Shown piece by piece: positions 1 through 64,000 of a stretch of 64,000 bases of DNA. Each line of letters begins with the position of its first letter. Positions within the stretch are counted from its first letter, which is position 1. Both the position numbers and the translations under genes were made by a program. The notes beneath the pieces are model-generated. The model saw only the letters and a list, made by a program, of their open reading frames with translations, made no database searches and was not told the origin of the DNA. The DNA lies in NCBI GenBank assembly GCA_963843575.1, contig CAWJKZ010000025.1, forward strand, positions 96,001 through 160,000, written 5' to 3'. This DNA is from an uncultured Acidobacteriota bacterium. Lineage in GTDB: Bacteria > Acidobacteriota > UBA6911.

Positions 1-591
1 GCCACCCTGCCGATCCTGGTCGCGGAGGTGTTCCCGTTCCTGAACGAGCCCGTGTGTATTTACGCCGCTCCGGAGGTTCTCCGCAGCCTGCGCGAACACG
101 TGTTCAACGACGCGATCTGGCCGGATTTCCGCCGCATCACGCTCGCCGACGGGAGCGCGCCGGGACTCCGGTACCAGGAAATCGCCCCGCCGACGCCGTT
201 CCACGTCGGAGAACTCCGGCTGACCCCCGTGTGGACCAACCACACGGTGCCGACGGTCGGGCTGGCGGTCGAAGACGCCGAGGGCGCGGTGATCATAACT
301 TCGGACACCTACCACACCGACGAGATCTGGGCCGTGGCGAACAGGCTGGCGGGGCTGCGGGCGGTGTTTGTGGACGTGTCCTACCCGAACGAGATGGAGG
401 CACTGGCCCGGGATTCGAAACACCTGACGCCCGCCGGCCTGGACGTCGAACTGAGGAAGCTCCGGGACTCGGTGCCGGTCTTCGCAGTGCACCTCAAACC
501 GCAGTTCCGCGACCGCACCGTCGAGCAGCTCGCCGCCCTCGGACGTCCCAACGTCGGGGTGGGCGAAATCGGCAGGGAGTACCGATTCTGA
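1..591 (+). CDS. Class II cyclic-nucleotide phosphodiesterase-like MBL-fold hydrolase (5' partial)
   Basis: Frame open from base 1. Motifs 'HVFNDAIWPDF', 'HTVPTVG', 'TSDT', 'SKHLTP', 'VHLKP' are typical of class II cAMP PDE/MBL-fold proteins. Confidence 0.8.
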   Translation, partial: ATLPILVAEVFPFLNEPVCIYAAPEVLRSLREHVFNDAIWPDFRRITLADGSAPGLRYQEIAPPTPFHVGELRLTPVWTNHTVPTVGLAVEDAEGAVIITSDTYHTDEIWAVANRLAGLRAVFVDVSYPNEMEALARDSKHLTPAGLDVELRKLRDSVPVFAVHLKPQFRDRTVEQLAALGRPNVGVGEIGREYRF

Positions 592-644
592 GCGGCCGAC
601 GGACTCGCTCGAGGCGTCTGCGATCTCCAGGCGGCGAAAATCAA

Positions 645-717
645 AAAACTGCCACGGAATTCTCGGAATTTCAATTGTGGGTCTTGCGGGTTCCTCGGTG
701 TTTCCGTGGCGAGTTTT
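645..717. repeat. Imperfect inverted repeat between convergent genes
   Basis: AAAACT-GCCACGGAA (645-659) ... TTCCGTGGC-GAGTTTT (702-717). Confidence 0.5.
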
Positions 718-1759
718 GGCTTGTGTGCGCCCGCTCCAATACAGCCTCAGCGCGATCCGGGAGCCCGCGCCGCCTCAGGGCCGATTCGGTGGCACGGCGG
801 TTGCCCTCGACCGTGGGCGGCCAATTCCCGGTCGATTCCGCCCGGGGATAGACGGGCGCGGAATATCCCCGGTAGAGTTCCGTCCGCAGGTGGGCGAGCA
901 TCTGGTGCCCGGCGCGGCGCGCCCGCTCAACCCTGAGCGCCTCGACATCGACCGGCCCGACCACGATGCGCTCTCCCGGTCCCGGTTCGGCCTGAGCCAG
1001 TATCCTGCCGTCGAAATCGACGATCATGCTCCCGCCGGGCCAGCTGAACGGAGGGTAGTGTGCGAGCCGGGCTCCCTGGTTCGCTGCCACGACGTAGGCC
1101 ATGTTCTCGAGGGCACGGCAGCGGTTGACGACCGTCCACCAGTCCAGCGGCGCGGCGGTACCCCACGGATCCATGTAAGCGGAAACCCGTATCAGCACCT
1201 CGGCCCCTTTCAGCGCGAGCTGCCGGATGGCTTCGGGGAAGAGCCAGTCGTAGCAGATCGCCGCGCCGAGCAGACCGATCTCGGTCTGAACCACGGGGAA
1301 AGGATCTGCCCCGTATTGCGAGAGGTCGTGAGGGCTGGCGTGCACCTCCCAGGGGACCCAGGGGTGCGTCTTGCGGTACTTCGCCAGGACTCCGCCCGGA
1401 CCGATCAGGCAGGTCGTGTTGAACACGACGCCCGGGAAGGCGGCGTCCGACTCGAGGAAGGTCCCGGTCTGAATGTAGATGCCGTGGTGCCTGGCCCGCT
1501 GCTCGTAGCGTCGCGTGTGCTCGTTAGGAACCGGCACCGCCAGCTTCTCGGCCAACTCCGCGACGGTGGGGTACACCGGCGGCGTGTGCGCAAATTCAGG
1601 GAAAACCACGAGCCGCACCGGGAAAAAAGGCTCATAGCCGAGGACAGCGTGATCGATCATTTCGACCATGCGATCAACTCGAGCCGCAATGTCGGCGCGC
1701 GAGGCCGCACTCGGGAAATCCGTCTGGCAGCAGGCGGCGTAATAGCGAAGCTCGTTCAT
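671..1759 (-). CDS. Carbon-nitrogen hydrolase (nitrilase/amidase) family protein
   Basis: Catalytic triad motifs 'VFPEF', 'YRKTH', 'ICYD'. Start placed at ATG 1759 (MNELRYYAAC). Confidence 0.85.
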   Translation of the reverse strand: MNELRYYAACCQTDFPSAASRADIAARVDRMVEMIDHAVLGYEPFFPVRLVVFPEFAHTPPVYPTVAELAEKLAVPVPNEHTRRYEQRARHHGIYIQTGTFLESDAAFPGVVFNTTCLIGPGGVLAKYRKTHPWVPWEVHASPHDLSQYGADPFPVVQTEIGLLGAAICYDWLFPEAIRQLALKGAEVLIRVSAYMDPWGTAAPLDWWTVVNRCRALENMAYVVAANQGARLAHYPPFSWPGGSMIVDFDGRILAQAEPGPGERIVVGPVDVEALRVERARRAGHQMLAHLRTELYRGYSAPVYPRAESTGNWPPTVEGNRRATESALRRRGLPDRAEAVLERAHTSQNSPRKHRGTRKTHN

Positions 1760-1810
1760 AGGCGACGAGGATATCACACGTGTCATTCTCGCCGACCCAT
1801 CGACGGCCAA

Positions 1811-1917
1811 GTGGGTCCGGGCTTCAGCCCTGACAACGCCTTTAAAACCGTCTCATACCGTGACACATGCACTGCATAGCTACCGCACACAGCGTCCGGG
1901 CTGAAGCCCGGACCCAC
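1811..1917. repeat. REP/REPIN-like inverted repeat doublet
   Basis: Perfect 20-bp arms GTGGGTCCGGGCTTCAGCCC (1811-1830) and GGGCTGAAGCCCGGACCCAC (1898-1917). Each arm is itself a small palindrome preceded by GTGG. Confidence 0.8.
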
Positions 1918-2105
1918 GGAGAGGGGACCCCATTGTCAACGGGTCGGCCCAGGGCGTAAGCTTCAATCGATTAGTCCCAAGACCGCGGCGGCCACCCTCG
2001 GGTGAGTGACCTCCGCGAAGGCAGCACTAAAAAAGAAAACCAAGGCCCACGGGCGGTGCACGCCGTCCGGCGCAGCATCTGTTGTTCGGGCCCAGGGGTC
2101 GGCGC

Positions 2106-4895
2106 ATGAAAACGGACTGGCTTGCCAGGTGGACTGGTTTGTTTCTGATCGTACTTCTGGTGAACACCGCCTACATCGCCGCCTTCGCGTCGCCTACGGT
2201 CTTCTACATGGCGAACGTCGCGCTGCATCTCGGGCTGGGGGCGGCGCTGGCCCTCGCCGGCATCACCCTGCTGGCGCGTCATCCGGATCTTCGGCGTGCG
2301 CTGCGCTTCGCAACCCCGGGATTCGCCGTATCGCTCGCGCTGGGGCTATACCTGGCCTGGGCGGGGAACACCACCGAGAACCGCTGGGTGTTGTGGGGGC
2401 ACATAGCCTCGGCGGCGCTCGGCCTCGCAGGGATGACCCCGTTCGTCTGGCGGTCCGCCTCCCGCGAAGGCTGGCGGCAGTTCAGAACCGCCTTTCAGTA
2501 TTCGGCCATGCTTCTCGTACTCCTCCCGCTCGGCATGACCGCGTATCGGAAGGCGGTCCCCAATCCCGCCGACACCATCCGCAACCCGCTGACCGTGCCT
2601 GTTTCGATGCACGAAGAGGGCGGAGGGCCCGGTTCGCCCTTCTTCCCTTCCTCGGCCAAGACCAACGTGGGTGGAATCATCCCGTCAAACTTCTTCATGG
2701 ACTCCGCGACCTGCGGCGAGTGCCACAAGGACATCTACGCGCAGTGGCAGAGCTCCGCCCACCGCTTCGCCTCCTTCAACAACCAGTTCTACCGGAAGTC
2801 CGTGGAGTACATGCAGGACGTCGTCGGCACGCAGCCGAGCAAGTGGTGCGCCGGGTGCCATGATCACGCCGTGTTCTTCAACGGGCGCTTCGAACGGCCG
2901 ATCAAGGAACAGATCGACACGCCCGAAGCCCACGCCGGCCTGGCCTGCACGTCGTGCCACTCCATCGTTCACGTGGACAGCACGATGGGCAACGGCGGCT
3001 TCACCATCGAGTACCCTCCGCTGCACGAGCTTGCCAACAGCAAGAACAAGTACATCCGGATGATGGACCGGTTCCTCACCTACCTGGACCCGGAGCCGCA
3101 CCGCCGCACCTTCATGAAGCCGTTCATGCGAGGGCCGGACTCGCCCGAGTACTGCGCGTCCTGTCACAAGGTGCACCTCGACGTCCCGGTGAACAGCTAC
3201 CGGTGGTTCCGCGGGTTCAACGACTACGACAACTGGCAGGCCAGCGGGGTATCCGGGCAGGGGGCGCGCTCCTTCTACTACCCGGGGCAGAGCTCGACGT
3301 GCATCGACTGCCACATGCCGCTCGTGAACTCGCGCGATCCGGGCAATCACGGCGGCAAGGTCCATTCGCACCGGTTCCCCGGCGCGAACACGGCGTTGCC
3401 GTTCGTGAACCGGGACGAGGGACAGATGAAGGCCGTGCTCGACTTCCTCCAGTCCGGCTTCATCTCCGTCGACATCTTTGCCGCGACCCCGGTCGAGGAT
3501 CAGCCGGGGCAGATGCAGATGGTGCGCCGCTCGAACCAGACGCCGCAGCCGATGTCCTCCTTCGCGGTCGGAGAAGAGGCCGAAAGCTCGGCCCCGATCA
3601 TGATCCGTGAGGTAGGCAAAGTGGCCGCCCCGGTCGACCGCTCCGCCCTGACACTGGTCCCGGGGAGCACGGTGCGGCTCGACGTCGTGGTCCGCACCCG
3701 AAAGATCGGGCACTTCTTCCCCGGCGGCACAGTGGACGCCTTCGATGTCTGGCTCGAACTGCAGGGGACCGATGCCGCGGGCAAGATCGTGTTCTGGAGC
3801 GGCCAGGCGACGGACGAAGGCCGTGGGCCCGTGGAGCCCGGGGCTCACTTCTATCGTTCGTACCAGCTCGACGGCGAGGGAAACCCGATAAACAAGCGCA
3901 ACGCCTGGCAGGCGCGCAGCGTCCTGTACGTGCGCTTGATCCCTCCGGGGGCCGCCGACGTGGCGCACTACCGGGTGAAGATACCCGAGGACGCCCGCGG
4001 GCCCCTGACCTTCACCGCCCGGTTGAACTACCGCAAGTTTGCACACTACTACACGCAGTTTGCCTATGCCGGGCAGCCGAGGCCGGGCCAGGACCCGTCG
4101 CTGTTGAACCCACGCCACAACAGCCTGGAGTACTCCTTCGAGAAGAGCAACATCCCGGCGAACGTCTCCGGGAAGATCAAGGACCACATCCCCGATCTCC
4201 CGACGACCGTGCTGGCCCAGGCAACGGCCCGGATCGAGCTCGGGCAGGAAACCCGCTGGGCCCCGGTGGCCGGCAAGAAGGATCGCGAGCGCTGGAATGA
4301 CTGGGGGATTGGGCTGCTGTTGCAGGGCGACCTCAAGGGGGCCGAGTATGCGTTCAAGAAAGTCACCGAGGCCGAGCCCGGGTACGCCGACGGCTGGCTG
4401 AACGTCGCGCGGGCCTTGATCCAGGAAGGGGAGACCGACGCCGCAAAGCCGTACCTCCGGAAGGCGCTCGAACTCGATCCCGAACTCGGCCGCATCCATT
4501 TCTTCAAGGCGATGACCGAAAAGGCGGACGGGAACTACGATGCCGCCCTCGCGTCGCTGGCGCTCGTGGAGCGCAAGTACCCGCGCGACCGCGTGGTGCT
4601 CAACCAGACCGCGCGCATCCTGTTCCTGAAGCGCCAGTACGCTGAAGCTCTCCAAGTCCTCGAGAGGGTCTGTGCGGTGGATCCCGAAGACGTGCAGATG
4701 CACTACACGGCCATGCTCTGCTATCGCGGCCTGGGCGACGCCCAGAAAGCCGAGCGCGAGGAGAGGCTGTTCAGGAGGTTCAAGGCCGAGGAATCGTCGC
4801 AGTCGATCACGGCCAGACGCCGTCTGCTCAGCCCGGAGGACAACAACGAGCGGCAGCAGATTCACGATCACGAGGGCACGGCCGGGGGGATGTGA
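2106..4895 (+). CDS. Membrane-anchored pentaheme c-type cytochrome with C-terminal TPR repeats
   Basis: N-terminal TM helices, five CxxCH motifs (CGECH, CAGCH, CTSCH, CASCH, CIDCH), TPR-like C-terminus. Confidence 0.85.
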   Translation: MKTDWLARWTGLFLIVLLVNTAYIAAFASPTVFYMANVALHLGLGAALALAGITLLARHPDLRRALRFATPGFAVSLALGLYLAWAGNTTENRWVLWGHIASAALGLAGMTPFVWRSASREGWRQFRTAFQYSAMLLVLLPLGMTAYRKAVPNPADTIRNPLTVPVSMHEEGGGPGSPFFPSSAKTNVGGIIPSNFFMDSATCGECHKDIYAQWQSSAHRFASFNNQFYRKSVEYMQDVVGTQPSKWCAGCHDHAVFFNGRFERPIKEQIDTPEAHAGLACTSCHSIVHVDSTMGNGGFTIEYPPLHELANSKNKYIRMMDRFLTYLDPEPHRRTFMKPFMRGPDSPEYCASCHKVHLDVPVNSYRWFRGFNDYDNWQASGVSGQGARSFYYPGQSSTCIDCHMPLVNSRDPGNHGGKVHSHRFPGANTALPFVNRDEGQMKAVLDFLQSGFISVDIFAATPVEDQPGQMQMVRRSNQTPQPMSSFAVGEEAESSAPIMIREVGKVAAPVDRSALTLVPGSTVRLDVVVRTRKIGHFFPGGTVDAFDVWLELQGTDAAGKIVFWSGQATDEGRGPVEPGAHFYRSYQLDGEGNPINKRNAWQARSVLYVRLIPPGAADVAHYRVKIPEDARGPLTFTARLNYRKFAHYYTQFAYAGQPRPGQDPSLLNPRHNSLEYSFEKSNIPANVSGKIKDHIPDLPTTVLAQATARIELGQETRWAPVAGKKDRERWNDWGIGLLLQGDLKGAEYAFKKVTEAEPGYADGWLNVARALIQEGETDAAKPYLRKALELDPELGRIHFFKAMTEKADGNYDAALASLALVERKYPRDRVVLNQTARILFLKRQYAEALQVLERVCAVDPEDVQMHYTAMLCYRGLGDAQKAEREERLFRRFKAEESSQSITARRRLLSPEDNNERQQIHDHEGTAGGM

Positions 4896-6610
4896 GGCCG
4901 TCACGTGTCGGGTTCTGGCAACTGGGGGGGATTCCGTTGAGAAACTGGGCAGTGTTGATGACGGCGGTGGTTTCGCTCGCGGCAGCGGCCGGAGCTACCT
5001 CGGAGGTGACGTTCACCGACATCACGTCGCGCGCCGGGATCAGGTTCGTGCACAACAGCGGAAAGACCGGGAAGAAATACCTCCCCGAAACCATGGGGTC
5101 GGGTTGTGCGCTTTTTGACGCGGACGGTGACGGCCGCCTCGACATCCTCTTCGTCAACAGCCGGGACTGGGTCCCGGGAACCCGCAGGTCGCTGCATGCC
5201 CTGTATCGCAACAACGGCGACGGCACATTCCGCGACATCACGGCCGGCAGCGGTCTGGATATCGAGATGTACGGGCTTGGAGTTGCGGTCGGCGACTACG
5301 ACAACGACGGCCGGGACGACGTCTACATCACCGCGCTCGAAGGGGACCGTCTCTTTCAAAACGAGGGAGGCGGCCGGTTTCGCGACGTGACGAAGGCCGC
5401 GGGCATAGCAAACGCAAACTTCGGCACGAGCGCCGCATGGCTGGACTACGACCGGGACGGCAACCTCGACCTGTTTGTCGCCAACTACGTGCAGTGGAGC
5501 ATCAAGGGCGATCTCTGGTGTTCGCTGGACGGGGGGACGAAATCCTACTGCACCCCCGAATCCTACAAAGGCACGCCTTCGCGACTGTACCGGAATCTGG
5601 GGAACGGCCGGTTCGAAGACGTCGGCCGGAAAGCCGGGATCGCCGACCCGACCAGCAAATCCCTTGGGGTCGCGGTGCTCGATTTCGACGGGGACGGCTG
5701 GCCCGACCTCTTCGTGGCCAACGACACCCAGCCCAACAAGCTCTACCGCAATAACCGGGACGGCACCTTCCGGGACGAAGGGATGCTCGCCGGGGTCGGT
5801 TACGGCGAGGACGGCGTCGCTCGCGGCGCCATGGGCGTCGACAGCGCGGATTACGACCAGTCCGGACGGGCGCACCTCCTGGTCGGCAATTTCTCCAACC
5901 AGATGCTCGGGCTCTACCACAACGAGGGGAACGGGCTTTTCGTCGACGAGGCCCCCTCGTCCACCGTCGGGCGCGCCAGCCTGCTCACGCTGGCCTTCGG
6001 CGTCTTCTTCTTCGATTTCGACCTCGACGGGAATCCCGACATCTTTGCCGCCAATGGCCACATCGAGGAAGAGATCGGCCGCGTCCAGCCCAAGGTGCAG
6101 TACAAGGAGCCGCCGCTTCTGTTCCGCAACATCGGCAAGGGCAAGTTCGAGAACGTGTCGGAGGCTGTGGGCCGGGACTTTGCCAGGCCGGCCGTGGCGC
6201 GCGGGGCAGCCTACGGGGACCTCGACGGCGACGGCGATCTCGACCTCGTCGTCACCTCCAATCACGGTCCCGCATGTGTTTTCCGAAACGACGGCGGCAA
6301 CCGCAACAACTGGCTCTGCGTGAAGACGATCGGGACCAAGTCCAACCGCGACGGCATCGGCGCTGTCGTGCGGGTCCAGACAGCTAACACGCGGCAGTGG
6401 AGCGTCGTGCGCAGCGGTTCCAGCTACTGCTCGCAGAGCGATCTCGCCCTCACCTTCGGACTGGGCCGGGACACGGTGGTCCGGACGCTGGAAATCGAGT
6501 GGCCCAGCGGCCTGAAACAGAGGTGGGCGAACCTTCGACCCAACCAGCGCATCACCGTTGAGGAAGGCATAGGGATGGAGGGAGCGGCGGCCGCCACCCC
6601 CAGCGACTAG
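4892..6610 (+). CDS. CRTAC1-family / FG-GAP repeat protein with ASPIC-UnbV C-terminal domain
   Basis: Repeated 'D(Y/F)DxDGxxDL' FG-GAP motifs and C-terminal 'SYCSQSDLALTFGLG...IEWPSG'. Overlaps the upstream stop; exact start uncertain. Confidence 0.9.
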   Translation: MRPSRVGFWQLGGIPLRNWAVLMTAVVSLAAAAGATSEVTFTDITSRAGIRFVHNSGKTGKKYLPETMGSGCALFDADGDGRLDILFVNSRDWVPGTRRSLHALYRNNGDGTFRDITAGSGLDIEMYGLGVAVGDYDNDGRDDVYITALEGDRLFQNEGGGRFRDVTKAAGIANANFGTSAAWLDYDRDGNLDLFVANYVQWSIKGDLWCSLDGGTKSYCTPESYKGTPSRLYRNLGNGRFEDVGRKAGIADPTSKSLGVAVLDFDGDGWPDLFVANDTQPNKLYRNNRDGTFRDEGMLAGVGYGEDGVARGAMGVDSADYDQSGRAHLLVGNFSNQMLGLYHNEGNGLFVDEAPSSTVGRASLLTLAFGVFFFDFDLDGNPDIFAANGHIEEEIGRVQPKVQYKEPPLLFRNIGKGKFENVSEAVGRDFARPAVARGAAYGDLDGDGDLDLVVTSNHGPACVFRNDGGNRNNWLCVKTIGTKSNRDGIGAVVRVQTANTRQWSVVRSGSSYCSQSDLALTFGLGRDTVVRTLEIEWPSGLKQRWANLRPNQRITVEEGIGMEGAAAATPSD

Positions 6611-6738
6611 CGCTACCGCTGCCCGAACCCGTGCACCGATCACCCGACTTTATCTACGTGGCCGAATCTACGTGCCGGGTCAAATGACCCGGGCCGCCCC
6701 GGGGGCATGAGCGGCTTCCGGCACTGGCGCAGACGCCG

Positions 6739-6754
6739 TATAATGGGGGCCGTG
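6739..6754 (+). promoter_or_regulatory. Putative -10 box of a leaderless transcript
   Basis: TATAAT at 6739-6744, then 7 nt, then in-frame GTG at 6752. Confidence 0.5.
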
Positions 6755-7714
6755 GACGACACCAGCGCCGACGAAAAGGAATCGCAATTGGAGGAACCCG
6801 AAACAACGGGGGATCCAGACTCCGCAAGTGAACTCGAGATTGCGCCCACCGGGCTCGCCCACTACGACCCGCTCAGACGATACCTGTGGGAGATCAGCAA
6901 GTTCGCGGCGCTCAGCCGCGACGAGGAGCAGCGCCTGGCTGACCTCTACCACGAAACGGGCGACCGTCACGCGGCCTACCACCTGGTCACATCCAACCTC
7001 AAACTTGTGGTCAAGATTGCGATGATCTACCACAAGGTCTACCAGAACATCATGGACCTAGTCCAGGAGGGCAATCTCGGGTTGATGCAGGCTATCCGGC
7101 GCTTCGACCCGCGCCGCGGCACCCGGCTCTCGACCTACGCGGTCTGGTGGATCAAGGCCTACATCTTGAAGTTTCTCCTCGACAACTCCCGTATGGTGCG
7201 CATCGGCACCACCAACGCGCGCCGCAAGATCCTCATGAACCTTAACCGGGAAAGGCGCGAGTTGGAGGCGAAAGGAATCGTCCCGACCTCGCAGTTGCTG
7301 GCACAGAACCTCGGGGTCGATGAAAGAGATCTGCTCGAAGTCGAGCAAGGCATGACCGGACCCGACATCTCGCTCGACGCCCCCGTCGGCGAAGGGAGCG
7401 ACCTCCGGTTCGAGGACACCCTGAACCTCATGGAGCAGAGCGTCGACGAGAAAATCGCTCAGGGCGAGTTCCGGCACCTGCTGGAACAGAAGTTCGAGGA
7501 GTTCGCCGGGACGCTCTCCGAGCGGGAGCGCGTCATCCTGAACCGGCGCCTCATCGCGGACAACCCACAAACTCTGCAGCAGATCGCCGATCTCTACGGC
7601 ATCTCCCGCGAGGCGGTGCGGGTGGCAGAGAAGAAACTGGTCGCGAAGATCAAGAAGTACATGGTCGAGTCTTTCGGTGATGTGCGTGAAATCGAGTTCA
7701 ACCTGCGAGGCTAA
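6752..7714 (+). CDS. RNA polymerase sigma-70 family factor, RpoH/sigma-32-like
   Basis: Region 1.2 'DPLRRYLWEI', region 2 'DLVQEGNLGLMQAIRRFDP...YAVWWIKAYI', degenerate RpoH box 'RRKILMNL', region 4 HTH. Start could be 6743 or 6752. Confidence 0.85.
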   Translation: MDDTSADEKESQLEEPETTGDPDSASELEIAPTGLAHYDPLRRYLWEISKFAALSRDEEQRLADLYHETGDRHAAYHLVTSNLKLVVKIAMIYHKVYQNIMDLVQEGNLGLMQAIRRFDPRRGTRLSTYAVWWIKAYILKFLLDNSRMVRIGTTNARRKILMNLNRERRELEAKGIVPTSQLLAQNLGVDERDLLEVEQGMTGPDISLDAPVGEGSDLRFEDTLNLMEQSVDEKIAQGEFRHLLEQKFEEFAGTLSERERVILNRRLIADNPQTLQQIADLYGISREAVRVAEKKLVAKIKKYMVESFGDVREIEFNLRG

Positions 7715-7716
7715 TC

Positions 7717-8718
7717 GTGCGAAACTCCGGCGCCCGTATCACAGACCGCTTCCGTCTCGACAACCTGCAAACCGTCATTCTCGAAAATGAGTTCCTGCGC
7801 GTCACGGTCCTGGCAGACCAGGGGAGCGACATTTTCGAGCTCGTGTACAAGCCCAAGGACATCGATTTGCTCTGGCATTCGCCCCAGGGGGTGCGCCGCC
7901 GGGAGAATTTCGTCGCCTCGAGCTACAACAGCCGCCCGTTCTTCGATTACTACGAAGGCGGCTGGCAGGAACTTTTCCCGCATGGAAGCGCGCCGACACA
8001 GTATGCCGGGACCGAGCTGGGGTTCCACGGCGAAGTCTGGGGCCTTCCGTGGGAACACCAGATCCTGGCCGACGGACCCGGCGAAGTTTCGGCCCGGTTC
8101 AGAGTGCGGACGGCCCGGATGCCGTTCCTGCTCGAGCGCACGATGACGTTGCGAGCGAACGATCCGGTGCTGCGCATGAAGGAAACGGTGGTCAACGAGG
8201 GCCGGCGGCCGCTCGAGTTCATGTGGGGGCATCACCCGGCCTTTGGCCCGCCGTTCCTCGACCGGAATTGCGTGCTGGACGCGCCTGCACGCCGCATCCG
8301 GCTTGGCGACGAACTGCACCCGTGGCCGGTGGACCGCACCGGGAAGGACCACAGCCGCCTCGTCCCCGAGTCTTCGGACCAGGAGATCATGAAATACCTG
8401 CACGACCTGCGGCAGGGATGGGTGGCACTGACCAACCCGGGCATGAAACTCGGGGTCGGTCTGGTCTTCGACCCCGCGGTGTTTGGCTGTGTTTGGCTCT
8501 GGCATGAGTTCGAATACACCAAGGACTACCCTTGGTGGGGACGGGCGCATGTGTTTGGGCTCGAGCCCCAGAGCAGCCTTCCAGGCGCCCACGAGAAGGG
8601 GTTGCGCCTTCTGGAGCTGGCTGCCGGTGCCCGGATGGACACGGAGCTCCTGGCCGTCGTCTACGAAGCTGCGGGCGTGCGGCGTATCACACCGGCCGGA
8701 AAAGTCATACCCAAGTAA
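7717..8718 (+). CDS. Aldose 1-epimerase / galactose mutarotase-like (DUF4432-type) protein
   Basis: Motifs 'LENEFLRVTVL', 'GGWQELFP', 'HGEVW', 'MWGHHPAFG'. Confidence 0.8.
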   Translation: MRNSGARITDRFRLDNLQTVILENEFLRVTVLADQGSDIFELVYKPKDIDLLWHSPQGVRRRENFVASSYNSRPFFDYYEGGWQELFPHGSAPTQYAGTELGFHGEVWGLPWEHQILADGPGEVSARFRVRTARMPFLLERTMTLRANDPVLRMKETVVNEGRRPLEFMWGHHPAFGPPFLDRNCVLDAPARRIRLGDELHPWPVDRTGKDHSRLVPESSDQEIMKYLHDLRQGWVALTNPGMKLGVGLVFDPAVFGCVWLWHEFEYTKDYPWWGRAHVFGLEPQSSLPGAHEKGLRLLELAAGARMDTELLAVVYEAAGVRRITPAGKVIPK

Positions 8719-8798
8719 TCGACCCGGGCGGCGGCCCGAGCCCTTTGCCCCAGCCGGGCCGCCGCCGGTCGAAATCCGGGTTTCTTTGGGTTTTTTTA
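8719..8798 (+). terminator. Possible terminator hairpin
   Basis: 12-bp perfect stem GGCGGCGGCCCG (8727-8738)/CGGGCCGCCGCC (8755-8766) right after the stop codon. The T-rich tract lies somewhat downstream. Confidence 0.45.
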
Positions 8799-8935
8799 GC
8801 CGATTACTTGACTTTTTGGCCTTTGTCTGCAAAAAGTTGCACCCACCTGATCCTCCTCAGTTGAGTTCTTGTGCCCTCGTCCGAGGATGGACTTGAAATC
8901 ATGTAGATAGTTGGGAAGTTTTCAGGGGAGACGAA

Positions 8936-11900
8936 ATGCGAAAGTGCCGCCGCCTGATCGTCCTTGCGCTGCTGCTTTTCCCTCCGACGGCCTTTGGCCA
9001 GTCCAACCTCGCCTCCGGCGAGCTCAAGGGAACGGTATCCGACCCGTCCGGTGCGGTGGTGCCGAGCGTGAGTGTCACGGTCACCCACACCAGCACGAAC
9101 CTGCACCGTGTCGTCATCACCGACGAGCGCGGGGAGTACCGGGTTCTGTCCCTGCAACCCGGCACCTACGACGTGAAAGCCGAGCTCACGGGCTTTGTCA
9201 CCCAGCAGCGCAGCGGGGTGCAGGTGACGGTGGGACAGACGGCGGCCGCGGACTTCCAGCTGCAGGTCGGGTCTTCCGTCGAGACGATCACGGTGACGGA
9301 CGAAGCTCCCGTGATCGAAACCGAGCGGGCCCAGCAATCCGAAACAATCAACGAGAACTACATCCGGCACCTCCCGATCGACCGGCGGGATTACCTGAGC
9401 TTCACCCTCCTCGCCCCCGGCGTGGTCGATTCCAACGCCATGGCCGACAACACCGATTTCCGGGCCGCGCAGACTCCGCAGAGCGGGCTGTCCTTCTATG
9501 GGAGCAACGGCCGCGGCAACAACGTGACCGTCGACGGGGCCGAGGCCAACGACTCCGCGGGCGGTGTGCGCGAGACCCTCAGCCAGGAAGCGGTCCAGGA
9601 GTTCCAGATCAACCGCAGCAACTATTCGGCCGAACTCGGCGGCGCGAGCGGCGGCGTCATCAACATCGTGTCAAAATCGGGTGGGAACGCGACGCACGGT
9701 AGCGTGTTCGGATTCTTCCGCGACCAGCACCTGGACTCGGCCGACCCATTCGCCTACTCGCTGGTCGCCGACCAGCCCCAGCGCGTCAAGCCGCCGGCCA
9801 ACCGACAGCAATTCGGCGGCAGGATCAGCACGCCGCTGATCAAGGACCGGACTTTCCTGTTCGGGACCTACGAAGGCCTGAGGCGGAACGAGTCTTCGAC
9901 CGTATCGGTCCTGACGGACCTCTCGATCTTTAAGCCGACGCCCCAGCAGAACGCGGTGTTGTCCGCCCTGGCGGCCAACACCAATCCCGCCCCCATCCCG
10001 TGCCTGCCTTCCGTCGCGGGAGCAGCCGCTCTCCCGGCAGCCGTGTGCGCCAACGTGCTGCGAGGCGCGCTGACCAGCAAGGCCAGTACGGTCGACCTGT
10101 TCAAATCCAACAGCGGCGTCTTTCCCTTCACCACCGACTCGAACGCCTTCTCGGTGCGCCTCGATCACCGGGCGACGGACAACAACCAGTTCTTCCTGCG
10201 CTACAATTTCACAAAAAAGAGCGACGGCAACCAGAGTACCCGGGCGCTGCTGGGGTTTTCGCGTTCGAACGACGTGCGCATCCTCGACAGCAACGCCGTG
10301 CTCGGTTGGACGGGGATAGCCAGCGCCGCCCTGGTCAACGAAGCTCGCTTCCAATGGAATTACCGCAATTTCGACGTGATCCCGAACGACCCTAACGGAC
10401 CGGAGTTCAACATCACGGGGTTCGGCTTCTTCAATCGCGACATCTTCTTGCCCAACTATTCCATCGAACGCCGCTACGAGGCCTCCGACAGCCTTTCCTA
10501 CCTGAAAGGAGGCCACCGATTGAAGTTCGGCGGCTCCGTCCTGACCCGCGCCACCCCGACTTACTCCCACACTTTTCTCGGCGGGCGTTTCGGGTTCGGC
10601 ACCCTGCCGGGTGCGCTCGTCAGCCCCACCCTGGGTGCCCTGCCGATCACCGCGCTGCAGGCCTTCGATCTGGGACTGCCCCAGTCGTACCAGCAGGGGT
10701 TCGGCGACCCGGGCGTCACCGCCACCCTGACCTACGTTTCCGTATACGCGCAGGACACCTGGAACGTGCGGCGCAACCTGACCTTCAACCTCGGGATCCG
10801 GTACGAGGTCGACGACCGGCGCGATCCCATTCCGACGGACAGGAACAACTTCGCACCGCGCGTCGGCTTCGCGTGGGATCCTGCGGGCAACAAGAGAACC
10901 GTCCTGCGCGGCGGCTTCGGCATTTTCTACTCGCCCGTCTATTTCCAGATCGATCACGTCGTCAACTCGCTGGGCGAAGTCAACGGCTACCGCCAGATCG
11001 CCCAGGTGCTCACTACCCTGAACGCTGCCAACCCGCTCGCGGCATCGGGCCCGATCAACGTCTTCCGGACACTGCGCGCGCAGGGGATCGTCGGGGTGCC
11101 CAAGTCGCAGCGGCCGATAGCGGCGACGGACCTGGCACAGTTCGGGATCCAGGTGTCCAACACGGGGCCCCGGCCCCCCCTGACGGTACTCTTCAAGATA
11201 GACCCCAACTACCGGAGCGCCTATTCGGAACAGGCGAGCCTGGGAATCGAGCACGAGGTCACCAAGGGGCTGAGCGCCGCGATCAACTACACCTTCGTCC
11301 GGACACTCAAGATCACCCGGGCCCGCGACACCAACATCCTGACGCGGCCCAAGGGAGCGCTCGGGATTCCGCTATGGACCGCCGCCTCTGGCTGCGCCGG
11401 AGCCGGGCTTTACTCTTGCTTCCGCGACCCGCTTCTCTTCCAGGAGAACATGTACGAATCGTCGGCGAGCGCCTTCTATCACGGTATGATCGTGGAGCTG
11501 ACGCGCCGCTTCGGGGCCAATTTCAGCATCGCGGGGAATTACACGTTCAGCAAGGCCATGGACGAGGTCACCGACTTCAACACGGATTTTCAGGCGAACG
11601 ATCAGACACAGCTGCGGCTCGAACGCGCCCTCTCCGCTTTCGACCAGCGTCACAAGTTCGTGCTATACGCCTACCTACAGTCCCCGTCGGCTTCGGCTTC
11701 CCGCTCCCTGCTCGTCAAGGCGGTCTCGGATTTTGCGCTCACCCCTATCTTCCGCACCAACAGCTCCCGGCCTTTCAATCTCCTGGTGGGTGGGGAGTTG
11801 AACGGAGACCGGCATTCGACGACTGACCGCCCGGTGATGGCCGGGCGCAACACGGGGATCGGCCCGGGGTTCTGGACGTTCGACCTGCGCCTGTCGCGGC

Positions 11901-12124
11901 AGTTCCGGCTGGGTGAGGAAAACCGGGTGCTCGAGCTGACGGCCGAGGGATTCAACCTGCTGAATCACCTGAATTTCTCAAGCGTCAACAACACCGTCGG
12001 CCCCGCTTTCCAGGGCCCGTTTCGCGTCGAAGCCGATCCCGTGCTCGGCGCAAGCTCGCCGCTGGGATTCACTTCGGCGTTCGACGCCCGGAGGTTTCAG
12101 CTCGGGGTCCGGTTCAGTTTCTAG
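8936..12124 (+). CDS. TonB-dependent receptor, Oar-like, with carboxypeptidase-regulatory-like N-terminal domain
   Basis: Signal peptide, 'GTVSDPSGAVVP', 'EAVQEFQI...YSAELG', 'DRNNFAPRVGFAW', C-terminal 'RRFQLGVRFSF'. Confidence 0.92.
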   Translation: MRKCRRLIVLALLLFPPTAFGQSNLASGELKGTVSDPSGAVVPSVSVTVTHTSTNLHRVVITDERGEYRVLSLQPGTYDVKAELTGFVTQQRSGVQVTVGQTAAADFQLQVGSSVETITVTDEAPVIETERAQQSETINENYIRHLPIDRRDYLSFTLLAPGVVDSNAMADNTDFRAAQTPQSGLSFYGSNGRGNNVTVDGAEANDSAGGVRETLSQEAVQEFQINRSNYSAELGGASGGVINIVSKSGGNATHGSVFGFFRDQHLDSADPFAYSLVADQPQRVKPPANRQQFGGRISTPLIKDRTFLFGTYEGLRRNESSTVSVLTDLSIFKPTPQQNAVLSALAANTNPAPIPCLPSVAGAAALPAAVCANVLRGALTSKASTVDLFKSNSGVFPFTTDSNAFSVRLDHRATDNNQFFLRYNFTKKSDGNQSTRALLGFSRSNDVRILDSNAVLGWTGIASAALVNEARFQWNYRNFDVIPNDPNGPEFNITGFGFFNRDIFLPNYSIERRYEASDSLSYLKGGHRLKFGGSVLTRATPTYSHTFLGGRFGFGTLPGALVSPTLGALPITALQAFDLGLPQSYQQGFGDPGVTATLTYVSVYAQDTWNVRRNLTFNLGIRYEVDDRRDPIPTDRNNFAPRVGFAWDPAGNKRTVLRGGFGIFYSPVYFQIDHVVNSLGEVNGYRQIAQVLTTLNAANPLAASGPINVFRTLRAQGIVGVPKSQRPIAATDLAQFGIQVSNTGPRPPLTVLFKIDPNYRSAYSEQASLGIEHEVTKGLSAAINYTFVRTLKITRARDTNILTRPKGALGIPLWTAASGCAGAGLYSCFRDPLLFQENMYESSASAFYHGMIVELTRRFGANFSIAGNYTFSKAMDEVTDFNTDFQANDQTQLRLERALSAFDQRHKFVLYAYLQSPSASASRSLLVKAVSDFALTPIFRTNSSRPFNLLVGGELNGDRHSTTDRPVMAGRNTGIGPGFWTFDLRLSRQFRLGEENRVLELTAEGFNLLNHLNFSSVNNTVGPAFQGPFRVEADPVLGASSPLGFTSAFDARRFQLGVRFSF

Positions 12125-12136
12125 CAGACGCCAGCC

Positions 12137-12763
12137 TCAGACTTGGCTGATCTTCTCGGCCGCCTCGCGCTCCAGGCGCTGTGTTGTCGGGCTGTCCAGG
12201 CCCAGGGCCAGCGCCAACTGGGCAAGATAGATCCGCTCGGCCCCCGAGACGCCGTGGTCTGCGCGCGCGACCGCGAAGGCCAAGGTGTACAAGTCCTGCT
12301 TCTTTTCGGCGCCGTCGACGCCCGCGACGATTTCCGCCAGGGGGATCGTCCGGGTCAGTTCCGTACGGACGATCCGGTCAGCCCCCGCCTCGCGCGCGTG
12401 GGCCAGGATCAACTCCTTCTCCGCCTCGGAAAAGTCCCCATCGGCCCTGGCAGCCGAGATCGCGAGCCGAAGCACCCGGAGCAGGTCCGCGGGGATTGCC
12501 GGGACGGCGGGATCGGTGGGCGGTGCGGCCCCTGGCAGCGGAGGAAGCGGCGGTGGGGGGACGGCGCTGGCGCCCGGCACGGTTGTCCTGGGGCCGGCAG
12601 ACTCCAGCAGGCCCCAAGCGAGCCCGGCCACGGTCAGGAGGCTGCTGGCGGTCAGGAACGATCCGCGCCCTCCGGTGAGAAAGCGCAGGGTACGATCACC
12701 CCGCTTCCTCCTGCTCGAAAACGCACCCTGGACCAGGGATCCGATAAGCCGTTCAGCATCCAC
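12137..12763 (-). CDS. DUF533 / TerB-like family protein
   Basis: 'ISAARADG..SEAEK' and 'AERIYLAQLALALGL'. Start placed at GTG 12763 after a G-rich SD. Confidence 0.75.
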   Translation of the reverse strand: MDAERLIGSLVQGAFSSRRKRGDRTLRFLTGGRGSFLTASSLLTVAGLAWGLLESAGPRTTVPGASAVPPPPLPPLPGAAPPTDPAVPAIPADLLRVLRLAISAARADGDFSEAEKELILAHAREAGADRIVRTELTRTIPLAEIVAGVDGAEKKQDLYTLAFAVARADHGVSGAERIYLAQLALALGLDSPTTQRLEREAAEKISQV

Positions 12764-12863
12764 CTCAACCCCCTTGAGTGAGCGCGTCCATTGCCGCGCG
12801 ATTGGCGAAAATGAAACTTTACCTGCCCGGTGGAATCTTGTATAGCATGGGAGGAAAACAGCC

Positions 12864-13328
12864 ATGATGAGAAGAGCCGTCATGTTGGGGGCTGGATTGC
12901 TCGTGGTCCTGGGCGCGGCGACGCCACCGGTCCGGGCGCAGTACGGTGATCGCAGTGCGCGGGACCAGACCTTGATCATCGCGGGGGGAACCGCGGCAGG
13001 AGCGGTCTTCGGCGGCATGGTCGGGGGAAGCAAGGGAGCCCTGGCCGGGGCCATCGCCGGCGGAGCCGGCGGGGCGATTTATAACGAGGCAACCAAAGAA
13101 GATCCGGAATACGGGGCCGAACGGTCCACCCGGGACAAGCTCACGATCATCGGAGGAGGTGCGGGTGCGGGTGCCGTGGCCGGCGGCATCGCCGGCGGAA
13201 AGAAGGGTGCACTGATCGGCGCCGCAATCGGCGGGGCCGGCGGATACATCCTGCATAAGAAGACGGAAAACCGCGACCCATACTACCGCGACCGCTACTA
13301 CCGTGATCGTTACTACTATCGCCGGTAA
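12864..13328 (+). CDS. Secreted glycine-zipper protein with internal duplication and RDRYY tail
   Basis: SD GGGAGG, signal peptide, two copies of 'RS(A/T)RD..L.II.GG..AGAV.GG..GG.KGAL.GA.(A/I)GG', 15-bp tandem repeat at the 3' end. Confidence 0.8.
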   Translation: MMRRAVMLGAGLLVVLGAATPPVRAQYGDRSARDQTLIIAGGTAAGAVFGGMVGGSKGALAGAIAGGAGGAIYNEATKEDPEYGAERSTRDKLTIIGGGAGAGAVAGGIAGGKKGALIGAAIGGAGGYILHKKTENRDPYYRDRYYRDRYYYRR

Positions 13329-13333
13329 GGAGT

Positions 13334-13510
13334 TCAACAACAGCGGTTGGGGCGACGGTACTTCTGTTCCAGGCGGGCGACGTAGAACTCTCCCGCCGTC
13401 ATCGGTCTCACTTCCGGGTGACGCGCCTTCAGGTGCTCACAGTAGCGCTCGTAGGCGTCGTCACCCATCACCGCCGCGAAAGTCGTCCACATCCGGATCA
13501 GCAATTTCAT
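13334..13510 (-). CDS. YbdD/YjiX family small protein (CstA partner)
   Basis: Hand translation, absent from the ORF track: MKLLIRMWTTFAAVMGDDAYERYCEHLKARHPEVRPMTAGEFYVARLEQKYRRPNRCC. Lies immediately downstream of cstA, as is typical for the family. Confidence 0.9.
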   Translation of the reverse strand: MKLLIRMWTTFAAVMGDDAYERYCEHLKARHPEVRPMTAGEFYVARLEQKYRRPNRCC

Positions 13511-13522
13511 CGCCCTACCCGG

Positions 13523-15586
13523 CTATTCAGTCAACGCCGAAAGCACGTACTCCGCTTCGCGCAGCTCAGGAACCTTGCGCTTCCTGAGCATCGCCAACCA
13601 CTCCCGCGCCGAGTCGAACACGATCACCAGCACGAGAAACGCGAACATCGCAGTAACACCGGCATCCAGCTGGTTGTTGAAAACAAGGCGGCGGGTCGCC
13701 GCGGCCGCGTCCACTGGCACCTGCCCGGCGTCGAGGGATTCCTGGAGACGCTCCGCTTCGGCCAGGAAGCCGATGCGGGGGTTCGAATCGAACATTTTCT
13801 GGTATGCGGCCGTCTGAGTGGCCAGCACGAGCCACAGCATCGGCAGCAACGTGATCCAGGCGAAGCGGGCCTTTCGCATCTTTATCACGATCGTCGTGGC
13901 CACGCACAGTGCGACGCACGCCAGCAACTGGTTTGCGATGCCGAAGAGGGGCCACAGGCTGTTGATGCCGCCCAAGGGATCCATGACCCCCTGGTAGAGG
14001 AAGTAACCCCACCCGCCCACGATCAGCAGGCTGGTGAATATCACCCCCGGATACCAGCCGGTGCGCCCCAGCGGTCTCCAGAAATGCCCGAGCAGGTCCT
14101 GGAGCATGAACCTGCCGACGCGGCTGCCTGCATCCAGCACCGTCAGGATGAACAGGGCTTCGAACATAATGGCGAAGTGATACCAGATCGCCATCAGACG
14201 GTATCCCCCCAGCGTGCCGGAGAAAATGTGGGCGATCCCGACGGCGAGGGACGGCGCACCGCCGGTCCGGGAGAACATTGTCTGTTCGCCGACCATGTCG
14301 GCCAGGGACTGCATGTCCTGGGGCCCGACCGGGTACCCCCACGACGAGATGGTCGCGGTTGCGGCCGCGGGATCGGCGCCGACGATGCCGGCCGGGCTGT
14401 TGACGGCAAAATAGATCCCGGGCTGCAGCACGCACGCCGCGATCATGGCCATGATCCCGACGAACGACTCCATCAGCATCGAGCCGTAGCCGATCATGCG
14501 GGCCTGCGATTCCTTTGTGATCAGCTTGGGAGTAGTCCCGGACGAGATCAGCGCGTGGAAGCCGGAGATCGCGCCGCACGCGATCGTGATGAAGGCGAAG
14601 GGGAAAATGTTGCCCGCGAAAACGGGGCCGGTGCCGTCGATGAACCGCGTCAGCGCAGGCATCTGCAGGTTCGGGCGAACGGCGAGGATGCCGAGGGCAA
14701 GGAGCAGGATCGTCCCGAGTTTCACGAACGTGCTGAGGTAGTCGCGCGGGGCCAACAGCAACCAGACGGGGAGCACCGACGCGGCGAAGCCGTAGACGAT
14801 GATCATCCACGCGAGCGTGCGGGCGTCATACGTGAACAGCCGCGCCAGCACGGGGTTTTGGGCGACGTACTGTCCGGCGACCACGGACGAGATCACGAGC
14901 ACGAAACCGAGCAGCGAGGCCTCCATGACGCGTCCCGGGCGGAGGAAGCGCAGGTAAATGCCCATCAGGATGGCGATCGGGATCGTCATCGCCAGCGTAA
15001 ACGTCCCCCAGGGGCTCGCCTTGAGCGCGTTGGTCACCACCAGCGCGATGACGGCAAGCAGGATCACGAGTATGGAGATGATGGCGAACAAGGCCGTGAA
15101 CCCGGCGACCGGACCGACCTCTTCCTTGGCGATCTGCCCGAGAGACTTCCCGTTGCGACGGATGGAGGCGAACAGGATTACGAAATCCTGTACGCACCCC
15201 CCGAGGACCGCGCCGATGACGATCCAGAGCGTGCCCGGCAAATAGCCGAACTGCGCGGCCAGGGTCGGTCCCACCAACGGACCCGGGCCCGCTATGGCGG
15301 CGAAGTGGTGTCCCAGGACAACCCACTTGTTGGTCGGCACGAAGTCTCGACCGTCTTCCAGCCGTTCGGCGGGGGTGGCGCGGCGATCGTCGAGCTGCAT
15401 GACCCGCAGGGCGATAAACCGGCTGTAGAAACGGTAGCCTATGGCATAGACGCAGATCGCCGCGACGATGAGCCACATCGCGTTGACGGGCTCGTGCCGG
15501 TGAAACGCGATCGCCCCGAGCGCTCCAGCGCCGAGAAAGCTGACCAGGGCCCAGAACACGACTCGGACGAATCGGCCAAATTTCAT
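13523..15586 (-). CDS. cstA: Carbon starvation protein A (peptide/pyruvate transporter)
   Basis: '[16 protein letters not shown]', '[13 protein letters not shown]', '[12 protein letters not shown]'. The ORF track's upstream extension comes from the MITE. Confidence 0.95.
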
Positions 15587-15606
15587 TGTGCTTGGCTCCA
15601 CCGCTA

Positions 15607-15847
15607 GGGCTCGCGCAAGAATAATTTCACATTTTGCCGACGGCTCCCGAGCCAACAGATCCTACAGCAAGCAACGAGTCGGAGATTGCTATTAACGGAG
15701 CCGTCAGCCTTCCGGGGCGCGGCGGCGGGAGGGCATCTGCGGCGTTGCCGCTCCTCGACGATGTCCCCACATCGCCTGCGTCGCGGCGCCTTGCATCTGC
15801 CCGCCCGGCGCTCGCGCCAAAATGTGAAATTATGCTTGCGCGAACCC
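15607..15847 (+). mobile_element. MITE-like element, copy 1 (241 bp)
   Basis: Imperfect ~30-bp terminal inverted repeats GGGCTCGCGCAAGAATAATTTCACATTTTG / CAAAATGTGAAATTATGCTTGCGCGAACCC. Near-identical copies at 46813 and 55073. Confidence 0.85.
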
Positions 15848-15902
15848 TTAAAGGAACGAGCTTAGCGGCTTCCACCCGGGAATGCAATCCAGGCCAGGTG
15901 CC

Positions 15903-15930
15903 AAGCGGGCCGCGTCGGCCCGACGCGGCC
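15903..15930. repeat. REP-like palindrome AAGYGGGCCGCGKCGGCYCGACGCGGC
   Basis: Related copies at 42640-42667 and 45093-45119. Confidence 0.65.
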
Positions 15931-16132
15931 CCAGGGTTTCGCTCCCCACCATCCAACTTGGCGTCGGGGGCGAGCCGCCGCCCCCCACTCTGCCCGGTTT
16001 TTGTTTGGCGCTCCGCGGCAGGAGTGTTATCTTGAGGCTCAGTGAGGTCGCGCCTGCCCGGAGCGGCTTCTGCTGTCATGATTTCGGCCGAATCGCTTCC
16101 TCAGAAGACCCATCAAACAGAAAGAAAGAACG

Positions 16133-16801
16133 ATGAGCAAGATACTCACGCTTTACAGTTCTTCTGTCGGACAGAAGTTCATCGTCGGGTTGACGGGCCT
16201 TTTTCTGTGCTCGTTCCTGATAGTCCACCTGTCGGGGAACATGCTGTTGTTCAGGAATGACGGCGGTCTGGCCTTCGAGCACTATTCCGAGTTCATGTCC
16301 ACCAACGTCGGTATCCGGACGATGGAGATCGTGCTCGCCGCGGGTTTTCTGATCCACATCATCGTGGCGGTGCTGGTGTGGGTCGAGAATCGCATGGCCC
16401 GGCCGGTTCGCTACGTGGTGAACAGGCCTTCGGAAAACAGCGCCCTCCCGTCGCGCATCATGTTTATATCCGGCAGCGTTCTCTTTATCTTCCTCGTCGT
16501 GCACCTCAGGACTTTCTTCGTGCCGGCCCGGTTCGCGAGCGGGGTGAAGCCGTCGATGTACGAGCTGGTGCAGGCGGCGTTCAGGAACCCGTACTACGAC
16601 GCCTTTTACGTCGTGGCCCTCGTCCTGCTGGGCTATCACCTCAAGCAGGGGTTCCAGTCGGCCTTTCAGACGTTCGGGATCCGCCCCCGCTGGCGGTGGG
16701 CCATCGACATGGTTGCGGTTTTCTTCTGGCTGATCGTCCCGGCCGTCTACGCGGCGATGCCGCTGTATTTCCTCTGGCAGGCTCACAAGGGGGTCTTCTG
16801 A
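16133..16801 (+). CDS. sdhC: Succinate dehydrogenase cytochrome b558 subunit
   Basis: '[23 protein letters not shown]', heme-ligand His residues, directly upstream of sdhA. Confidence 0.92.
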
Positions 16802-16803
16802 CT

Positions 16804-18721
16804 ATGGCTCTGATGAACGCAAAAATCCCGGATGGACGGATAGAGCACAAGTGGGACAATCACCGTTTCAACCTGAAGCTGGTCAACCCCTCCAACAAGC
16901 GCAAGTACCACATCGTGGTGGTCGGTACGGGCCTGGCGGGAGGGTCCGCCGCCGCGTCGCTGGCGGAACTCGGCTATCGCGTGACCTCGCTCTGCTATCA
17001 CGAGTCTGCGCGGCGAGCGCACAGCATCGCCGCGCAGGGGGGCATCAACGCTCCCAAGAACTACTCCAACGACGGGGACAGCATCTAACGCCTGTTCTAC
17101 GACACGGTCAAGGGGGGCGACTACCGGGCGCGCGAGGCGAACGTCTACCGGCTGGCGCAGGTCAGCGGCAACATCATCGACCAGTGCGTCGCCCAGGGCG
17201 TGCCGTTCGCCCGTGACTACGCGGGCTTGCTCGACAACCGCTCCTTCGGGGGCGCGCAGGTCTCGCGCACCTTCTACGCACGCGGGCAAACGGGGCAGCA
17301 GCTCCTGCTCGGAGCCTACCAGGCCCTGTGCCGGCAGATCGGCGAGGGGAACGTAACCTATCACGGCAGGACGGAGATGCTCGACCTCGTCGTCGTCGAC
17401 GGTCAGGCCCGCGGCATCGTGGTGCGCGACCTCCGCAACGGCAGGGTCTCCTCGATTGCGGCGGACGCGGTGATCCTGGCCACCGGCGGCTACGCCAACG
17501 TCTTCTTCCTCTCGACCAACGCGAAGATGTCCAACGCGACGGCCATCTGGCGGGCCCACAAGCGCGGGGCGCTGTTCGCCAACCCGTGCTTCACCCAGAT
17601 TCACCCCACCTGCATCCCGGTGTCGAGCGAACATCAGTCCAAGCTGACGCTGATGAGCGAGAGCCTGCGCAACGACGGCCGCATCTGGGTGCCCAAGAAC
17701 AAGGGGGACAAGCGCCGGCCCACGGACATCCCCGAGGCCGAGCGGGACTACTACCTGGAGCGGCTTTACCCCTCGTTCGGCAACCTGGTGCCCCGCGACG
17801 TCGCCTCCCGCCGCGCGAAGGAGGTCTGCGATCACGGCTACGGCGTCGGCGAAACGGGCCTCGCCGTCTACCTCGACTTCTCCGACACGATCAAACGCCA
17901 CGGCAAGGTGTGGGTCGACGAAAAGTACGGCAACCTCTTCGACATGTACCAGCAGATCACGGGGGAGAACGCCTACGAGGTCCCGATGCGGATCTACCCG
18001 GCGGTCCACTACACCATGGGCGGGCTCTGGGTCGACTACAACCTGATGAGCACCATCCCGGGGCTGTACGTGCTGGGGGAGGCCAATTTCTCCGATCACG
18101 GGGCCAACCGGCTCGGCGCAAGCGCGCTCATGCAGGGGCTGGCCGACGGCTATTTCATCATCCCGTACACCATCGGCGACTATCTGGCCTCCACGAAGTT
18201 CAAGCCCATCGACACCTCGCACCCTGCCTTCAAGGATGCGGAGCAGGAGGTCGAGAAGCTCACCGCCAGGCTGCTTTCGGTGAAGGGGACGCGCGCCGTG
18301 GACGACATCCACAAGGAACTCGGCACGATCATGTGGGAAGACTGCGGGATGCAGCGCAGCGCCCGGGGCCTCAACAACGCGCTCGAGCAGATCCCCCGGC
18401 TGCGCGAACGCTTCTGGCGCGAGGTGAGCGTGCCGGGCAGCGCGGACAACTTCAACCAGGAGGTCGAAAAGGCCCACCGGCTGGCGGACTTCCTGGAGCT
18501 CGGCGAACTGATCGCGCGGGACGCGCTGCACCGCAGACGAATCCTGCGGCGGCCATTTCCGGGAGGAATACCAGACCGAGGAAAACGAGGCCAAGCGGAA
18601 CGACGCCGAGTTCTCCTACGTCGCGGCCTGGGAGTACACCGGGTCGGGCAGCCCGGAGCGGCTGCACAAAGAGCCGCTCACGTTCGAGTATGTGAAACCT
18701 TCCCAGAGAAGCTACAAGTGA
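16804..18721 (+). CDS. sdhA: Succinate dehydrogenase/fumarate reductase flavoprotein subunit (internal TAA at 17086-17088, +1 frameshift at ~18535)
   Basis: 'VVGTGLAG', '[11 protein letters not shown]', 'QIHPT', 'HYTMGG', 'HGANRLG'. After the shift: '[10 protein letters not shown]...SQRSYK'. Confidence 0.9.
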
Positions 18722-18734
18722 GGAGCCCTGTAAC

Positions 18735-19475
<741 letters not shown>

Positions 19476-19587
19476 TGGATGAGGCGCCTCGGCGCCGCTG
19501 TCCGCTCAGCTGCTGCGCCCGGCACCGCGCCTCGGCGCCATCCCAGCATCACAAGGCGGGCGGGTCGAGCCCCGCCCGCACTTCACC

Positions 19588-20544
<957 letters not shown>

Positions 20545-21798
20545 TCAGGACTGCATGTTCTCAATCACCGCCGTTGCGAATTCCGAGGTCTTGAGCTTGG
20601 TCGCCCCCGGCATCTGCCGCTCGAAATCGTAGGTGACGCGCTTCTGCGCTATGGTTTTTTCGAAGGCCGAGACGATCGCGCTCCCCGCCTCCTTCCATCC
20701 CATGTACTCGAGCATCATCACGCCGGAGAGGATGACCGAACCCGGGTTGACGACGTCCAGCCCCGCGTACTTCGGCGCGGTGCCGTGCGTGGCCTCGAAC
20801 AGGCCCACTCGGTCGCTGATGTTCGCCCCCGGGGCGATACCGAGCCCCCCGACCTGCGCGGCGCAGGCGTCGGACAGGTAATCGCCGTTCAGGTTGGGTG
20901 TGGCGAGCACCTGGTACTCTCCGGGCCGGAGGAGCACCTGCTGGAACATGGCGTCGGCGATGCGGTCGTTGACCATCACCCTGCCCGCGGGCGTCTTCCC
21001 GCCGTGATTCCTGTAGACCTCGTCTTCGCTGATCGTGACGGTCGCCGAATTCCTCGCGGGCGACCTGATAACCCCAGTCGCGGAATGCGCCTTCCGTGAA
21101 CTTCATGATGTTTCCCTTGTGCACGAGGGTGACGACAGACTTGCCGTGGTCGATGGCGTGCCGGATAGCCTTGCGCACCAGGCGCTTGCTTGCGAATTCC
21201 GAGATGGGCTTGATCCCTATGCCGGAGTCGGCCCGGACTTTTTGGCCCATCGGGCCGTTCAGGAACTCGATAACCTTCGTCGCCTCGGGTGTGCCCTGCG
21301 CCCACTCGATGCCGGCGTACACGTCTTCGGTGTTTTCGCGGAATATGACGACGTCCATCTTCTCGGGATGTCTTTACCGGCGAGGGCACGCCCGTGAAAT
21401 AGCGCACCGGACGCACGCAGGCATACAGGTCGAGAACCTGCCGCAGCGTGACGTTCAGGCTCCGGATGCCGCCGCCCACGGGCGTGGTCAGCGGGCCCTT
21501 GATCGCCACCGAATACTCGTCGATGGCGCGCAACGTCGCCTCGGGCAGCCACTCGCCCGAGTCGTTCTTCGCCTTTTCACCGGCAAGCACTTCCATCCAG
21601 CAGATCCTTCTCCTGCCGCCGTAGGCTGCCTCGACCGCGGCATCGAAACACCCTCCTGCTCGCGCGCCAGATGTCCGGGCCGGTACCGTCTCCTTCGATG
21701 AAGGGGATGACCGGGTTGTCGGGCACGACGAGCTTTCCGTCCTGAAACTGGATCTTCCCGCCTCGCGCCGGAGGCATGCTGGGGGACTCAGAAGACAT
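20545..21798 (-). CDS. icd: NADP-dependent isocitrate dehydrogenase (three +1 frameshifts at ~21647, ~21371, ~21037)
   Basis: Four ORF pieces join into '[11 protein letters not shown]', '[17 protein letters not shown]', 'FRENTEDVY', '[10 protein letters not shown]', '[12 protein letters not shown]'. Confidence 0.92.
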
Positions 21799-21964
21799 GG
21801 TGCGCCTTTCTTGATCCTTCACTTTGAGTTGGACTGGTGCGTGGACCCGTTCCGGTACCTACGAGCGGTTTGCGTGGATCGGCAAAACGCGCGGAGCTAT
21901 ATAACATCAGACCAAAAGTAGAATCAAGAAGGAGTGCGGGGAGTACAGTGCGGTGGGGCAAAAA

Positions 21965-22047
21965 CCGGAAGCCGGAAGTGGGAAGCCGGAAGCAGGAGGT
22001 CCTCAATCCGGCAGTCCGGCTTCCCACTTCCGGCTTCCGCCTTTCGG
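21965..22047. repeat. Heptamer tandem repeats in inverted arrangement (hairpin)
   Basis: CCGGAAG/TGGGAAG units. A 25-bp arm CGGAAGCCGGAAGTGGGAAGCCGGA has a perfect reverse complement just beyond the stop of the 22048 gene. Confidence 0.8.
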
Positions 22048-23037
22048 CTACACTACTTTCTTGAACGATCCCCTGGATTGCTCCAGCTTCTCGAGCAGTT
22101 CGACCGGGAAGTTGATGGAGAGCCGGATCTGCTTCTTGTCCTGGGTCACGCTGATCCCCCGGAGCAGTTCGGAGAATTCCGGGTTGTCTGCACCCGCCAG
22201 CTGTCCAAGGGCCACGAGGCCGTTAGTCACGTCGGCCAGCTTCTTCGCGGACTCCTCGTCGGCGATGTTGGCCACGATCCTGCCGGTGACCTCGGTGGTG
22301 AGGTTCAGCGTTCCGACCACGTTCTGTATTTTGGAGATGCTTCCGCCCAGCGGGTTGGTGGTCGGCGCCTTGGATAGCACGCTCCCGGGGTCGCCGGCAA
22401 ACCAGAACATCTCCTGGGGATTGAGTTCCTTCAGCAGCGGCCAGAGCGTCGCGTTGCTCTCCAGCCCAAGTTCGGGCTTCTCACGCACGTCGAGCACCGC
22501 CTTGAGCGACTCCAGGTCTCCCAGGGCGATCTCCCCGTCACGAAGGAAGGCAATCCCCTTTTCCACTTTGTTGCCGTTCTCCTCGGGAATCATGAGCACG
22601 GTCGCGTCCTTGTAGTCGACCTTGATCGGCGTCCCCTTGCTGTGGATGAAGGTGGTGATCGATGCCGCGTTGAACTGGCCCACCGCGATGATCACCCCTT
22701 TGCCGCTCCCCTGGGACAGGGACTTGCCCCCGGCAACGATGTAGGAGATGTCGCGCCGCGGGTCGACGCCGGTCTTGGCGATGAACTCGCCCAGGTCCTT
22801 CCCCACGTCCTGACCGTGCTTCTCCTCGAACTTGGCGTAAATCGGAGACGCAATGAACTTCTGCACGTTCATGCCGAAGACCGCCTGGCAATCCGCCGGC
22901 AGGTAGGCCACCGCCTCCGGGAGCCCGGGGATGGAGGCCTTCACGGCGAAGCTCGTGTACAGTGCCAGGCCCGCAACGGTCCCGGCGATCAGAAACATCA
23001 CGACGGTCGAGGTTATGACGAATTTTCGATGATTCAT
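22048..23037 (-). CDS. Membrane-anchored/exported hypothetical protein (DUF3352-like)
   Basis: N-terminal TM segment, 'YLPAD...FGMNV', 'TGVDPRRDI', SD AGGAG, gene-like codon usage. Confidence 0.7.
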   Translation of the reverse strand: MNHRKFVITSTVVMFLIAGTVAGLALYTSFAVKASIPGLPEAVAYLPADCQAVFGMNVQKFIASPIYAKFEEKHGQDVGKDLGEFIAKTGVDPRRDISYIVAGGKSLSQGSGKGVIIAVGQFNAASITTFIHSKGTPIKVDYKDATVLMIPEENGNKVEKGIAFLRDGEIALGDLESLKAVLDVREKPELGLESNATLWPLLKELNPQEMFWFAGDPGSVLSKAPTTNPLGGSISKIQNVVGTLNLTTEVTGRIVANIADEESAKKLADVTNGLVALGQLAGADNPEFSELLRGISVTQDKKQIRLSINFPVELLEKLEQSRGSFKKVV

Positions 23038-23215
23038 GGCCTTGCTCCTGACGGCGGTTGCCTTGTCTTGTTTCCAGCAGCCCTTCGACTCTCCAACCTC
23101 TGCTTCTCTTCTGGCTCAGATAACGCAAACCGGCCGCCGAAAGGTTCACGCGATTTCCGTTCCGATGAATGCGGGCGGTCACCACATTGTATATGCGACC
23201 CGGGAGGAAACGAAA

Positions 23216-23363
23216 ATGGCCGGATGCCTTTTGCTGCCGTTTAAGCTCGTCCTGGTCGTGGTCAAGCTTGCCCTGCTGCTTGGCGTTGTTCGTCATGTCG
23301 CTGATAATGCTGCCTTTCCTGGTCCTGTTCGGGATCGTGGTGCTGCTGAAAGCGCTGTTCTGA
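23216..23363 (+). CDS. Small hydrophobic membrane protein (apparent frameshift at ~23280)
   Basis: SD GGGAGG. 'MAGCLLLPFKLVLVVVKLALL' continues in another frame as 'LALFVMSLIMLPFLVLFGIVVLLKALF'. Confidence 0.55.
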
Positions 23364-23506
23364 CGGCGACCGCGCCGTCCGCAGGGATTTGTTAATTATA
23401 ACAGAGCTTGGTTCGGGCACACGTCGGACATTAAGATGGGCGCGCGTAGAGGCCCGGCGGGTGCCCCACGAACCCCGGACCCACCCTAAGTACACAGTCT
23501 CATATG

Positions 23507-23680
23507 TACGCTGACGTATTTTTTTTGGACGCAGAACAACACGGGCAATGAAAGACAAAGCCAAAACAGAACGCAGATTCCGCGGATCCAATCCAACGGA
23601 TTCACGCGGATCGGCGTGTCGCCAGGTCGATCCGTGGGAATCCGCGCGCATCCGCGTCCTGAAAAAATACGTTGTGCGTA
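23507..23680. repeat. Long imperfect inverted repeat built from CGCGGAT/ATCCGCG units
   Basis: TACGC..ACGTATTTTTTTTGGACGC ... GCGTCCTGAAAAAATACGT..GCGTA enclosing repeated CGC(A/G)GATT / AATCCGCG words. Confidence 0.6.
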
Positions 23681-23743
23681 TTTGTGAACATCAGTACTCG
23701 GGACTTCGCGCCGTTGCGTATCGGATTTTACGGGAGGAACCGG

Positions 23744-24754
23744 ATGTCCCAGGAATGGATGCCGCGGATACTCGAGGCGAGGCAGCGCATCGCCGCCCAC
23801 CTGAGCCCGACACCCCTGCATTACTACCCCCTGCTTTCGGATCTGGTCGGCGCGGAGGTATACGTCAAACACGAGAACCATCAGCCGATCGGCGCCTTCA
23901 AGGTGAGGGGAGGCGTCAACCTGATGGCGTGCCTGTCGCCGGAGGAGAGAGCGCGCGGCGTCATCACCGCCTCGACGGGAAACCACGGCCAATCGGTGGC
24001 CTACGCGGCGCGGCTGTTCGGGGTCAGGGCGGTCATCGGGGTCCCGGAGAACAGCAACCCCAGCAAGGTCGCCGCGATGAAGTCGTGGGGGGCGGAAATC
24101 CTGGTGTACGGGAGGGATTTTGACGAAACCCGGGAGAAGGTCGAATCCGTTGCGGCGGAGCGTGGCCTGCGTTACATCCACTCGGCCAACGAGCCCCTGC
24201 TGATCGCAGGGGTGGCGACCATGGCGCTCGAGGCTCTCGAACAGCTGCCCCAGGCGGATGCGATCATCAGTGCCGTGGGCGGGGGCAGCGGTTGCGCCGG
24301 CACGACGCTGGTGACCAGCGCCCTGAAGCCGTCGACCACGGTCATCGCCGTGCAGGCCGCGGGCGCCTCGTCGGCCTATGAATCGTGGCGCCGGAAGGAA
24401 CTCGTCACCACGGGCAGGGCGGACACGTTCGCGGAGGGCATCCAGACCCGGGTCGCCTTCAGCATGACCCAGGAGATACTCTGGGAGTGCCTCGAGCGCT
24501 TTGTCCTTGTGGAGGACCAGGAAATTCGCGAGGCGATGGTTTACTACCTCGAACTGGCCCGCACGCTGGCCGAAGGAGCCGGTGCGGCGCCGCTGGCCGC
24601 GGCCCTGAAATGCCGCGAGGAGTTGCGCGGCAAGAAGGTGGTGCTCTACCTGAGCGGCGGCAACGTGTCGCGCGCCAACCTGGCACGCATCCTGACGCAA
24701 TCCGACCGGGAGGGTCTCGTCCTGCCGGTCGGGAATTCGCCCCGGCAGGGTTAA
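23744..24754 (+). CDS. PLP-dependent threonine/serine dehydratase family protein
   Basis: 'KHENHQPIGAFKVRG', 'STGNHGQ', 'VGGGSG', 'LSGGNV'. No regulatory domain. Confidence 0.9.
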   Translation: MSQEWMPRILEARQRIAAHLSPTPLHYYPLLSDLVGAEVYVKHENHQPIGAFKVRGGVNLMACLSPEERARGVITASTGNHGQSVAYAARLFGVRAVIGVPENSNPSKVAAMKSWGAEILVYGRDFDETREKVESVAAERGLRYIHSANEPLLIAGVATMALEALEQLPQADAIISAVGGGSGCAGTTLVTSALKPSTTVIAVQAAGASSAYESWRRKELVTTGRADTFAEGIQTRVAFSMTQEILWECLERFVLVEDQEIREAMVYYLELARTLAEGAGAAPLAAALKCREELRGKKVVLYLSGGNVSRANLARILTQSDREGLVLPVGNSPRQG

Positions 24755-24757
24755 ACT

Positions 24758-24776
24758 TGCTACACTTAAGCCGATG
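24758..24776 (+). promoter_or_regulatory. Extended -10 promoter of a leaderless transcript
   Basis: TG-C-TACACT (24758-24766), 7 nt, then ATG 24774. No SD. Confidence 0.55.
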
Positions 24777-25775
24777 CGCAAGAGGCTGGCTCTGATCGCC
24801 GTGTTGGTCCCGTCGCTCGTGGTTTTGCGTGCGCAATCGCAGGCGCCGCAGGAGGTGCCCAACTTTTCGGTCGCCGTCAATCTCATCAAGGTGCCGGTCA
24901 CCGTGTTCGACCGGCAAGGGGGGATCGTTTCGGACCTGCGGCGTGATGACTTCCGGCTGTACGAAGACGGGGTGCTCCAGGACATCCGGAGTTTCGGAGT
25001 GGATCGGAACTCCGTCTCCGTCGTCCTCCTCATCGACACCAGCGCGACGGTCGAGAAGGAGCTGAAGAACATCAAGGCCGCCGCCAGCGGCTTCACCTCG
25101 GCGCTTACGGACGACGACCGTGTCGCGATCATCACCTTCGGCGACGAGGCCAAGCTCATACAGGACTGGACCGACGACGAGAAGCTGGTGCGCAAGACGC
25201 TGCGCAAGCTCGAACCGGGCCTCCGCACCGCGCTCTACGACGGCATGTACATGGCGGCACACGATCAGCTGCGGGGGGTCGAGGGGCGCAAGGCGATCAT
25301 CCTCCTGACGGACTGCCTCAACAACCAGAGCACGATCACGTTCCCCGACGCTGCGCTCACCGTCATCCAGTCGCAGGCATCGCTCTACGTGGTTTCCAAG
25401 ACCATCATGGTACGGCGTGACGCCTACAGGCAGCGACGGGTGGTCATGCTGTCGGACATCTACAGGCGGCTGTTTGGGAACGAAGACTACATACAGGAGT
25501 TTTTTAAGAAACGGGAGGAGGAAATGACCTCCCTCGCCGAGAGGACGGGCGGACGCATCTTCTTCCCCTCGAACTACGACCAGATCCCGGCGAATTACGC
25601 CGACGTCGCGCGCGAACTCAAGAACCAGCACTTCCTCACCTATGTCTCGAGCCTGAGGAAACCCGCCAACACTTATCACGAGATCACGTTGGAATACCTT
25701 GGAGAGGCCAGCAGGGTGAACTACCGGCGCGGTTACTACTTTGAACCCCATGTCGTTCACAAGCGCCGCTATTAA
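24774..25775 (+). CDS. VWA domain protein (Acidobacterial VWFA-related)
   Basis: Signal peptide, 'VPVTVFDRQG', 'LLIDTSAT' MIDAS-like motif, 'RKAIILLTD', 'LAERTGG'. Confidence 0.88.
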   Translation: MRKRLALIAVLVPSLVVLRAQSQAPQEVPNFSVAVNLIKVPVTVFDRQGGIVSDLRRDDFRLYEDGVLQDIRSFGVDRNSVSVVLLIDTSATVEKELKNIKAAASGFTSALTDDDRVAIITFGDEAKLIQDWTDDEKLVRKTLRKLEPGLRTALYDGMYMAAHDQLRGVEGRKAIILLTDCLNNQSTITFPDAALTVIQSQASLYVVSKTIMVRRDAYRQRRVVMLSDIYRRLFGNEDYIQEFFKKREEEMTSLAERTGGRIFFPSNYDQIPANYADVARELKNQHFLTYVSSLRKPANTYHEITLEYLGEASRVNYRRGYYFEPHVVHKRRY

Positions 25776-25891
25776 CGCGCGTCTTGCACAACCGCACGTT
25801 CTGTGGAACTATTTTGAGGATTTCCGCTCAGGTGTATCTGCCTAGGATCCTGGGTAGTTTCAAGACAAACGTAACGTAGCTGGAGGTAACC

Positions 25892-26539
25892 ATGGCTAGA
25901 TCCCGCCATTCCGAGACCAAGCCCGAGAAGGGCTTATCCCGCCGCGCCTTCCTCTCGAGGAGCGCCGGGCTGGCGGTCGCCACCCCCGTGGTCACAGGGA
26001 TGGGGTTGGCCGCACCTGCCGGCCCTGCGGCGGACGTCAAGATCCTCGGTCCAGGAAAGGTCCCCGTAGCGCTTCGCATCAACGGCAAACCGCACACCCT
26101 CAGCATCGAACCGAGGGTGACGCTGCTCGAAGCGCTCCACGACCAACTCGACTATACCGGCGCCAAGAAAGTGTGCGACCGGGGGACGTGCGGGGCCTGC
26201 ACAGTTCTGCTGGGCGGCAAACCCGTATACGCCTGCAGCGTGCTCGCACTCGAGGCCCAGGGGAAGGAAGTTGTCACGGTCGAGGGCCTGGCGACCGAGG
26301 GCAAGCCGCACCCGGTCCAGGCCGCATTCGTCGAACACGACGCCCAGCAGTGCGGATTCTGCACCCCGGGCTTTGTCGTGGCCGCCAAGGCGTTTCTCGA
26401 CAGGAACCCGAACCCGACAACGGAGCAGATAAATAAAGGGCTGGGCGGCAATCTCTGCCGTTGCGGAACCTATTCGGGGATCCGTCAGGCTGTTCTCGCA
26501 GCCTCCAAGGCGGCCAAAGGAGGGACGACCAATGCCTGA
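25892..26539 (+). CDS. Xanthine dehydrogenase/aldehyde oxidoreductase family 2Fe-2S subunit with Tat signal
   Basis: 'SRRAFL' twin-arginine motif, 'CDRGTCGACT', 'QCGFCTPG', 'NLCRCG'. Confidence 0.92.
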   Translation: MARSRHSETKPEKGLSRRAFLSRSAGLAVATPVVTGMGLAAPAGPAADVKILGPGKVPVALRINGKPHTLSIEPRVTLLEALHDQLDYTGAKKVCDRGTCGACTVLLGGKPVYACSVLALEAQGKEVVTVEGLATEGKPHPVQAAFVEHDAQQCGFCTPGFVVAAKAFLDRNPNPTTEQINKGLGGNLCRCGTYSGIRQAVLAASKAAKGGTTNA

Positions 26540-28665
26540 TTACAGGTGGCCAGAAGCTTCGAAGCGGGCCCTCATGGGCAAGCGGATTTCCCGGCTTGAC
26601 GGCCCGGACAAGGTTTCGGGAAAAGCCAAGTACACGTACGACGTCAAGAGGCCCGGCATGCTGTACGGCGTCATCGTGCGTTCTCCGCACGCGCACGCAA
26701 AGATCGTGTCCATCGACACGAGCGCCGCGGAAAAACTGCCCGGCGTGAAAGCAGTGTACGTGATCAATGGCCCCGGCACCGAGGTGCAATGGGCGGGATT
26801 CGAGGTCGTGGCCCTCGCCGCCGAAAGCGAGCAGCTTGCCGAAGACGCCGCCCGCGCCGTGCGGGTTCAGTACGAGGTGTTGCCGCACGTCGTGCAGGAA
26901 GAGAACCTCGCCGCGGCGGGGGACCGGGTCAAGCAACCCGAGGAAAAATCACTGGGTGATCCCGACAAGGGATTCCAGGACGCGGAGGTTGTCGTCGAGG
27001 GTACCTACGGGATGCCGGTCATCACGCATTGCACCCTGGAGCCGCACGGGTCGGTCAACGAGTGGGAAGGGGATAAGCTGAACGTCTTCATCTCCACCCA
27101 GGCGCTCTCGAGCATCGCCTCGGAGATGGCCGAGCCGCTCAACGTGCCTGCCGCCAACATCCATGTCCACCAGGACCACATCGGCGGCGGTTTCGGCAGC
27201 AAGTTCGGCCCCGACGTGTGGGACATCGCCGGTGCGCGGCTCGCAAAGAGCGCCGGCAGGCCCGTCAAATTGATGAATGACCGGGAATCGGAGCTGATGG
27301 TTGCCGGGTCGCGGCCCTCGACGTTTGCCAGCGTCAAGGTGGGGGCAAAGAAAGACGGCACCCTGACGGCCTGGGAATCGAAGTCCTGGGGGACGGGCGG
27401 CATGACCGGCGGGGGGGCTCCCCCGATCCCGTACGTGTGGCGCATCCCGCACAAGATGAGCCACACAAGCGTGGAAACCAACATCGGCTCGTCGCGCGCC
27501 TGGCGCGCCCCGAACCACCCCCAGGCGTGCTTCGTGACGATGTGCGCCCTGGAGGACCTCGCGGCCCAGCTGCAGATGGACCCGATGGATCTGCTGCTGA
27601 AGAACATCGAACTGGCCGCACCGCGGGCGGCGCTATACAAAGAGGAGCTCATCAAGGCTGCCGAGCTCAGCGAGTGGAAAAAGCGCTGGCACCCGCGAGG
27701 GGACAAGACTGCGGGAACGGTCAAACGGGGCATGGGGCTTTCACTGCACACCTGGGGCGGCCTCGGCCACGAGAGCGAGTGTCGCCTGACCATAAACCCT
27801 GACGGGTCTGTCGCCGCCGAGCTCGGCTCCCAGGATCTCGGGACCGGGACCCGCACCGTGATCGGCATCGTCGCCGCGGAGACGCTCGGCCTCCCGTTGT
27901 CGGCCGTGCAGGTCAGGATCGGCGACACACGCTATCCGCCCTCCGGATCATCGGGCGGGAGCACCACGGTCGGCGGGGTCAGCGCCTCCACCCGCCGGGC
28001 GGCCGTCGACGCGCGGGACGCCGTCTTCAAACAGGTGTCCGCCAGCCTGAACGCCGACCCGGCCAACCTGGAAGCCGTCGGCGGAAAAATCCAGGTCAAA
28101 GGCGACCCGAGCAAGAGCATCAGCTGGAAACAGGCCTGCGCCAAGATCGGGGTCAACCCGATCTCGGTGATCGGCAAACGTCTGGAAGGCAAAGACGAGC
28201 TGATCAGCCAGGGCGTCGGCGGCGTGCAGGTCGCCGAAGTCAGCGTCGACACGGAAACGGGCATCGTCAAGGTGGAGAAGATGGTGGCCGTCCAGGACGT
28301 CGGCCTGATCGTCAGCATGAAGACCGCCGAGAGCCAGGTGCGCGGCGCCCTCATCATGGGGATCAGTTACTCGCTCTTCGAAGAAAAGATCATGGATCGC
28401 ACGACCGGCAGAATGCTCAATCCAAACATGGAGTTTTATCGGCTTGCCGGGCTTGGGAGACATCGGCAACCTCGTGGTCCACATGATGACCGGCAAGGCT
28501 CAGGACGACCGCGGCGTCATCGGGCTCGGGGAACCGCCCGTGGTGTCCCCGGGAGCCGCCATTTCCAACGCGGTCGCAAATGCGATCGGGATTCGCGTCG
28601 GCAACCTGCCGCTCACCCCTGATCGCGTCCTGGCGGCTCTGGAAAAGAAAGGAGGGCTCGGCTAA
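26532..28665 (+). CDS. Xanthine dehydrogenase family molybdopterin-binding subunit (+1 frameshift at ~28457)
   Basis: 'GGGFGSK', 'AWRAP', 'QDLGTG', 'SGGS'. C-terminal 'GLGEPP' lies in the shifted frame. Confidence 0.9.
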
Positions 28666-29652
28666 TGCGCTCATTTGAATATGCAAGCCCCACGACCAAG
28701 GAACAGGCGGTCGACCTGCTCGGGTCCCAGTGGGGAGAACGGGAAGTGCTTGCCGGGGGAACGGATCTGCTGGCCCTCATGAAGGACTCCGTCGTCACGC
28801 CGAAGCGGCTCGTGAACATCAAGGAGATCGGCGAACTGCGGGGATTGAGATACTCGGGCACCGAGGGGTTGCGACTCGGGGCGCTCGTGACGCTCCAGGA
28901 ACTCGTCGACAACGGCACGGTCAAAAAACAGTACCCGGCCCTCCTGCACGCGGCCGAAGGCGTCGCCAGCGCCCAGGTGCGCAACATGGGCACCGTCGGC
29001 GGCGATCTCTGCCAGCGGCCCCGCTGCTGGTATTTCCGGGGCGGCGCGGGCCTCCTGGCTCAGGACCCCTCCGGCAAGTCGCTGGTGGTCGCCGGGGAGA
29101 ATCGCTATCACGCCATCCTCGGCAATTCCGGTCCGGCATATTTCGTCAACCCGTCGAGCCTGGCCCCGGCGCTGATCGCACTGGGTGCAAGGGTCCGGCT
29201 CTTCGGTCCCAAGGGTTCACGCGACGTCGCCGTCGAGAAATTCTTCCTGACGCCGCAATCCGAATCCGACCGCGAATACGTTCTGGCACCGAACGAGATC
29301 GTCACCGAAGTGCTGGTCCCGCCCGCGGCCGGAGGGAACGCCGCCTACGAGGTCCGACAGGGCGAGTCCCTCGATTGGCCGCTCGCCGCCGCGGCGGTCA
29401 GCCTCAAGTTCTCCGGAAAGACCGTCAGCGCGGCCCGCATCGTCCTCGGGCACGTCGCGCCGGTGCCCTGGCCCGCGCCGGCGGCCGAGACAGGTGCTGG
29501 CCGGCAAGTCCGTGACGGCCAAGCTCGCCGATGAAGCGGGCATCGCGGCGGTCAAGGAGGCAAGGCCGCTGAGCCAGAACGGGTACAAAATCCAGTTGGC
29601 CCGCGTCGCCGTCAAACGCGCGATATTGCGTGCCGCCGAAGGGAGGGCGTGA
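28665..29652 (+). CDS. Xanthine dehydrogenase family FAD-binding subunit (+1 frameshift at ~29490)
   Basis: 'AGGTDL', 'QVRNMGTVGGDLCQRPRCWYFR'. Tail 'RPLSQNGYKIQLA' in the shifted frame ends at TGA 29652. Confidence 0.9.
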
Positions 29653-29653
29653 C

Positions 29654-29872
29654 ATGATGGACAAGCCGTACAGTAACCTGCCACACGAGCCGTGCCGGCG
29701 CCTGCGCTGGAAGGCGATGTTCATCCAGTCGGAAAACGACCCGACGGTGCCTGCGTGCAACGACCAGATCTACTGGTGTGCCCTGACCCAGATCTGCCTG
29801 GGCCCGGACGGCCGCGTGGCTGCACCGTCCGGCTGCGGCCCCGGACGCACTTGCTACGATGAACTGACCTAG
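29654..29872 (+). CDS. Small cysteine-rich hypothetical protein
   Basis: Starts 2 nt after the FAD-subunit stop, SD GGGAGG, 72 aa with 6 Cys. Confidence 0.7.
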   Translation: MMDKPYSNLPHEPCRRLRWKAMFIQSENDPTVPACNDQIYWCALTQICLGPDGRVAAPSGCGPGRTCYDELT

Positions 29873-29938
29873 ATCACGGAAGCGGGGCGCCAGACCACAC
29901 CGGCGCCCCGCCTCCGCCCTCATCCGACGGGAGCGGAA

Positions 29939-30604
29939 ATGTCCTGCAGAATTCGAGTTTTCCTGGTTGCCCTGGCAGTCCTGCCAATCGCCCTCGCCAG
30001 GGCGACACCCCAGAGTTACAAGGCGGAATCCATCGGCGAGTGTGCCGTCGCGGGTCTGGACCCGGCCGTCAAGGCCGCCCTGCAGCCCGAAGGAGTGAGG
30101 ATCGCCGGACCGGACGGCGCGTTCTGCGAATTGTGGCTGGGCAAATCGTTGCCGCAGCGGTCCGCCGGAGGCGAATACACGACCCTCGCCAATGGCACCT
30201 TCGCGGGGGTCATCACCTACTCCCAGGATGGCGGTGATTATCGGGGACAGGTGATCAAACCCGGCAGCTACGTCATGCGCTACCAGGCGCTGCCCCAGGA
30301 TGGGAACCACATGGGAGTAGCTCCGACCCGGCACTTCTTCCTCCTCTCTCCGGTCTCCGAGGATAAGGATCCGGCGGGCTTGCCCGACTACAAGACCCTG
30401 ATCGCCCTGAGCCGTAAGGCCTCGGGCACGAATCACCCCGTCACCCTTTATCTCACCAAGCCCTCTGCTGAGCAAAAACCGGCCTTCCGCTCCCTCGACG
30501 AGGGGCATTGGGCGGTGGAAGCCAGGACGAAGGCAGCACCGGCCGGCGGCCCGGAGACGGACTTTGCCGTGGCGATCGTCCTGATCGGAAAGTCCGAGGC
30601 CTGA
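29939..30604 (+). CDS. Secreted hypothetical protein
   Basis: Signal peptide and conserved-looking core 'DYRGQVIKPGSYVMRY..LPQDGNHMGVAP'. Confidence 0.75.
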   Translation: MSCRIRVFLVALAVLPIALARATPQSYKAESIGECAVAGLDPAVKAALQPEGVRIAGPDGAFCELWLGKSLPQRSAGGEYTTLANGTFAGVITYSQDGGDYRGQVIKPGSYVMRYQALPQDGNHMGVAPTRHFFLLSPVSEDKDPAGLPDYKTLIALSRKASGTNHPVTLYLTKPSAEQKPAFRSLDEGHWAVEARTKAAPAGGPETDFAVAIVLIGKSEA

Positions 30605-30750
30605 CGCGTACCGTAAGCCCACCCGGTCAGATCCTTGCCGTTGAAGAGCTCGGTGAAGCCCGGTTCGGCACCGGATACCTCGGACACCTCACCGACGCAG
30701 ACGAGCGCCAGCACAAGCCCAGCTGTGCAGCACGCGAGTGATCTCGACAG
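30605..30750 (-). pseudogene. 5' remnant of a DUF1080 (3-keto-disaccharide hydrolase) gene
   Basis: Signal-like stretch followed by the hallmark 'EPGFTELFNGKDLTGW' (core at 30619-30660). Similarity ends at the convergent gene's stop. Confidence 0.6.
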
Positions 30751-30762
30751 ATTGCCCCCCGG

Positions 30763-30805
30763 AAAATAAAAAGGCCCCTCCCGCGGCCCAGCCGCGAGAG
30801 GGGCC
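30763..30805 (-). terminator. Rho-independent terminator of the cold-shock gene
   Basis: GC-rich stem 30773-30805 followed on the minus strand by TTTTTATTTT. Confidence 0.8.
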
Positions 30806-30822
30806 ATCACAAATATGGCTCG

Positions 30823-31032
30823 TTATTCAGCCTTCGTTACGTTCTCCGCCTGCAAACCCTTGGGGCCGCGGGTGACTGTGAAGGCCACCGATTCTCCTTC
30901 CGCCAAAGTCCGGAACCCACTCATCTGAATGGCGGTGTGGTGGACGAAAACATCCCCGCCCTCGCCTCTCTCGATAAAACCATAACCCTTGGCGTTGTTG
31001 AACCACTTTACTTTCCCAATTTCCTTTTCCAT
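30823..31032 (-). CDS. Cold-shock protein (CspA family)
   Basis: '[15 protein letters not shown]', 'DVFVHH', '[10 protein letters not shown]'. SD AAGGAG. Confidence 0.95.
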
Positions 31033-31170
31033 GGGAACTTCACTCCTTGCGAATGTTTCCACATCTGATCCAGGGTTCGTCCGTGATCCTCAAATGAAAA
31101 GGCCGCCCTAATTCTGGCGGCCGTCACCCGATGATCCGGCGGTACAGAAATTAACTTGTGGAGCGGCCCC

Positions 31171-31200
31171 ATGCTACTCGCAATTATCCGCGAATGTCAA
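31171..31200 (-). promoter_or_regulatory. Sigma-70 promoter of the csp gene, giving a long (~130 nt) 5' UTR
   Basis: TTGACA (31200-31195), 18 nt spacer, TAGCAT (31176-31171). Confidence 0.55.
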
Positions 31201-31267
31201 TGAAAATATGAGGTTTCCGAGGTTCCGGAAGCTCATTTCCTACCGGGGGTGAGGCCGGCTTCCGGAC

Positions 31268-32701
31268 TCAGTTGATGCGGGAGCGTTGAGCTTCGAAGAA
31301 CGGCATGAAGTTGCGCGTAAAGGCACCCCAGTACCGGCGGAACATGCGCGGGCTCTTCATTTTCAGGAGGATTTTGACGAATCGTAAGCGCGTGAGGAAA
31401 AACAGGAAATAGGCTTTGCGCTGCATGCGGCGGAGTTTGCGCTGATCCCACTCCTCGGACTTGACCTTGACGACCCCTTCCCACTCGTCGTGCAGGTCGT
31501 TCCCCTCGTAGGCCCCGGTGGCGCGCACGAGGTCGTTCAACTCCGTCCCGGCATAGGGGGTCGCGATGGAAAACAGCGCCTCGTCGAAGTGGGAATTGCA
31601 CGCGAAGCGGATCGTCTGATCGATTTCCCTGATGGTCTCGCCGGGGAAGCCCAGCATGAAGAAGCCGAGCGTCTCGATCCGATACTTGCGCGCCCAGCCG
31701 AGCACCTCGTTGAACCGGTCCAGCTTGAGATTCTTCTTGATCAGCTTCTGGATGCGGTCGTTGGCCGACTCTACGGCGATCGCCATGTGATGAGTCCCGG
31801 CCTGGGCCAGTTTGCGCATCAACTCCTCGTCGAAACGCTCGAGCCGAACCCCGTTGCCGAACTGGAACCCGATCTTTATGCCGCTCGCGATCACGAGATC
31901 GCAGATTTCCTTGGCACGGGCCAAGTCCATGTTGAAGATGTCGTCCTCGATCATGAACTCGCGGATGCCGTAGGTGTCGTACAGGAACTTGATCTCCTGC
32001 CAGACCAGCTGCGGTTTGCGCCCGCGGAATCTCTTGCCGAACAGATCGTGGCAATAGATGCAGCGGTAGGGGCAACCGCGGCTGGTGAATATCTGGATCG
32101 CCCTCCGATCGACCGTGGGGAAGCGCACGAAGTCTATGTCGAAGTATCTTTCGATCTCGAGCAGGTGGTAGGCCGGCATAGGAACGGAATCGACGTCCAC
32201 GTAGTCGTTGCGGGGCAGGTTGCGGATCACCTGGCCGTCGCGGCGGAACCACAGGCCGGCCACGCCGTCCAGGCCGGCGGCACTGCCCATCCGGTCCAGG
32301 AAATCGGTCCAGATGTCCTCGCCCTCGCCGATGCAGATGGAATCGATGCATTCGACCTTCATGACCTGCTCGGGCATGATCGTCGGGTGCTGCCCGCCGA
32401 AGATGATGTGGGTTTCCGGCGACACACGGCGGATCAGGTTGGCCGTTTCTACCCCGCCAAGGAACTCGACCGACATGCAGCTCAATCCGGCAATGTCAAA
32501 GCGCTCCGCCTGGAGAATGAGGCTCAGTGCGGCCGCGCCGTCCTTTTCCAGCCCGATGTCGACAATACGGGTGCGGTGCCCCCTGCCCTCCGCCACGGCG
32601 GCGAGCAGGGTGATGCCAATCGGGATACCGGCGACCACGTCGGCGTACGTGGACCTCGGTCGTATCAGAAGGATGTTTAGTTTTTTGCTCAAGTTACCCA
32701 C
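31268..32701 (-). CDS. B12-binding domain radical SAM protein (class B methyltransferase-like)
   Basis: 'GGQHPT', 'IGEGE', 'SRGCPYRCIYC', 'FMLGFPGET'. Start probably GTG 32701 or TTG 32692, downstream of TGCTATAAT (32720-32712). Confidence 0.9.
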   Translation of the reverse strand: MGNLSKKLNILLIRPRSTYADVVAGIPIGITLLAAVAEGRGHRTRIVDIGLEKDGAAALSLILQAERFDIAGLSCMSVEFLGGVETANLIRRVSPETHIIFGGQHPTIMPEQVMKVECIDSICIGEGEDIWTDFLDRMGSAAGLDGVAGLWFRRDGQVIRNLPRNDYVDVDSVPMPAYHLLEIERYFDIDFVRFPTVDRRAIQIFTSRGCPYRCIYCHDLFGKRFRGRKPQLVWQEIKFLYDTYGIREFMIEDDIFNMDLARAKEICDLVIASGIKIGFQFGNGVRLERFDEELMRKLAQAGTHHMAIAVESANDRIQKLIKKNLKLDRFNEVLGWARKYRIETLGFFMLGFPGETIREIDQTIRFACNSHFDEALFSIATPYAGTELNDLVRATGAYEGNDLHDEWEGVVKVKSEEWDQRKLRRMQRKAYFLFFLTRLRFVKILLKMKSPRMFRRYWGAFTRNFMPFFEAQRSRIN

Positions 32702-32787
32702 CCTGGTGCGCATTATAGCATGCCGGCCGACAAAACCCGGGATCCGGCTCGCCAGACAATCCCTGAGGCATCGGGCTGAGTCCTCTC

Positions 32788-34161
32788 TCAGGGTCGGCGG
32801 GGCTTGCGGTTCCACCAGTAGAAGAACGGGATGCCGGTCGCAACGACGGCGAGCCCTGAGAGCGACTCCTTCGGTTGATCTCGGAACGACACCAGCAGTA
32901 TCCAGCCGCTGACGGCGAGAAACAGCAACGCGGTCCACGGATATCCCCAGCCGGTGTAGGGACGGTCCTGGCCGCGATCCCCTCGGCGCATCACGAAAAC
33001 AGCGGCGACCGCAAGGGCGGAGAACAGGATCATGACCACGCCGGAGAAGGTCAGCAATTGTTCGAACCGGCCGGTGAACAGCAGGACGACCGACCAGACG
33101 CACTGCAGCACGATCGCGTTGGACGGGGTGCCGAAGCGCGGGTGGACCTTCGCAATGGCCTTCGGGAACAGACCGTCCTGCGCCATGGCATAGTAGACGC
33201 GCGGCCCGGCAATCACCATGGCGCTGATCGACCCGAGGATGGTCCCCATGAAGATAATGTTCAGAAACGGGGCGACGTTCAGCCCGAAGAGATTCCGGCT
33301 CGCCAGTTCCGCAATCCGGATGACGCTCGCCATTTCCTGCAACGGAACGGCGTAGATATAGAGCGCGTTCATCGCGACATACAGGACGATCACCACGAGC
33401 GTGCCGTAGATCAAGGCGCGGGGTATGTTGCGGCGTGGGTCCCGGATTTCACCCCCGATATAGGCGGCCGCATTCCAGCCGCTGTAGGAGAACATGACGA
33501 AGATCAGGCCGGACGCCACCGCGGGCATCAACTGCGGCCACCGGGCCATGTCCAGCGCGGGCGCGAAATGGGCCGGATCGCCGCGCCCGAGCAGGAAGCC
33601 GGCGAGGATGAAGACGAGGATCACCCCAACCTTGAACGAGGTTAACCCGACGTGCACCCGTCCCCCGACCCGCACGTTACGGTAGTGCAGCGACGAGAGG
33701 AGGATTATGACGGACGCAGCAACGAGGTGCCCGGGGAGGAACACGCCATGGGGGGCGTCAGGTTCCTGCGTGGACAACACCGGGAAATAAAAGCTGAGGT
33801 ACTCCGTAAATCCCACCGAGGCGGCCGCGATGGGGGCCGAGAAACCCGCAAACAGCGAACCCCACCCGCTCAGGAAAGCCGGAAGTTGCCCGTATGCCTG
33901 CCGCAGGAAGGCATATTCCCCGCCTGCCCGCGGGATGCGCGCGCCGAGTTCCGCGTAACAGAACGCCCCGGCCATGGCGAGTACGCCGCCGACGACCCAG
34001 ATTCCAAGGAGCACCCGCGGATCCGGCAGCCCACGTGCCAGAAGTCCGGAGGTGGTGAATATCCCGACCCCGATCACGTTGGAGATAACCAGCGAGGTGG
34101 CGAGGGCGGGACCCATCAGCCTGGGCAGGACTGTCTGTCGTCCGGTGCTTTCGTCGGTCAT
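32788..34161 (-). CDS. APC family amino acid permease
   Basis: 'VIGVGIF', 'YAELG..IPRAGGEY', 'FSYSGWN', 'GPRVYYAMAQDG'. About 12 TM segments. Confidence 0.92.
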   Translation of the reverse strand: MTDESTGRQTVLPRLMGPALATSLVISNVIGVGIFTTSGLLARGLPDPRVLLGIWVVGGVLAMAGAFCYAELGARIPRAGGEYAFLRQAYGQLPAFLSGWGSLFAGFSAPIAAASVGFTEYLSFYFPVLSTQEPDAPHGVFLPGHLVAASVIILLSSLHYRNVRVGGRVHVGLTSFKVGVILVFILAGFLLGRGDPAHFAPALDMARWPQLMPAVASGLIFVMFSYSGWNAAAYIGGEIRDPRRNIPRALIYGTLVVIVLYVAMNALYIYAVPLQEMASVIRIAELASRNLFGLNVAPFLNIIFMGTILGSISAMVIAGPRVYYAMAQDGLFPKAIAKVHPRFGTPSNAIVLQCVWSVVLLFTGRFEQLLTFSGVVMILFSALAVAAVFVMRRGDRGQDRPYTGWGYPWTALLFLAVSGWILLVSFRDQPKESLSGLAVVATGIPFFYWWNRKPRRP

Positions 34162-34433
34162 GCCGCGGGTGCCTCCAGGTCTGTCCGGCATTGGTGTGAT
34201 ACCCCGCGGGACTTGACGCAGAGACCCCGGAGGCATGGCAAAACGGATAGCATCTTAACGGAACCCGCTCCGCTTTTCCATGAATCGCATGCCTCCACAC
34301 GCCGCTCCCGATTGCGCAGATTCCAGCTGACTCGCACAATGTCCTGCGCAACTCTTCGGGTCGGCCATGTAATTCCGAGTGCCATGCCTACCCTAGGGAC
34401 CGCGACCGGTGCGGCCGGGAATCTCGTTATCTT

Positions 34434-34462
34434 TTGAACTTAAGTGAGGCCTGACCTATCAT
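34434..34462 (+). promoter_or_regulatory. Putative sigma-70 promoter
   Basis: TTGAAC (34434-34439), 17 nt spacer, TATCAT (34457-34462). Confidence 0.5.
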
Positions 34463-34544
34463 ATACAAGGGATTAGACGGAAAAAGACGAGGCAACGGGT
34501 CAATTCAGCGTTTTGCACATAAAAAGGCAGGAGGACGTACACGT

Positions 34545-35483
34545 ATGGGCGCACCGTCGATGGAAACGTATCTGACCGGCAGGGATCCTAACGCAACCCC
34601 GCCGGCAGCACCGAAGGGGACGCGGCCGGGCGGCATAGTGCCGGAATGGTTAAAGACCACGGTCCTGGCATTGCTGGCAGTTGCCGTCGCCTACCTGCTG
34701 TACGACAGCCGCCAATTTCAGCAGAGGAATCAGGCCGACCTCGCCAAAATTAATGAAGAGATAAAACAGCTCGACACCAGCCACAGGGCCGGCGAGGCCA
34801 AGATCATCTCCACCCTGAAGGGTGAGATCAGCCAGGCCCAGGAGGCCGTGGGGCAGACCAAGGCTGAGCTGAAGCGAACAGCCCAGCAGATCCAGTCGGA
34901 AGGGCAGAGGACCAAGGCTGAGCTGAGCCAGGCGCTCTCGACCAAGGCGGACACCGCTCAGGTTCAGGCCGTCCGGACGGAAACCGAGACCAAGATCGGT
35001 CAGGTCAGCTCGGAAGTCGGCGGGGTAAAGAGTGACGTGGTCACCGTCAAGACCGACCTGGCCGGCACCAAGCACGATCTGGAAGGGACACAACGCCAGC
35101 TTGTGGACGTCCGCGAATCCCTTACCGCGGCCGTCGCCAAGAACGCGTCCGAGCTGTCCGAACTGCGCCGCAAGGGCGAGCGCGATTACTTTGAGTTTGA
35201 GATCCCCAAGAAGAATCAGTACACCAAGGTCGAAGACATCCGCCTGGTCCTGACCAAGACCGACGCGAAGAAGGGGAAGTACTCCCTGCAGATCCTGGTC
35301 GACGACAGCAAGCTGGAAAAGAGAGACCGTACGATCAACGAGCCGGTGCAGTTCCTCGTGGGGCGAAACCGGGTTCGGTACGAAGTCGTGGTCAACTGGG
35401 TGCAGAAGGACCGCGCCGGCGGCTACCTCTCGATACCCAAGGACAAGGCCCTCGCCGCCGAGCACGCGACGGCGACGAAGTAG
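34545..35483 (+). CDS. Membrane-anchored coiled-coil hypothetical protein
   Basis: SD AGGAGG, single TM segment, long heptad-rich region, beta-rich C-terminal domain beginning 'GERDYFEF'. Confidence 0.8.
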   Translation: MGAPSMETYLTGRDPNATPPAAPKGTRPGGIVPEWLKTTVLALLAVAVAYLLYDSRQFQQRNQADLAKINEEIKQLDTSHRAGEAKIISTLKGEISQAQEAVGQTKAELKRTAQQIQSEGQRTKAELSQALSTKADTAQVQAVRTETETKIGQVSSEVGGVKSDVVTVKTDLAGTKHDLEGTQRQLVDVRESLTAAVAKNASELSELRRKGERDYFEFEIPKKNQYTKVEDIRLVLTKTDAKKGKYSLQILVDDSKLEKRDRTINEPVQFLVGRNRVRYEVVVNWVQKDRAGGYLSIPKDKALAAEHATATK

Positions 35484-35650
35484 GATGGTCTGTCGGGCTT
35501 CGGCCCGGACGTCTTTCGATCTGTGCCGTACCGCAACCGCAATGAACAGTCCCGGGCTGAAGCTGCAGCCACTCGAGCGCGAGGAAGACGTCAACCGCTG
35601 GATAGCCAACACTGAGTTTTGGGCTCGGGGCCCTTTCGGGAGAGTGACGG

Positions 35651-36226
35651 ATGGAGGGATTCACCCGTCGCATCGTTGTCGGGATCTCGGGTTCGAGCAG
35701 TCCCATTTACGGCATCCGCATACTCGAGGCCCTGCGGCGCACGGGGGACATTGAAACACACCTGGTCCTGACCGATGCCGCGCACCGTACCATCGAACTG
35801 GAAACGGACCTGTCTCCGGCGGACGTCGAGGCCCTCGCCCACGTCGTTCACAAGAACCGCGACCTCGCGGCCGCAATCTCAAGCGGTTCCTTCCACACCG
35901 ATGGCATGATTGTCGCCCCCTGCAGCATGCATTCGCTGGGCGAAATCGCGCACGCCATTTCCAGCCAGCTCCTGACACGCGCGGCCGATGTTCACCTGAA
36001 GGAGCGCCGTCCGCTGATCCTGATGGTGCGCGAAACGCCGCTTCACCTCGGACACCTGCGCAACATGGTGCTCGCAGCCGAAATGGGCGCCGTCATCCTG
36101 CCGCCCATCCCAGCCTTCTACCACCGGCCCGTCACCATCGACGACCTCGTCAACCACTCGGTGGGCAAGGCCCTGGACCTCCTCGCCATCCGGCACGAAC
36201 TGTTTCACCGCTGGGAGGGAGCATAG
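35651..36226 (+). CDS. ubiX: UbiX family flavin prenyltransferase
   Basis: 'IVVGISGSS', 'AAISSGSF', 'APCSM', 'RAADV.LKERR.L', 'RETPL'. Confidence 0.93.
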   Translation: MEGFTRRIVVGISGSSSPIYGIRILEALRRTGDIETHLVLTDAAHRTIELETDLSPADVEALAHVVHKNRDLAAAISSGSFHTDGMIVAPCSMHSLGEIAHAISSQLLTRAADVHLKERRPLILMVRETPLHLGHLRNMVLAAEMGAVILPPIPAFYHRPVTIDDLVNHSVGKALDLLAIRHELFHRWEGA

Positions 36227-36320
36227 GAGCAATCCGATACGATGCCCGGCCCCCGAATTTCCGGTTGACCTTGCCGTCGCAATCGTAAATCCTGAGCCGC
36301 AACCAGCGAGGGGCTTCCAG

Positions 36321-38054
36321 GTGCCGGAGAGTGTCCGATATCGCAGCGGGGCCGTTCCCGTCCTCATCATCGTCCTCCTGTATCTGGCCGCGGCGGTCCT
36401 GACCGACCCGCGCGGCGAGTTTCCCCTCAACGACGACTGGGCTTACACCCGGTCGGCCTTCAAGTTCGGCTCCGGGGCGGGAATGCAGGTCGACGAGTGG
36501 TCCGCCCCGAGCCTCGTTGGACAGGCCGTCTACGGGGGCGCGCTCGTCCGCCTTTTCGGCGCAAGTTTCACGGTCCTGCGGCTCAGCACGATCGCGCTCT
36601 CGTGCGGCGTCGCGCTGCTGCTGTGGTTTACGCTTGCAGCCCTGCAGGTGCGGCGCGCCGTCTCCTGGGCGGCCGTGCTTTCCTGGATCTTCAACCCCGT
36701 TCAGTTCTGCCTCGCGTTTACGTTCATGACGGAGGTGCCATTCCTGTTTTTCGTTGGGCTCGCCTGTTATCTCTACGCCCTCCACGTCAAGAGCGGGTCG
36801 CGGGCAGCCCTCCTGGGATGCGGGCTTTCCCTGGGCTATGGTTTCCTGATCCGCCAGGTGGCCGTGCTCTTCATGGGCCCGGTCTTGATCGTGCTGCTCG
36901 CCTCGCCAGGCCGGCCGTGGCGGCGCAGGCTGCAGTGCGGGGCGGCCTTCGCGGCAGCATGCGGCGTGTTCGTCGCCGGATATTCCCTCTGGCTTCGGGG
37001 CGCAGGCGGTTCCACTCCGGCCACTCAGAGGAAATACGAGCTGCTCCGGCAGCTCGACGTGGAACAGCTCGCCGGCAATTTCTTCGGGATCATGTTCTAC
37101 CTCTCGTTCATGCTGTTGCCGCTTGCGGCTGCGCTGCTCCCTCACATCTGGCGGTCGTTCGGCGAGTTCGGCCGGCGACTGCGCCTCGGCTGGCCGCTGG
37201 CGATGTGCCTGACCGCCGCAGCGGGCGTGGCCTGGTTTTCGCGATACTCCCTTTCCGTATATCTCCCGTCCCGGGCGTTTCATTCCAGGATGCCGTATCT
37301 GCTCAACGTGTTGTACGACACGGGCCTGGGACCCGTCACGCTGGATCCGACCTACTACGGCCCGCCAGAAACGCCGACCTATCCCGGGGTGTGGCGGGCG
37401 GTCACGCTGCTCGTGGCGGCCGCCGTCGTCCCTCTCGGCTCGGCACTTTTTCTGACCTTCGCGCGCGCGTGGCGGTTGCGGCAGGCGGAGCCGGCCAGGG
37501 CTCAGGTCGCCGCCTGCGCGACAATGGCCCTGCTGGCGGTGGCCGCGTTCGAGATCGTCTTCAGCCACACGCAGGAAGGTGGACTGTTCGACAGGCACAT
37601 CCTTACGGCGGCCCTTCCGGCCCTGATCCTCGCGGCTTTGGCGGCAGGCCGAGGGCGACCCGCGGAGCCCGTCCGGCCGGGGACACGGGCCGAGTGCGCG
37701 GCCGGCTCGGCGGCCTTCCTGGCGCTTGCCCTGCTCGCCTGGTTTTGCGTCGCGGCCACCCACGACTACCTCGCCTGGAACCGCGTCCGGTGGGACATGG
37801 GACGGGAACTGCTGGCGACAGGGGTAGACCCGCTGAATGTCTCCGGCGGCTTCGAGTTCAACGCGTGGTACAACTACGACACGTTTCGGGCGCGGGGCAA
37901 CGTGGGGAAAGTGTACTACTGGTGGTACGATAGCGAAGAGTTCGTGATCGCCATGGCCCCCCAGGAGGGGTATCGGACGGCTCGGGTGCGGTCGTATTAC
38001 TCCTGGGTACACCGCCAGCCCGTCGCGCTGTTCCTGCTGGCAAACGACGAGTGA
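36321..38054 (+). CDS. GT39/ArnT-like multi-pass membrane glycosyltransferase
   Basis: 'FPLNDDWAY' after TM1, 'TFMTEVP', 'LIRQ', many TM segments. Confidence 0.8.
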   Translation: MPESVRYRSGAVPVLIIVLLYLAAAVLTDPRGEFPLNDDWAYTRSAFKFGSGAGMQVDEWSAPSLVGQAVYGGALVRLFGASFTVLRLSTIALSCGVALLLWFTLAALQVRRAVSWAAVLSWIFNPVQFCLAFTFMTEVPFLFFVGLACYLYALHVKSGSRAALLGCGLSLGYGFLIRQVAVLFMGPVLIVLLASPGRPWRRRLQCGAAFAAACGVFVAGYSLWLRGAGGSTPATQRKYELLRQLDVEQLAGNFFGIMFYLSFMLLPLAAALLPHIWRSFGEFGRRLRLGWPLAMCLTAAAGVAWFSRYSLSVYLPSRAFHSRMPYLLNVLYDTGLGPVTLDPTYYGPPETPTYPGVWRAVTLLVAAAVVPLGSALFLTFARAWRLRQAEPARAQVAACATMALLAVAAFEIVFSHTQEGGLFDRHILTAALPALILAALAAGRGRPAEPVRPGTRAECAAGSAAFLALALLAWFCVAATHDYLAWNRVRWDMGRELLATGVDPLNVSGGFEFNAWYNYDTFRARGNVGKVYYWWYDSEEFVIAMAPQEGYRTARVRSYYSWVHRQPVALFLLANDE

Positions 38055-38148
38055 CAAATCGAGGCAAACCGGGCGCGCGCGGAAATGCCTCCCGGGTCCG
38101 CGTGCCGGGCGCCATCGCCCATTAGCCCCCGCGCCCCTGAGGTCTGCT

Positions 38149-39156
38149 ATGACGTTCAAGGTTCTGGTGACGCGCATCATACCCGAGGAGGGGTTGCAGG
38201 CCATCCGCGAGGTGGCCGACACGACGTTGTGGGAAGAGGAACTGCCGCCGCCGAGGGCCGTCCTTCTAGACGCCGTACGTGAAGCCGACGGACTCCTTTC
38301 GCTCCTCACGGACAAGGTCGACGCCGAACTGATGGACCTGAACCCGCAGCTGAAGGTGGTATCGAACTACGCGGTCGGGTTCGACAACATCGACGTTGCC
38401 GCAGCCACGGCCCGCGGCATCCCGGTAGGAAACACCCCGGGAGTCCTGACTGAGACGACCGCGGACCTCGCATTCGCGCTTCTGATGGCGGCCGGGCGGC
38501 GGGTCGTGGAAGGGGCCGAGTTCGTGCACGCCGGCCGATGGCGGACCTGGGGGCCCAAGCTCCTAACCGGGATGGACATCCACCACGCCACCCTCGGGAT
38601 CATCGGGTTCGGGCGCATAGGCCAGGCCGTGGCGCGCCGCGCCCTCGGTTTCGACATGCGCGTGATTTACCACGACCTCCGCCGGCGCGAAGACCTGGAG
38701 CAGAACATGGCCGTCCGCTACGCGGAGCTGGAGGACCTTTATCGCGAGGCGGATTTCATCTCCGTCCACACGGACTTGAACGAAAGCACCCGCCACATGT
38801 TCAACGCCACGACTTTCGCGCGGATGAAATCGTCCGCAATCCTCGTCAACACGGCCCGCGGCCCGATCGTCGACCCGGCGGCGCTTTACGAAGCGCTTGC
38901 CGACGGGAGAATCCGGGCTGCGGCACTGGACGTCACCGAACCGGAACCCATCGACAGGGACTCCCCGCTGCTCAGCCTCCCCAATTGCCTGGTCGTGCCG
39001 CACATCGCGAGCGCTTCGGTGGCCACCAGGGCCCGGATGGCCGAAATGGCCGCCGCCAACCTGATTGCCGGGCTCAGAGGGGAACGGCTTCCGACCTGCG
39101 TCAATCCGGAGGTGTACGACCGCGGTATCCGGGGGCGCGGCTTCAAGACCCCTTGA
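38149..39156 (+). CDS. D-2-hydroxyacid dehydrogenase (glyoxylate reductase / D-glycerate dehydrogenase)
   Basis: 'YAVGFDNID', 'GIIGFGRIG', 'NTARG', 'LDVTEPEP', 'PHIAS'. Confidence 0.92.
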   Translation: MTFKVLVTRIIPEEGLQAIREVADTTLWEEELPPPRAVLLDAVREADGLLSLLTDKVDAELMDLNPQLKVVSNYAVGFDNIDVAAATARGIPVGNTPGVLTETTADLAFALLMAAGRRVVEGAEFVHAGRWRTWGPKLLTGMDIHHATLGIIGFGRIGQAVARRALGFDMRVIYHDLRRREDLEQNMAVRYAELEDLYREADFISVHTDLNESTRHMFNATTFARMKSSAILVNTARGPIVDPAALYEALADGRIRAAALDVTEPEPIDRDSPLLSLPNCLVVPHIASASVATRARMAEMAAANLIAGLRGERLPTCVNPEVYDRGIRGRGFKTP

Positions 39157-39194
39157 ATCCTCCGAGGTCAGGCCGGGATGCCGCTCGACGCAGT

Positions 39195-40700
39195 TCACGC
39201 GGCGTCGGGGAAGAGCATCGAATCCACAAAGACAGACTCGAACTGCGGGTCGGCCGCGAGGGGCACATGTCTGATGCGGCCGAGGAGGGCGTCGTACTCG
39301 TGTTCGGGTTCAAACAGGGTGAGCTTCGCGCCGAGCAGGGCCGTGTTGCCCGACGGGCACACACGATCCTCGGGGAGTGCGATCAGGCCGATGCGCCGGG
39401 CGCTGGCGCGGTTGATGTAGTTCCCGAACGCCCCGGCCAGAAACATGCATTTCAGATCCCCGGGTTGTGCGCCCCAGGCCTGCAGCAGGAGTTGGATCGC
39501 GGCGGCGATCGCCCCCTTGGCCAGTTGAAGTTCGCGAATATCCGCCTGGACGAGCGAAACCGGCGGGCAGAGTTCCCACCGGTCGCCGCAGTTCAGCCGG
39601 CCGTTTGGCCGGACGACGCCAAGGTCGAGCCCAGCGGCCACGGCGTCGACCAGGCCGCTGCCGCATATCCCCCGGGGCGCGACGCCTCCCAGGACCCGGC
39701 ACTCCGGCCGGCCACCCACCAGCCTGACTTCCGCAACGGCACCGGTTGCCGCCTGCATCCCCATACGGATGCGCGCGCCCTCGAACGCCGGCCCCGCGGC
39801 GGTAGACGCGCAGAGCATGCGCTCACGGTTCCCCACGACCACCTCTCCGTTCGTCCCGAGGTCGACGAGCGCAACCGGCGCTTCGCTCTGCATTATCCGG
39901 GTGGCAAGAATCCCCGCCAGGATGTCGCTGCCGACAAAGCCGCCCAGGCAGGGCAGAAACCGCACGGGGGCCTCCCCGGGGAGATCCCAGTCGAGGTCGG
40001 AGGCCTTAAACACCCTCCCCTCCAGGTGACGCGGTTCGAACGGGTAACTCGCCAGGGGTGCGATGTCGATGCCGCAAAACAGGTGATGCATCGCCGTGTT
40101 CCCCACGATGGCGACGCCGCGCAACGTGCCATGCTGCGGCCCGGCAGCCCGGAGGAGGTTGCCGGCGAGTTCGCCGATTGCCTGACGGATAAGCCGTTGC
40201 AGCCTTTCACGACCGGCGGGCTCCGCCGCAAACTCGATACGGCTCATGATGTCGCTACCGTGGACCACCTGCGGATTGAGGCCCGCCTGCACGCCGAGAA
40301 CGTTGCCGGTGCAAAGGTCGAGAACCTGGCCGACGACCGTAGTCGTCCCCAAATCGACCGCGATCCCGATGCCGTCGCGCGGGACGAATTCGAAAGGCGT
40401 GGAGTCGGCCAGGATGGCCGCCTCCCACTGGCGGATTTCCAGCCTGACGTCTTCGTACACCCGCGAGCGGCAGGCGAGACGCCACCCCTCGGCGATTTCC
40501 CGGGGAGTCAGGATCGCCTCCTCCTCGGTGGTCGCAGGAAGGGTGCCTCTCAATACCCGCACGCGACAGTTGCGGCAGCGGCCCCGGCCACCGCAGGGGA
40601 ACTCGACTCCATAACCGAACAGGACCTCCTGCAGCCTTGCCCCAGCATCGACGTCGAGCGTCCTGCCGAGCGGCTGCAACTCGATGCGGACTCGACTCAT
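39195..40700 (-). CDS. ASKHA ATPase with N-terminal 2Fe-2S domain (RACo-type corrinoid reductive activator)
   Basis: 'CGGRGRCRNC', 'VDLGTTT', 'DLGTNGE', 'AGPAFEG', 'GICGSG', 'AGAFG'. Confidence 0.9.
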   Translation of the reverse strand: MSRVRIELQPLGRTLDVDAGARLQEVLFGYGVEFPCGGRGRCRNCRVRVLRGTLPATTEEEAILTPREIAEGWRLACRSRVYEDVRLEIRQWEAAILADSTPFEFVPRDGIGIAVDLGTTTVVGQVLDLCTGNVLGVQAGLNPQVVHGSDIMSRIEFAAEPAGRERLQRLIRQAIGELAGNLLRAAGPQHGTLRGVAIVGNTAMHHLFCGIDIAPLASYPFEPRHLEGRVFKASDLDWDLPGEAPVRFLPCLGGFVGSDILAGILATRIMQSEAPVALVDLGTNGEVVVGNRERMLCASTAAGPAFEGARIRMGMQAATGAVAEVRLVGGRPECRVLGGVAPRGICGSGLVDAVAAGLDLGVVRPNGRLNCGDRWELCPPVSLVQADIRELQLAKGAIAAAIQLLLQAWGAQPGDLKCMFLAGAFGNYINRASARRIGLIALPEDRVCPSGNTALLGAKLTLFEPEHEYDALLGRIRHVPLAADPQFESVFVDSMLFPDAA

Positions 40701-41443
40701 TCTGTCCTCGTGCTCTTGAGTACCCCTTCGTCGTAACTCGGCGCTATCGATTCCCCGGCCTTGACCACAAGAAACTCCCCGCCTCCCCAGGCACCGCTGA
40801 GCAGGCGCTGGATCATCGACATGTCCCCCGCCACCTTCTCGTAAGCCCAGCCCCTGGCTGCGGCGTTCTCCCGGGCGCGGCGTTCGAAGCTCTCGTCGGG
40901 CTCCACGCCCATTTCGATGAAGGTCATTTGACCGTAATTACGTGCGAACTGGCCAAGCTGCTCGTAGAGGAACCTGGCATTGTCCTCGCCGTATTTGGCG
41001 ACAAACTCCTCATAAGTCTTGTCCATGCCAGACTTGTGAGCGATCGACAGCTGGCGGAACTCGCCTTCGGCCTCCCCCCTTTCGATCCAGCCCGTCGTCT
41101 GGTAATAGACTCCCGGGTGGTTTTCGAAGTAATCGAGATACCTCCGGGAACTGCCGAAGAACAAGGTTATGCAGTCATGCGCACGCGGGATCACGATGGG
41201 GGTCGACCTGGCGGTCAGCCCGGCCACGCCGTTGTTGCAGAGCGCGTACCCGAGCAGAATGGCGTCGTACCGACCCGCTTCCACCCTGTCGACGGCTGCC
41301 TGAAGCCGCGCGACCATGTCCGTCGAACCGATATCGTGCAGGCCCTTGGCCAGGAATTCGAGATCGATCGTGTGCGGGGAACGGGCCGCGGCAACGCACA
41401 TCTCCCGGAAAAACACCTCGCAGCTTATCAGCTTGAAACGCAT
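40697..41443 (-). CDS. DUF1638 domain protein
   Basis: 'LISCEVF', 'KGLH', 'LGYALCNNG', 'PRAHDCI', 'TGWIE'. Confidence 0.85.
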   Translation of the reverse strand: MRFKLISCEVFFREMCVAAARSPHTIDLEFLAKGLHDIGSTDMVARLQAAVDRVEAGRYDAILLGYALCNNGVAGLTARSTPIVIPRAHDCITLFFGSSRRYLDYFENHPGVYYQTTGWIERGEAEGEFRQLSIAHKSGMDKTYEEFVAKYGEDNARFLYEQLGQFARNYGQMTFIEMGVEPDESFERRARENAAARGWAYEKVAGDMSMIQRLLSGAWGGGEFLVVKAGESIAPSYDEGVLKSTRTE

Positions 41444-41653
41444 GTTCGGAGGTGGCGCCCCTATATCAGCCCGCAAGCTGCTTCGGTTTAGATCCTGGCC
41501 TTTTCGGTGAGACCCCTGCCGGGTCCGGGACGAGCGCCGAAGGCGCGGCACAGGAGAGTCCAAGGCATAAGCCGGGCGTGAACCCTTGTTATGGGTGAGT
41601 ACAGCAATCTGTGAATTCCAGGAGCGGGCCGCCTCGTGCCGGACGCCCCGTGC

Positions 41654-42289
41654 CTACACGCCGGCCAGTTTACGGGCGATGCTCACCGCGCCATTGGCGT
41701 TATCGCTGAAGCCGTCCGCGCCAATCTGATCGGCGTACTGCTGGGTAACGGGCGCGCCGCCGATGATCACCTTGACCCTGTCGCGCACCCCGGCCCGGAC
41801 GATTTCATCGATGGTCGTCTTCATGTTGGGCATCGTCGTCGTCAACAGCGCCGAGAGCGCCACGACATTGGCCTTCCTGGACTGGATTTCGGACACGAAC
41901 TTCTGAGGAGAGACGTCGACCCCGAGATCGATCACGTCGAAGCCGGCACCTTCGAGCATGGACGCCACCAGGTTCTTACCGATGTCGTGCAGGTCCCCCT
42001 TGACGGTCCCGATGAGAACGCGCCCGGCGGGCTCCCGCCCCTTCTCCGCCAGCAGTGGACGCACCAATTCGAGGGCACTCTTCATCGCGCGGGCCGAAAG
42101 CAGGAGTTCCGGGACGAAGTACTCCTGGCATTCGAAACGCCTCCCCACCTCGTCCATTGCTGGAATCATATGAAGGGTCACGAGATCGCCCGGGTCGGTT
42201 CCTTCCGCGAGAGCTGCGCGCGTCACCGCTACGGAGGCTTTGGCGTCACCGTTGAGAATCGCTTCCTGCAAGAGCTTCATATCGGGCAT
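41654..42289 (-). CDS. Cobalamin-binding corrinoid protein (MtaC/MttC-like)
   Basis: Cap domain 'YFVPELL', 'GDLHDIGKNLV', 'SALLTTT', 'IGGAP'. Confidence 0.93.
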   Translation of the reverse strand: MPDMKLLQEAILNGDAKASVAVTRAALAEGTDPGDLVTLHMIPAMDEVGRRFECQEYFVPELLLSARAMKSALELVRPLLAEKGREPAGRVLIGTVKGDLHDIGKNLVASMLEGAGFDVIDLGVDVSPQKFVSEIQSRKANVVALSALLTTTMPNMKTTIDEIVRAGVRDRVKVIIGGAPVTQQYADQIGADGFSDNANGAVSIARKLAGV

Positions 42290-42528
42290 TAGTCTCTCTC
42301 CTTAGTCACCTTGGTCCGGATACCCACGTCCGGGTACTGCCGGCAGCCAACAATCTGCTACGGTTGCCCCATGGTGTCAAAGAAAAACAGGCACCCGGGC
42401 GCTCCAGCATAGCCGCGCACGCGCGAAAAAGTGCGTCATTCGACGCGGCGGGAGTCAATTTCGCTTTGTTTCGCTTGCGCAGGAACGACCGATGCCGTAT
42501 CTCTGGCTCGTTGGCAACAGGGCCGATT

Positions 42529-42630
42529 CACCCCGGCCATCAGGGGAAATGGCCGGGGTGTTACGGGGGCGGCAGTCCGAGCTGGGTGGGGGGATAGACC
42601 CGGTTCGGGCTGCCGCCTTTCCTGTTTCTG
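42529..42630 (+). ncRNA. Candidate plus-strand structured RNA / terminator (two long hairpins)
   Basis: 12-bp perfect stem 42529-42560. 20-bp stem 42568-42617 with three G-U pairs valid only on the + strand, followed by TTTCCTGTTTCT. Confidence 0.35.
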
Positions 42631-42692
42631 CCGCGGCTGAAGTGGGCCGCGGCGGCTCGACGCGGCCTGCGGATTTCGCCCCATCCGGCCGC

Positions 42693-43901
42693 TCACTCGG
42701 GCCGGATCGGACCGCCCCCTCCCGCCATCAGCTCCAGGTTGCGCGCAATCAGGCCGTAGCGCTGTCTTACGCAGGCATAAGATCTTAGCGGGTCGGGCGG
42801 GGTCGACGAGACGTAATCGAGCAGTCTTTCGACCGTGCTGCCGGCGACGTGCATGCGGGTGTCGGCGGATCCATAGTAGACGAAGACGGTGCCGTCGGAC
42901 CGCGCCACCCAGCCGTTGCTGAAGGCTACGTTTGAGACGTCGCCGATGCGTTCCTCGCCATCAGGGGCCAAAAAATACCCTCCCGGCGCATGCGTGACGA
43001 CCTCGGGACGGTCCAGCTGCGAGAGAAACATGTACAGCACATAGCGCAGACCGGCTGCCGTATTGCGCACGCCGTGCGCCAGGTGGAGCCAGCCCTTGTG
43101 AGTACGGATCGGGGCGGGGCCCAAGCCGTTCTTCACCTCTTTGATCGTGTGGTACTCGCGGTTGTCGAAAACGGTTTCCTTGTCAATGACGGCGTGTTCG
43201 ATTGAGTCGGACAAGCCCCAGGCGATGCCGCCCCCCTTGCCGGCCTGGATGAACTCGTCCTGGGGGCGGGTATAGAAGGCGTACTTCCCCCGGACAAATT
43301 CGGGGTGCAGGACGACGTTGCGCTGCTGCGGGGAGCTGGTTTTCAGATCGTCCAGGCGCTCCCAACGGTCCAGGTCCCGTGTGCGCGCGATGCCGCACTG
43401 TGCCACGGCGGACGATGTGTCCCAGGCCGGCGCTTCCGGGTCCTTCCGCTCGGTGCAGAACAGCCCGTAAATCCATCCGTCTTCGTGGCGCACGAGGCGC
43501 ATGTCGTAAACGTTGACGTCCGGATCCGCCGTCTCCGGCATCAGGATGGGGTAGTCCCGGAACCGGAAACCATCGACGCCCGTGGTGCTCTCGGCCACCG
43601 CGAAGAATGATTTTCGATCGGCGCCTTCGACACGGGCGAGCAGGCATATGCTCCCGCCCAATTCGATCGCGCCTGAATTGAAGACGGAGTTGACCGGCAT
43701 CCTCTCGAGCAGCCAGAGATTGGTCCGGAAATCCAGATCGTAGCGCCAGGACACGGGGATGTGCGCCGCGGTCAGGACGGGATTGGCGTACCGTTCGAAT
43801 ATGCCGTTGCCGTGAGGCAGCACGGTGTTTCGCCTGGCCAGGAGTTCCTCGTGCCGCTGCAAGAGCCGCTGAAGCCTGTCCCTGAACTCGGTTTCGGTCA
43901 T
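42693..43901 (-). CDS. GH130 4-O-beta-D-mannosyl-D-glucose phosphorylase-like protein
   Basis: 'NSVFNSGAI', 'RVEGADRKSFF', 'YDMRL', 'QQRNVVLHP', 'GDVSNV'. Confidence 0.9.
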   Translation of the reverse strand: MTETEFRDRLQRLLQRHEELLARRNTVLPHGNGIFERYANPVLTAAHIPVSWRYDLDFRTNLWLLERMPVNSVFNSGAIELGGSICLLARVEGADRKSFFAVAESTTGVDGFRFRDYPILMPETADPDVNVYDMRLVRHEDGWIYGLFCTERKDPEAPAWDTSSAVAQCGIARTRDLDRWERLDDLKTSSPQQRNVVLHPEFVRGKYAFYTRPQDEFIQAGKGGGIAWGLSDSIEHAVIDKETVFDNREYHTIKEVKNGLGPAPIRTHKGWLHLAHGVRNTAAGLRYVLYMFLSQLDRPEVVTHAPGGYFLAPDGEERIGDVSNVAFSNGWVARSDGTVFVYYGSADTRMHVAGSTVERLLDYVSSTPPDPLRSYACVRQRYGLIARNLELMAGGGGPIRPE

Positions 43902-43953
43902 GGTGGCCCCACGCCCCCAATTGAGTGATTTCCGGCCGGTCGCGCCCGTACCT

Positions 43954-44994
43954 TCATTCCTTCCAGTCGGCGACGAAGATATTCGTTTCCCCTTCGCGCG
44001 CGCCGTGCCGGTTGGAGGCGAAGACCAGCTTGTCGCCTGCCTTGTTGAACATCGGGAATCCGTCGAAGGTGTCGTTGAATGTCACCTGCCGGAGCCCGGA
44101 GCCGTCGCTGTTGACGAGGAAAAGGTCGAAGTTGCGGCCGCGCGGGTCATTCATGTTCGAGGCGAAAATGATCCGGCGACCGTCGGGGTGCCAGAACGGG
44201 GCAAAATTAGCCTTGCCGTTGTCGGTGATAGTCCTCTTGCCGGAACCGTCGGCCGCCATAATCATGATCTCGAGGGTCCTTGGCTCGATCAGCCCGTCCG
44301 CGAGCAGCTGCTCGTACCGTTCCACCTCCTTCGGCTCCTTCGGATGATGGGCGCGATAGACAATCCAGCGGCTGTCGGCCGAGTAGAACGGCCCTCCGTC
44401 ATACCCCTTCTCATGGGTGAGGCGGGTGACGCCGGAACCGTCGAGGTTCATCGAATAGATGTCGAGGTCTCCGTCGCGCACCGACGTGAACACGATTTTC
44501 TTCCCGTCCGGGGAAACGGTGGCCTCCGCGTCGTATCCAGGCGTCTGCGTCAAGGGGCGCAGGTCGCTCCCGTCGGCCCGGGCGGTGTAGATGTCGTAAT
44601 CTTTGTAGAGCGCCCAGACGTAGCCGCGGCTCATGTCCGCTTTGGGCGGACACTCGGGGGAACCGGCATGCGTCGAGGAAAACAGGACGCCGCTGTCCCC
44701 GGGCAGGAAATAGGCGCAGGTAGTACGCCCCTTCCCGGTGCTGACGAGACGCGCATCGCCCCCCGCGACGTTCATCCTGAAAATCTGGTCGCATCGGTAG
44801 GGCGGACGGGTCGATTGAAAGATAAGCTGCTTGCCGTCGAATGAAAAATAGGCTTCGGCATTCTCACCGCCGGCTGTGAGTTGGCGGAGGCCGGCAAAGT
44901 GCACTTCGTGGGGCAGCGGGATCACGGCCGCCTGAGGGGATGTCCCGAGGGCCCAGGCGAACAGGGCGACCGATCCTGCGACGACGAACTTCAT
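43954..44994 (-). CDS. TolB-like (PD40 repeat) beta-propeller secreted protein
   Basis: Signal peptide, 'GENAEAYFSFDG', 'GYDAEATVSPDG', 'GYDGGPFYS', 'FDGFPMF'. Confidence 0.88.
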   Translation of the reverse strand: MKFVVAGSVALFAWALGTSPQAAVIPLPHEVHFAGLRQLTAGGENAEAYFSFDGKQLIFQSTRPPYRCDQIFRMNVAGGDARLVSTGKGRTTCAYFLPGDSGVLFSSTHAGSPECPPKADMSRGYVWALYKDYDIYTARADGSDLRPLTQTPGYDAEATVSPDGKKIVFTSVRDGDLDIYSMNLDGSGVTRLTHEKGYDGGPFYSADSRWIVYRAHHPKEPKEVERYEQLLADGLIEPRTLEIMIMAADGSGKRTITDNGKANFAPFWHPDGRRIIFASNMNDPRGRNFDLFLVNSDGSGLRQVTFNDTFDGFPMFNKAGDKLVFASNRHGAREGETNIFVADWKE

Positions 44995-45092
44995 GCGACC
45001 TCCTGGATCTGCGATGGCGGTTTTGACCTGTCTCCCGGCAACTGAAAAGCTATCGGTGCGCGGGGCCCTGCGCAAGGGGAATCGTGCGGGCG

Positions 45093-45180
45093 AAGTGGGC
45101 CGCGTCGGCCCGACGCGGCAGCCCGGGGTTACAGGGTAGCATCCCGCGAATCCGGCATGGCGCCGAGGCGCCGCACTCCA
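45093..45180. repeat. REP-like pair
   Basis: AAGTGGGCCGCGTCGGCCCGACGCGGC (45093-45119) and GGCGCCGAGGCGCCGCACTCCA (45159-45180). The latter is identical to 63607-63628. Confidence 0.7.
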
Positions 45181-45182
45181 CA

Positions 45183-46798
45183 CTATACTTGCAGGACGCC
45201 GGTTTGGAACGGCTGTACGTCGGGATTGTGGGAGGCTGCGTCCAGGGCAAGAATGAGCGCGTCGCGGGTCTGGGTCGGCGAGATGATCTTGTCGAGCCAC
45301 AACCGTGCCGCGGCATAGCGCGGATCGAGGGCAGCATCGTACTGCGCGGCGATACTCCGGAAGATCTCTTCCCGTTGCTCGGGGGAGAGTTCCCGCCCCC
45401 TGGTTTCCTCCTGCCGAAGCCTGATGTCGGCGAGGGTCCTGGCCGCGGAGGCTCCGGCCATCACGGCATAGCGGGCAGTGGGCCAGGCAAACACGAAGCG
45501 CGGGTCATAGGCCTTGCCGCACAGCGCGTAGTGCCCCGCGCCGTAGCTCCCGCCCATGATGACGGTCACTTTGGGGACCACACTGTTGGCCACGACGTTG
45601 ACCATCTTGGCGCCGGACTTGATGATGCCGGAGACCTCGGCGTCCCTGCCGACCATGAAGCCGTTCACGTCGTGCAGGAATACAAGCGGCACGAGGTTCT
45701 GGTTGCAGTCCATGACGAAGCGGGCCGCCTTGTCAGCGGAGTCGGTGTAAATGACGCCACCAACCTCGATGGGCCTTCCGGGCGTGCGCGTGTGCGTTCT
45801 CTGGTTGGCGACTATGCCTACGGCCCAGCCCCCGATGCGGGCGTAACCACACACCAGGGTCCGGCCGAACTCGGCCTTGTATTCCGTGAACTCGCCGGCG
45901 TCGACGATGCGGGTGACGATGTCACGCACGTCGTACTCGCGCGAGGCATCCAGCGGCATCAAGTCGTACAGCTCTTCGGAGGGGCGAACCGGCGGGCGGG
46001 GCGCGGCGCGGTCGAAGGGGGGCGAGGGCGTGAACCCATCATGCCGGCGATCTCCCGGAGACGCCGGAGACAGGACCGATCGTCGGGCTCCCGAAAGTCG
46101 ATGGTGCCGCTCAGCGCCGCGTGCAGCGAGGCGCCGCCCAGCTCCTCGCTGCTCAGGTCTTGCCCTATGGCGGCTTTGACGAGCGAGGGCCCCGCGATGT
46201 AGAGGCCGCTCCCCTCGGTCATGAGGATCTTGTCGGACATGACCGGCAGGTAGGCGCCGCCGGCGACGCAGTTGCCCATGATTGCCGCGACCTGCGACAC
46301 GCCCATGGCCGACAGGCGTGCATTGTTTCGGAAGATGCGGCCGAAGTCGTCCTCGTCGGGGAATATCTCGTCCTGCAGCGGCAGAAACACCCCGGCGGAG
46401 TCGACGAGGTAGATCAGGGGCAGGCGGTTGTCCAGGGAGATGCGCTGCGCGCGCAGGACCTTTTTGACGGTCATGGGGAAGAAGGCCCCGGCCTTCACAG
46501 TGGCGTCGTTCGCCACGATCATGAACAGCCGTCCCTCGACGCGGCCGATGCCGGTGACCACGCCGGCGGCAGGGGCGCCCCCCCACTCTTCATACATGCC
46601 GAGGGCAGCGAATATCCCGAGCTCGAAGAAACTACTCCCCGGATCGACGAGGGCCTGTATGCGCTCGCGTGCTGTAAGGCGGTTCTTCGCGTGCTGTCTT
46701 GCGACGTTATCGGACCCGCCTCCCTGGAAGATCGCCTCCTCGTCGAGGTCAAAGGACCGTTGCAGCTCGAGCCAGAGTTCACGGTTGCGCGGGTTCAT
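45183..46798 (-). CDS. Acyl-CoA carboxylase carboxyltransferase (beta) subunit (frameshift at ~46020-46040)
   Basis: 'ANDATVKAGA', 'DSAGVFLP', 'CVAGGAY', 'DVNGFMVG', 'GGSYGAG.YALCG'. Confidence 0.9.
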
Positions 46799-46812
46799 CC
46801 GGGGCGTCCTTA

Positions 46813-47052
46813 GGGCTCGCGCAGGAATAATTTCACATTTTGCTGACGGCTCCCGAGCCAACAGATCCTACAGCAAGCAACGATAGGAGATTGCAATTAA
46901 CGGAGCCGTCAGCCCTCCGGGGCGCGGCGGCGGGCGGGCATCTGCGGCGTTGCCGCTCCCCGACGATGTTACCACATCGCCTGCGTCGCGGAGCCTGGCA
47001 TCTGCCCGCCCGGCGCTCGCGCCAAAATGTGAACTCATTCTTGCGCGAACCC
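46813..47052 (+). mobile_element. MITE-like element, copy 2 (240 bp)
   Basis: Near-identical to 15607-15847. Flanked by TTA on both sides (46810-46812, 47053-47055). Confidence 0.85.
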
Positions 47053-47104
47053 TTATCGCTTCCGATAAGAAATTGCCACATCTTGCGGGACAGTGCGAAC
47101 GATT

Positions 47105-49846
47105 TCAGAGGCGGGCCCGCGCAAGCGAAGTGCGCCCGGAGAGGCTGGCGACCACGGCGACGAGCTCCGCAGGCTCCACCGGCTTGGGGATGTGGACCTG
47201 AAATCCGGCGGTGAGCGCGCGCATCCGATCCTCCGACCGGGCATGGGCCGTCAGGGCGGCGGCCGGCACGCGGCCGCCTCGCTCGGCTTCGAGAGCGCGG
47301 AAACTGCGCATCAAGGCATAGCCGTCCTCGCCCGGCATTTCGATTTCGCTGACGAGCACGTCGAGGGCCCTCTCCCCGTTGAGGATCTCCAGCGCCTCTG
47401 ACGCAGAGCAGGCAACCATCACATGGGCGCCGCACTGCCGGAGTGCGACGGCGAGAATTTCGCGCGCGCCCTGCTCGTCCTCGACCAGGAGGACCCGGAC
47501 GCCTTCGAGCACCGGACCGATGGCGATCTCCGGGCCGCCGGCAGCCACCCGAACGCGAGGCGGCTCCTCGCCGGACGCGGACGCGGCGGCGACCAGCGGC
47601 AGCGAAACCGTGAAGGTCGCACCCTCCCCTTTCCCCGGACTCTCCACCCTGATGCTCCCGCCGTGCAGTTCCACGAGCTGGCTGACGATCGCCAGCCCTA
47701 ACCCAAGACCGCCGTGCTTGCGGGTGCTCGAGCTGTCCAGCTGGCGGAAGCGCTCGAATACGTGGGGCAGAAAATCGGGGCTGATCCCCATGCCGGTGTC
47801 GCTCACGATGATTTCCGCCGTCGCCCCGGCCTTTTCGAGGCGGACTTGCACACGGCCGTTCTTGGGAGTGAATTTGATGGCGTTCGTCAGCAGGTTCCAG
47901 ACAACCTGCTGGAGCCGGTCGGGGTCGCCCGAGATCAACCCCACGCCGGAATCGAGTACGCACCGTATCCGGATGCCCTTGCTCTCCGCGGCGAAGCTCA
48001 ACGCATCCACGGCCGCCTCGATGACCGACACGAGGTCGACCGAGCGCACGTCCAGGCGAAGCTTCCCGCTGATGATCCTGGATATGTCGAGCAAGTCCTC
48101 GATGAGCTGTGCCTGGACTCTTGCGTTCCGTTCGATGATTTCAAGCGCCCGACCTGCGTTGGCCTGGTCCAGACGACCGCTGTTGAGCATCGTGGCCCAG
48201 CCAAGGATCGAGTTCAGCGGGGTGCGCAGTTCGTGCGACACGGTGGCCAGAAACTCGTCCTTCGCACGGTTGGCCTCCTGCGCTTCCAGGAGCAGGCGCA
48301 CGTTCTCGACGGCCATCAGCCTGAACCGCTCCTCACTCTCGCGCAGGGCGTCCTCGGCCTGCTTGCGCTCGGTGATGTCGCTGCCCACCGCCAGGAAACA
48401 GGGCTCTCCGTCAAGCGTGATGCGCTCGACCGAGAGCAGAAAGACGCGCAGCTGACCGGATTTCCTGCGGAACTTCAGCTCGAGGTCGCGGGCCCGCACA
48501 TTGGAGCGGACAATCTCCGCCAGCCGGTCGTCGTCGCTGCCGTCCGCCCAGAGCCCGAATTGCCCCGGCACCCGGCCCAGAACCTCCTCCCGTTCGTAAC
48601 CGGTCGAGCGGAGGAACGCCTCGTTGACGTCCACGATCTCTCCCGTGCCCGATTTGCCAATCCACTTGGGAAGTGGGCTCGAGTTGAAGGCCTTGGAGAA
48701 ACGCTCCTCGGAGGCGCGCAGTGCATCTTCGGCTTTCTTGCGGTCTGTAACGTCCGTGCCGATGCCGATCATGCGAGACGGACGCCCTTCCGGACCCAGG
48801 AAGACCTGCCCCTTCCCCGCGAGCCATCGGGTGATCCCATCCGGCTTCATCACTCGAAACTCGACGTCGAGGGGAGATTTGTCCTTCAACGCCTCCCGGA
48901 TCGTCTCCGCGAGACGGTCACGGTCGTCGGGATGAACCACCTGCAGGTAGGATTCAAAGTTGCCGTCGAAGTGGTCGGCCGGGAAGCCCTGCAGGCTCTG
49001 GATATCTCCCGACCAGGTCAGCTTCCCCGTCGCGATGTTCCAGTCCCAAGTCCCCATCCGGCCCGCTTCCTGGGCCAGTCGCAGCCGCTCCTCGCTTTCG
49101 AAGAGCTCCTGCTCACTGCGCCTCCGCTGGCTAACGTCGCGAAAAACCAGGATGGCGCCCATAATCATCCCGCGGTCGTCGCGAATGGGCGCCGCCCCTT
49201 GATCGATCGGGACCTCCACGCCGGTGCGGGACAGGAGGATGGTGCGGCGCCCCAATCCGGCGACGCTCACGTTGTTCAGGACACAGTCTGCCGCGTTTTC
49301 GATGGGGGCGCGCGTATCCTCCTCGATGATCTTGAACACGTCGCGCACGGGGATGCCGACCGCCTCGTTGTTGCTCCAGCCCGTGAGTGTCTCGGCCACC
49401 GAGTTCAGCAACTGGACCACACCGCTGGAATTAGTCTCAATCACCGCGTCGCCGATACTCGAGATCGTCACCTCGAGCCAGCGCCGCTGGTCGCGCGCCC
49501 GGTCGGCCGCTCGGCGGGCCGAGGCGGACAGGAAACTGATCAGCCCTGCCACTGCCACGAAAAGCAGCAGCCGGACCAGACTGTCTGTCTGAAGGCCCTG
49601 GCGAGGGATCACCATCCAGACATGCCCAAGGACGGCCGCGCACCCCGCGAGAATAGCCGGACCCGTTCCCCCCAGGAACGCGCTCACCGTCACCGCGGCG
49701 ACGAGCAGGAGGAATGGAGTCCGCTCGTCGAGAACGGGCACGACGAACGTGATCCAAAGAGCCAGGGCGGTGGCGCACAGGGCGGCTGCGTATGCGCAAA
49801 CCCTGCGAAGGTTGGCAGGATCATTTCGGGATAAAACACCGGGCAT
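47105..49846 (-). CDS. Hybrid sensor histidine kinase/response regulator (TM region, 3 PAS, HisKA, HATPase, REC)
   Basis: 'SHELRTPL', 'NLLTNAIKF', 'DTGMGI', 'GGLGLGL', C-terminal receiver domain. Confidence 0.93.
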   Translation of the reverse strand: MPGVLSRNDPANLRRVCAYAAALCATALALWITFVVPVLDERTPFLLLVAAVTVSAFLGGTGPAILAGCAAVLGHVWMVIPRQGLQTDSLVRLLLFVAVAGLISFLSASARRAADRARDQRRWLEVTISSIGDAVIETNSSGVVQLLNSVAETLTGWSNNEAVGIPVRDVFKIIEEDTRAPIENAADCVLNNVSVAGLGRRTILLSRTGVEVPIDQGAAPIRDDRGMIMGAILVFRDVSQRRRSEQELFESEERLRLAQEAGRMGTWDWNIATGKLTWSGDIQSLQGFPADHFDGNFESYLQVVHPDDRDRLAETIREALKDKSPLDVEFRVMKPDGITRWLAGKGQVFLGPEGRPSRMIGIGTDVTDRKKAEDALRASEERFSKAFNSSPLPKWIGKSGTGEIVDVNEAFLRSTGYEREEVLGRVPGQFGLWADGSDDDRLAEIVRSNVRARDLELKFRRKSGQLRVFLLSVERITLDGEPCFLAVGSDITERKQAEDALRESEERFRLMAVENVRLLLEAQEANRAKDEFLATVSHELRTPLNSILGWATMLNSGRLDQANAGRALEIIERNARVQAQLIEDLLDISRIISGKLRLDVRSVDLVSVIEAAVDALSFAAESKGIRIRCVLDSGVGLISGDPDRLQQVVWNLLTNAIKFTPKNGRVQVRLEKAGATAEIIVSDTGMGISPDFLPHVFERFRQLDSSSTRKHGGLGLGLAIVSQLVELHGGSIRVESPGKGEGATFTVSLPLVAAASASGEEPPRVRVAAGGPEIAIGPVLEGVRVLLVEDEQGAREILAVALRQCGAHVMVACSASEALEILNGERALDVLVSEIEMPGEDGYALMRSFRALEAERGGRVPAAALTAHARSEDRMRALTAGFQVHIPKPVEPAELVAVVASLSGRTSLARARL

Positions 49847-50058
49847 CTGTACTTCCCTTTTCCGGCCGACCGTAGGGCTCCATCCTTCGGACGCGTACGA
49901 GCGCCGTCAAACGGAAGCTTTGGAGATGGTAAAGACTCGGGGGGCAGCGTGGACAATCTGAGGGAATGGTACTTCGTCCCGCACGGGACTTTCAAGTGGC
50001 CATGGGCCGCGGCGGCTCAGTCGGGCGCGGGACCCTGGTTCCCCACGCTTGTTGTTTG

Positions 50059-51480
50059 TCAGTGGGCTATCTTGGGCCAGTACCGCTCGTATTGGAAGTT
50101 GGGGGAGTTTTCGGGCGTGTGGCACCTCGGGCAGAACTCCTTCTTCACCGGGCGCCTGACTTGCTGGAGCACGCCGAGACCGGGATGTATTGTCTGCGGG
50201 CTGCGCGCGTGGTCCACTGACTCACCGTGGCAGGCCTCGCATTGCACACTCGCCAGCTTGGGCGTGCGCAGCATGTTGACAAAGCCGCGGTCGGAGCCGA
50301 ATCCCGTCACGTGGCAGGAAACGCAGTCCTGGTTAAACTGGTTTCCGGCGCGCACAAGCGTCTCGATCGCGCGGGCGTGGCGGCTTTTCTGCCAAACCGT
50401 ATAAGCCTTTTCATGGCAAATTTTGCAGGCATCCGCGCCGGCAAAGAGCGAGCGGGCCGTGACCTGAGGACTCTTGCGGGCCTCCTCCTCCTGCAGCCGC
50501 GACAAGTCGCGCCTGGCCTTGTCGACCACAGACACCAGTCCAGGCGCGTCGGGCACCAGCGACGGGAGAAGTATCATCTCGTTTTTCGAGGTCGTGATAC
50601 GTCCGCCACCATCCCAAGCGACCTCAAGAACCCCAAGCCCGATCCCGGAGTGTGCCGATTCCACGACAACAGTGTTGCCTAACCGGGGCAACTCCCGCCC
50701 GTCGCTCACGGAACTGCCGTTTATGATAACGTCCACCGCCGGGAATGCCTGCGCCAGCGCGGTCAGGTCCGGGTCCCGCATGCGCGCCAGAACCACGACC
50801 AGGTCGGCCCGCTTTTCTACCTCGGGCAGGACGCGCTTCAAGGCCGCCGCAGGATCCTGCATGGGAATCTCCCCGGCCGCCGACGCGTCCCCGGCGACAC
50901 CAAGCACCCCGACGCGGATCTCCACCCCACCCGACGCCGGCTGCAGCGCGAACACCGAGTAGGGGACCGTGGGAAACTGCAGCGACGACGTCCCCTGTAG
51001 GGCCGTGGCGATATACCGGCTGCGGAGCTCCGCCGGGATCAGTCCGAGCCCCTGAAGGCGTTCCAGGCGGCGGAGGTCCGGCTCGGTGGTATTGACCGCG
51101 TCCACGCCGAGCGCGTCGAAGGCCTCCAGAACCCAGCGGTTCGATGGATCGTCCAGGTTGTCGGTCTGGCGCAGGGCGTTTCCGGTTTCCACAACGAGCA
51201 CGGGAACATCTTGATGTTTGCGCTTCACGTCCGCTAGAAGCGTGGCCCGCCGGGCCACGCCGCCCATGGCGGGCTGCGTTCAGCCACAGGGGTCGAGGTT
51301 CCCCTTGAGGTCCCCGGCATAGGCGATCACGACCTTGCCGGGACGGCCCGGGTTGTCTCCAGCCGTGCCCGCACCCCCCTTCCAATGACCGTCCGACTGC
51401 GTGAACCGGAGATAGCCCATGAGAGCAGCGAAAGCCAGCGCAATCGCAAGGAATCCGTACACGGCAATTTTCGACTTCAT
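50059..51480 (-). CDS. Putative selenoprotein: UshA/5'-nucleotidase-like domain with CxU motif fused to tetraheme cytochrome c (473 aa, Sec67)
   Basis: ORFs 51280-51480 and 50059-51267 are in frame and separated only by TGA 51282-51280: 'GNLDPCG-U-TQPAMGGVARRA'. N-terminal TM anchor; four CxxCH motifs. Confidence 0.75.
51239..51279 (-). promoter_or_regulatory. Putative bacterial SECIS element
   Basis: GCGTGGCCC-GGC-GGGCCACGC stem-loop (51260-51240). The loop begins with GG, 28 nt after the UGA. Confidence 0.55.
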
Positions 51481-51589
51481 ACCTGCCCCGGAGGAGTTTT
51501 CTGAATCGCGGGATTGTATAACGAACCGGGGGCCGAACCGGAGACTTTTGCGCCGGCACGAGCCCGATTGCCGTCGTCGCGTGAACCGG

Positions 51590-52553
51590 CTACAGGTCGG
51601 AGCCGTAGGCCCAGAGCGCGGGTACGCCCCCGGTATGCCAGAACAGGATCTGCTCGCCCCGGGCGATCACGCCGCGCCGGATCAGGTCGATCATGCCCGC
51701 AGCCGCCCGTCCGGTGTATACCGGGTCGAGCAGGATGCCTTCGGTGCGGGCGAACAAATGAATGGCCTCGCGTTCCGGCTCGCCCACGATGCCGTACCCG
51801 GCCCCGAGATGGTCGGCGTCGACACAGACATCCTGCGGCCGGAAATCGTGAGCCAGGCCCAGCAGGCGGGCGGTCCCCGCGGCAATTTCCACCACCATCC
51901 CCTGCAGCGCCGCCAGCCGGCTCGTCGATGCTGATTCCCAGCACCTGGCCACCGAACCCTGTCACCGCAACCCCCACCATCATGCCGGCGTGAGTTCCGC
52001 CGGAACTGGAAGCAAAGACGACCCGGTCGAACTCGACCGGCGCCTGTGCGGCTAACTCCTCCATCGCCAGGACGTAGCCCACTGCACCGAGAGGCGTCGA
52101 GCCGCCGAGCGGCACCCCGTAGGGCTTGGCACCCGAGGCCCGCTCCTCCTCCAGCACCACCTCCATTACCTCTTCCCGCGACCGGCTTCCCGACCAGCGC
52201 ACGTCGGCGCCCAGCAGCCGGTTCAACAGAAGGTTCCCTGTCTGCTCCCGTGGTGGATCGCCTCGCAGGACCAGGATGCAGCGCATGCCGCCGCGGGCGG
52301 CTGCCGCCGCCGTCTGCCGACAGTGATTGGACTGCGCCGCCCCGACCGTCACCAGCGTGTCCGCGGCCTGCGCAAGCGCGTCGCCGACCAGGAATTCGAG
52401 CTTGCGAGCCTTGTTTCCACCACCCGCCAGGCCGGTCATATCGTCGCGCTTGATGAAAATCCGCGGACCGTCCAGCGCCGACGAGAGATGCGGCAGCGCT
52501 TCAATGGGGGTCGGCAGATGGGCGAGCGCAAATCTCGGAATCGCCAGCTGCAT
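51590..52553 (-). CDS. D-cysteine desulfhydrase / ACC deaminase family PLP enzyme (+1 frameshift at ~51918)
   Basis: 'KRDD...GGNKARKLE', 'QSNHCR', 'SSGGT'. After the shift: 'EGILLDPVYTG', 'FWHTGG'. Confidence 0.88.
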
Positions 52554-52783
52554 GTGCGTCCTCCAGGGGCGCCATCATACTACGGAAGCCCTCTGATAAG
52601 ACGCCAGCCAGAACATAACCGGGAGACGCGTCCCCGCCCGACAAGCTGCGGCAGCACTGTCGGCCAGGGAGGACCACGTCGAAGCCGCCGCAGCCTACTT
52701 GACACGGCTTGCACCAAGAGAGACAATGACTGGTTACCTATAATATTTGACCGATATACGACTATTATGAAGTGGACTTTCAT

Positions 52784-55058
52784 ATGAGTTCGGCCTTGAC
52801 CGAGCTGCAGTTGCCGGCCCGCGGGACCGCCAGGAAGATCGTTCTGGTCGGGAACCCGAACGTGGGCAAATCGGTGATCTTCAGGCTCTTGACCGGATCG
52901 TACGTAATGGTTTCTAACTTCCCGGGAACCACGGTCGAGATTTCGCGCGGGCGGCTTCAGCTGGGGGGCGTCCATTACGAGGTTGTGGACACGCCGGGGA
53001 TTTACAGCTGCGTTCCCCAATCGGAGGACGAGAAGGTCACCTGCGAAATCCTGTTGCGGGAGGCGCCCGACCTTGTGATCCAGGTGGCGGATGCGAAGAA
53101 CCTGCGACGGACGCTCCTCATCACGTCACAGCTGGTCGAGTTCGGTTTCCCGATAGTCCTTGTGTTGAACATGATGGACGAAGCCGAGGAGCGTGGGATC
53201 GCCATCGACGTGAACGGCCTGGCCGAGCTCTTTGCCGCCCCGGTGGTCGAGACCGTGGCGATCTACTCCAGGGGGCGCAAGAAGCTTTTGCAGGCGATAC
53301 AGGAAGCCCGTCGGCCGGTCAATCCGCTCCGGTTGACGGAGCTGCTGCCCAGGACAGGGGGCTCCGGCGGGGGATGGGAGGAGGGCATTCCCGGCCGCAC
53401 TCGCCGCGGAGTGGCTGGGGCTCGACGACCGGAGTTTCACGCAGCAGGTGGAGGCGTCGCTGGGGGAGCCTCTGGTAGGCGGGTTGCGGGAGGCCTGCGT
53501 CGCGCACAGGGCGATGCACCACCGGTCGCTTCCGGCTGAGATAGCGGACACCCGGGGCCGGTTTTTGGACCAGGCGGTCCACCGGCTGCGGTCGCGGCGG
53601 GAAGTTCGGTTTTCGGACGCGTCGGCCGCGCGCTCGCGTCTTTGGCTGGGACTGCTGGTAGCCGGCCTGGTGCTGTTCGGCTGGAACGAGGTGGGCGGCC
53701 TGTTCGGCGCGTGGACGCCGTTCGGCGCCGCATACGGGAGCGCGGCGGCCGCTCTCGACCGCCTGCCCGGTCCGGCCTTCCTGCGTGAGCTCCTGGTAGG
53801 AGATCCGGCTGCGAGCCGCTACCGTTACGGACTCATCCCGGAGTTGATACACCTGCTCATGTTCGTCCTCCCGGTGGTCGTGCCGTTTGGGGTTCTGCTG
53901 GCCCGCGACCGCAGCTTCGCCCATGAAATCGGGATCCTCACCCGGCGACCGGCGACCGGGATCCCGCTCCTGATGGTCGTGCTGGTCTTGGTGTTCGAGT
54001 TCGTCGGGTACACCGGGGCGCAAGCGCTCGTGGGGCTGCTGGAAAAGACGCTATTCGGCAACTATCTCGTCCCCGCGCTCCGGGAGGTGGCGCCCCGGGG
54101 TTTTGTGGGGGATCTCCTGTTAGGGCGGTATGGCGTGGTGTCGATGGGGCTGACGTACGCGCTGGCCATCGTGCTGCCGGTTGTCGCGACCTTTTTTATC
54201 GCCTTCGGGCTGCTCGAGGACAGCGGTTATCTGCCCCGCCTCTCCATCCTGTCGGACCGGATCATGCGTTCGATGGGACTTAACGGGAAGGCGACGCTTC
54301 CGATGGTGCTGGGCCTGGGCTGCTGCACCATGGCGACGATGACGACCCGGATCCTGAACTCGCCCAAGGAGCGTCTGATCGCGACGCTCCTGCTTGCGCT
54401 CGGCATCCCATGCTCGGCACAGCTCGGCGTGATCCTCGGGATGTCGGCCGCGTTCTCGTCCAAGGCTACGCTCGTGGTCGTCGGGGTGGTCTTGTCCCAG
54501 CTCTTCCTGGTTGGCTTTCTGGCGTCGCGCCTCGTGCGCGGCAAGTGCAGCGAGTTTATCTTCGAGATCCCGCCGATCCGCGTGCCGCAGTTGCGGAACG
54601 TGGTGCTGAAGACAGGCCACAGGATCCGCTGGTATCTCCAGGAGGCGGTCCCGCTTTTCATCTATGGCACGCTGGCGCTGTTCGTCCTCGACAGGGTTCG
54701 TGTGCGGGGAAGCAGCCTCTTGATTTGGATTCAAAAGGCGCTGGAGCCGGTGATCAGCGGTATCCTGCACCTGCCGCCCGAGGCTGCGGGCGTGTTCGTC
54801 CTGGGATTTCTCCGGAGGGATTACGGAGCCGCCGGGTTGTTCGACATGTCGGCGAAGGGGCTCCTGTCGGGCCAGCAGGCGGTGGTCAGCCTTATCGTAA
54901 TCACCTTGTTCGTCCCCTGCCTTGCGAGCTTTCTGGTTATCGTCAAAGAACACGGCCCTAAACGTGCCTTGGCGATCACGGGCTTCATCGTTCCATTTGC
55001 GATTGGCGTCGGCGGGGTCGTGAGCTGGATCCTGAGGACGTTCAACGTGCAGTTCTGA
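52784..55058 (+). CDS. feoB: Ferrous iron transporter B (frameshift at ~53345-53390)
   Basis: G-domain 'GNPNVGKS', 'NFPGTTV', 'DTPG', 'NMMD'. Membrane domain 'LEDSGYLPR', 'PCSAQ', 'LFVPCLA'. Confidence 0.9.
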
Positions 55059-55072
55059 CCAGGTCGTCCTTA

Positions 55073-55250
55073 GGGTTCGCGCCAGAATAGGTTCACATTT
55101 TGGCGCGAGCGCCGGGCGGGCAGATGCAAGGCGCCGCGACGCAGGCGATGTGGGGACATCGTCGAGGAGCGGCAACGCCGCATCTGCCCGCCCGCCGCCG
55201 CGCCCCGGAGGGCTGACGGCTCCGTTATGAAATTATTCTCGCGCGAGCCT
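55073..55250 (-). mobile_element. MITE-like element, copy 3 (178 bp, inverted, internally deleted)
   Basis: Reverse complement of copies 1 and 2, lacking ~60 bp next to one TIR. Sits between feoB and the regulator gene. Confidence 0.82.
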
Positions 55251-55267
55251 TAGATCGGAGACAAACT

Positions 55268-55930
55268 ATGCAGGTGACCGAAGAGCGTGTCCCGGAAGAA
55301 ATCGCCGAGGTCCTCGAGACCATGTGGACGCTCGAGGAACGTCGCGAGGTGTCGTTCGCCAACCTGGAGAGGGACGCCGCCATACAGGTGGGTGCGGAGT
55401 TGCTGGAAGCCTTACGCGTGCGTCAGCTCATCGCGCTGGGAGAGGACGGGCCGAAGCTCCTGCCCCAGGGCCGGAAAATCGCCGAGCAGATCATCCGCAG
55501 GCACCGTCTTGCCGAGAGGCTGGTGTGCGACGTTCTCGGGTCGCACGTGGACGACAGCGAAGCGGCCGCCTGCGAATTCGAGCACCTGATCGCCGAAGGG
55601 ATCACGAGTTCCATATGCACCTTGCTGGGACACCCGCGCTTCTGCCCCCACAATCGCCCGATACCCGAGGGAGACTGCTGCAGGGCGGCGACCGAGGCGC
55701 TCAAACCGATCGTCGTCTCGTGCGACCAGCTGGGGATCGGGCAATCCGGGCGCGTCGCCTACCTCGCCACCCGGGAACACTCGCGCCTGCTGCGGCTCTC
55801 CGCGCTCGGGATCACCCCTGGCGTTCAGCTGAAGCTGCTGCAGCAGTGGCCGAGCTTTGTCGTGCAGTGCGACGAGACCGAGATTGCGCTGGAGGGCGAA
55901 GTGGCCCGGTGCATCTACCTCTGGCACTGA
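55268..55930 (+). CDS. DtxR/MntR family metal-dependent regulator with C-terminal FeoA domain
   Basis: 'IIRRHRLAERL', 'ACEFEH', 'LGHPRFCPHNRPIP', C-terminal 'LSALGITPG'. Confidence 0.9.
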   Translation: MQVTEERVPEEIAEVLETMWTLEERREVSFANLERDAAIQVGAELLEALRVRQLIALGEDGPKLLPQGRKIAEQIIRRHRLAERLVCDVLGSHVDDSEAAACEFEHLIAEGITSSICTLLGHPRFCPHNRPIPEGDCCRAATEALKPIVVSCDQLGIGQSGRVAYLATREHSRLLRLSALGITPGVQLKLLQQWPSFVVQCDETEIALEGEVARCIYLWH

Positions 55931-55965
55931 TACCTTGACGTGAGTGTCGACGCACCCCACATCCG

Positions 55966-58596
55966 CTACAACTTCACGTTGCGCAGGCGGAGCGCGTTTC
56001 CGATCACCGACACCGAGCTGAAAGTCATGGCCGCGCTGGCAATCATGGGGCTCAGGAGGACGCCGAGCACCGGGTAGAGGACCCCGGCCGCCACCGGGAT
56101 ACCAAGGGCGTTGTACACAAACGCGAAAAAGAGGTTCTGACGGATGTTGCGCATGGTGGCGCGGCTGAGGAGATAAGCACGCGCGATCCCGCGCAGGTCG
56201 CCCCGCACGAGCGTCACGCCGGCGCTCTGGATCGCGACGTCGGTGCCGGTACCCATCGCGATGCCGACGTCCGCCTGGGCCAGCGCCGGTGCGTCGTTGA
56301 TCCCGTCCCCGGCCATCGCGACGATCCGGCCTGTCGACTGCAGCCGTTTTATCGCCTCGGCTTTCTGGTGCGGCAGCACCTCGGCAATCACCTCGTCGAT
56401 GCCGAGTTTGCGCGCCACGATGTCGGCCGTGGTTCGACCGTCCCCCGTAAGCATGACGAGGCGGGTTCCCTGCCCGTGGAGGAGGCGGATCGCCTCGAGG
56501 GTCGACGGTTTGATCGGGTCCGAGATGCCGAGCAAGCCTGCGGGGGCGCCATCGACGGCCAGCAGCACGACGGTCTCGCCCTGCTGCCGCAGTCGTTCGA
56601 CCCGGCCGTCCCGGTCCGGCCAGTCGATGGACAGCTCCTGCATCAGCGCGCGGTTGCCGAGGGCGACAGGGCGGCCCGCGACGCTCCCGGTCACGCCCTT
56701 GCCTGTATTCGAACGGAATCCGCTCGACTCGGTGAGTTTGATCCCGCGCTCCGCCGCGATCCCGACGATGGCCGCGGCCAGCGGGTGCTCGCTGCCGCGT
56801 TCCAGGCTCGCGGCGAAGCCCAGCACGTCGACCTCGCTCCAGGGATCGAGCGCCGCAACCGACGAGACGCGCGGTTTCCCCACCGTCAGGGTGCCCGTCT
56901 TGTCGACCACGACCGTGTCGACTCTTTCGAGGGTTTCGAGCGCCTCCGCGTTCTTGATGAGCACGCCGGAGGTCGCTCCCCGCCCTGTGCCTACCATGAT
57001 GGACATCGGTGTGGCCAGGCCGAGGGCACATGGGCAGGCGATGATCAGCACGGAGACGGAACTGAGGAGCGCGTAGGCGAAGCGCGGTTCGGGGCCAAAC
57101 ACCATCCACGCGGCGAAGGTCGACACCGAGATCAGGACGACCGCAGGGACGAAATACCCGGCCACGCGGTCGGCCAGCCGCTGTATGGGCGCACGGCTGC
57201 GCTGCGCCTCGCTGACGAGCCGGACAATCCGCGCCACGAGGGTGTCGGCGCCGACGCGTTCGGCGCGCATGACTAAGCTGCCGGTGCCGTTGACCGTTCC
57301 GCCCGTTATCCGCGACCGGCTGGTCTTCTCGACCGGGATCGGCTCGCCCGTCAGCATCGACTCGTCCACCGAGCTCGCCCCTTCGACGACCACGCCGTCA
57401 ACGGGGATTTTCTCGCCGGGACGCACGCGCAGGATGTCGCCGGGGTGCACCTGGTCGAGCGGCACGTCCCCTTCGCTTCCATCCGGGCGCAGAAGACGAG
57501 CCGTCGGGGGCACGAGCCCGAGCAGGGCGCGCAGCGCGCTGCTGGTGCGGCCTCGTGCCCGCAACTCCAGGACTTGCCCCAGCAAAACCAGCGTCGTGAT
57601 CACGGCTGCCGCTTCGAAATAAACCTCCGGCATCCCGCCGTGCCCCAGCAGCGATTGAGGCAGAAACCCGGCGAACAGCGTGGCCACCACGCTGTACCCG
57701 TAGGCGGTTCCCGTACCGATGGCGATCAGGGTGAACATGTTGAGGCTGCGGTTGACGACGGAGGTCCATCCGCGCACAAAAAAAGGCCAGCCGCACCAGA
57801 GCACCACCGGGGTGGACAGGGCAAATTCCACCCACCTGAGGCCGCGCGCGGACAGCAGCGAGTGCAGCCGCAGCCCCGGAAACATCCCCGCCATCGTTAT
57901 GACGAGCACCGGGAGTGAAAGCACGGCGCTGACATAGAACCGGCGCGCCAGGTCGGCCAGCTCGGGATTTGCCTCCTCTCCCGGCGTCACGAGACGCGGC
58001 TCCAGGGCCATCCCGCACTTCGGGCAGGAACCAGGCTGGTCGCGGACAATCTCCGGGTGCATCGGACAGGTCCACCGGGTTCTGGCCACGACCGGCAACT
58101 CCGGCTCCAGGGCCATCCCGCACTTCGGGCACGCCCCGGGCCCCTCCTGCCGCACCTCCTCGTCCATCGGGCAGACGTAGGCCGTGGCTCGCGCTTCGAC
58201 GGGCGCCCGGGCCGAGCGCGGGGCTGGCGGCGGCGAGGGAAGCACCTGAAACAAACCGCCCATGTGACGGGCCGGGTCGGCCTTGAATTTGTCGAGGCAG
58301 GAGTGGCTGCAGAAGTAATAGAGCCTCCCGGCGTGTTCGTACATCCCTGCCGCCTTCGACGGCTCGACGCTCATGCCGCAGACCGGATCCTTCGCCTGCG
58401 CGGGAGCTCCGGCGCCGGAGACCGACGGCCGAGGGGAGAGGTATCTCGCAGGATCCGCCACGAATCGCTCCCGGCACCGGACGTTGCAGAAATAATAAGT
58501 GGCCCCGCCATGTTCGGCCGTACCCGCCGACTTCGAGGGATCCACCGTCATGCCGCACACGGGGTCCAACACCCGTTCCGCTTTTCCCTGGCTCAT
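55966..58596 (-). CDS. copA: Heavy-metal P1B-1 ATPase (Cu+/Ag+) with two YHS and two heavy-metal-binding domains
   Basis: 'DPVCGM' twice, 'CPM..E....PG.CPKCGM' twice, TGE, CPC, DKTGT, GDGIND, YN and MxxSS motifs. Confidence 0.93.
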
Positions 58597-59025
58597 CCGC
58601 GTCGCTCTCCGCTCCGGCTTATACGAGTCGTGATTAATTATACCGTTGTCCCAGGCTCGACACTCAGGCCACCCGCATTCCAGGTTACACTAATTTTCTG
58701 AGTGCTTTTCGTTTCCCTCCGGGACACGACTGACGCTAGAATAGGCTTCGTCGCGAAACTCAAAACGGAGCGCGAGCGTAATTCTGACCCGGGAGAACCA
58801 TGGGGCCGGCTTGCGCCGGCCAGCGTTACCTGAACGCCGGGTCATGCCAGCTCCCTCATTCCCCACAGCAAGAGATGGTCTTTGTACCGCGGGCGGGCTG
58901 AAAGCTTGCACACGGGCGGTGGAGCGGGGAACCTGTGAACCCGGCCGTCTCGCCTGGCATCCAATTGAATAGAGATGGACGAGCAGCCGTTGGCAGCTCT
59001 TACCGGTCACAGGCAGGGGGAATCA

Positions 59026-59172
59026 ATGGTTGGAATCTTGCTGACGCTCTTGGCCGCCCTGGTGGTCATCATCCTCGCTTTCTGCTACTCCGACGAAGAT
59101 TCCCGGAGTCGCGAGCGTGTCACCGACCTGCTTGTCCGCGCTCCATCGCGCTCCCCGAGAAAGAAGGACTGA
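59026..59172 (+). CDS. Small single-TM hypothetical protein (48 aa)
   Basis: SD GGGGGA, then 'MVGILLTLLAALVVIILAFCYS' and a charged tail. Confidence 0.45.
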   Translation: MVGILLTLLAALVVIILAFCYSDEDSRSRERVTDLLVRAPSRSPRKKD

Positions 59173-59195
59173 TACCGGGGCGGCGACCCGTCCGT

Positions 59196-61907
59196 TCAGA
59201 TTCCAGGTTCAGAACAGTAGAACGCGGTTTCCGCCGGACGGAAAGGCCTCTGCAGCCAGAGCGGTCGTCTCAGGTTGCCTGGACCGGGAGCCGGGCGCGT
59301 CATGGCCAGCCACTCCCGATACACCTGGTACGATTTCTTTGTGTCCACCAGCACGTCGCCGTAGCGGTCGTCCGCGGCGGCAGGTACCAGCCGCACCTTT
59401 TGATGCCAGCAGTGCATCCCGCTGAGCGGGTCGGGGTGGGGTGCGAACGCCAGGTTCTGGTGCACTCCGGCGTCGCTCCACCAGATTCTCTTCGAGTCCG
59501 GGTCGTCGCTGGTGAACGGCTTCACACCCTCGATTTGACGCAGGAGCCAGACGCCGGGAGAGATCTCGTCGATGCGTGCGAGCGCCGAACACCAACGGTC
59601 GGTGCCAGAGAACTTGTCGAGGCGCCAGCGCCCGAGGTGGTGGGAGCACGCCACCACGCCGGGCCGGATCCCTTCGGTAACCCAGACACGGGCCACAAAA
59701 TAGCCAACCTCGGTGTTGACCCTGACGAGATCGCCCGTGCACAAGTTCAGCCGCGCCGCATCGCCGGTGTGGATCAAGAGCGGGTTTCTGTGCGAGATCT
59801 CCGCAAGCCACTTCGAGTTTCCCGACCGCGTGTGTATCAGGGTCGGCAGCCGGAAGGTTGGGATCAGGACATATTCGCCGCGTTCCCGGTCGAGCGTCTT
59901 CCAGTGGACGTGGCTTCGAATGTAGCCGGGGAGCGCGTGTTCTCCCCATCCCCAGTCCCTTAAGGTGGCGGAGTAAAGCTCGAGCTTGCGCGACGGGGTC
60001 GGGAAACCCGAGTCGATTTCCCCGGCGGGCGTGGCCTTCCGCGGAGGCCCATACACGTCTCGGTCGATTTCGAAGGCCCCGTACTTCCTCATGTATCCCA
60101 GGGGTGAAAGCCCCGCGCGGGCCGCGGCCTCCGGCAGCCCCGGGACGCTGTTTTCGAAAATCCAGCGATAATACTCTTCCACGGAAACCATCTGGCCGGG
60201 CCGGTACGGGGATTCGAAGTGAGGGCGGATCCCCAGGGCGCCACGGGGATCGATCCTCCACGAGAGGTTGATCCAGAACTCGTCCTCTTCCCAGACTTGG
60301 CCGGGATTGGCCTCGTGGGTGAATTCGAACGTGGCGCCCGCGCGCTCGCGCGCGACCCGGACCACCGGCTGCCGGAATGCGATCCAGCGTCCGGCGTGAG
60401 TCTCCTGGCTCTGCAGGTCGTGCCGTTCGCCGGCCAGCCCCATCGGAAGAACGTAGTCGGCAAGCCAGGCGGTTTCGCTCCAGACGGGGGTCAGGGCGGC
60501 GTGGAGCCCGACCTTTTCGGGGTCGCGGAGCACCTCCATCCAGGAGGCTCCATCCGGGTTCGTCCAGACGGGGTTGTAGGCGCGCGTGAAGTAGACTCCC
60601 AGCCGGCCGCGTCCTTCCTTCAGAAAATGCGGCAGCAGGAAGCTCATTTCGTGGTGGCTGAACGGGTATTCGGCTGGCCAGAGCAGATCGTTCCACTCCC
60701 TTTGCGGCTCCGGTCTTGTGAAAGGGGCCGGAACGAACTTGTTCCACGCGGCGGGGGAGGTCCCGCCAGGGGTCCCGATGCTGCCGGTCAGCACGTTGAG
60801 CAGAAGGAGAGCGCGCGCGACCTGCCAGCCTCCAAGGTTACCGCTGGCGGCGCTGCGCCACACGTGGCTCGAAAAGGCACTGCCGGCGCGGCCGATTTCC
60901 CGGGCGACCTCCGCGATCCTGGCTGCAGGGACCCCGCTCTCCTCTTCCGCGAACTCGGGGGTGAACGGTTGATAGACCTCGGCCAGGGCAGAGACGAAAG
61001 CACCGAAGTCCGCGCCCGGCCGGCCGCGGTCCTGCGCCATGAACTGCTCCCAGTTCGTCCAGCGGCGGACAAAGTCCTGGTCGAACAGGTTTTCGACGAG
61101 GAGGATGCGCGCCATCGCGAGCAGCACGGCAGCTTCGGTCCCCGGATAGGTCGGCATCCAGTAGTCGGCCATGCTGGCCGTGTTGGATAGTCGCGGATCC
61201 AGGACGGCCACTTTCGCGCCGCGGAGCTTCCCTTCGATGATCCTCTGCGCGTGCGGGTTGAAGTAGTGGCCGGCCTCCAGGTGCGAGCTGATCAGGAGTA
61301 TGAACCGGGCGTTGCTGTAATCGGGCGAAGGGCGGTCCAGGCCCTGCCAGAGGTCGTAGCCCAGGCGCGCCGCGGCGGAGCAGACGTTCGTGTGGCTGTT
61401 GTGACCATCGATGCCCCAAGACTGCAGGACGCGCTCCATGTAGCCGTCGTGCCCCGGCCGTCCGACGTGGTAGACGATCTCGTTGCGGCAGCCCTGCTCG
61501 AGCAACAAGCGGACCGCGTGGGAAATCTCGTCCAGCACCGTATCCCAGGACACTCGTTCCCACTTCCCCTCCCCGCGCCGGCCGGCGCGCTTGAGGGGGT
61601 AGAGGATTCGTTCCGGGTCCCGGATCTGGTTTACCGTCGCGGGACCTTTGGCGCAGTTACGGCCCCGGCTGGCCGGGTGATACGGGTTGCCCTCCATGCG
61701 CCGTACGGACCAATCCTCCTTATCGACGTAGGCCAGAAGGCCGCACGCGGCTTCGCAGTTGAAGCAGGTGGTCGGAACGACCGCGTAGTGCTTCTCGGTT
61801 CGCTTCGGCCAGTCCCTGGCCTCGAACTCGACCCAATCGTCCCACCGCTCCGGCGGGGGTACGCTTGCCAGCGGTGTCACCTGAACATCTGATCCGATAT
61901 CCTTCAT
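59196..61907 (-). CDS. Molybdopterin (bis-MGD) oxidoreductase catalytic subunit, DMSO reductase superfamily
   Basis: 'TTCFNCEAAC...RNCAKG' 4Fe-4S motif, 'HNSHTNVCS', 'ADYVLP', C-terminal MGD-binding domain. Start at ATG 61907. Confidence 0.92.
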   Translation of the reverse strand: MKDIGSDVQVTPLASVPPPERWDDWVEFEARDWPKRTEKHYAVVPTTCFNCEAACGLLAYVDKEDWSVRRMEGNPYHPASRGRNCAKGPATVNQIRDPERILYPLKRAGRRGEGKWERVSWDTVLDEISHAVRLLLEQGCRNEIVYHVGRPGHDGYMERVLQSWGIDGHNSHTNVCSAAARLGYDLWQGLDRPSPDYSNARFILLISSHLEAGHYFNPHAQRIIEGKLRGAKVAVLDPRLSNTASMADYWMPTYPGTEAAVLLAMARILLVENLFDQDFVRRWTNWEQFMAQDRGRPGADFGAFVSALAEVYQPFTPEFAEEESGVPAARIAEVAREIGRAGSAFSSHVWRSAASGNLGGWQVARALLLLNVLTGSIGTPGGTSPAAWNKFVPAPFTRPEPQREWNDLLWPAEYPFSHHEMSFLLPHFLKEGRGRLGVYFTRAYNPVWTNPDGASWMEVLRDPEKVGLHAALTPVWSETAWLADYVLPMGLAGERHDLQSQETHAGRWIAFRQPVVRVARERAGATFEFTHEANPGQVWEEDEFWINLSWRIDPRGALGIRPHFESPYRPGQMVSVEEYYRWIFENSVPGLPEAAARAGLSPLGYMRKYGAFEIDRDVYGPPRKATPAGEIDSGFPTPSRKLELYSATLRDWGWGEHALPGYIRSHVHWKTLDRERGEYVLIPTFRLPTLIHTRSGNSKWLAEISHRNPLLIHTGDAARLNLCTGDLVRVNTEVGYFVARVWVTEGIRPGVVACSHHLGRWRLDKFSGTDRWCSALARIDEISPGVWLLRQIEGVKPFTSDDPDSKRIWWSDAGVHQNLAFAPHPDPLSGMHCWHQKVRLVPAAADDRYGDVLVDTKKSYQVYREWLAMTRPAPGPGNLRRPLWLQRPFRPAETAFYCSEPGI

Positions 61908-61909
61908 AG

Positions 61910-63436
61910 TCAACTCAGCGGGACCGATTGACCGGCTCGGATGTGGCAATCGTCGTAGGCCAGCAAGCCCGCCAACGACAGGAAGCCCGACAACAGGGCG
62001 ATCCCACGCCCGGACAGCGTACCCGAAAAGAGCAGGCAAAGCAGGTAAATGGGGAGGGCGGTGCCGAGAAGGACGCCTCCGGCCCAAAACCGCGCCGCGA
62101 GGGGGCCCGAGGTCAGGTACCGGACGGCACGCCGCACGCCGGGCCCGTGGCGCGGCAGCAGGATCTCCAGCAACACCGCGGTACCGTGGGCGCAAAGCCC
62201 TGCGAGGACGCACCGCAGCAGCAAGGTGGCCGCCACTCCCCCCGCACCCAGCATAAGGGCCGCACACGAAAGCAGGGCCGCCCCCGCAAGGAATGCCTGG
62301 ACGACTAAGTGGGGTATAAGCAGAGGCGAGGACCACAACTCGCGCCCGCGCGCCTGGCGGAGTAGGGCACCGGAGTAGCCTGCGGCCATCACCGCCAGAA
62401 CCAGGCCCGCCCAGAGCAGCGCGCCGGGCAGGGGCCGCAGCGGGGGATGCAGGCCCGCGGCGAGCCACGCGAGGGCGGTCCCGGAATAGGCGAGGAGGAT
62501 AAAAGCGCCCCAGACAAGCCACGACCGCAGGTTGCGGTGCGTCAGCACCTTCAGGAAGCGCTCCGGGCGCTCCAGGTCGGCGACGAGCAGCAGCACGGTG
62601 GCGAGCGTGAAGCCCAGGGCCAGCGTCGGGGCCAAGCGTTCGAACAGGGCCGAAACTCGCAGGAAACCCGACAGCGTCAGCAGCGCCCCGACCAGCAAAG
62701 GGCCCGCGGCCAGCGATTTCGTCCAGAGATACAGCGACACCAGGGTGCCCCAAGGTTTCTCGTGAGCGACGTCGTATGTCGTTCGGGCCGGAAGCGCCTC
62801 CTCAGATCGGTGCTCGGTCCGCAACTCCTCGCGCGGTCTTTCCGCCCAAAGATAGGCCAGGTCGCGCGGTGCCTCGAGCGGTCGCAACGCAGCCGGCTCC
62901 CCCCCGACATAGAACACCTTGGGCCGGGTGCGCATTTCAGGCTTGCGCACCAGAACGGGCAATGTGGCCTTGAGCTGCGCGATGCGGCTCGACGGGTCGA
63001 GGGTGTCCCCGGCCACGATGGCGAGCTCCGGGCAGACAGACACGCAGGCCGGTTCCAGCCCCACTTCGATCTTGTGCGCGCAATAGTTGCACTTCGCCGC
63101 CGTTTCCGTGTCGGGATCGATATAGAGGGCATCGTACGGACACGCCGCCATGCAGGACCTGCACCCGATGCAGTCCCTCCGGTCGAAGTCGACGATCCCG
63201 TCAGCTCGGTGGAACAGGGCGCGGGTGGGGCAGATGTTGACGCACGGGGCGTCCCCGCAATGGTTGCACCGCAAGACGGTGAAGGAGCGCCGCACGTCGG
63301 GGAAGACGTCCTTCTCCACGTATTTCACCCACGTGCGGAAACTGCCGAGTGCGACGTCGTGCTCCGACTTGCACGCCACCGTGCACGCGTGGCAGCCGAT
63401 GCAGCGCCGGTTGTCGATGACGAATCCGTATTCCAT
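61910..63436 (-). CDS. 4Fe-4S dicluster protein fused to NrfD/PsrC-type membrane anchor
   Basis: 'CIGCHACTVAC', 'CNHCGDAPC', 'CIGCRSCMAAC', 'KCNYC', then 'PWG..V..YL', 'DLERPERF', 'SWLVWG'. Confidence 0.92.
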   Translation of the reverse strand: MEYGFVIDNRRCIGCHACTVACKSEHDVALGSFRTWVKYVEKDVFPDVRRSFTVLRCNHCGDAPCVNICPTRALFHRADGIVDFDRRDCIGCRSCMAACPYDALYIDPDTETAAKCNYCAHKIEVGLEPACVSVCPELAIVAGDTLDPSSRIAQLKATLPVLVRKPEMRTRPKVFYVGGEPAALRPLEAPRDLAYLWAERPREELRTEHRSEEALPARTTYDVAHEKPWGTLVSLYLWTKSLAAGPLLVGALLTLSGFLRVSALFERLAPTLALGFTLATVLLLVADLERPERFLKVLTHRNLRSWLVWGAFILLAYSGTALAWLAAGLHPPLRPLPGALLWAGLVLAVMAAGYSGALLRQARGRELWSSPLLIPHLVVQAFLAGAALLSCAALMLGAGGVAATLLLRCVLAGLCAHGTAVLLEILLPRHGPGVRRAVRYLTSGPLAARFWAGGVLLGTALPIYLLCLLFSGTLSGRGIALLSGFLSLAGLLAYDDCHIRAGQSVPLS

Positions 63437-63495
63437 TCTGGGCGGGAGTCTAACCGGAGGGAGGGGCAAAAAACAAGAACCGGCGTCCCGGCATG

Positions 63496-63629
63496 TGGAG
63501 TGCGGCGGCTCGACGCCGCTTTGGCGGTGGCGCATCGGCGCCACCACGGGCCGGAGACGCGGCGCCGAGGCGCCGGGCATTCCGGCCCTGGGAGCCGTGC
63601 AAAAGCGGCGCCGAGGCGCCGCACTCCAA
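63496..63629. repeat. REP doublet (TGGAGTGCGG.../...CCGCACTCCA family)
   Basis: TGGAGTGCGGCGGCTCGACGCCGCTTT (from 63496) and AAAGCGGCGCCGAGGCGCCGCACTCCA (to 63628) in inverted orientation. Core GGCGCCGAGGCGCC also at 63561, 45159 and, reversed, at 19483. Confidence 0.8.
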
Positions 63630-63636
63630 AGGGCCC

Positions 63637-64000
63637 TCAGAAGGGAGGCGAGGCACTGTGGTAAGGAGGGGTCTGCCGGATGACGCCTCCCGCGCCCACC
63701 ACGACATCGACCCTGGCAAGCTCACGGTTGATGAGCTTCGCCCGGCCCGAAGAACCGTTGCCGGTGGCCACAACATTCCCCGTGGGCGTGAAACTCACGT
63801 AGCCGCCCGGAAAGGTGATCCCCGCCCCTGAATCCACGCTGTTCCATGTCACGTTCGGAGGGAGCGTGAAAGGTCCGGCGATGACGTTCCCCGCGCTCGA
63901 TTCCACCTGGAAGATATTGCCTGAAGGGAAAGAGACACGGAACGACTCGTTGCTGCTCACGGATTTCATGCGTGCGAACTGCATTTGGCTGGTCACCGCC
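63637..64000 (-). CDS. GspH/FimT-type pseudopilin (3' part; start outside window)
   Basis: 'TSQMQFARMKSVSSN...RVSF' helix, 'VSFTPTG', 'VVVGAGGVIR'. Confidence 0.65.
   Translation of the reverse strand, partial: AVTSQMQFARMKSVSSNESFRVSFPSGNIFQVESSAGNVIAGPFTLPPNVTWNSVDSGAGITFPGGYVSFTPTGNVVATGNGSSGRAKLINRELARVDVVVGAGGVIRQTPPYHSASPPF

Follow-up and report, generated by a model that had tools for sequence, protein, structure and literature searches.

We have found a gene which very probably codes for a single selenoprotein of 473 residues: an N-terminal helix, a dead nucleotidase domain with a Cys65-Gly-Sec67 loop, a linker helix and a tetraheme cytochrome. It lies in the reverse strand of the window, as we call the whole stretch of 64,000 nucleotides that was analysed. 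We are also confident that the UGA codon at 51282-51280 is read as selenocysteine (Sec), directed by a hairpin in the coding sequence 28 nt downstream.

The frame has 473 codons, from the ATG at 51480 to the terminator TGA at 50061-50059 (-). Its sole internal stop is the TGA at 51282-51280, so that the two ORFs of this frame are indeed separated by nothing else, as had been noticed from the letters alone. The context of the codon is GDLKGNLDPCG-TGA-TQPAMGGVARRA and the corresponding motif is PCGUTQPAMGGVARR. Translation table 11 yields one ORF of 66 aa (51280-51480) and another of 402 aa (50059-51267). The features of the gene are the following:

50059..51480 (-): whole predicted selenoprotein gene, 473 codons plus terminator; orthologues are full-length over residues 1-473
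51397..51480 (-): N-terminal signal-anchor/export helix, residues 1-28, from hydropathy and AlphaFold2
50473..51339 (-): degenerate 5'-nucleotidase/UshA-like metallophosphoesterase N-domain and long linker helix, residues 48-336, from Foldseek and profile search
51280..51282 (-): putative Sec codon UGA, residue U67 in P64-C65-G66-U67, from the orthologue column and its invariance
51239..51261 (-): SECIS-type hairpin, 10-bp stem with GGC loop at 51251-51249, from folding, bSECIS and covariation
50062..50472 (-): c554-like tetraheme cytochrome c domain, residues 337-473, from Pfam and PDB

In the public gene calls the window protein (P0002) has 402 aa and starts with MGG.ARRA, directly past the TGA. 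Another 9 of the 13 fetched relatives, about 400 aa long, have the same start. Ordinary gene calling truncates this selenoprotein: the public calls lack both its export signal and its catalytic loop, an outcome which the sequence-only reading had expected of automated pipelines.

The UGA codon and its hairpin

The alignment of homologues contains both TGA and Cys at the relevant position. In 23 of the 24 orthologues from related genomes the corresponding PCG-U column has a TGA, the remaining one (L034) having Cys; among 80 loci from many phyla there are 51 with TGA, 15 with Cys and 14 not classified by the pattern, all of these counts being drawn from kin and not independent. The orthologue of a genome of the same genus (G001) has 80% identity and also a TGA. 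On the other hand, all nine full-length homologues fetched from the databases have Cys at the U67 column. An in-frame UGA in orthologues together with Cys in homologues is the pattern of a bacterial selenoprotein, and the UshA-like PCG(C/U) proteins, described earlier as Cys/Sec pairs, do occur in both forms among orthologues and across phyla. In an alignment of 28 sequences (A1) the invariant positions include C65, U/C67, G73 and G74.

The hairpin sits within the codons for G-G-V-A-R-R-A-T and its loop begins 28 nt past the A of the UGA. The loop and the spacing are as previously described; the stem is slightly longer, 10 bp and not 9. None of 200 shuffles equals its energy of -19.6 kcal/mol (z -3.37); the wider 76-nt stretch is ordinary (z -1.27, 21 of 200 shuffles fold equally well). 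The parameters of the bacterial model bSECIS, as they appear in section 5 of PMC13188914, are an apical loop of 3-9 nt with a G within its first two nucleotides, a stem of 4-16 bp, a distance of 16-37 nt from the UGA and a minimum free energy of -7.5 kcal/mol or lower. The GGC loop, 10 bp, 28 nt and -19.6 kcal/mol of the window hairpin fall within all four, so that it agrees with this model.

Among distinct Sec genes, 66 of 71 have a hairpin with a stem of at least 6 bp and a G-first loop starting 20-32 nt past the U of the UGA; among Cys genes, 2 of 16 do. The choice of GCC-CGG for the Ala-Arg pair is distributed in a similar way (Sec genes 35 of 47, Cys genes 1 of 11). The Cys orthologue L034 has the same ARRA residues, written with codons which break the stem. 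Covariation is also apparent: in 50 sequences the cells of the helix are paired in 81.2% of cases, versus 69.2% when shuffled and 34-52% when slid. Changes on both sides of the stem number 55, against 20.3 +/- 3.2 expected, a value matched by none of 500 shuffles.

The fold of the whole downstream region separates the two kinds of gene weakly (mean z -0.80 for Sec, -0.43 for Cys; Mann-Whitney p 0.095). Sec and Cys genes are told apart by the position-specific hairpin test only, not by whole-region folding. No Rfam family reaches its gathering score on the hairpin region; the best match, the serC leader, has 24.1 bits versus the 35 needed and we take it as chance.

The search for selA, selB, selC and selD in the genome gave a clear result for two of them: selB has 373 bits, above its cut-off, and the tRNA-Sec has 74.6 bits and is called by ARAGORN as a SeC tRNA with anticodon tca. 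The other two are less clear: selD is present, split in two pieces with a TGA, and selA appears as at least five frame pieces, none above the cut-off, in a genome which is 88% complete. In the relatives G003 and G007 selA is intact. The broken frames of selA and selD are, in our reading, probably due to assembly indels.

Since both the TGA and the hairpin recur across orthologues, they go beyond chance. By comparison of sequences we conclude that the TGA at 51282-51280 is a selenocysteine codon, not a miscall. An assembly error, in which a TGC or TGT had been miscalled and the real protein were plain Cys-x-Cys, appears extremely improbable to us. The earlier caveat about this assembly was justified to the extent that it is error-prone: selA lies in several frames, selD is split and the adjacent gene for a PLP enzyme is spread over two frames. 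Furthermore, Cys forms exist in the family and the codon is bridged by no public run: none of the sequencing runs contains more than 0.15 of the sampled words. Reads at 85% likeness give one contig of 155 nt on 51269-51332, with 8 differences in 64 letters, which reaches 11 letters past the codon, so that the TGA is unbridged in the public runs examined. However, the errors observed in the assembly consist of frame shifts and not of substitutions. The TGA is found in the same column in the genome of the same genus and in 21 further related genomes, which answers the caveat for this codon. The window gene has the hairpin and the choice of GCC-CGG that are typical of the Sec forms and mostly missing in the Cys forms. 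It is also very improbable that the TGA terminates translation, to give a membrane peptide of 66 residues and a separate cytochrome of 402 residues starting at Met72. Table 11 yields exactly these ORFs, and gene callers give the 402-aa form for the window and likewise for its relatives. Such a piece would have no export signal, though its four CxxCH motifs need periplasmic heme attachment; moreover conservation is unbroken across the TGA, the Cys forms are continuous and the hairpin covaries.

Domains and proposed function

The strongest hydrophobic stretch of the protein corresponds approximately to residues 3-25, with a Kyte-Doolittle 19-residue mean of 2.08 (residues 5-23); the next best, beyond the N-terminus, has 1.39. 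As this is the sole strongly hydrophobic stretch, the export or anchor signal is found on the upstream piece only, in agreement with the sequence-only reading. An AlphaFold2 model (pLDDT 87.4) has a helix at residues 2-28; residues 29-43 form a disordered linker.

The attribution of the next domain to the UshA type was correct. Foldseek matches the model to 5'-nucleotidases with E values of 8e-19 to 2e-16 and probability 1.00, and the profile match to their N-domain has E 1.2e-29 (query 35-320); Pfam Metallophos gives no match at E<=1 in the window protein. The C-terminal nucleotide-binding domain is absent: the PDB profile match ends at residue 320 and the cytochrome follows. The metal ligands are lost, as it is apparent from profile alignment to solved 5'-nucleotidases and from alignment A1. 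DxH is replaced by D57-L-K59 and GD by G100-N101, both already recognized from the sequence; GNHE had been placed one residue off, at TTEP, and aligns in fact to T132-E133-P134-D135. The two later His ligands correspond to R233 and S256 (in N-G-S256). None of the dimetal/catalytic motifs of catalytic 5'-nucleotidases (DxH, GD, GNH(E/D), GH, GGH) is retained, and because of this loss we reject phosphoesterase activity. The Cys65-Gly-Sec67 loop is placed directly after the former first metal motif.

All four CxxCH motifs expected at the C-terminal end are found (CKICH at 352, CVSCH at 386, CEACH at 414 and CPRCH at 450). The domain belongs to Pfam Cytochrome_C554 (PF13435), with 65 bits versus a gathering score of 20.8 and E 1.2e-17. 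In the PDB it matches cytochrome c554 (1bvb; E 3e-20 by profile, 3.3e-10 with a single sequence) and also OcwA (6i5b). In alignment A1 three histidines outside CxxCH are invariant: H368, H424 and H473. As there are four hemes, one of them may be open or ligated from elsewhere. Genes for cytochrome c assembly are present in the genome.

The neighbours of the gene point to no functional partner. In the window its neighbours are a carboxyl transferase, a PD40 protein, the PLP enzyme and a histidine kinase; in genus g2 we find ETF, PlsX, YceD and TPR, and in other phyla (80 loci with 1.5-kb flanks) LptD-like, HU, exonuclease and DciA. No conserved partner was found among these 80 loci or in 14 loci with 8-kb flanks, where synteny is only housekeeping or lineage-specific.

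From this anatomy we infer a non-hydrolytic periplasmic redox role. The protein would be exported unfolded and would acquire its four hemes in the periplasm, keeping a membrane tether. It would have no phosphoesterase role; the heme chain would connect the Cys-x-Sec pair with the respiratory chain for electron transfer, and the pair would cycle between selenol/thiol and selenylsulfide. As a tentative proposal, the pair might reduce or oxidise a small chalcogen compound (polysulfide, thiosulfate, tetrathionate or selenite), in parallel with MccSep of Geobacter sulfurreducens. The latter is described in part of PMC13510729 as a pentaheme Sec enzyme which reduces polysulfide and selenite, a respiratory polysulfide reductase. 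Somewhat more speculatively, the dead phosphoesterase pocket may have been rebuilt as a selenium site, whose loop works with the heme that has no invariant distal His; the protein would then belong to a second, independently evolved class of multiheme selenoenzymes. If this were true, the periplasmic substrates of such a class would be polysulfide, thiosulfate or selenite. Its members would occur widely among Acidobacteriota, Krumholzibacteriota, Fibrobacterota and Thermodesulfobacteriota, mostly hidden from gene calls which stop at TGA. If the analogy with MccSep holds, soils and sediments would commonly harbour an unrecognised periplasmic sulfur/selenium redox activity.

Two other functions should be weighed against this chalcogen proposal. 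The redox pair could act on protein thiols and disulfides, or on another periplasmic macromolecule, rather than on inorganic sulfur or selenium. We consider this unlikely, in spite of the fact that bacterial selenoproteins with Cys-Sec motifs mostly resemble thiol oxidoreductases, as stated in the discussion of PMC2398784, and that the gene is found among housekeeping genes, not in respiratory operons. Foldseek detects no thioredoxin-like fold, and wires of four hemes typically belong to redox enzymes that serve respiration or act on small molecules. Quite unlikely in our opinion is a role of Cys65 and Sec67 as ligands, either of a metal or cofactor in the old dimetal pocket or of a heme iron, instead of a free selenylsulfide couple. 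The position of the loop after the first metal motif would fit such a role, and the g2 core clade still has the Asp of GD as well as both His ligands further on. There are also only three invariant non-CxxCH His for four hemes, and in MccSep the Sec is adjacent to a heme with a Cys ligand, according to PMC13510729. However, the remaining ligands have gone in the clade of the window (GN, R233, NGS). Moreover, one heme of cytochrome c554 is five-coordinate, with no known ligand of the Cys or Sec type.

Comparison with known systems

The window protein had been presented as a candidate for a hidden selenoprotein. It is very probably a selenoprotein, but not of a new type: sequence comparison places it as a divergent member of a lineage already catalogued, the curated NCBIfam family NF041198 (UshA-like (seleno)protein, UshA_like_PCGU). 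An entry for an UshA-like CxU selenoprotein appears in the GOS selenoproteome of 2008 and again in reviews of 2022 and 2026; we found no paper describing the function of the NF041198 family in the literature searched. Many phyla, both anaerobic and from soil, contain the family. The window protein matches it with 241.9 bits (E 1.2e-71), below the curated equivalog cut-off of 275. There are two matched stretches, residues 296-465 corresponding to positions 348-519 of the 519-position model. It has the PCG-U/C loop followed by GG.AR, and the architecture of an N-domain with a C-terminal multiheme region. The clade of the window scores 222-242, the g2 clade 321-335 and L035 277.8; 4 of the 10 family proteins scored pass 275 bits (L035, L038, L046 and L054), none of them from the clade of the window. 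As this clade falls under the cut-off, annotation that takes the family into account may also miss the gene.

With NF041198 the window protein has in common the signal, the 5'-nucleotidase-like domain, the PCG-U/C loop, GG.AR, the c554-like tetraheme end and the Sec column. Its identity with the g2 core clade is 23-28%. It differs by its long N-terminal helix, in place of a short signal which looks cleavable. Of the metal ligands, the GD Asp and the later pair of His are still found in the g2 clade (DxGD, THQ, GGHD), and none of these three in the window protein. The SECIS loop starts at +31 in the window gene instead of +24. A second family, NF049981 (UshA-like (seleno)protein family 2), is related in its N-terminal part, including the Sec loop (E 1.8e-12, 47.2 bits versus a cut-off of 140), but the match covers residues 51-141 only and its 262-position model has no cytochrome domain. 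On contig C19 of the genome of the window there is also a PCGU paralogue which lacks the cytochrome.

E. coli UshA (1ush/2ush), human CD73 and the snake-venom 5'-nucleotidase share with the window protein the fold of the N-domain, the long interdomain helix and the GG.ARRAT start of this helix. Identity is 13-19%; the metal/catalytic motifs are replaced in the window protein and a cytochrome is found where the others have the nucleotide-binding C-domain. SoxB thiosulfohydrolase (2wdc/4uwq) is a distant homologue with the same fold (profile E 5e-13; TIGR04486 E 1.5e-5), a periplasmic enzyme whose substrates are sulfur compounds. This dimanganese hydrolase is not known to contain hemes or Sec, and membership in its family can be discarded (23.5 bits versus a cut-off of 550 for TIGR04486).

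In cytochrome c554 of Nitrosomonas (1bvb) and the OcwA modules (6i5b) the CxxCH spacing of the first three hemes is alike and the motif W..S.HA.A..L is common; c554 is a free electron carrier, whereas the module of the window is the C-terminal part of a larger selenoprotein. The window protein does not belong to the MccSep/ExtKL family (NF040886; 16.5 bits versus 250), and its match to the MccSep structure (PDB 9wt8) has E 0.01 over one heme motif, beyond which the two are not homologous. MccSep nevertheless resembles the mechanism that we propose, since in the part of PMC13510729 which deals with it a periplasmic multiheme chain feeds a catalytic Sec and Cys. The Sec of MccSep is found within the cytochrome fold, while that of the window protein would be located in a separate, nucleotidase-like domain.

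One reading frame with a single internal TGA

The window gene is one frame on the reverse strand, with these features:

51480 to 50059 (-): whole frame, from the ATG at 51480 to the terminator TGA at 50061-50059
51282-51280 (-): TGA (residue U67), the sole interruption of the frame
51261-51239 (-): SECIS-type hairpin, 10-bp stem and GGC loop

The internal TGA lies in the context ...AGDLKGNLDPCG-TGA-TQPAMGGVARRAT... Under table 11 the frame gives ORFs of 66 and 402 aa; read through, the product has 473 residues. Strong hydrophobicity is confined to one segment, about residues 3-25, where hydropathy reaches 2.08 (1.4 is exceeded nowhere else), and there are four CxxCH motifs, at 352, 386, 414 and 450. 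A sequence-only reading had described one gene broken only by the TGA, with the sole membrane or export signal on the upstream piece and four CxxCH motifs on the downstream one, and it was correct in these points.

That reading also proposed to look for TGA or Cys at this position in homologues. The window protein was searched for in its own genome and in 60 relatives; 46 of these 61 genomes gave a match. Exactly one TGA is found in 23 of the 25 near full-length rows and none in the other two. Sequences were taken from the 24 rows that had a locus; the remaining row, G037:C218, has no TGA. Of the 24 loci, 23 share the TGA in one C-G-U column, among them the window itself and a genome of the same genus (G001, 80% identity). 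The single exception is L034, from the related genome G007, with Cys in the Sec column (PCPC). G007 still has an intact selA, so losing the Sec system does not account for this switch.

Searching a large protein collection gave 67 matches, 32 of them with E<1e-100. Only six of the 32 are full-length, and all six have Cys at the Sec column; with three more distant full-length forms the count is nine of nine fetched. In the remaining 26 the match spans 57-85% of the query. We fetched 13 partial matches, and 10 of them start with MGG.ARRA, six codons past the TGA. Public gene calls thus truncate the Sec forms, and the window's own gene is one of these ten. A wider scan with one genome per species found 80 loci in Acidobacteriota, Krumholzibacteriota, Fibrobacterota, Thermodesulfobacteriota, Nitrospirota and others; by pattern, the Sec column has TGA in 51, Cys in 15 and is unclassified in 14. 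The comparative evidence shows Sec to be the predicted decoding of the window TGA.

The SECIS hairpin and the Sec machinery

The consensus bacterial SECIS, as stated in PMC13188914, has a stem of 4-16 bp, an apical loop of 3-9 nt with G in its first two positions, a UGA-to-loop spacing of 16-37 nt and an MFE of -7.5 kcal/mol or lower. The window hairpin agrees with all four. It folds at -19.6 kcal/mol (z -3.37), with none of 200 shuffles as good; the broader 76 nt around it are not unusual (z -1.27). Among pooled, de-duplicated genes, a stem of at least 6 bp whose loop has G first and begins 20-32 nt past the U of UGA is present in 66 of 71 Sec genes versus 2 of 16 Cys genes (p 2e-10 by Fisher's test, with kin not independent). 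The stem is made of the codons for G-(L/V)-A-R-R-A, and the Ala-Arg pair is GCC-CGG in 35/47 Sec genes versus 1/11 Cys genes. The Cys orthologue L034 has the same ARRA residues, encoded by codons which break the stem.

Covariation was measured in 50 sequences with the same codon register, not chosen for having the window-type hairpin. The cells of the 10-bp helix pair in 81.2% of cases, versus 69.2% when shuffled and 34-52% with the partner slid. Cells altered on both sides number 55, versus 20.3 +/- 3.2 in shuffles (0 of 500 reach 55) and 10-23 with the partner slid. The stem with a GGC loop, already noticed downstream of the TGA, shows compensatory changes.

Some lineages have a different hairpin nearer the UGA. 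In one type the loop is GGUCUG or GUCU, at +21/22; genus g2, the core clade of the family, has a GGN loop at +24 in 17/17 sequences. Thirteen Sec genes in the window's codon register (L078, L097, L102, L114, L115, L118, L124, L132, L134, L139, L141, L142 and L036) have their loop at +20 to +22 (GGUCUG, GUCU or similar) in place of the GGN triloop at +31, which indicates two SECIS solutions inside one family. In two Cys-form genes, L082 and L127, the SECIS position still forms a 9-bp hairpin, with GCA in the loop; both genes may have switched from Sec to Cys recently.

The Sec machinery that the sequence-only reading had proposed to search for is clear in part. In the window's genome (27 contigs, 88% complete) we found selB (373 bits, cut-off 242) and tRNA-Sec (74.6 bits; SeC tRNA with anticodon tca in ARAGORN). 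selD is in two pieces with an internal TGA (G000:C13:704799-705723), and SelD may itself be a selenoprotein. selA is in at least five pieces in differing frames, none above cut-off (G000:C8:2469-3523); among relatives, G003 and G007 have an unbroken selA, G001 and G008 a fragmented one. We infer that the selA and selD breaks are assembly indels, because frame breaks affect other window genes too. The genome has genes for cytochrome c assembly.

The upstream neighbour (51477-52553, -) is a PLP-dependent enzyme divided over two frames, in ORFs of 358 aa and 120 aa; the shorter one, at 51590-51952, matches Pfam PALP. The split seems to come from an assembly indel and not to be a genuine break. 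At 52772-55058 (+), two overlapping ORFs (255 and 536 aa) resemble, on visual inspection, the GTPase and membrane portions of a candidate ferrous-iron transporter split by a frame shift.

Domain anatomy and possible function

An AlphaFold2 model from a 28-sequence alignment (mean pLDDT 87.4, pTM 0.79) and comparison of the family profile with the PDB show the domain anatomy:

Residues 2-28: N-terminal helix
Residues 29-43: disordered linker
After the linker: alpha/beta domain
Residues 313-336: long helix
C-terminal: helical domain
Query 35-320: 5'-nucleotidase N-domain, E 1.2e-29
Query 56-303: SoxB, E 5e-13
Query 328-428: cytochrome c554, E 3e-20
Query 330-431, best stretch: OcwA (6i5b, a name taken from a search listing), E 4e-24

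The Foldseek hits in the PDB are 5'-nucleotidases (the cobra venom enzyme, CD73 and UshA of E. coli), with E between 8e-19 and 2e-16 and probability 1.00; Pfam detected the cytochrome alone in the window protein. The phosphoesterase ligands had been called degenerate, and against the solved enzymes they are: DxH is D57-L-K59, GD is G100-N101, GNHE is T132-E133-P134-D135, and the two later His are R233 and S256. Invariant over the 28 sequences are C65, U/C67, G73, G74, G100, the four CxxCH motifs, H368, H424 and H473. The three invariant His indicate three distal histidines for four hemes; one heme of c554 is five-coordinate, in agreement with this.

The window protein would be exported and then matured with heme. 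It would lack hydrolytic chemistry, and a Cys-x-Sec selenylsulfide couple, placed in the former active-site cleft, may exchange electrons with the heme chain. Alternatively, the pair could be a ligand of metal or heme, or act on protein thiols. A small sulfur or selenium compound is a tentative suggestion for the substrate of the window protein. Neighbouring genes of this and related loci gave no clue to function, and in the literature searched, supplements excluded, we found no paper describing the function of the UshA-like (seleno)protein family.

The window's genome has a second PCG-U gene (L154, G000:C19, about 1655-2690, +). Its product shares the nucleotidase-like domain and has a signal peptide, with ...GPCG-TGA-PINPMGGFARR... 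as the loop, but lacks the cytochrome domain; a frame shift breaks the gene about 80 codons in. Relatives in genus g2 have stand-alone cytochromes (e.g. G024:C10:995-1339 and G030:C70:14294-14638), in open frames that mostly measure 153-158 aa and in a few cases reach 271 aa. They have 31-43% identity to the C-terminal tetraheme domain, and the fused selenoprotein is found in the same genomes.

Comparison with known systems

The sequence-only reading was right to call a selenoprotein, which is now well supported; it is not a new type, since the kind is already known. NCBIfam NF041198, 'UshA-like (seleno)protein', matches the window protein at E 1.2e-71, and its model positions 348-519 span the cytochrome domain. 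The GOS selenoproteome lists a 'UshA-like, COG0737, CxU' selenoprotein and counts 76 Sec sequences and 92 homologues with Cys (PMC2398784), and it also appears in tables of two reviews (PMC9312934, PMC13188914). The window protein scores 241.9 bits, under the curated 275; its clade scores 222-242, locus L035 277.8 and the g2 clade 321-335. The g2 clade retains the GD Asp and both later His, whereas the window protein has no residual metal ligands and a long anchor-like N-terminus: it is a divergent branch of NF041198. For the proposed mechanism the nearest working analogue, not a homologue, is MccSep, described in PMC13510729 as a pentaheme selenoenzyme which reduces polysulfide and, less efficiently, selenite. 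The window gene adds a new and poorly annotated member to a selenoprotein family that is already catalogued; it is no new kind of system.
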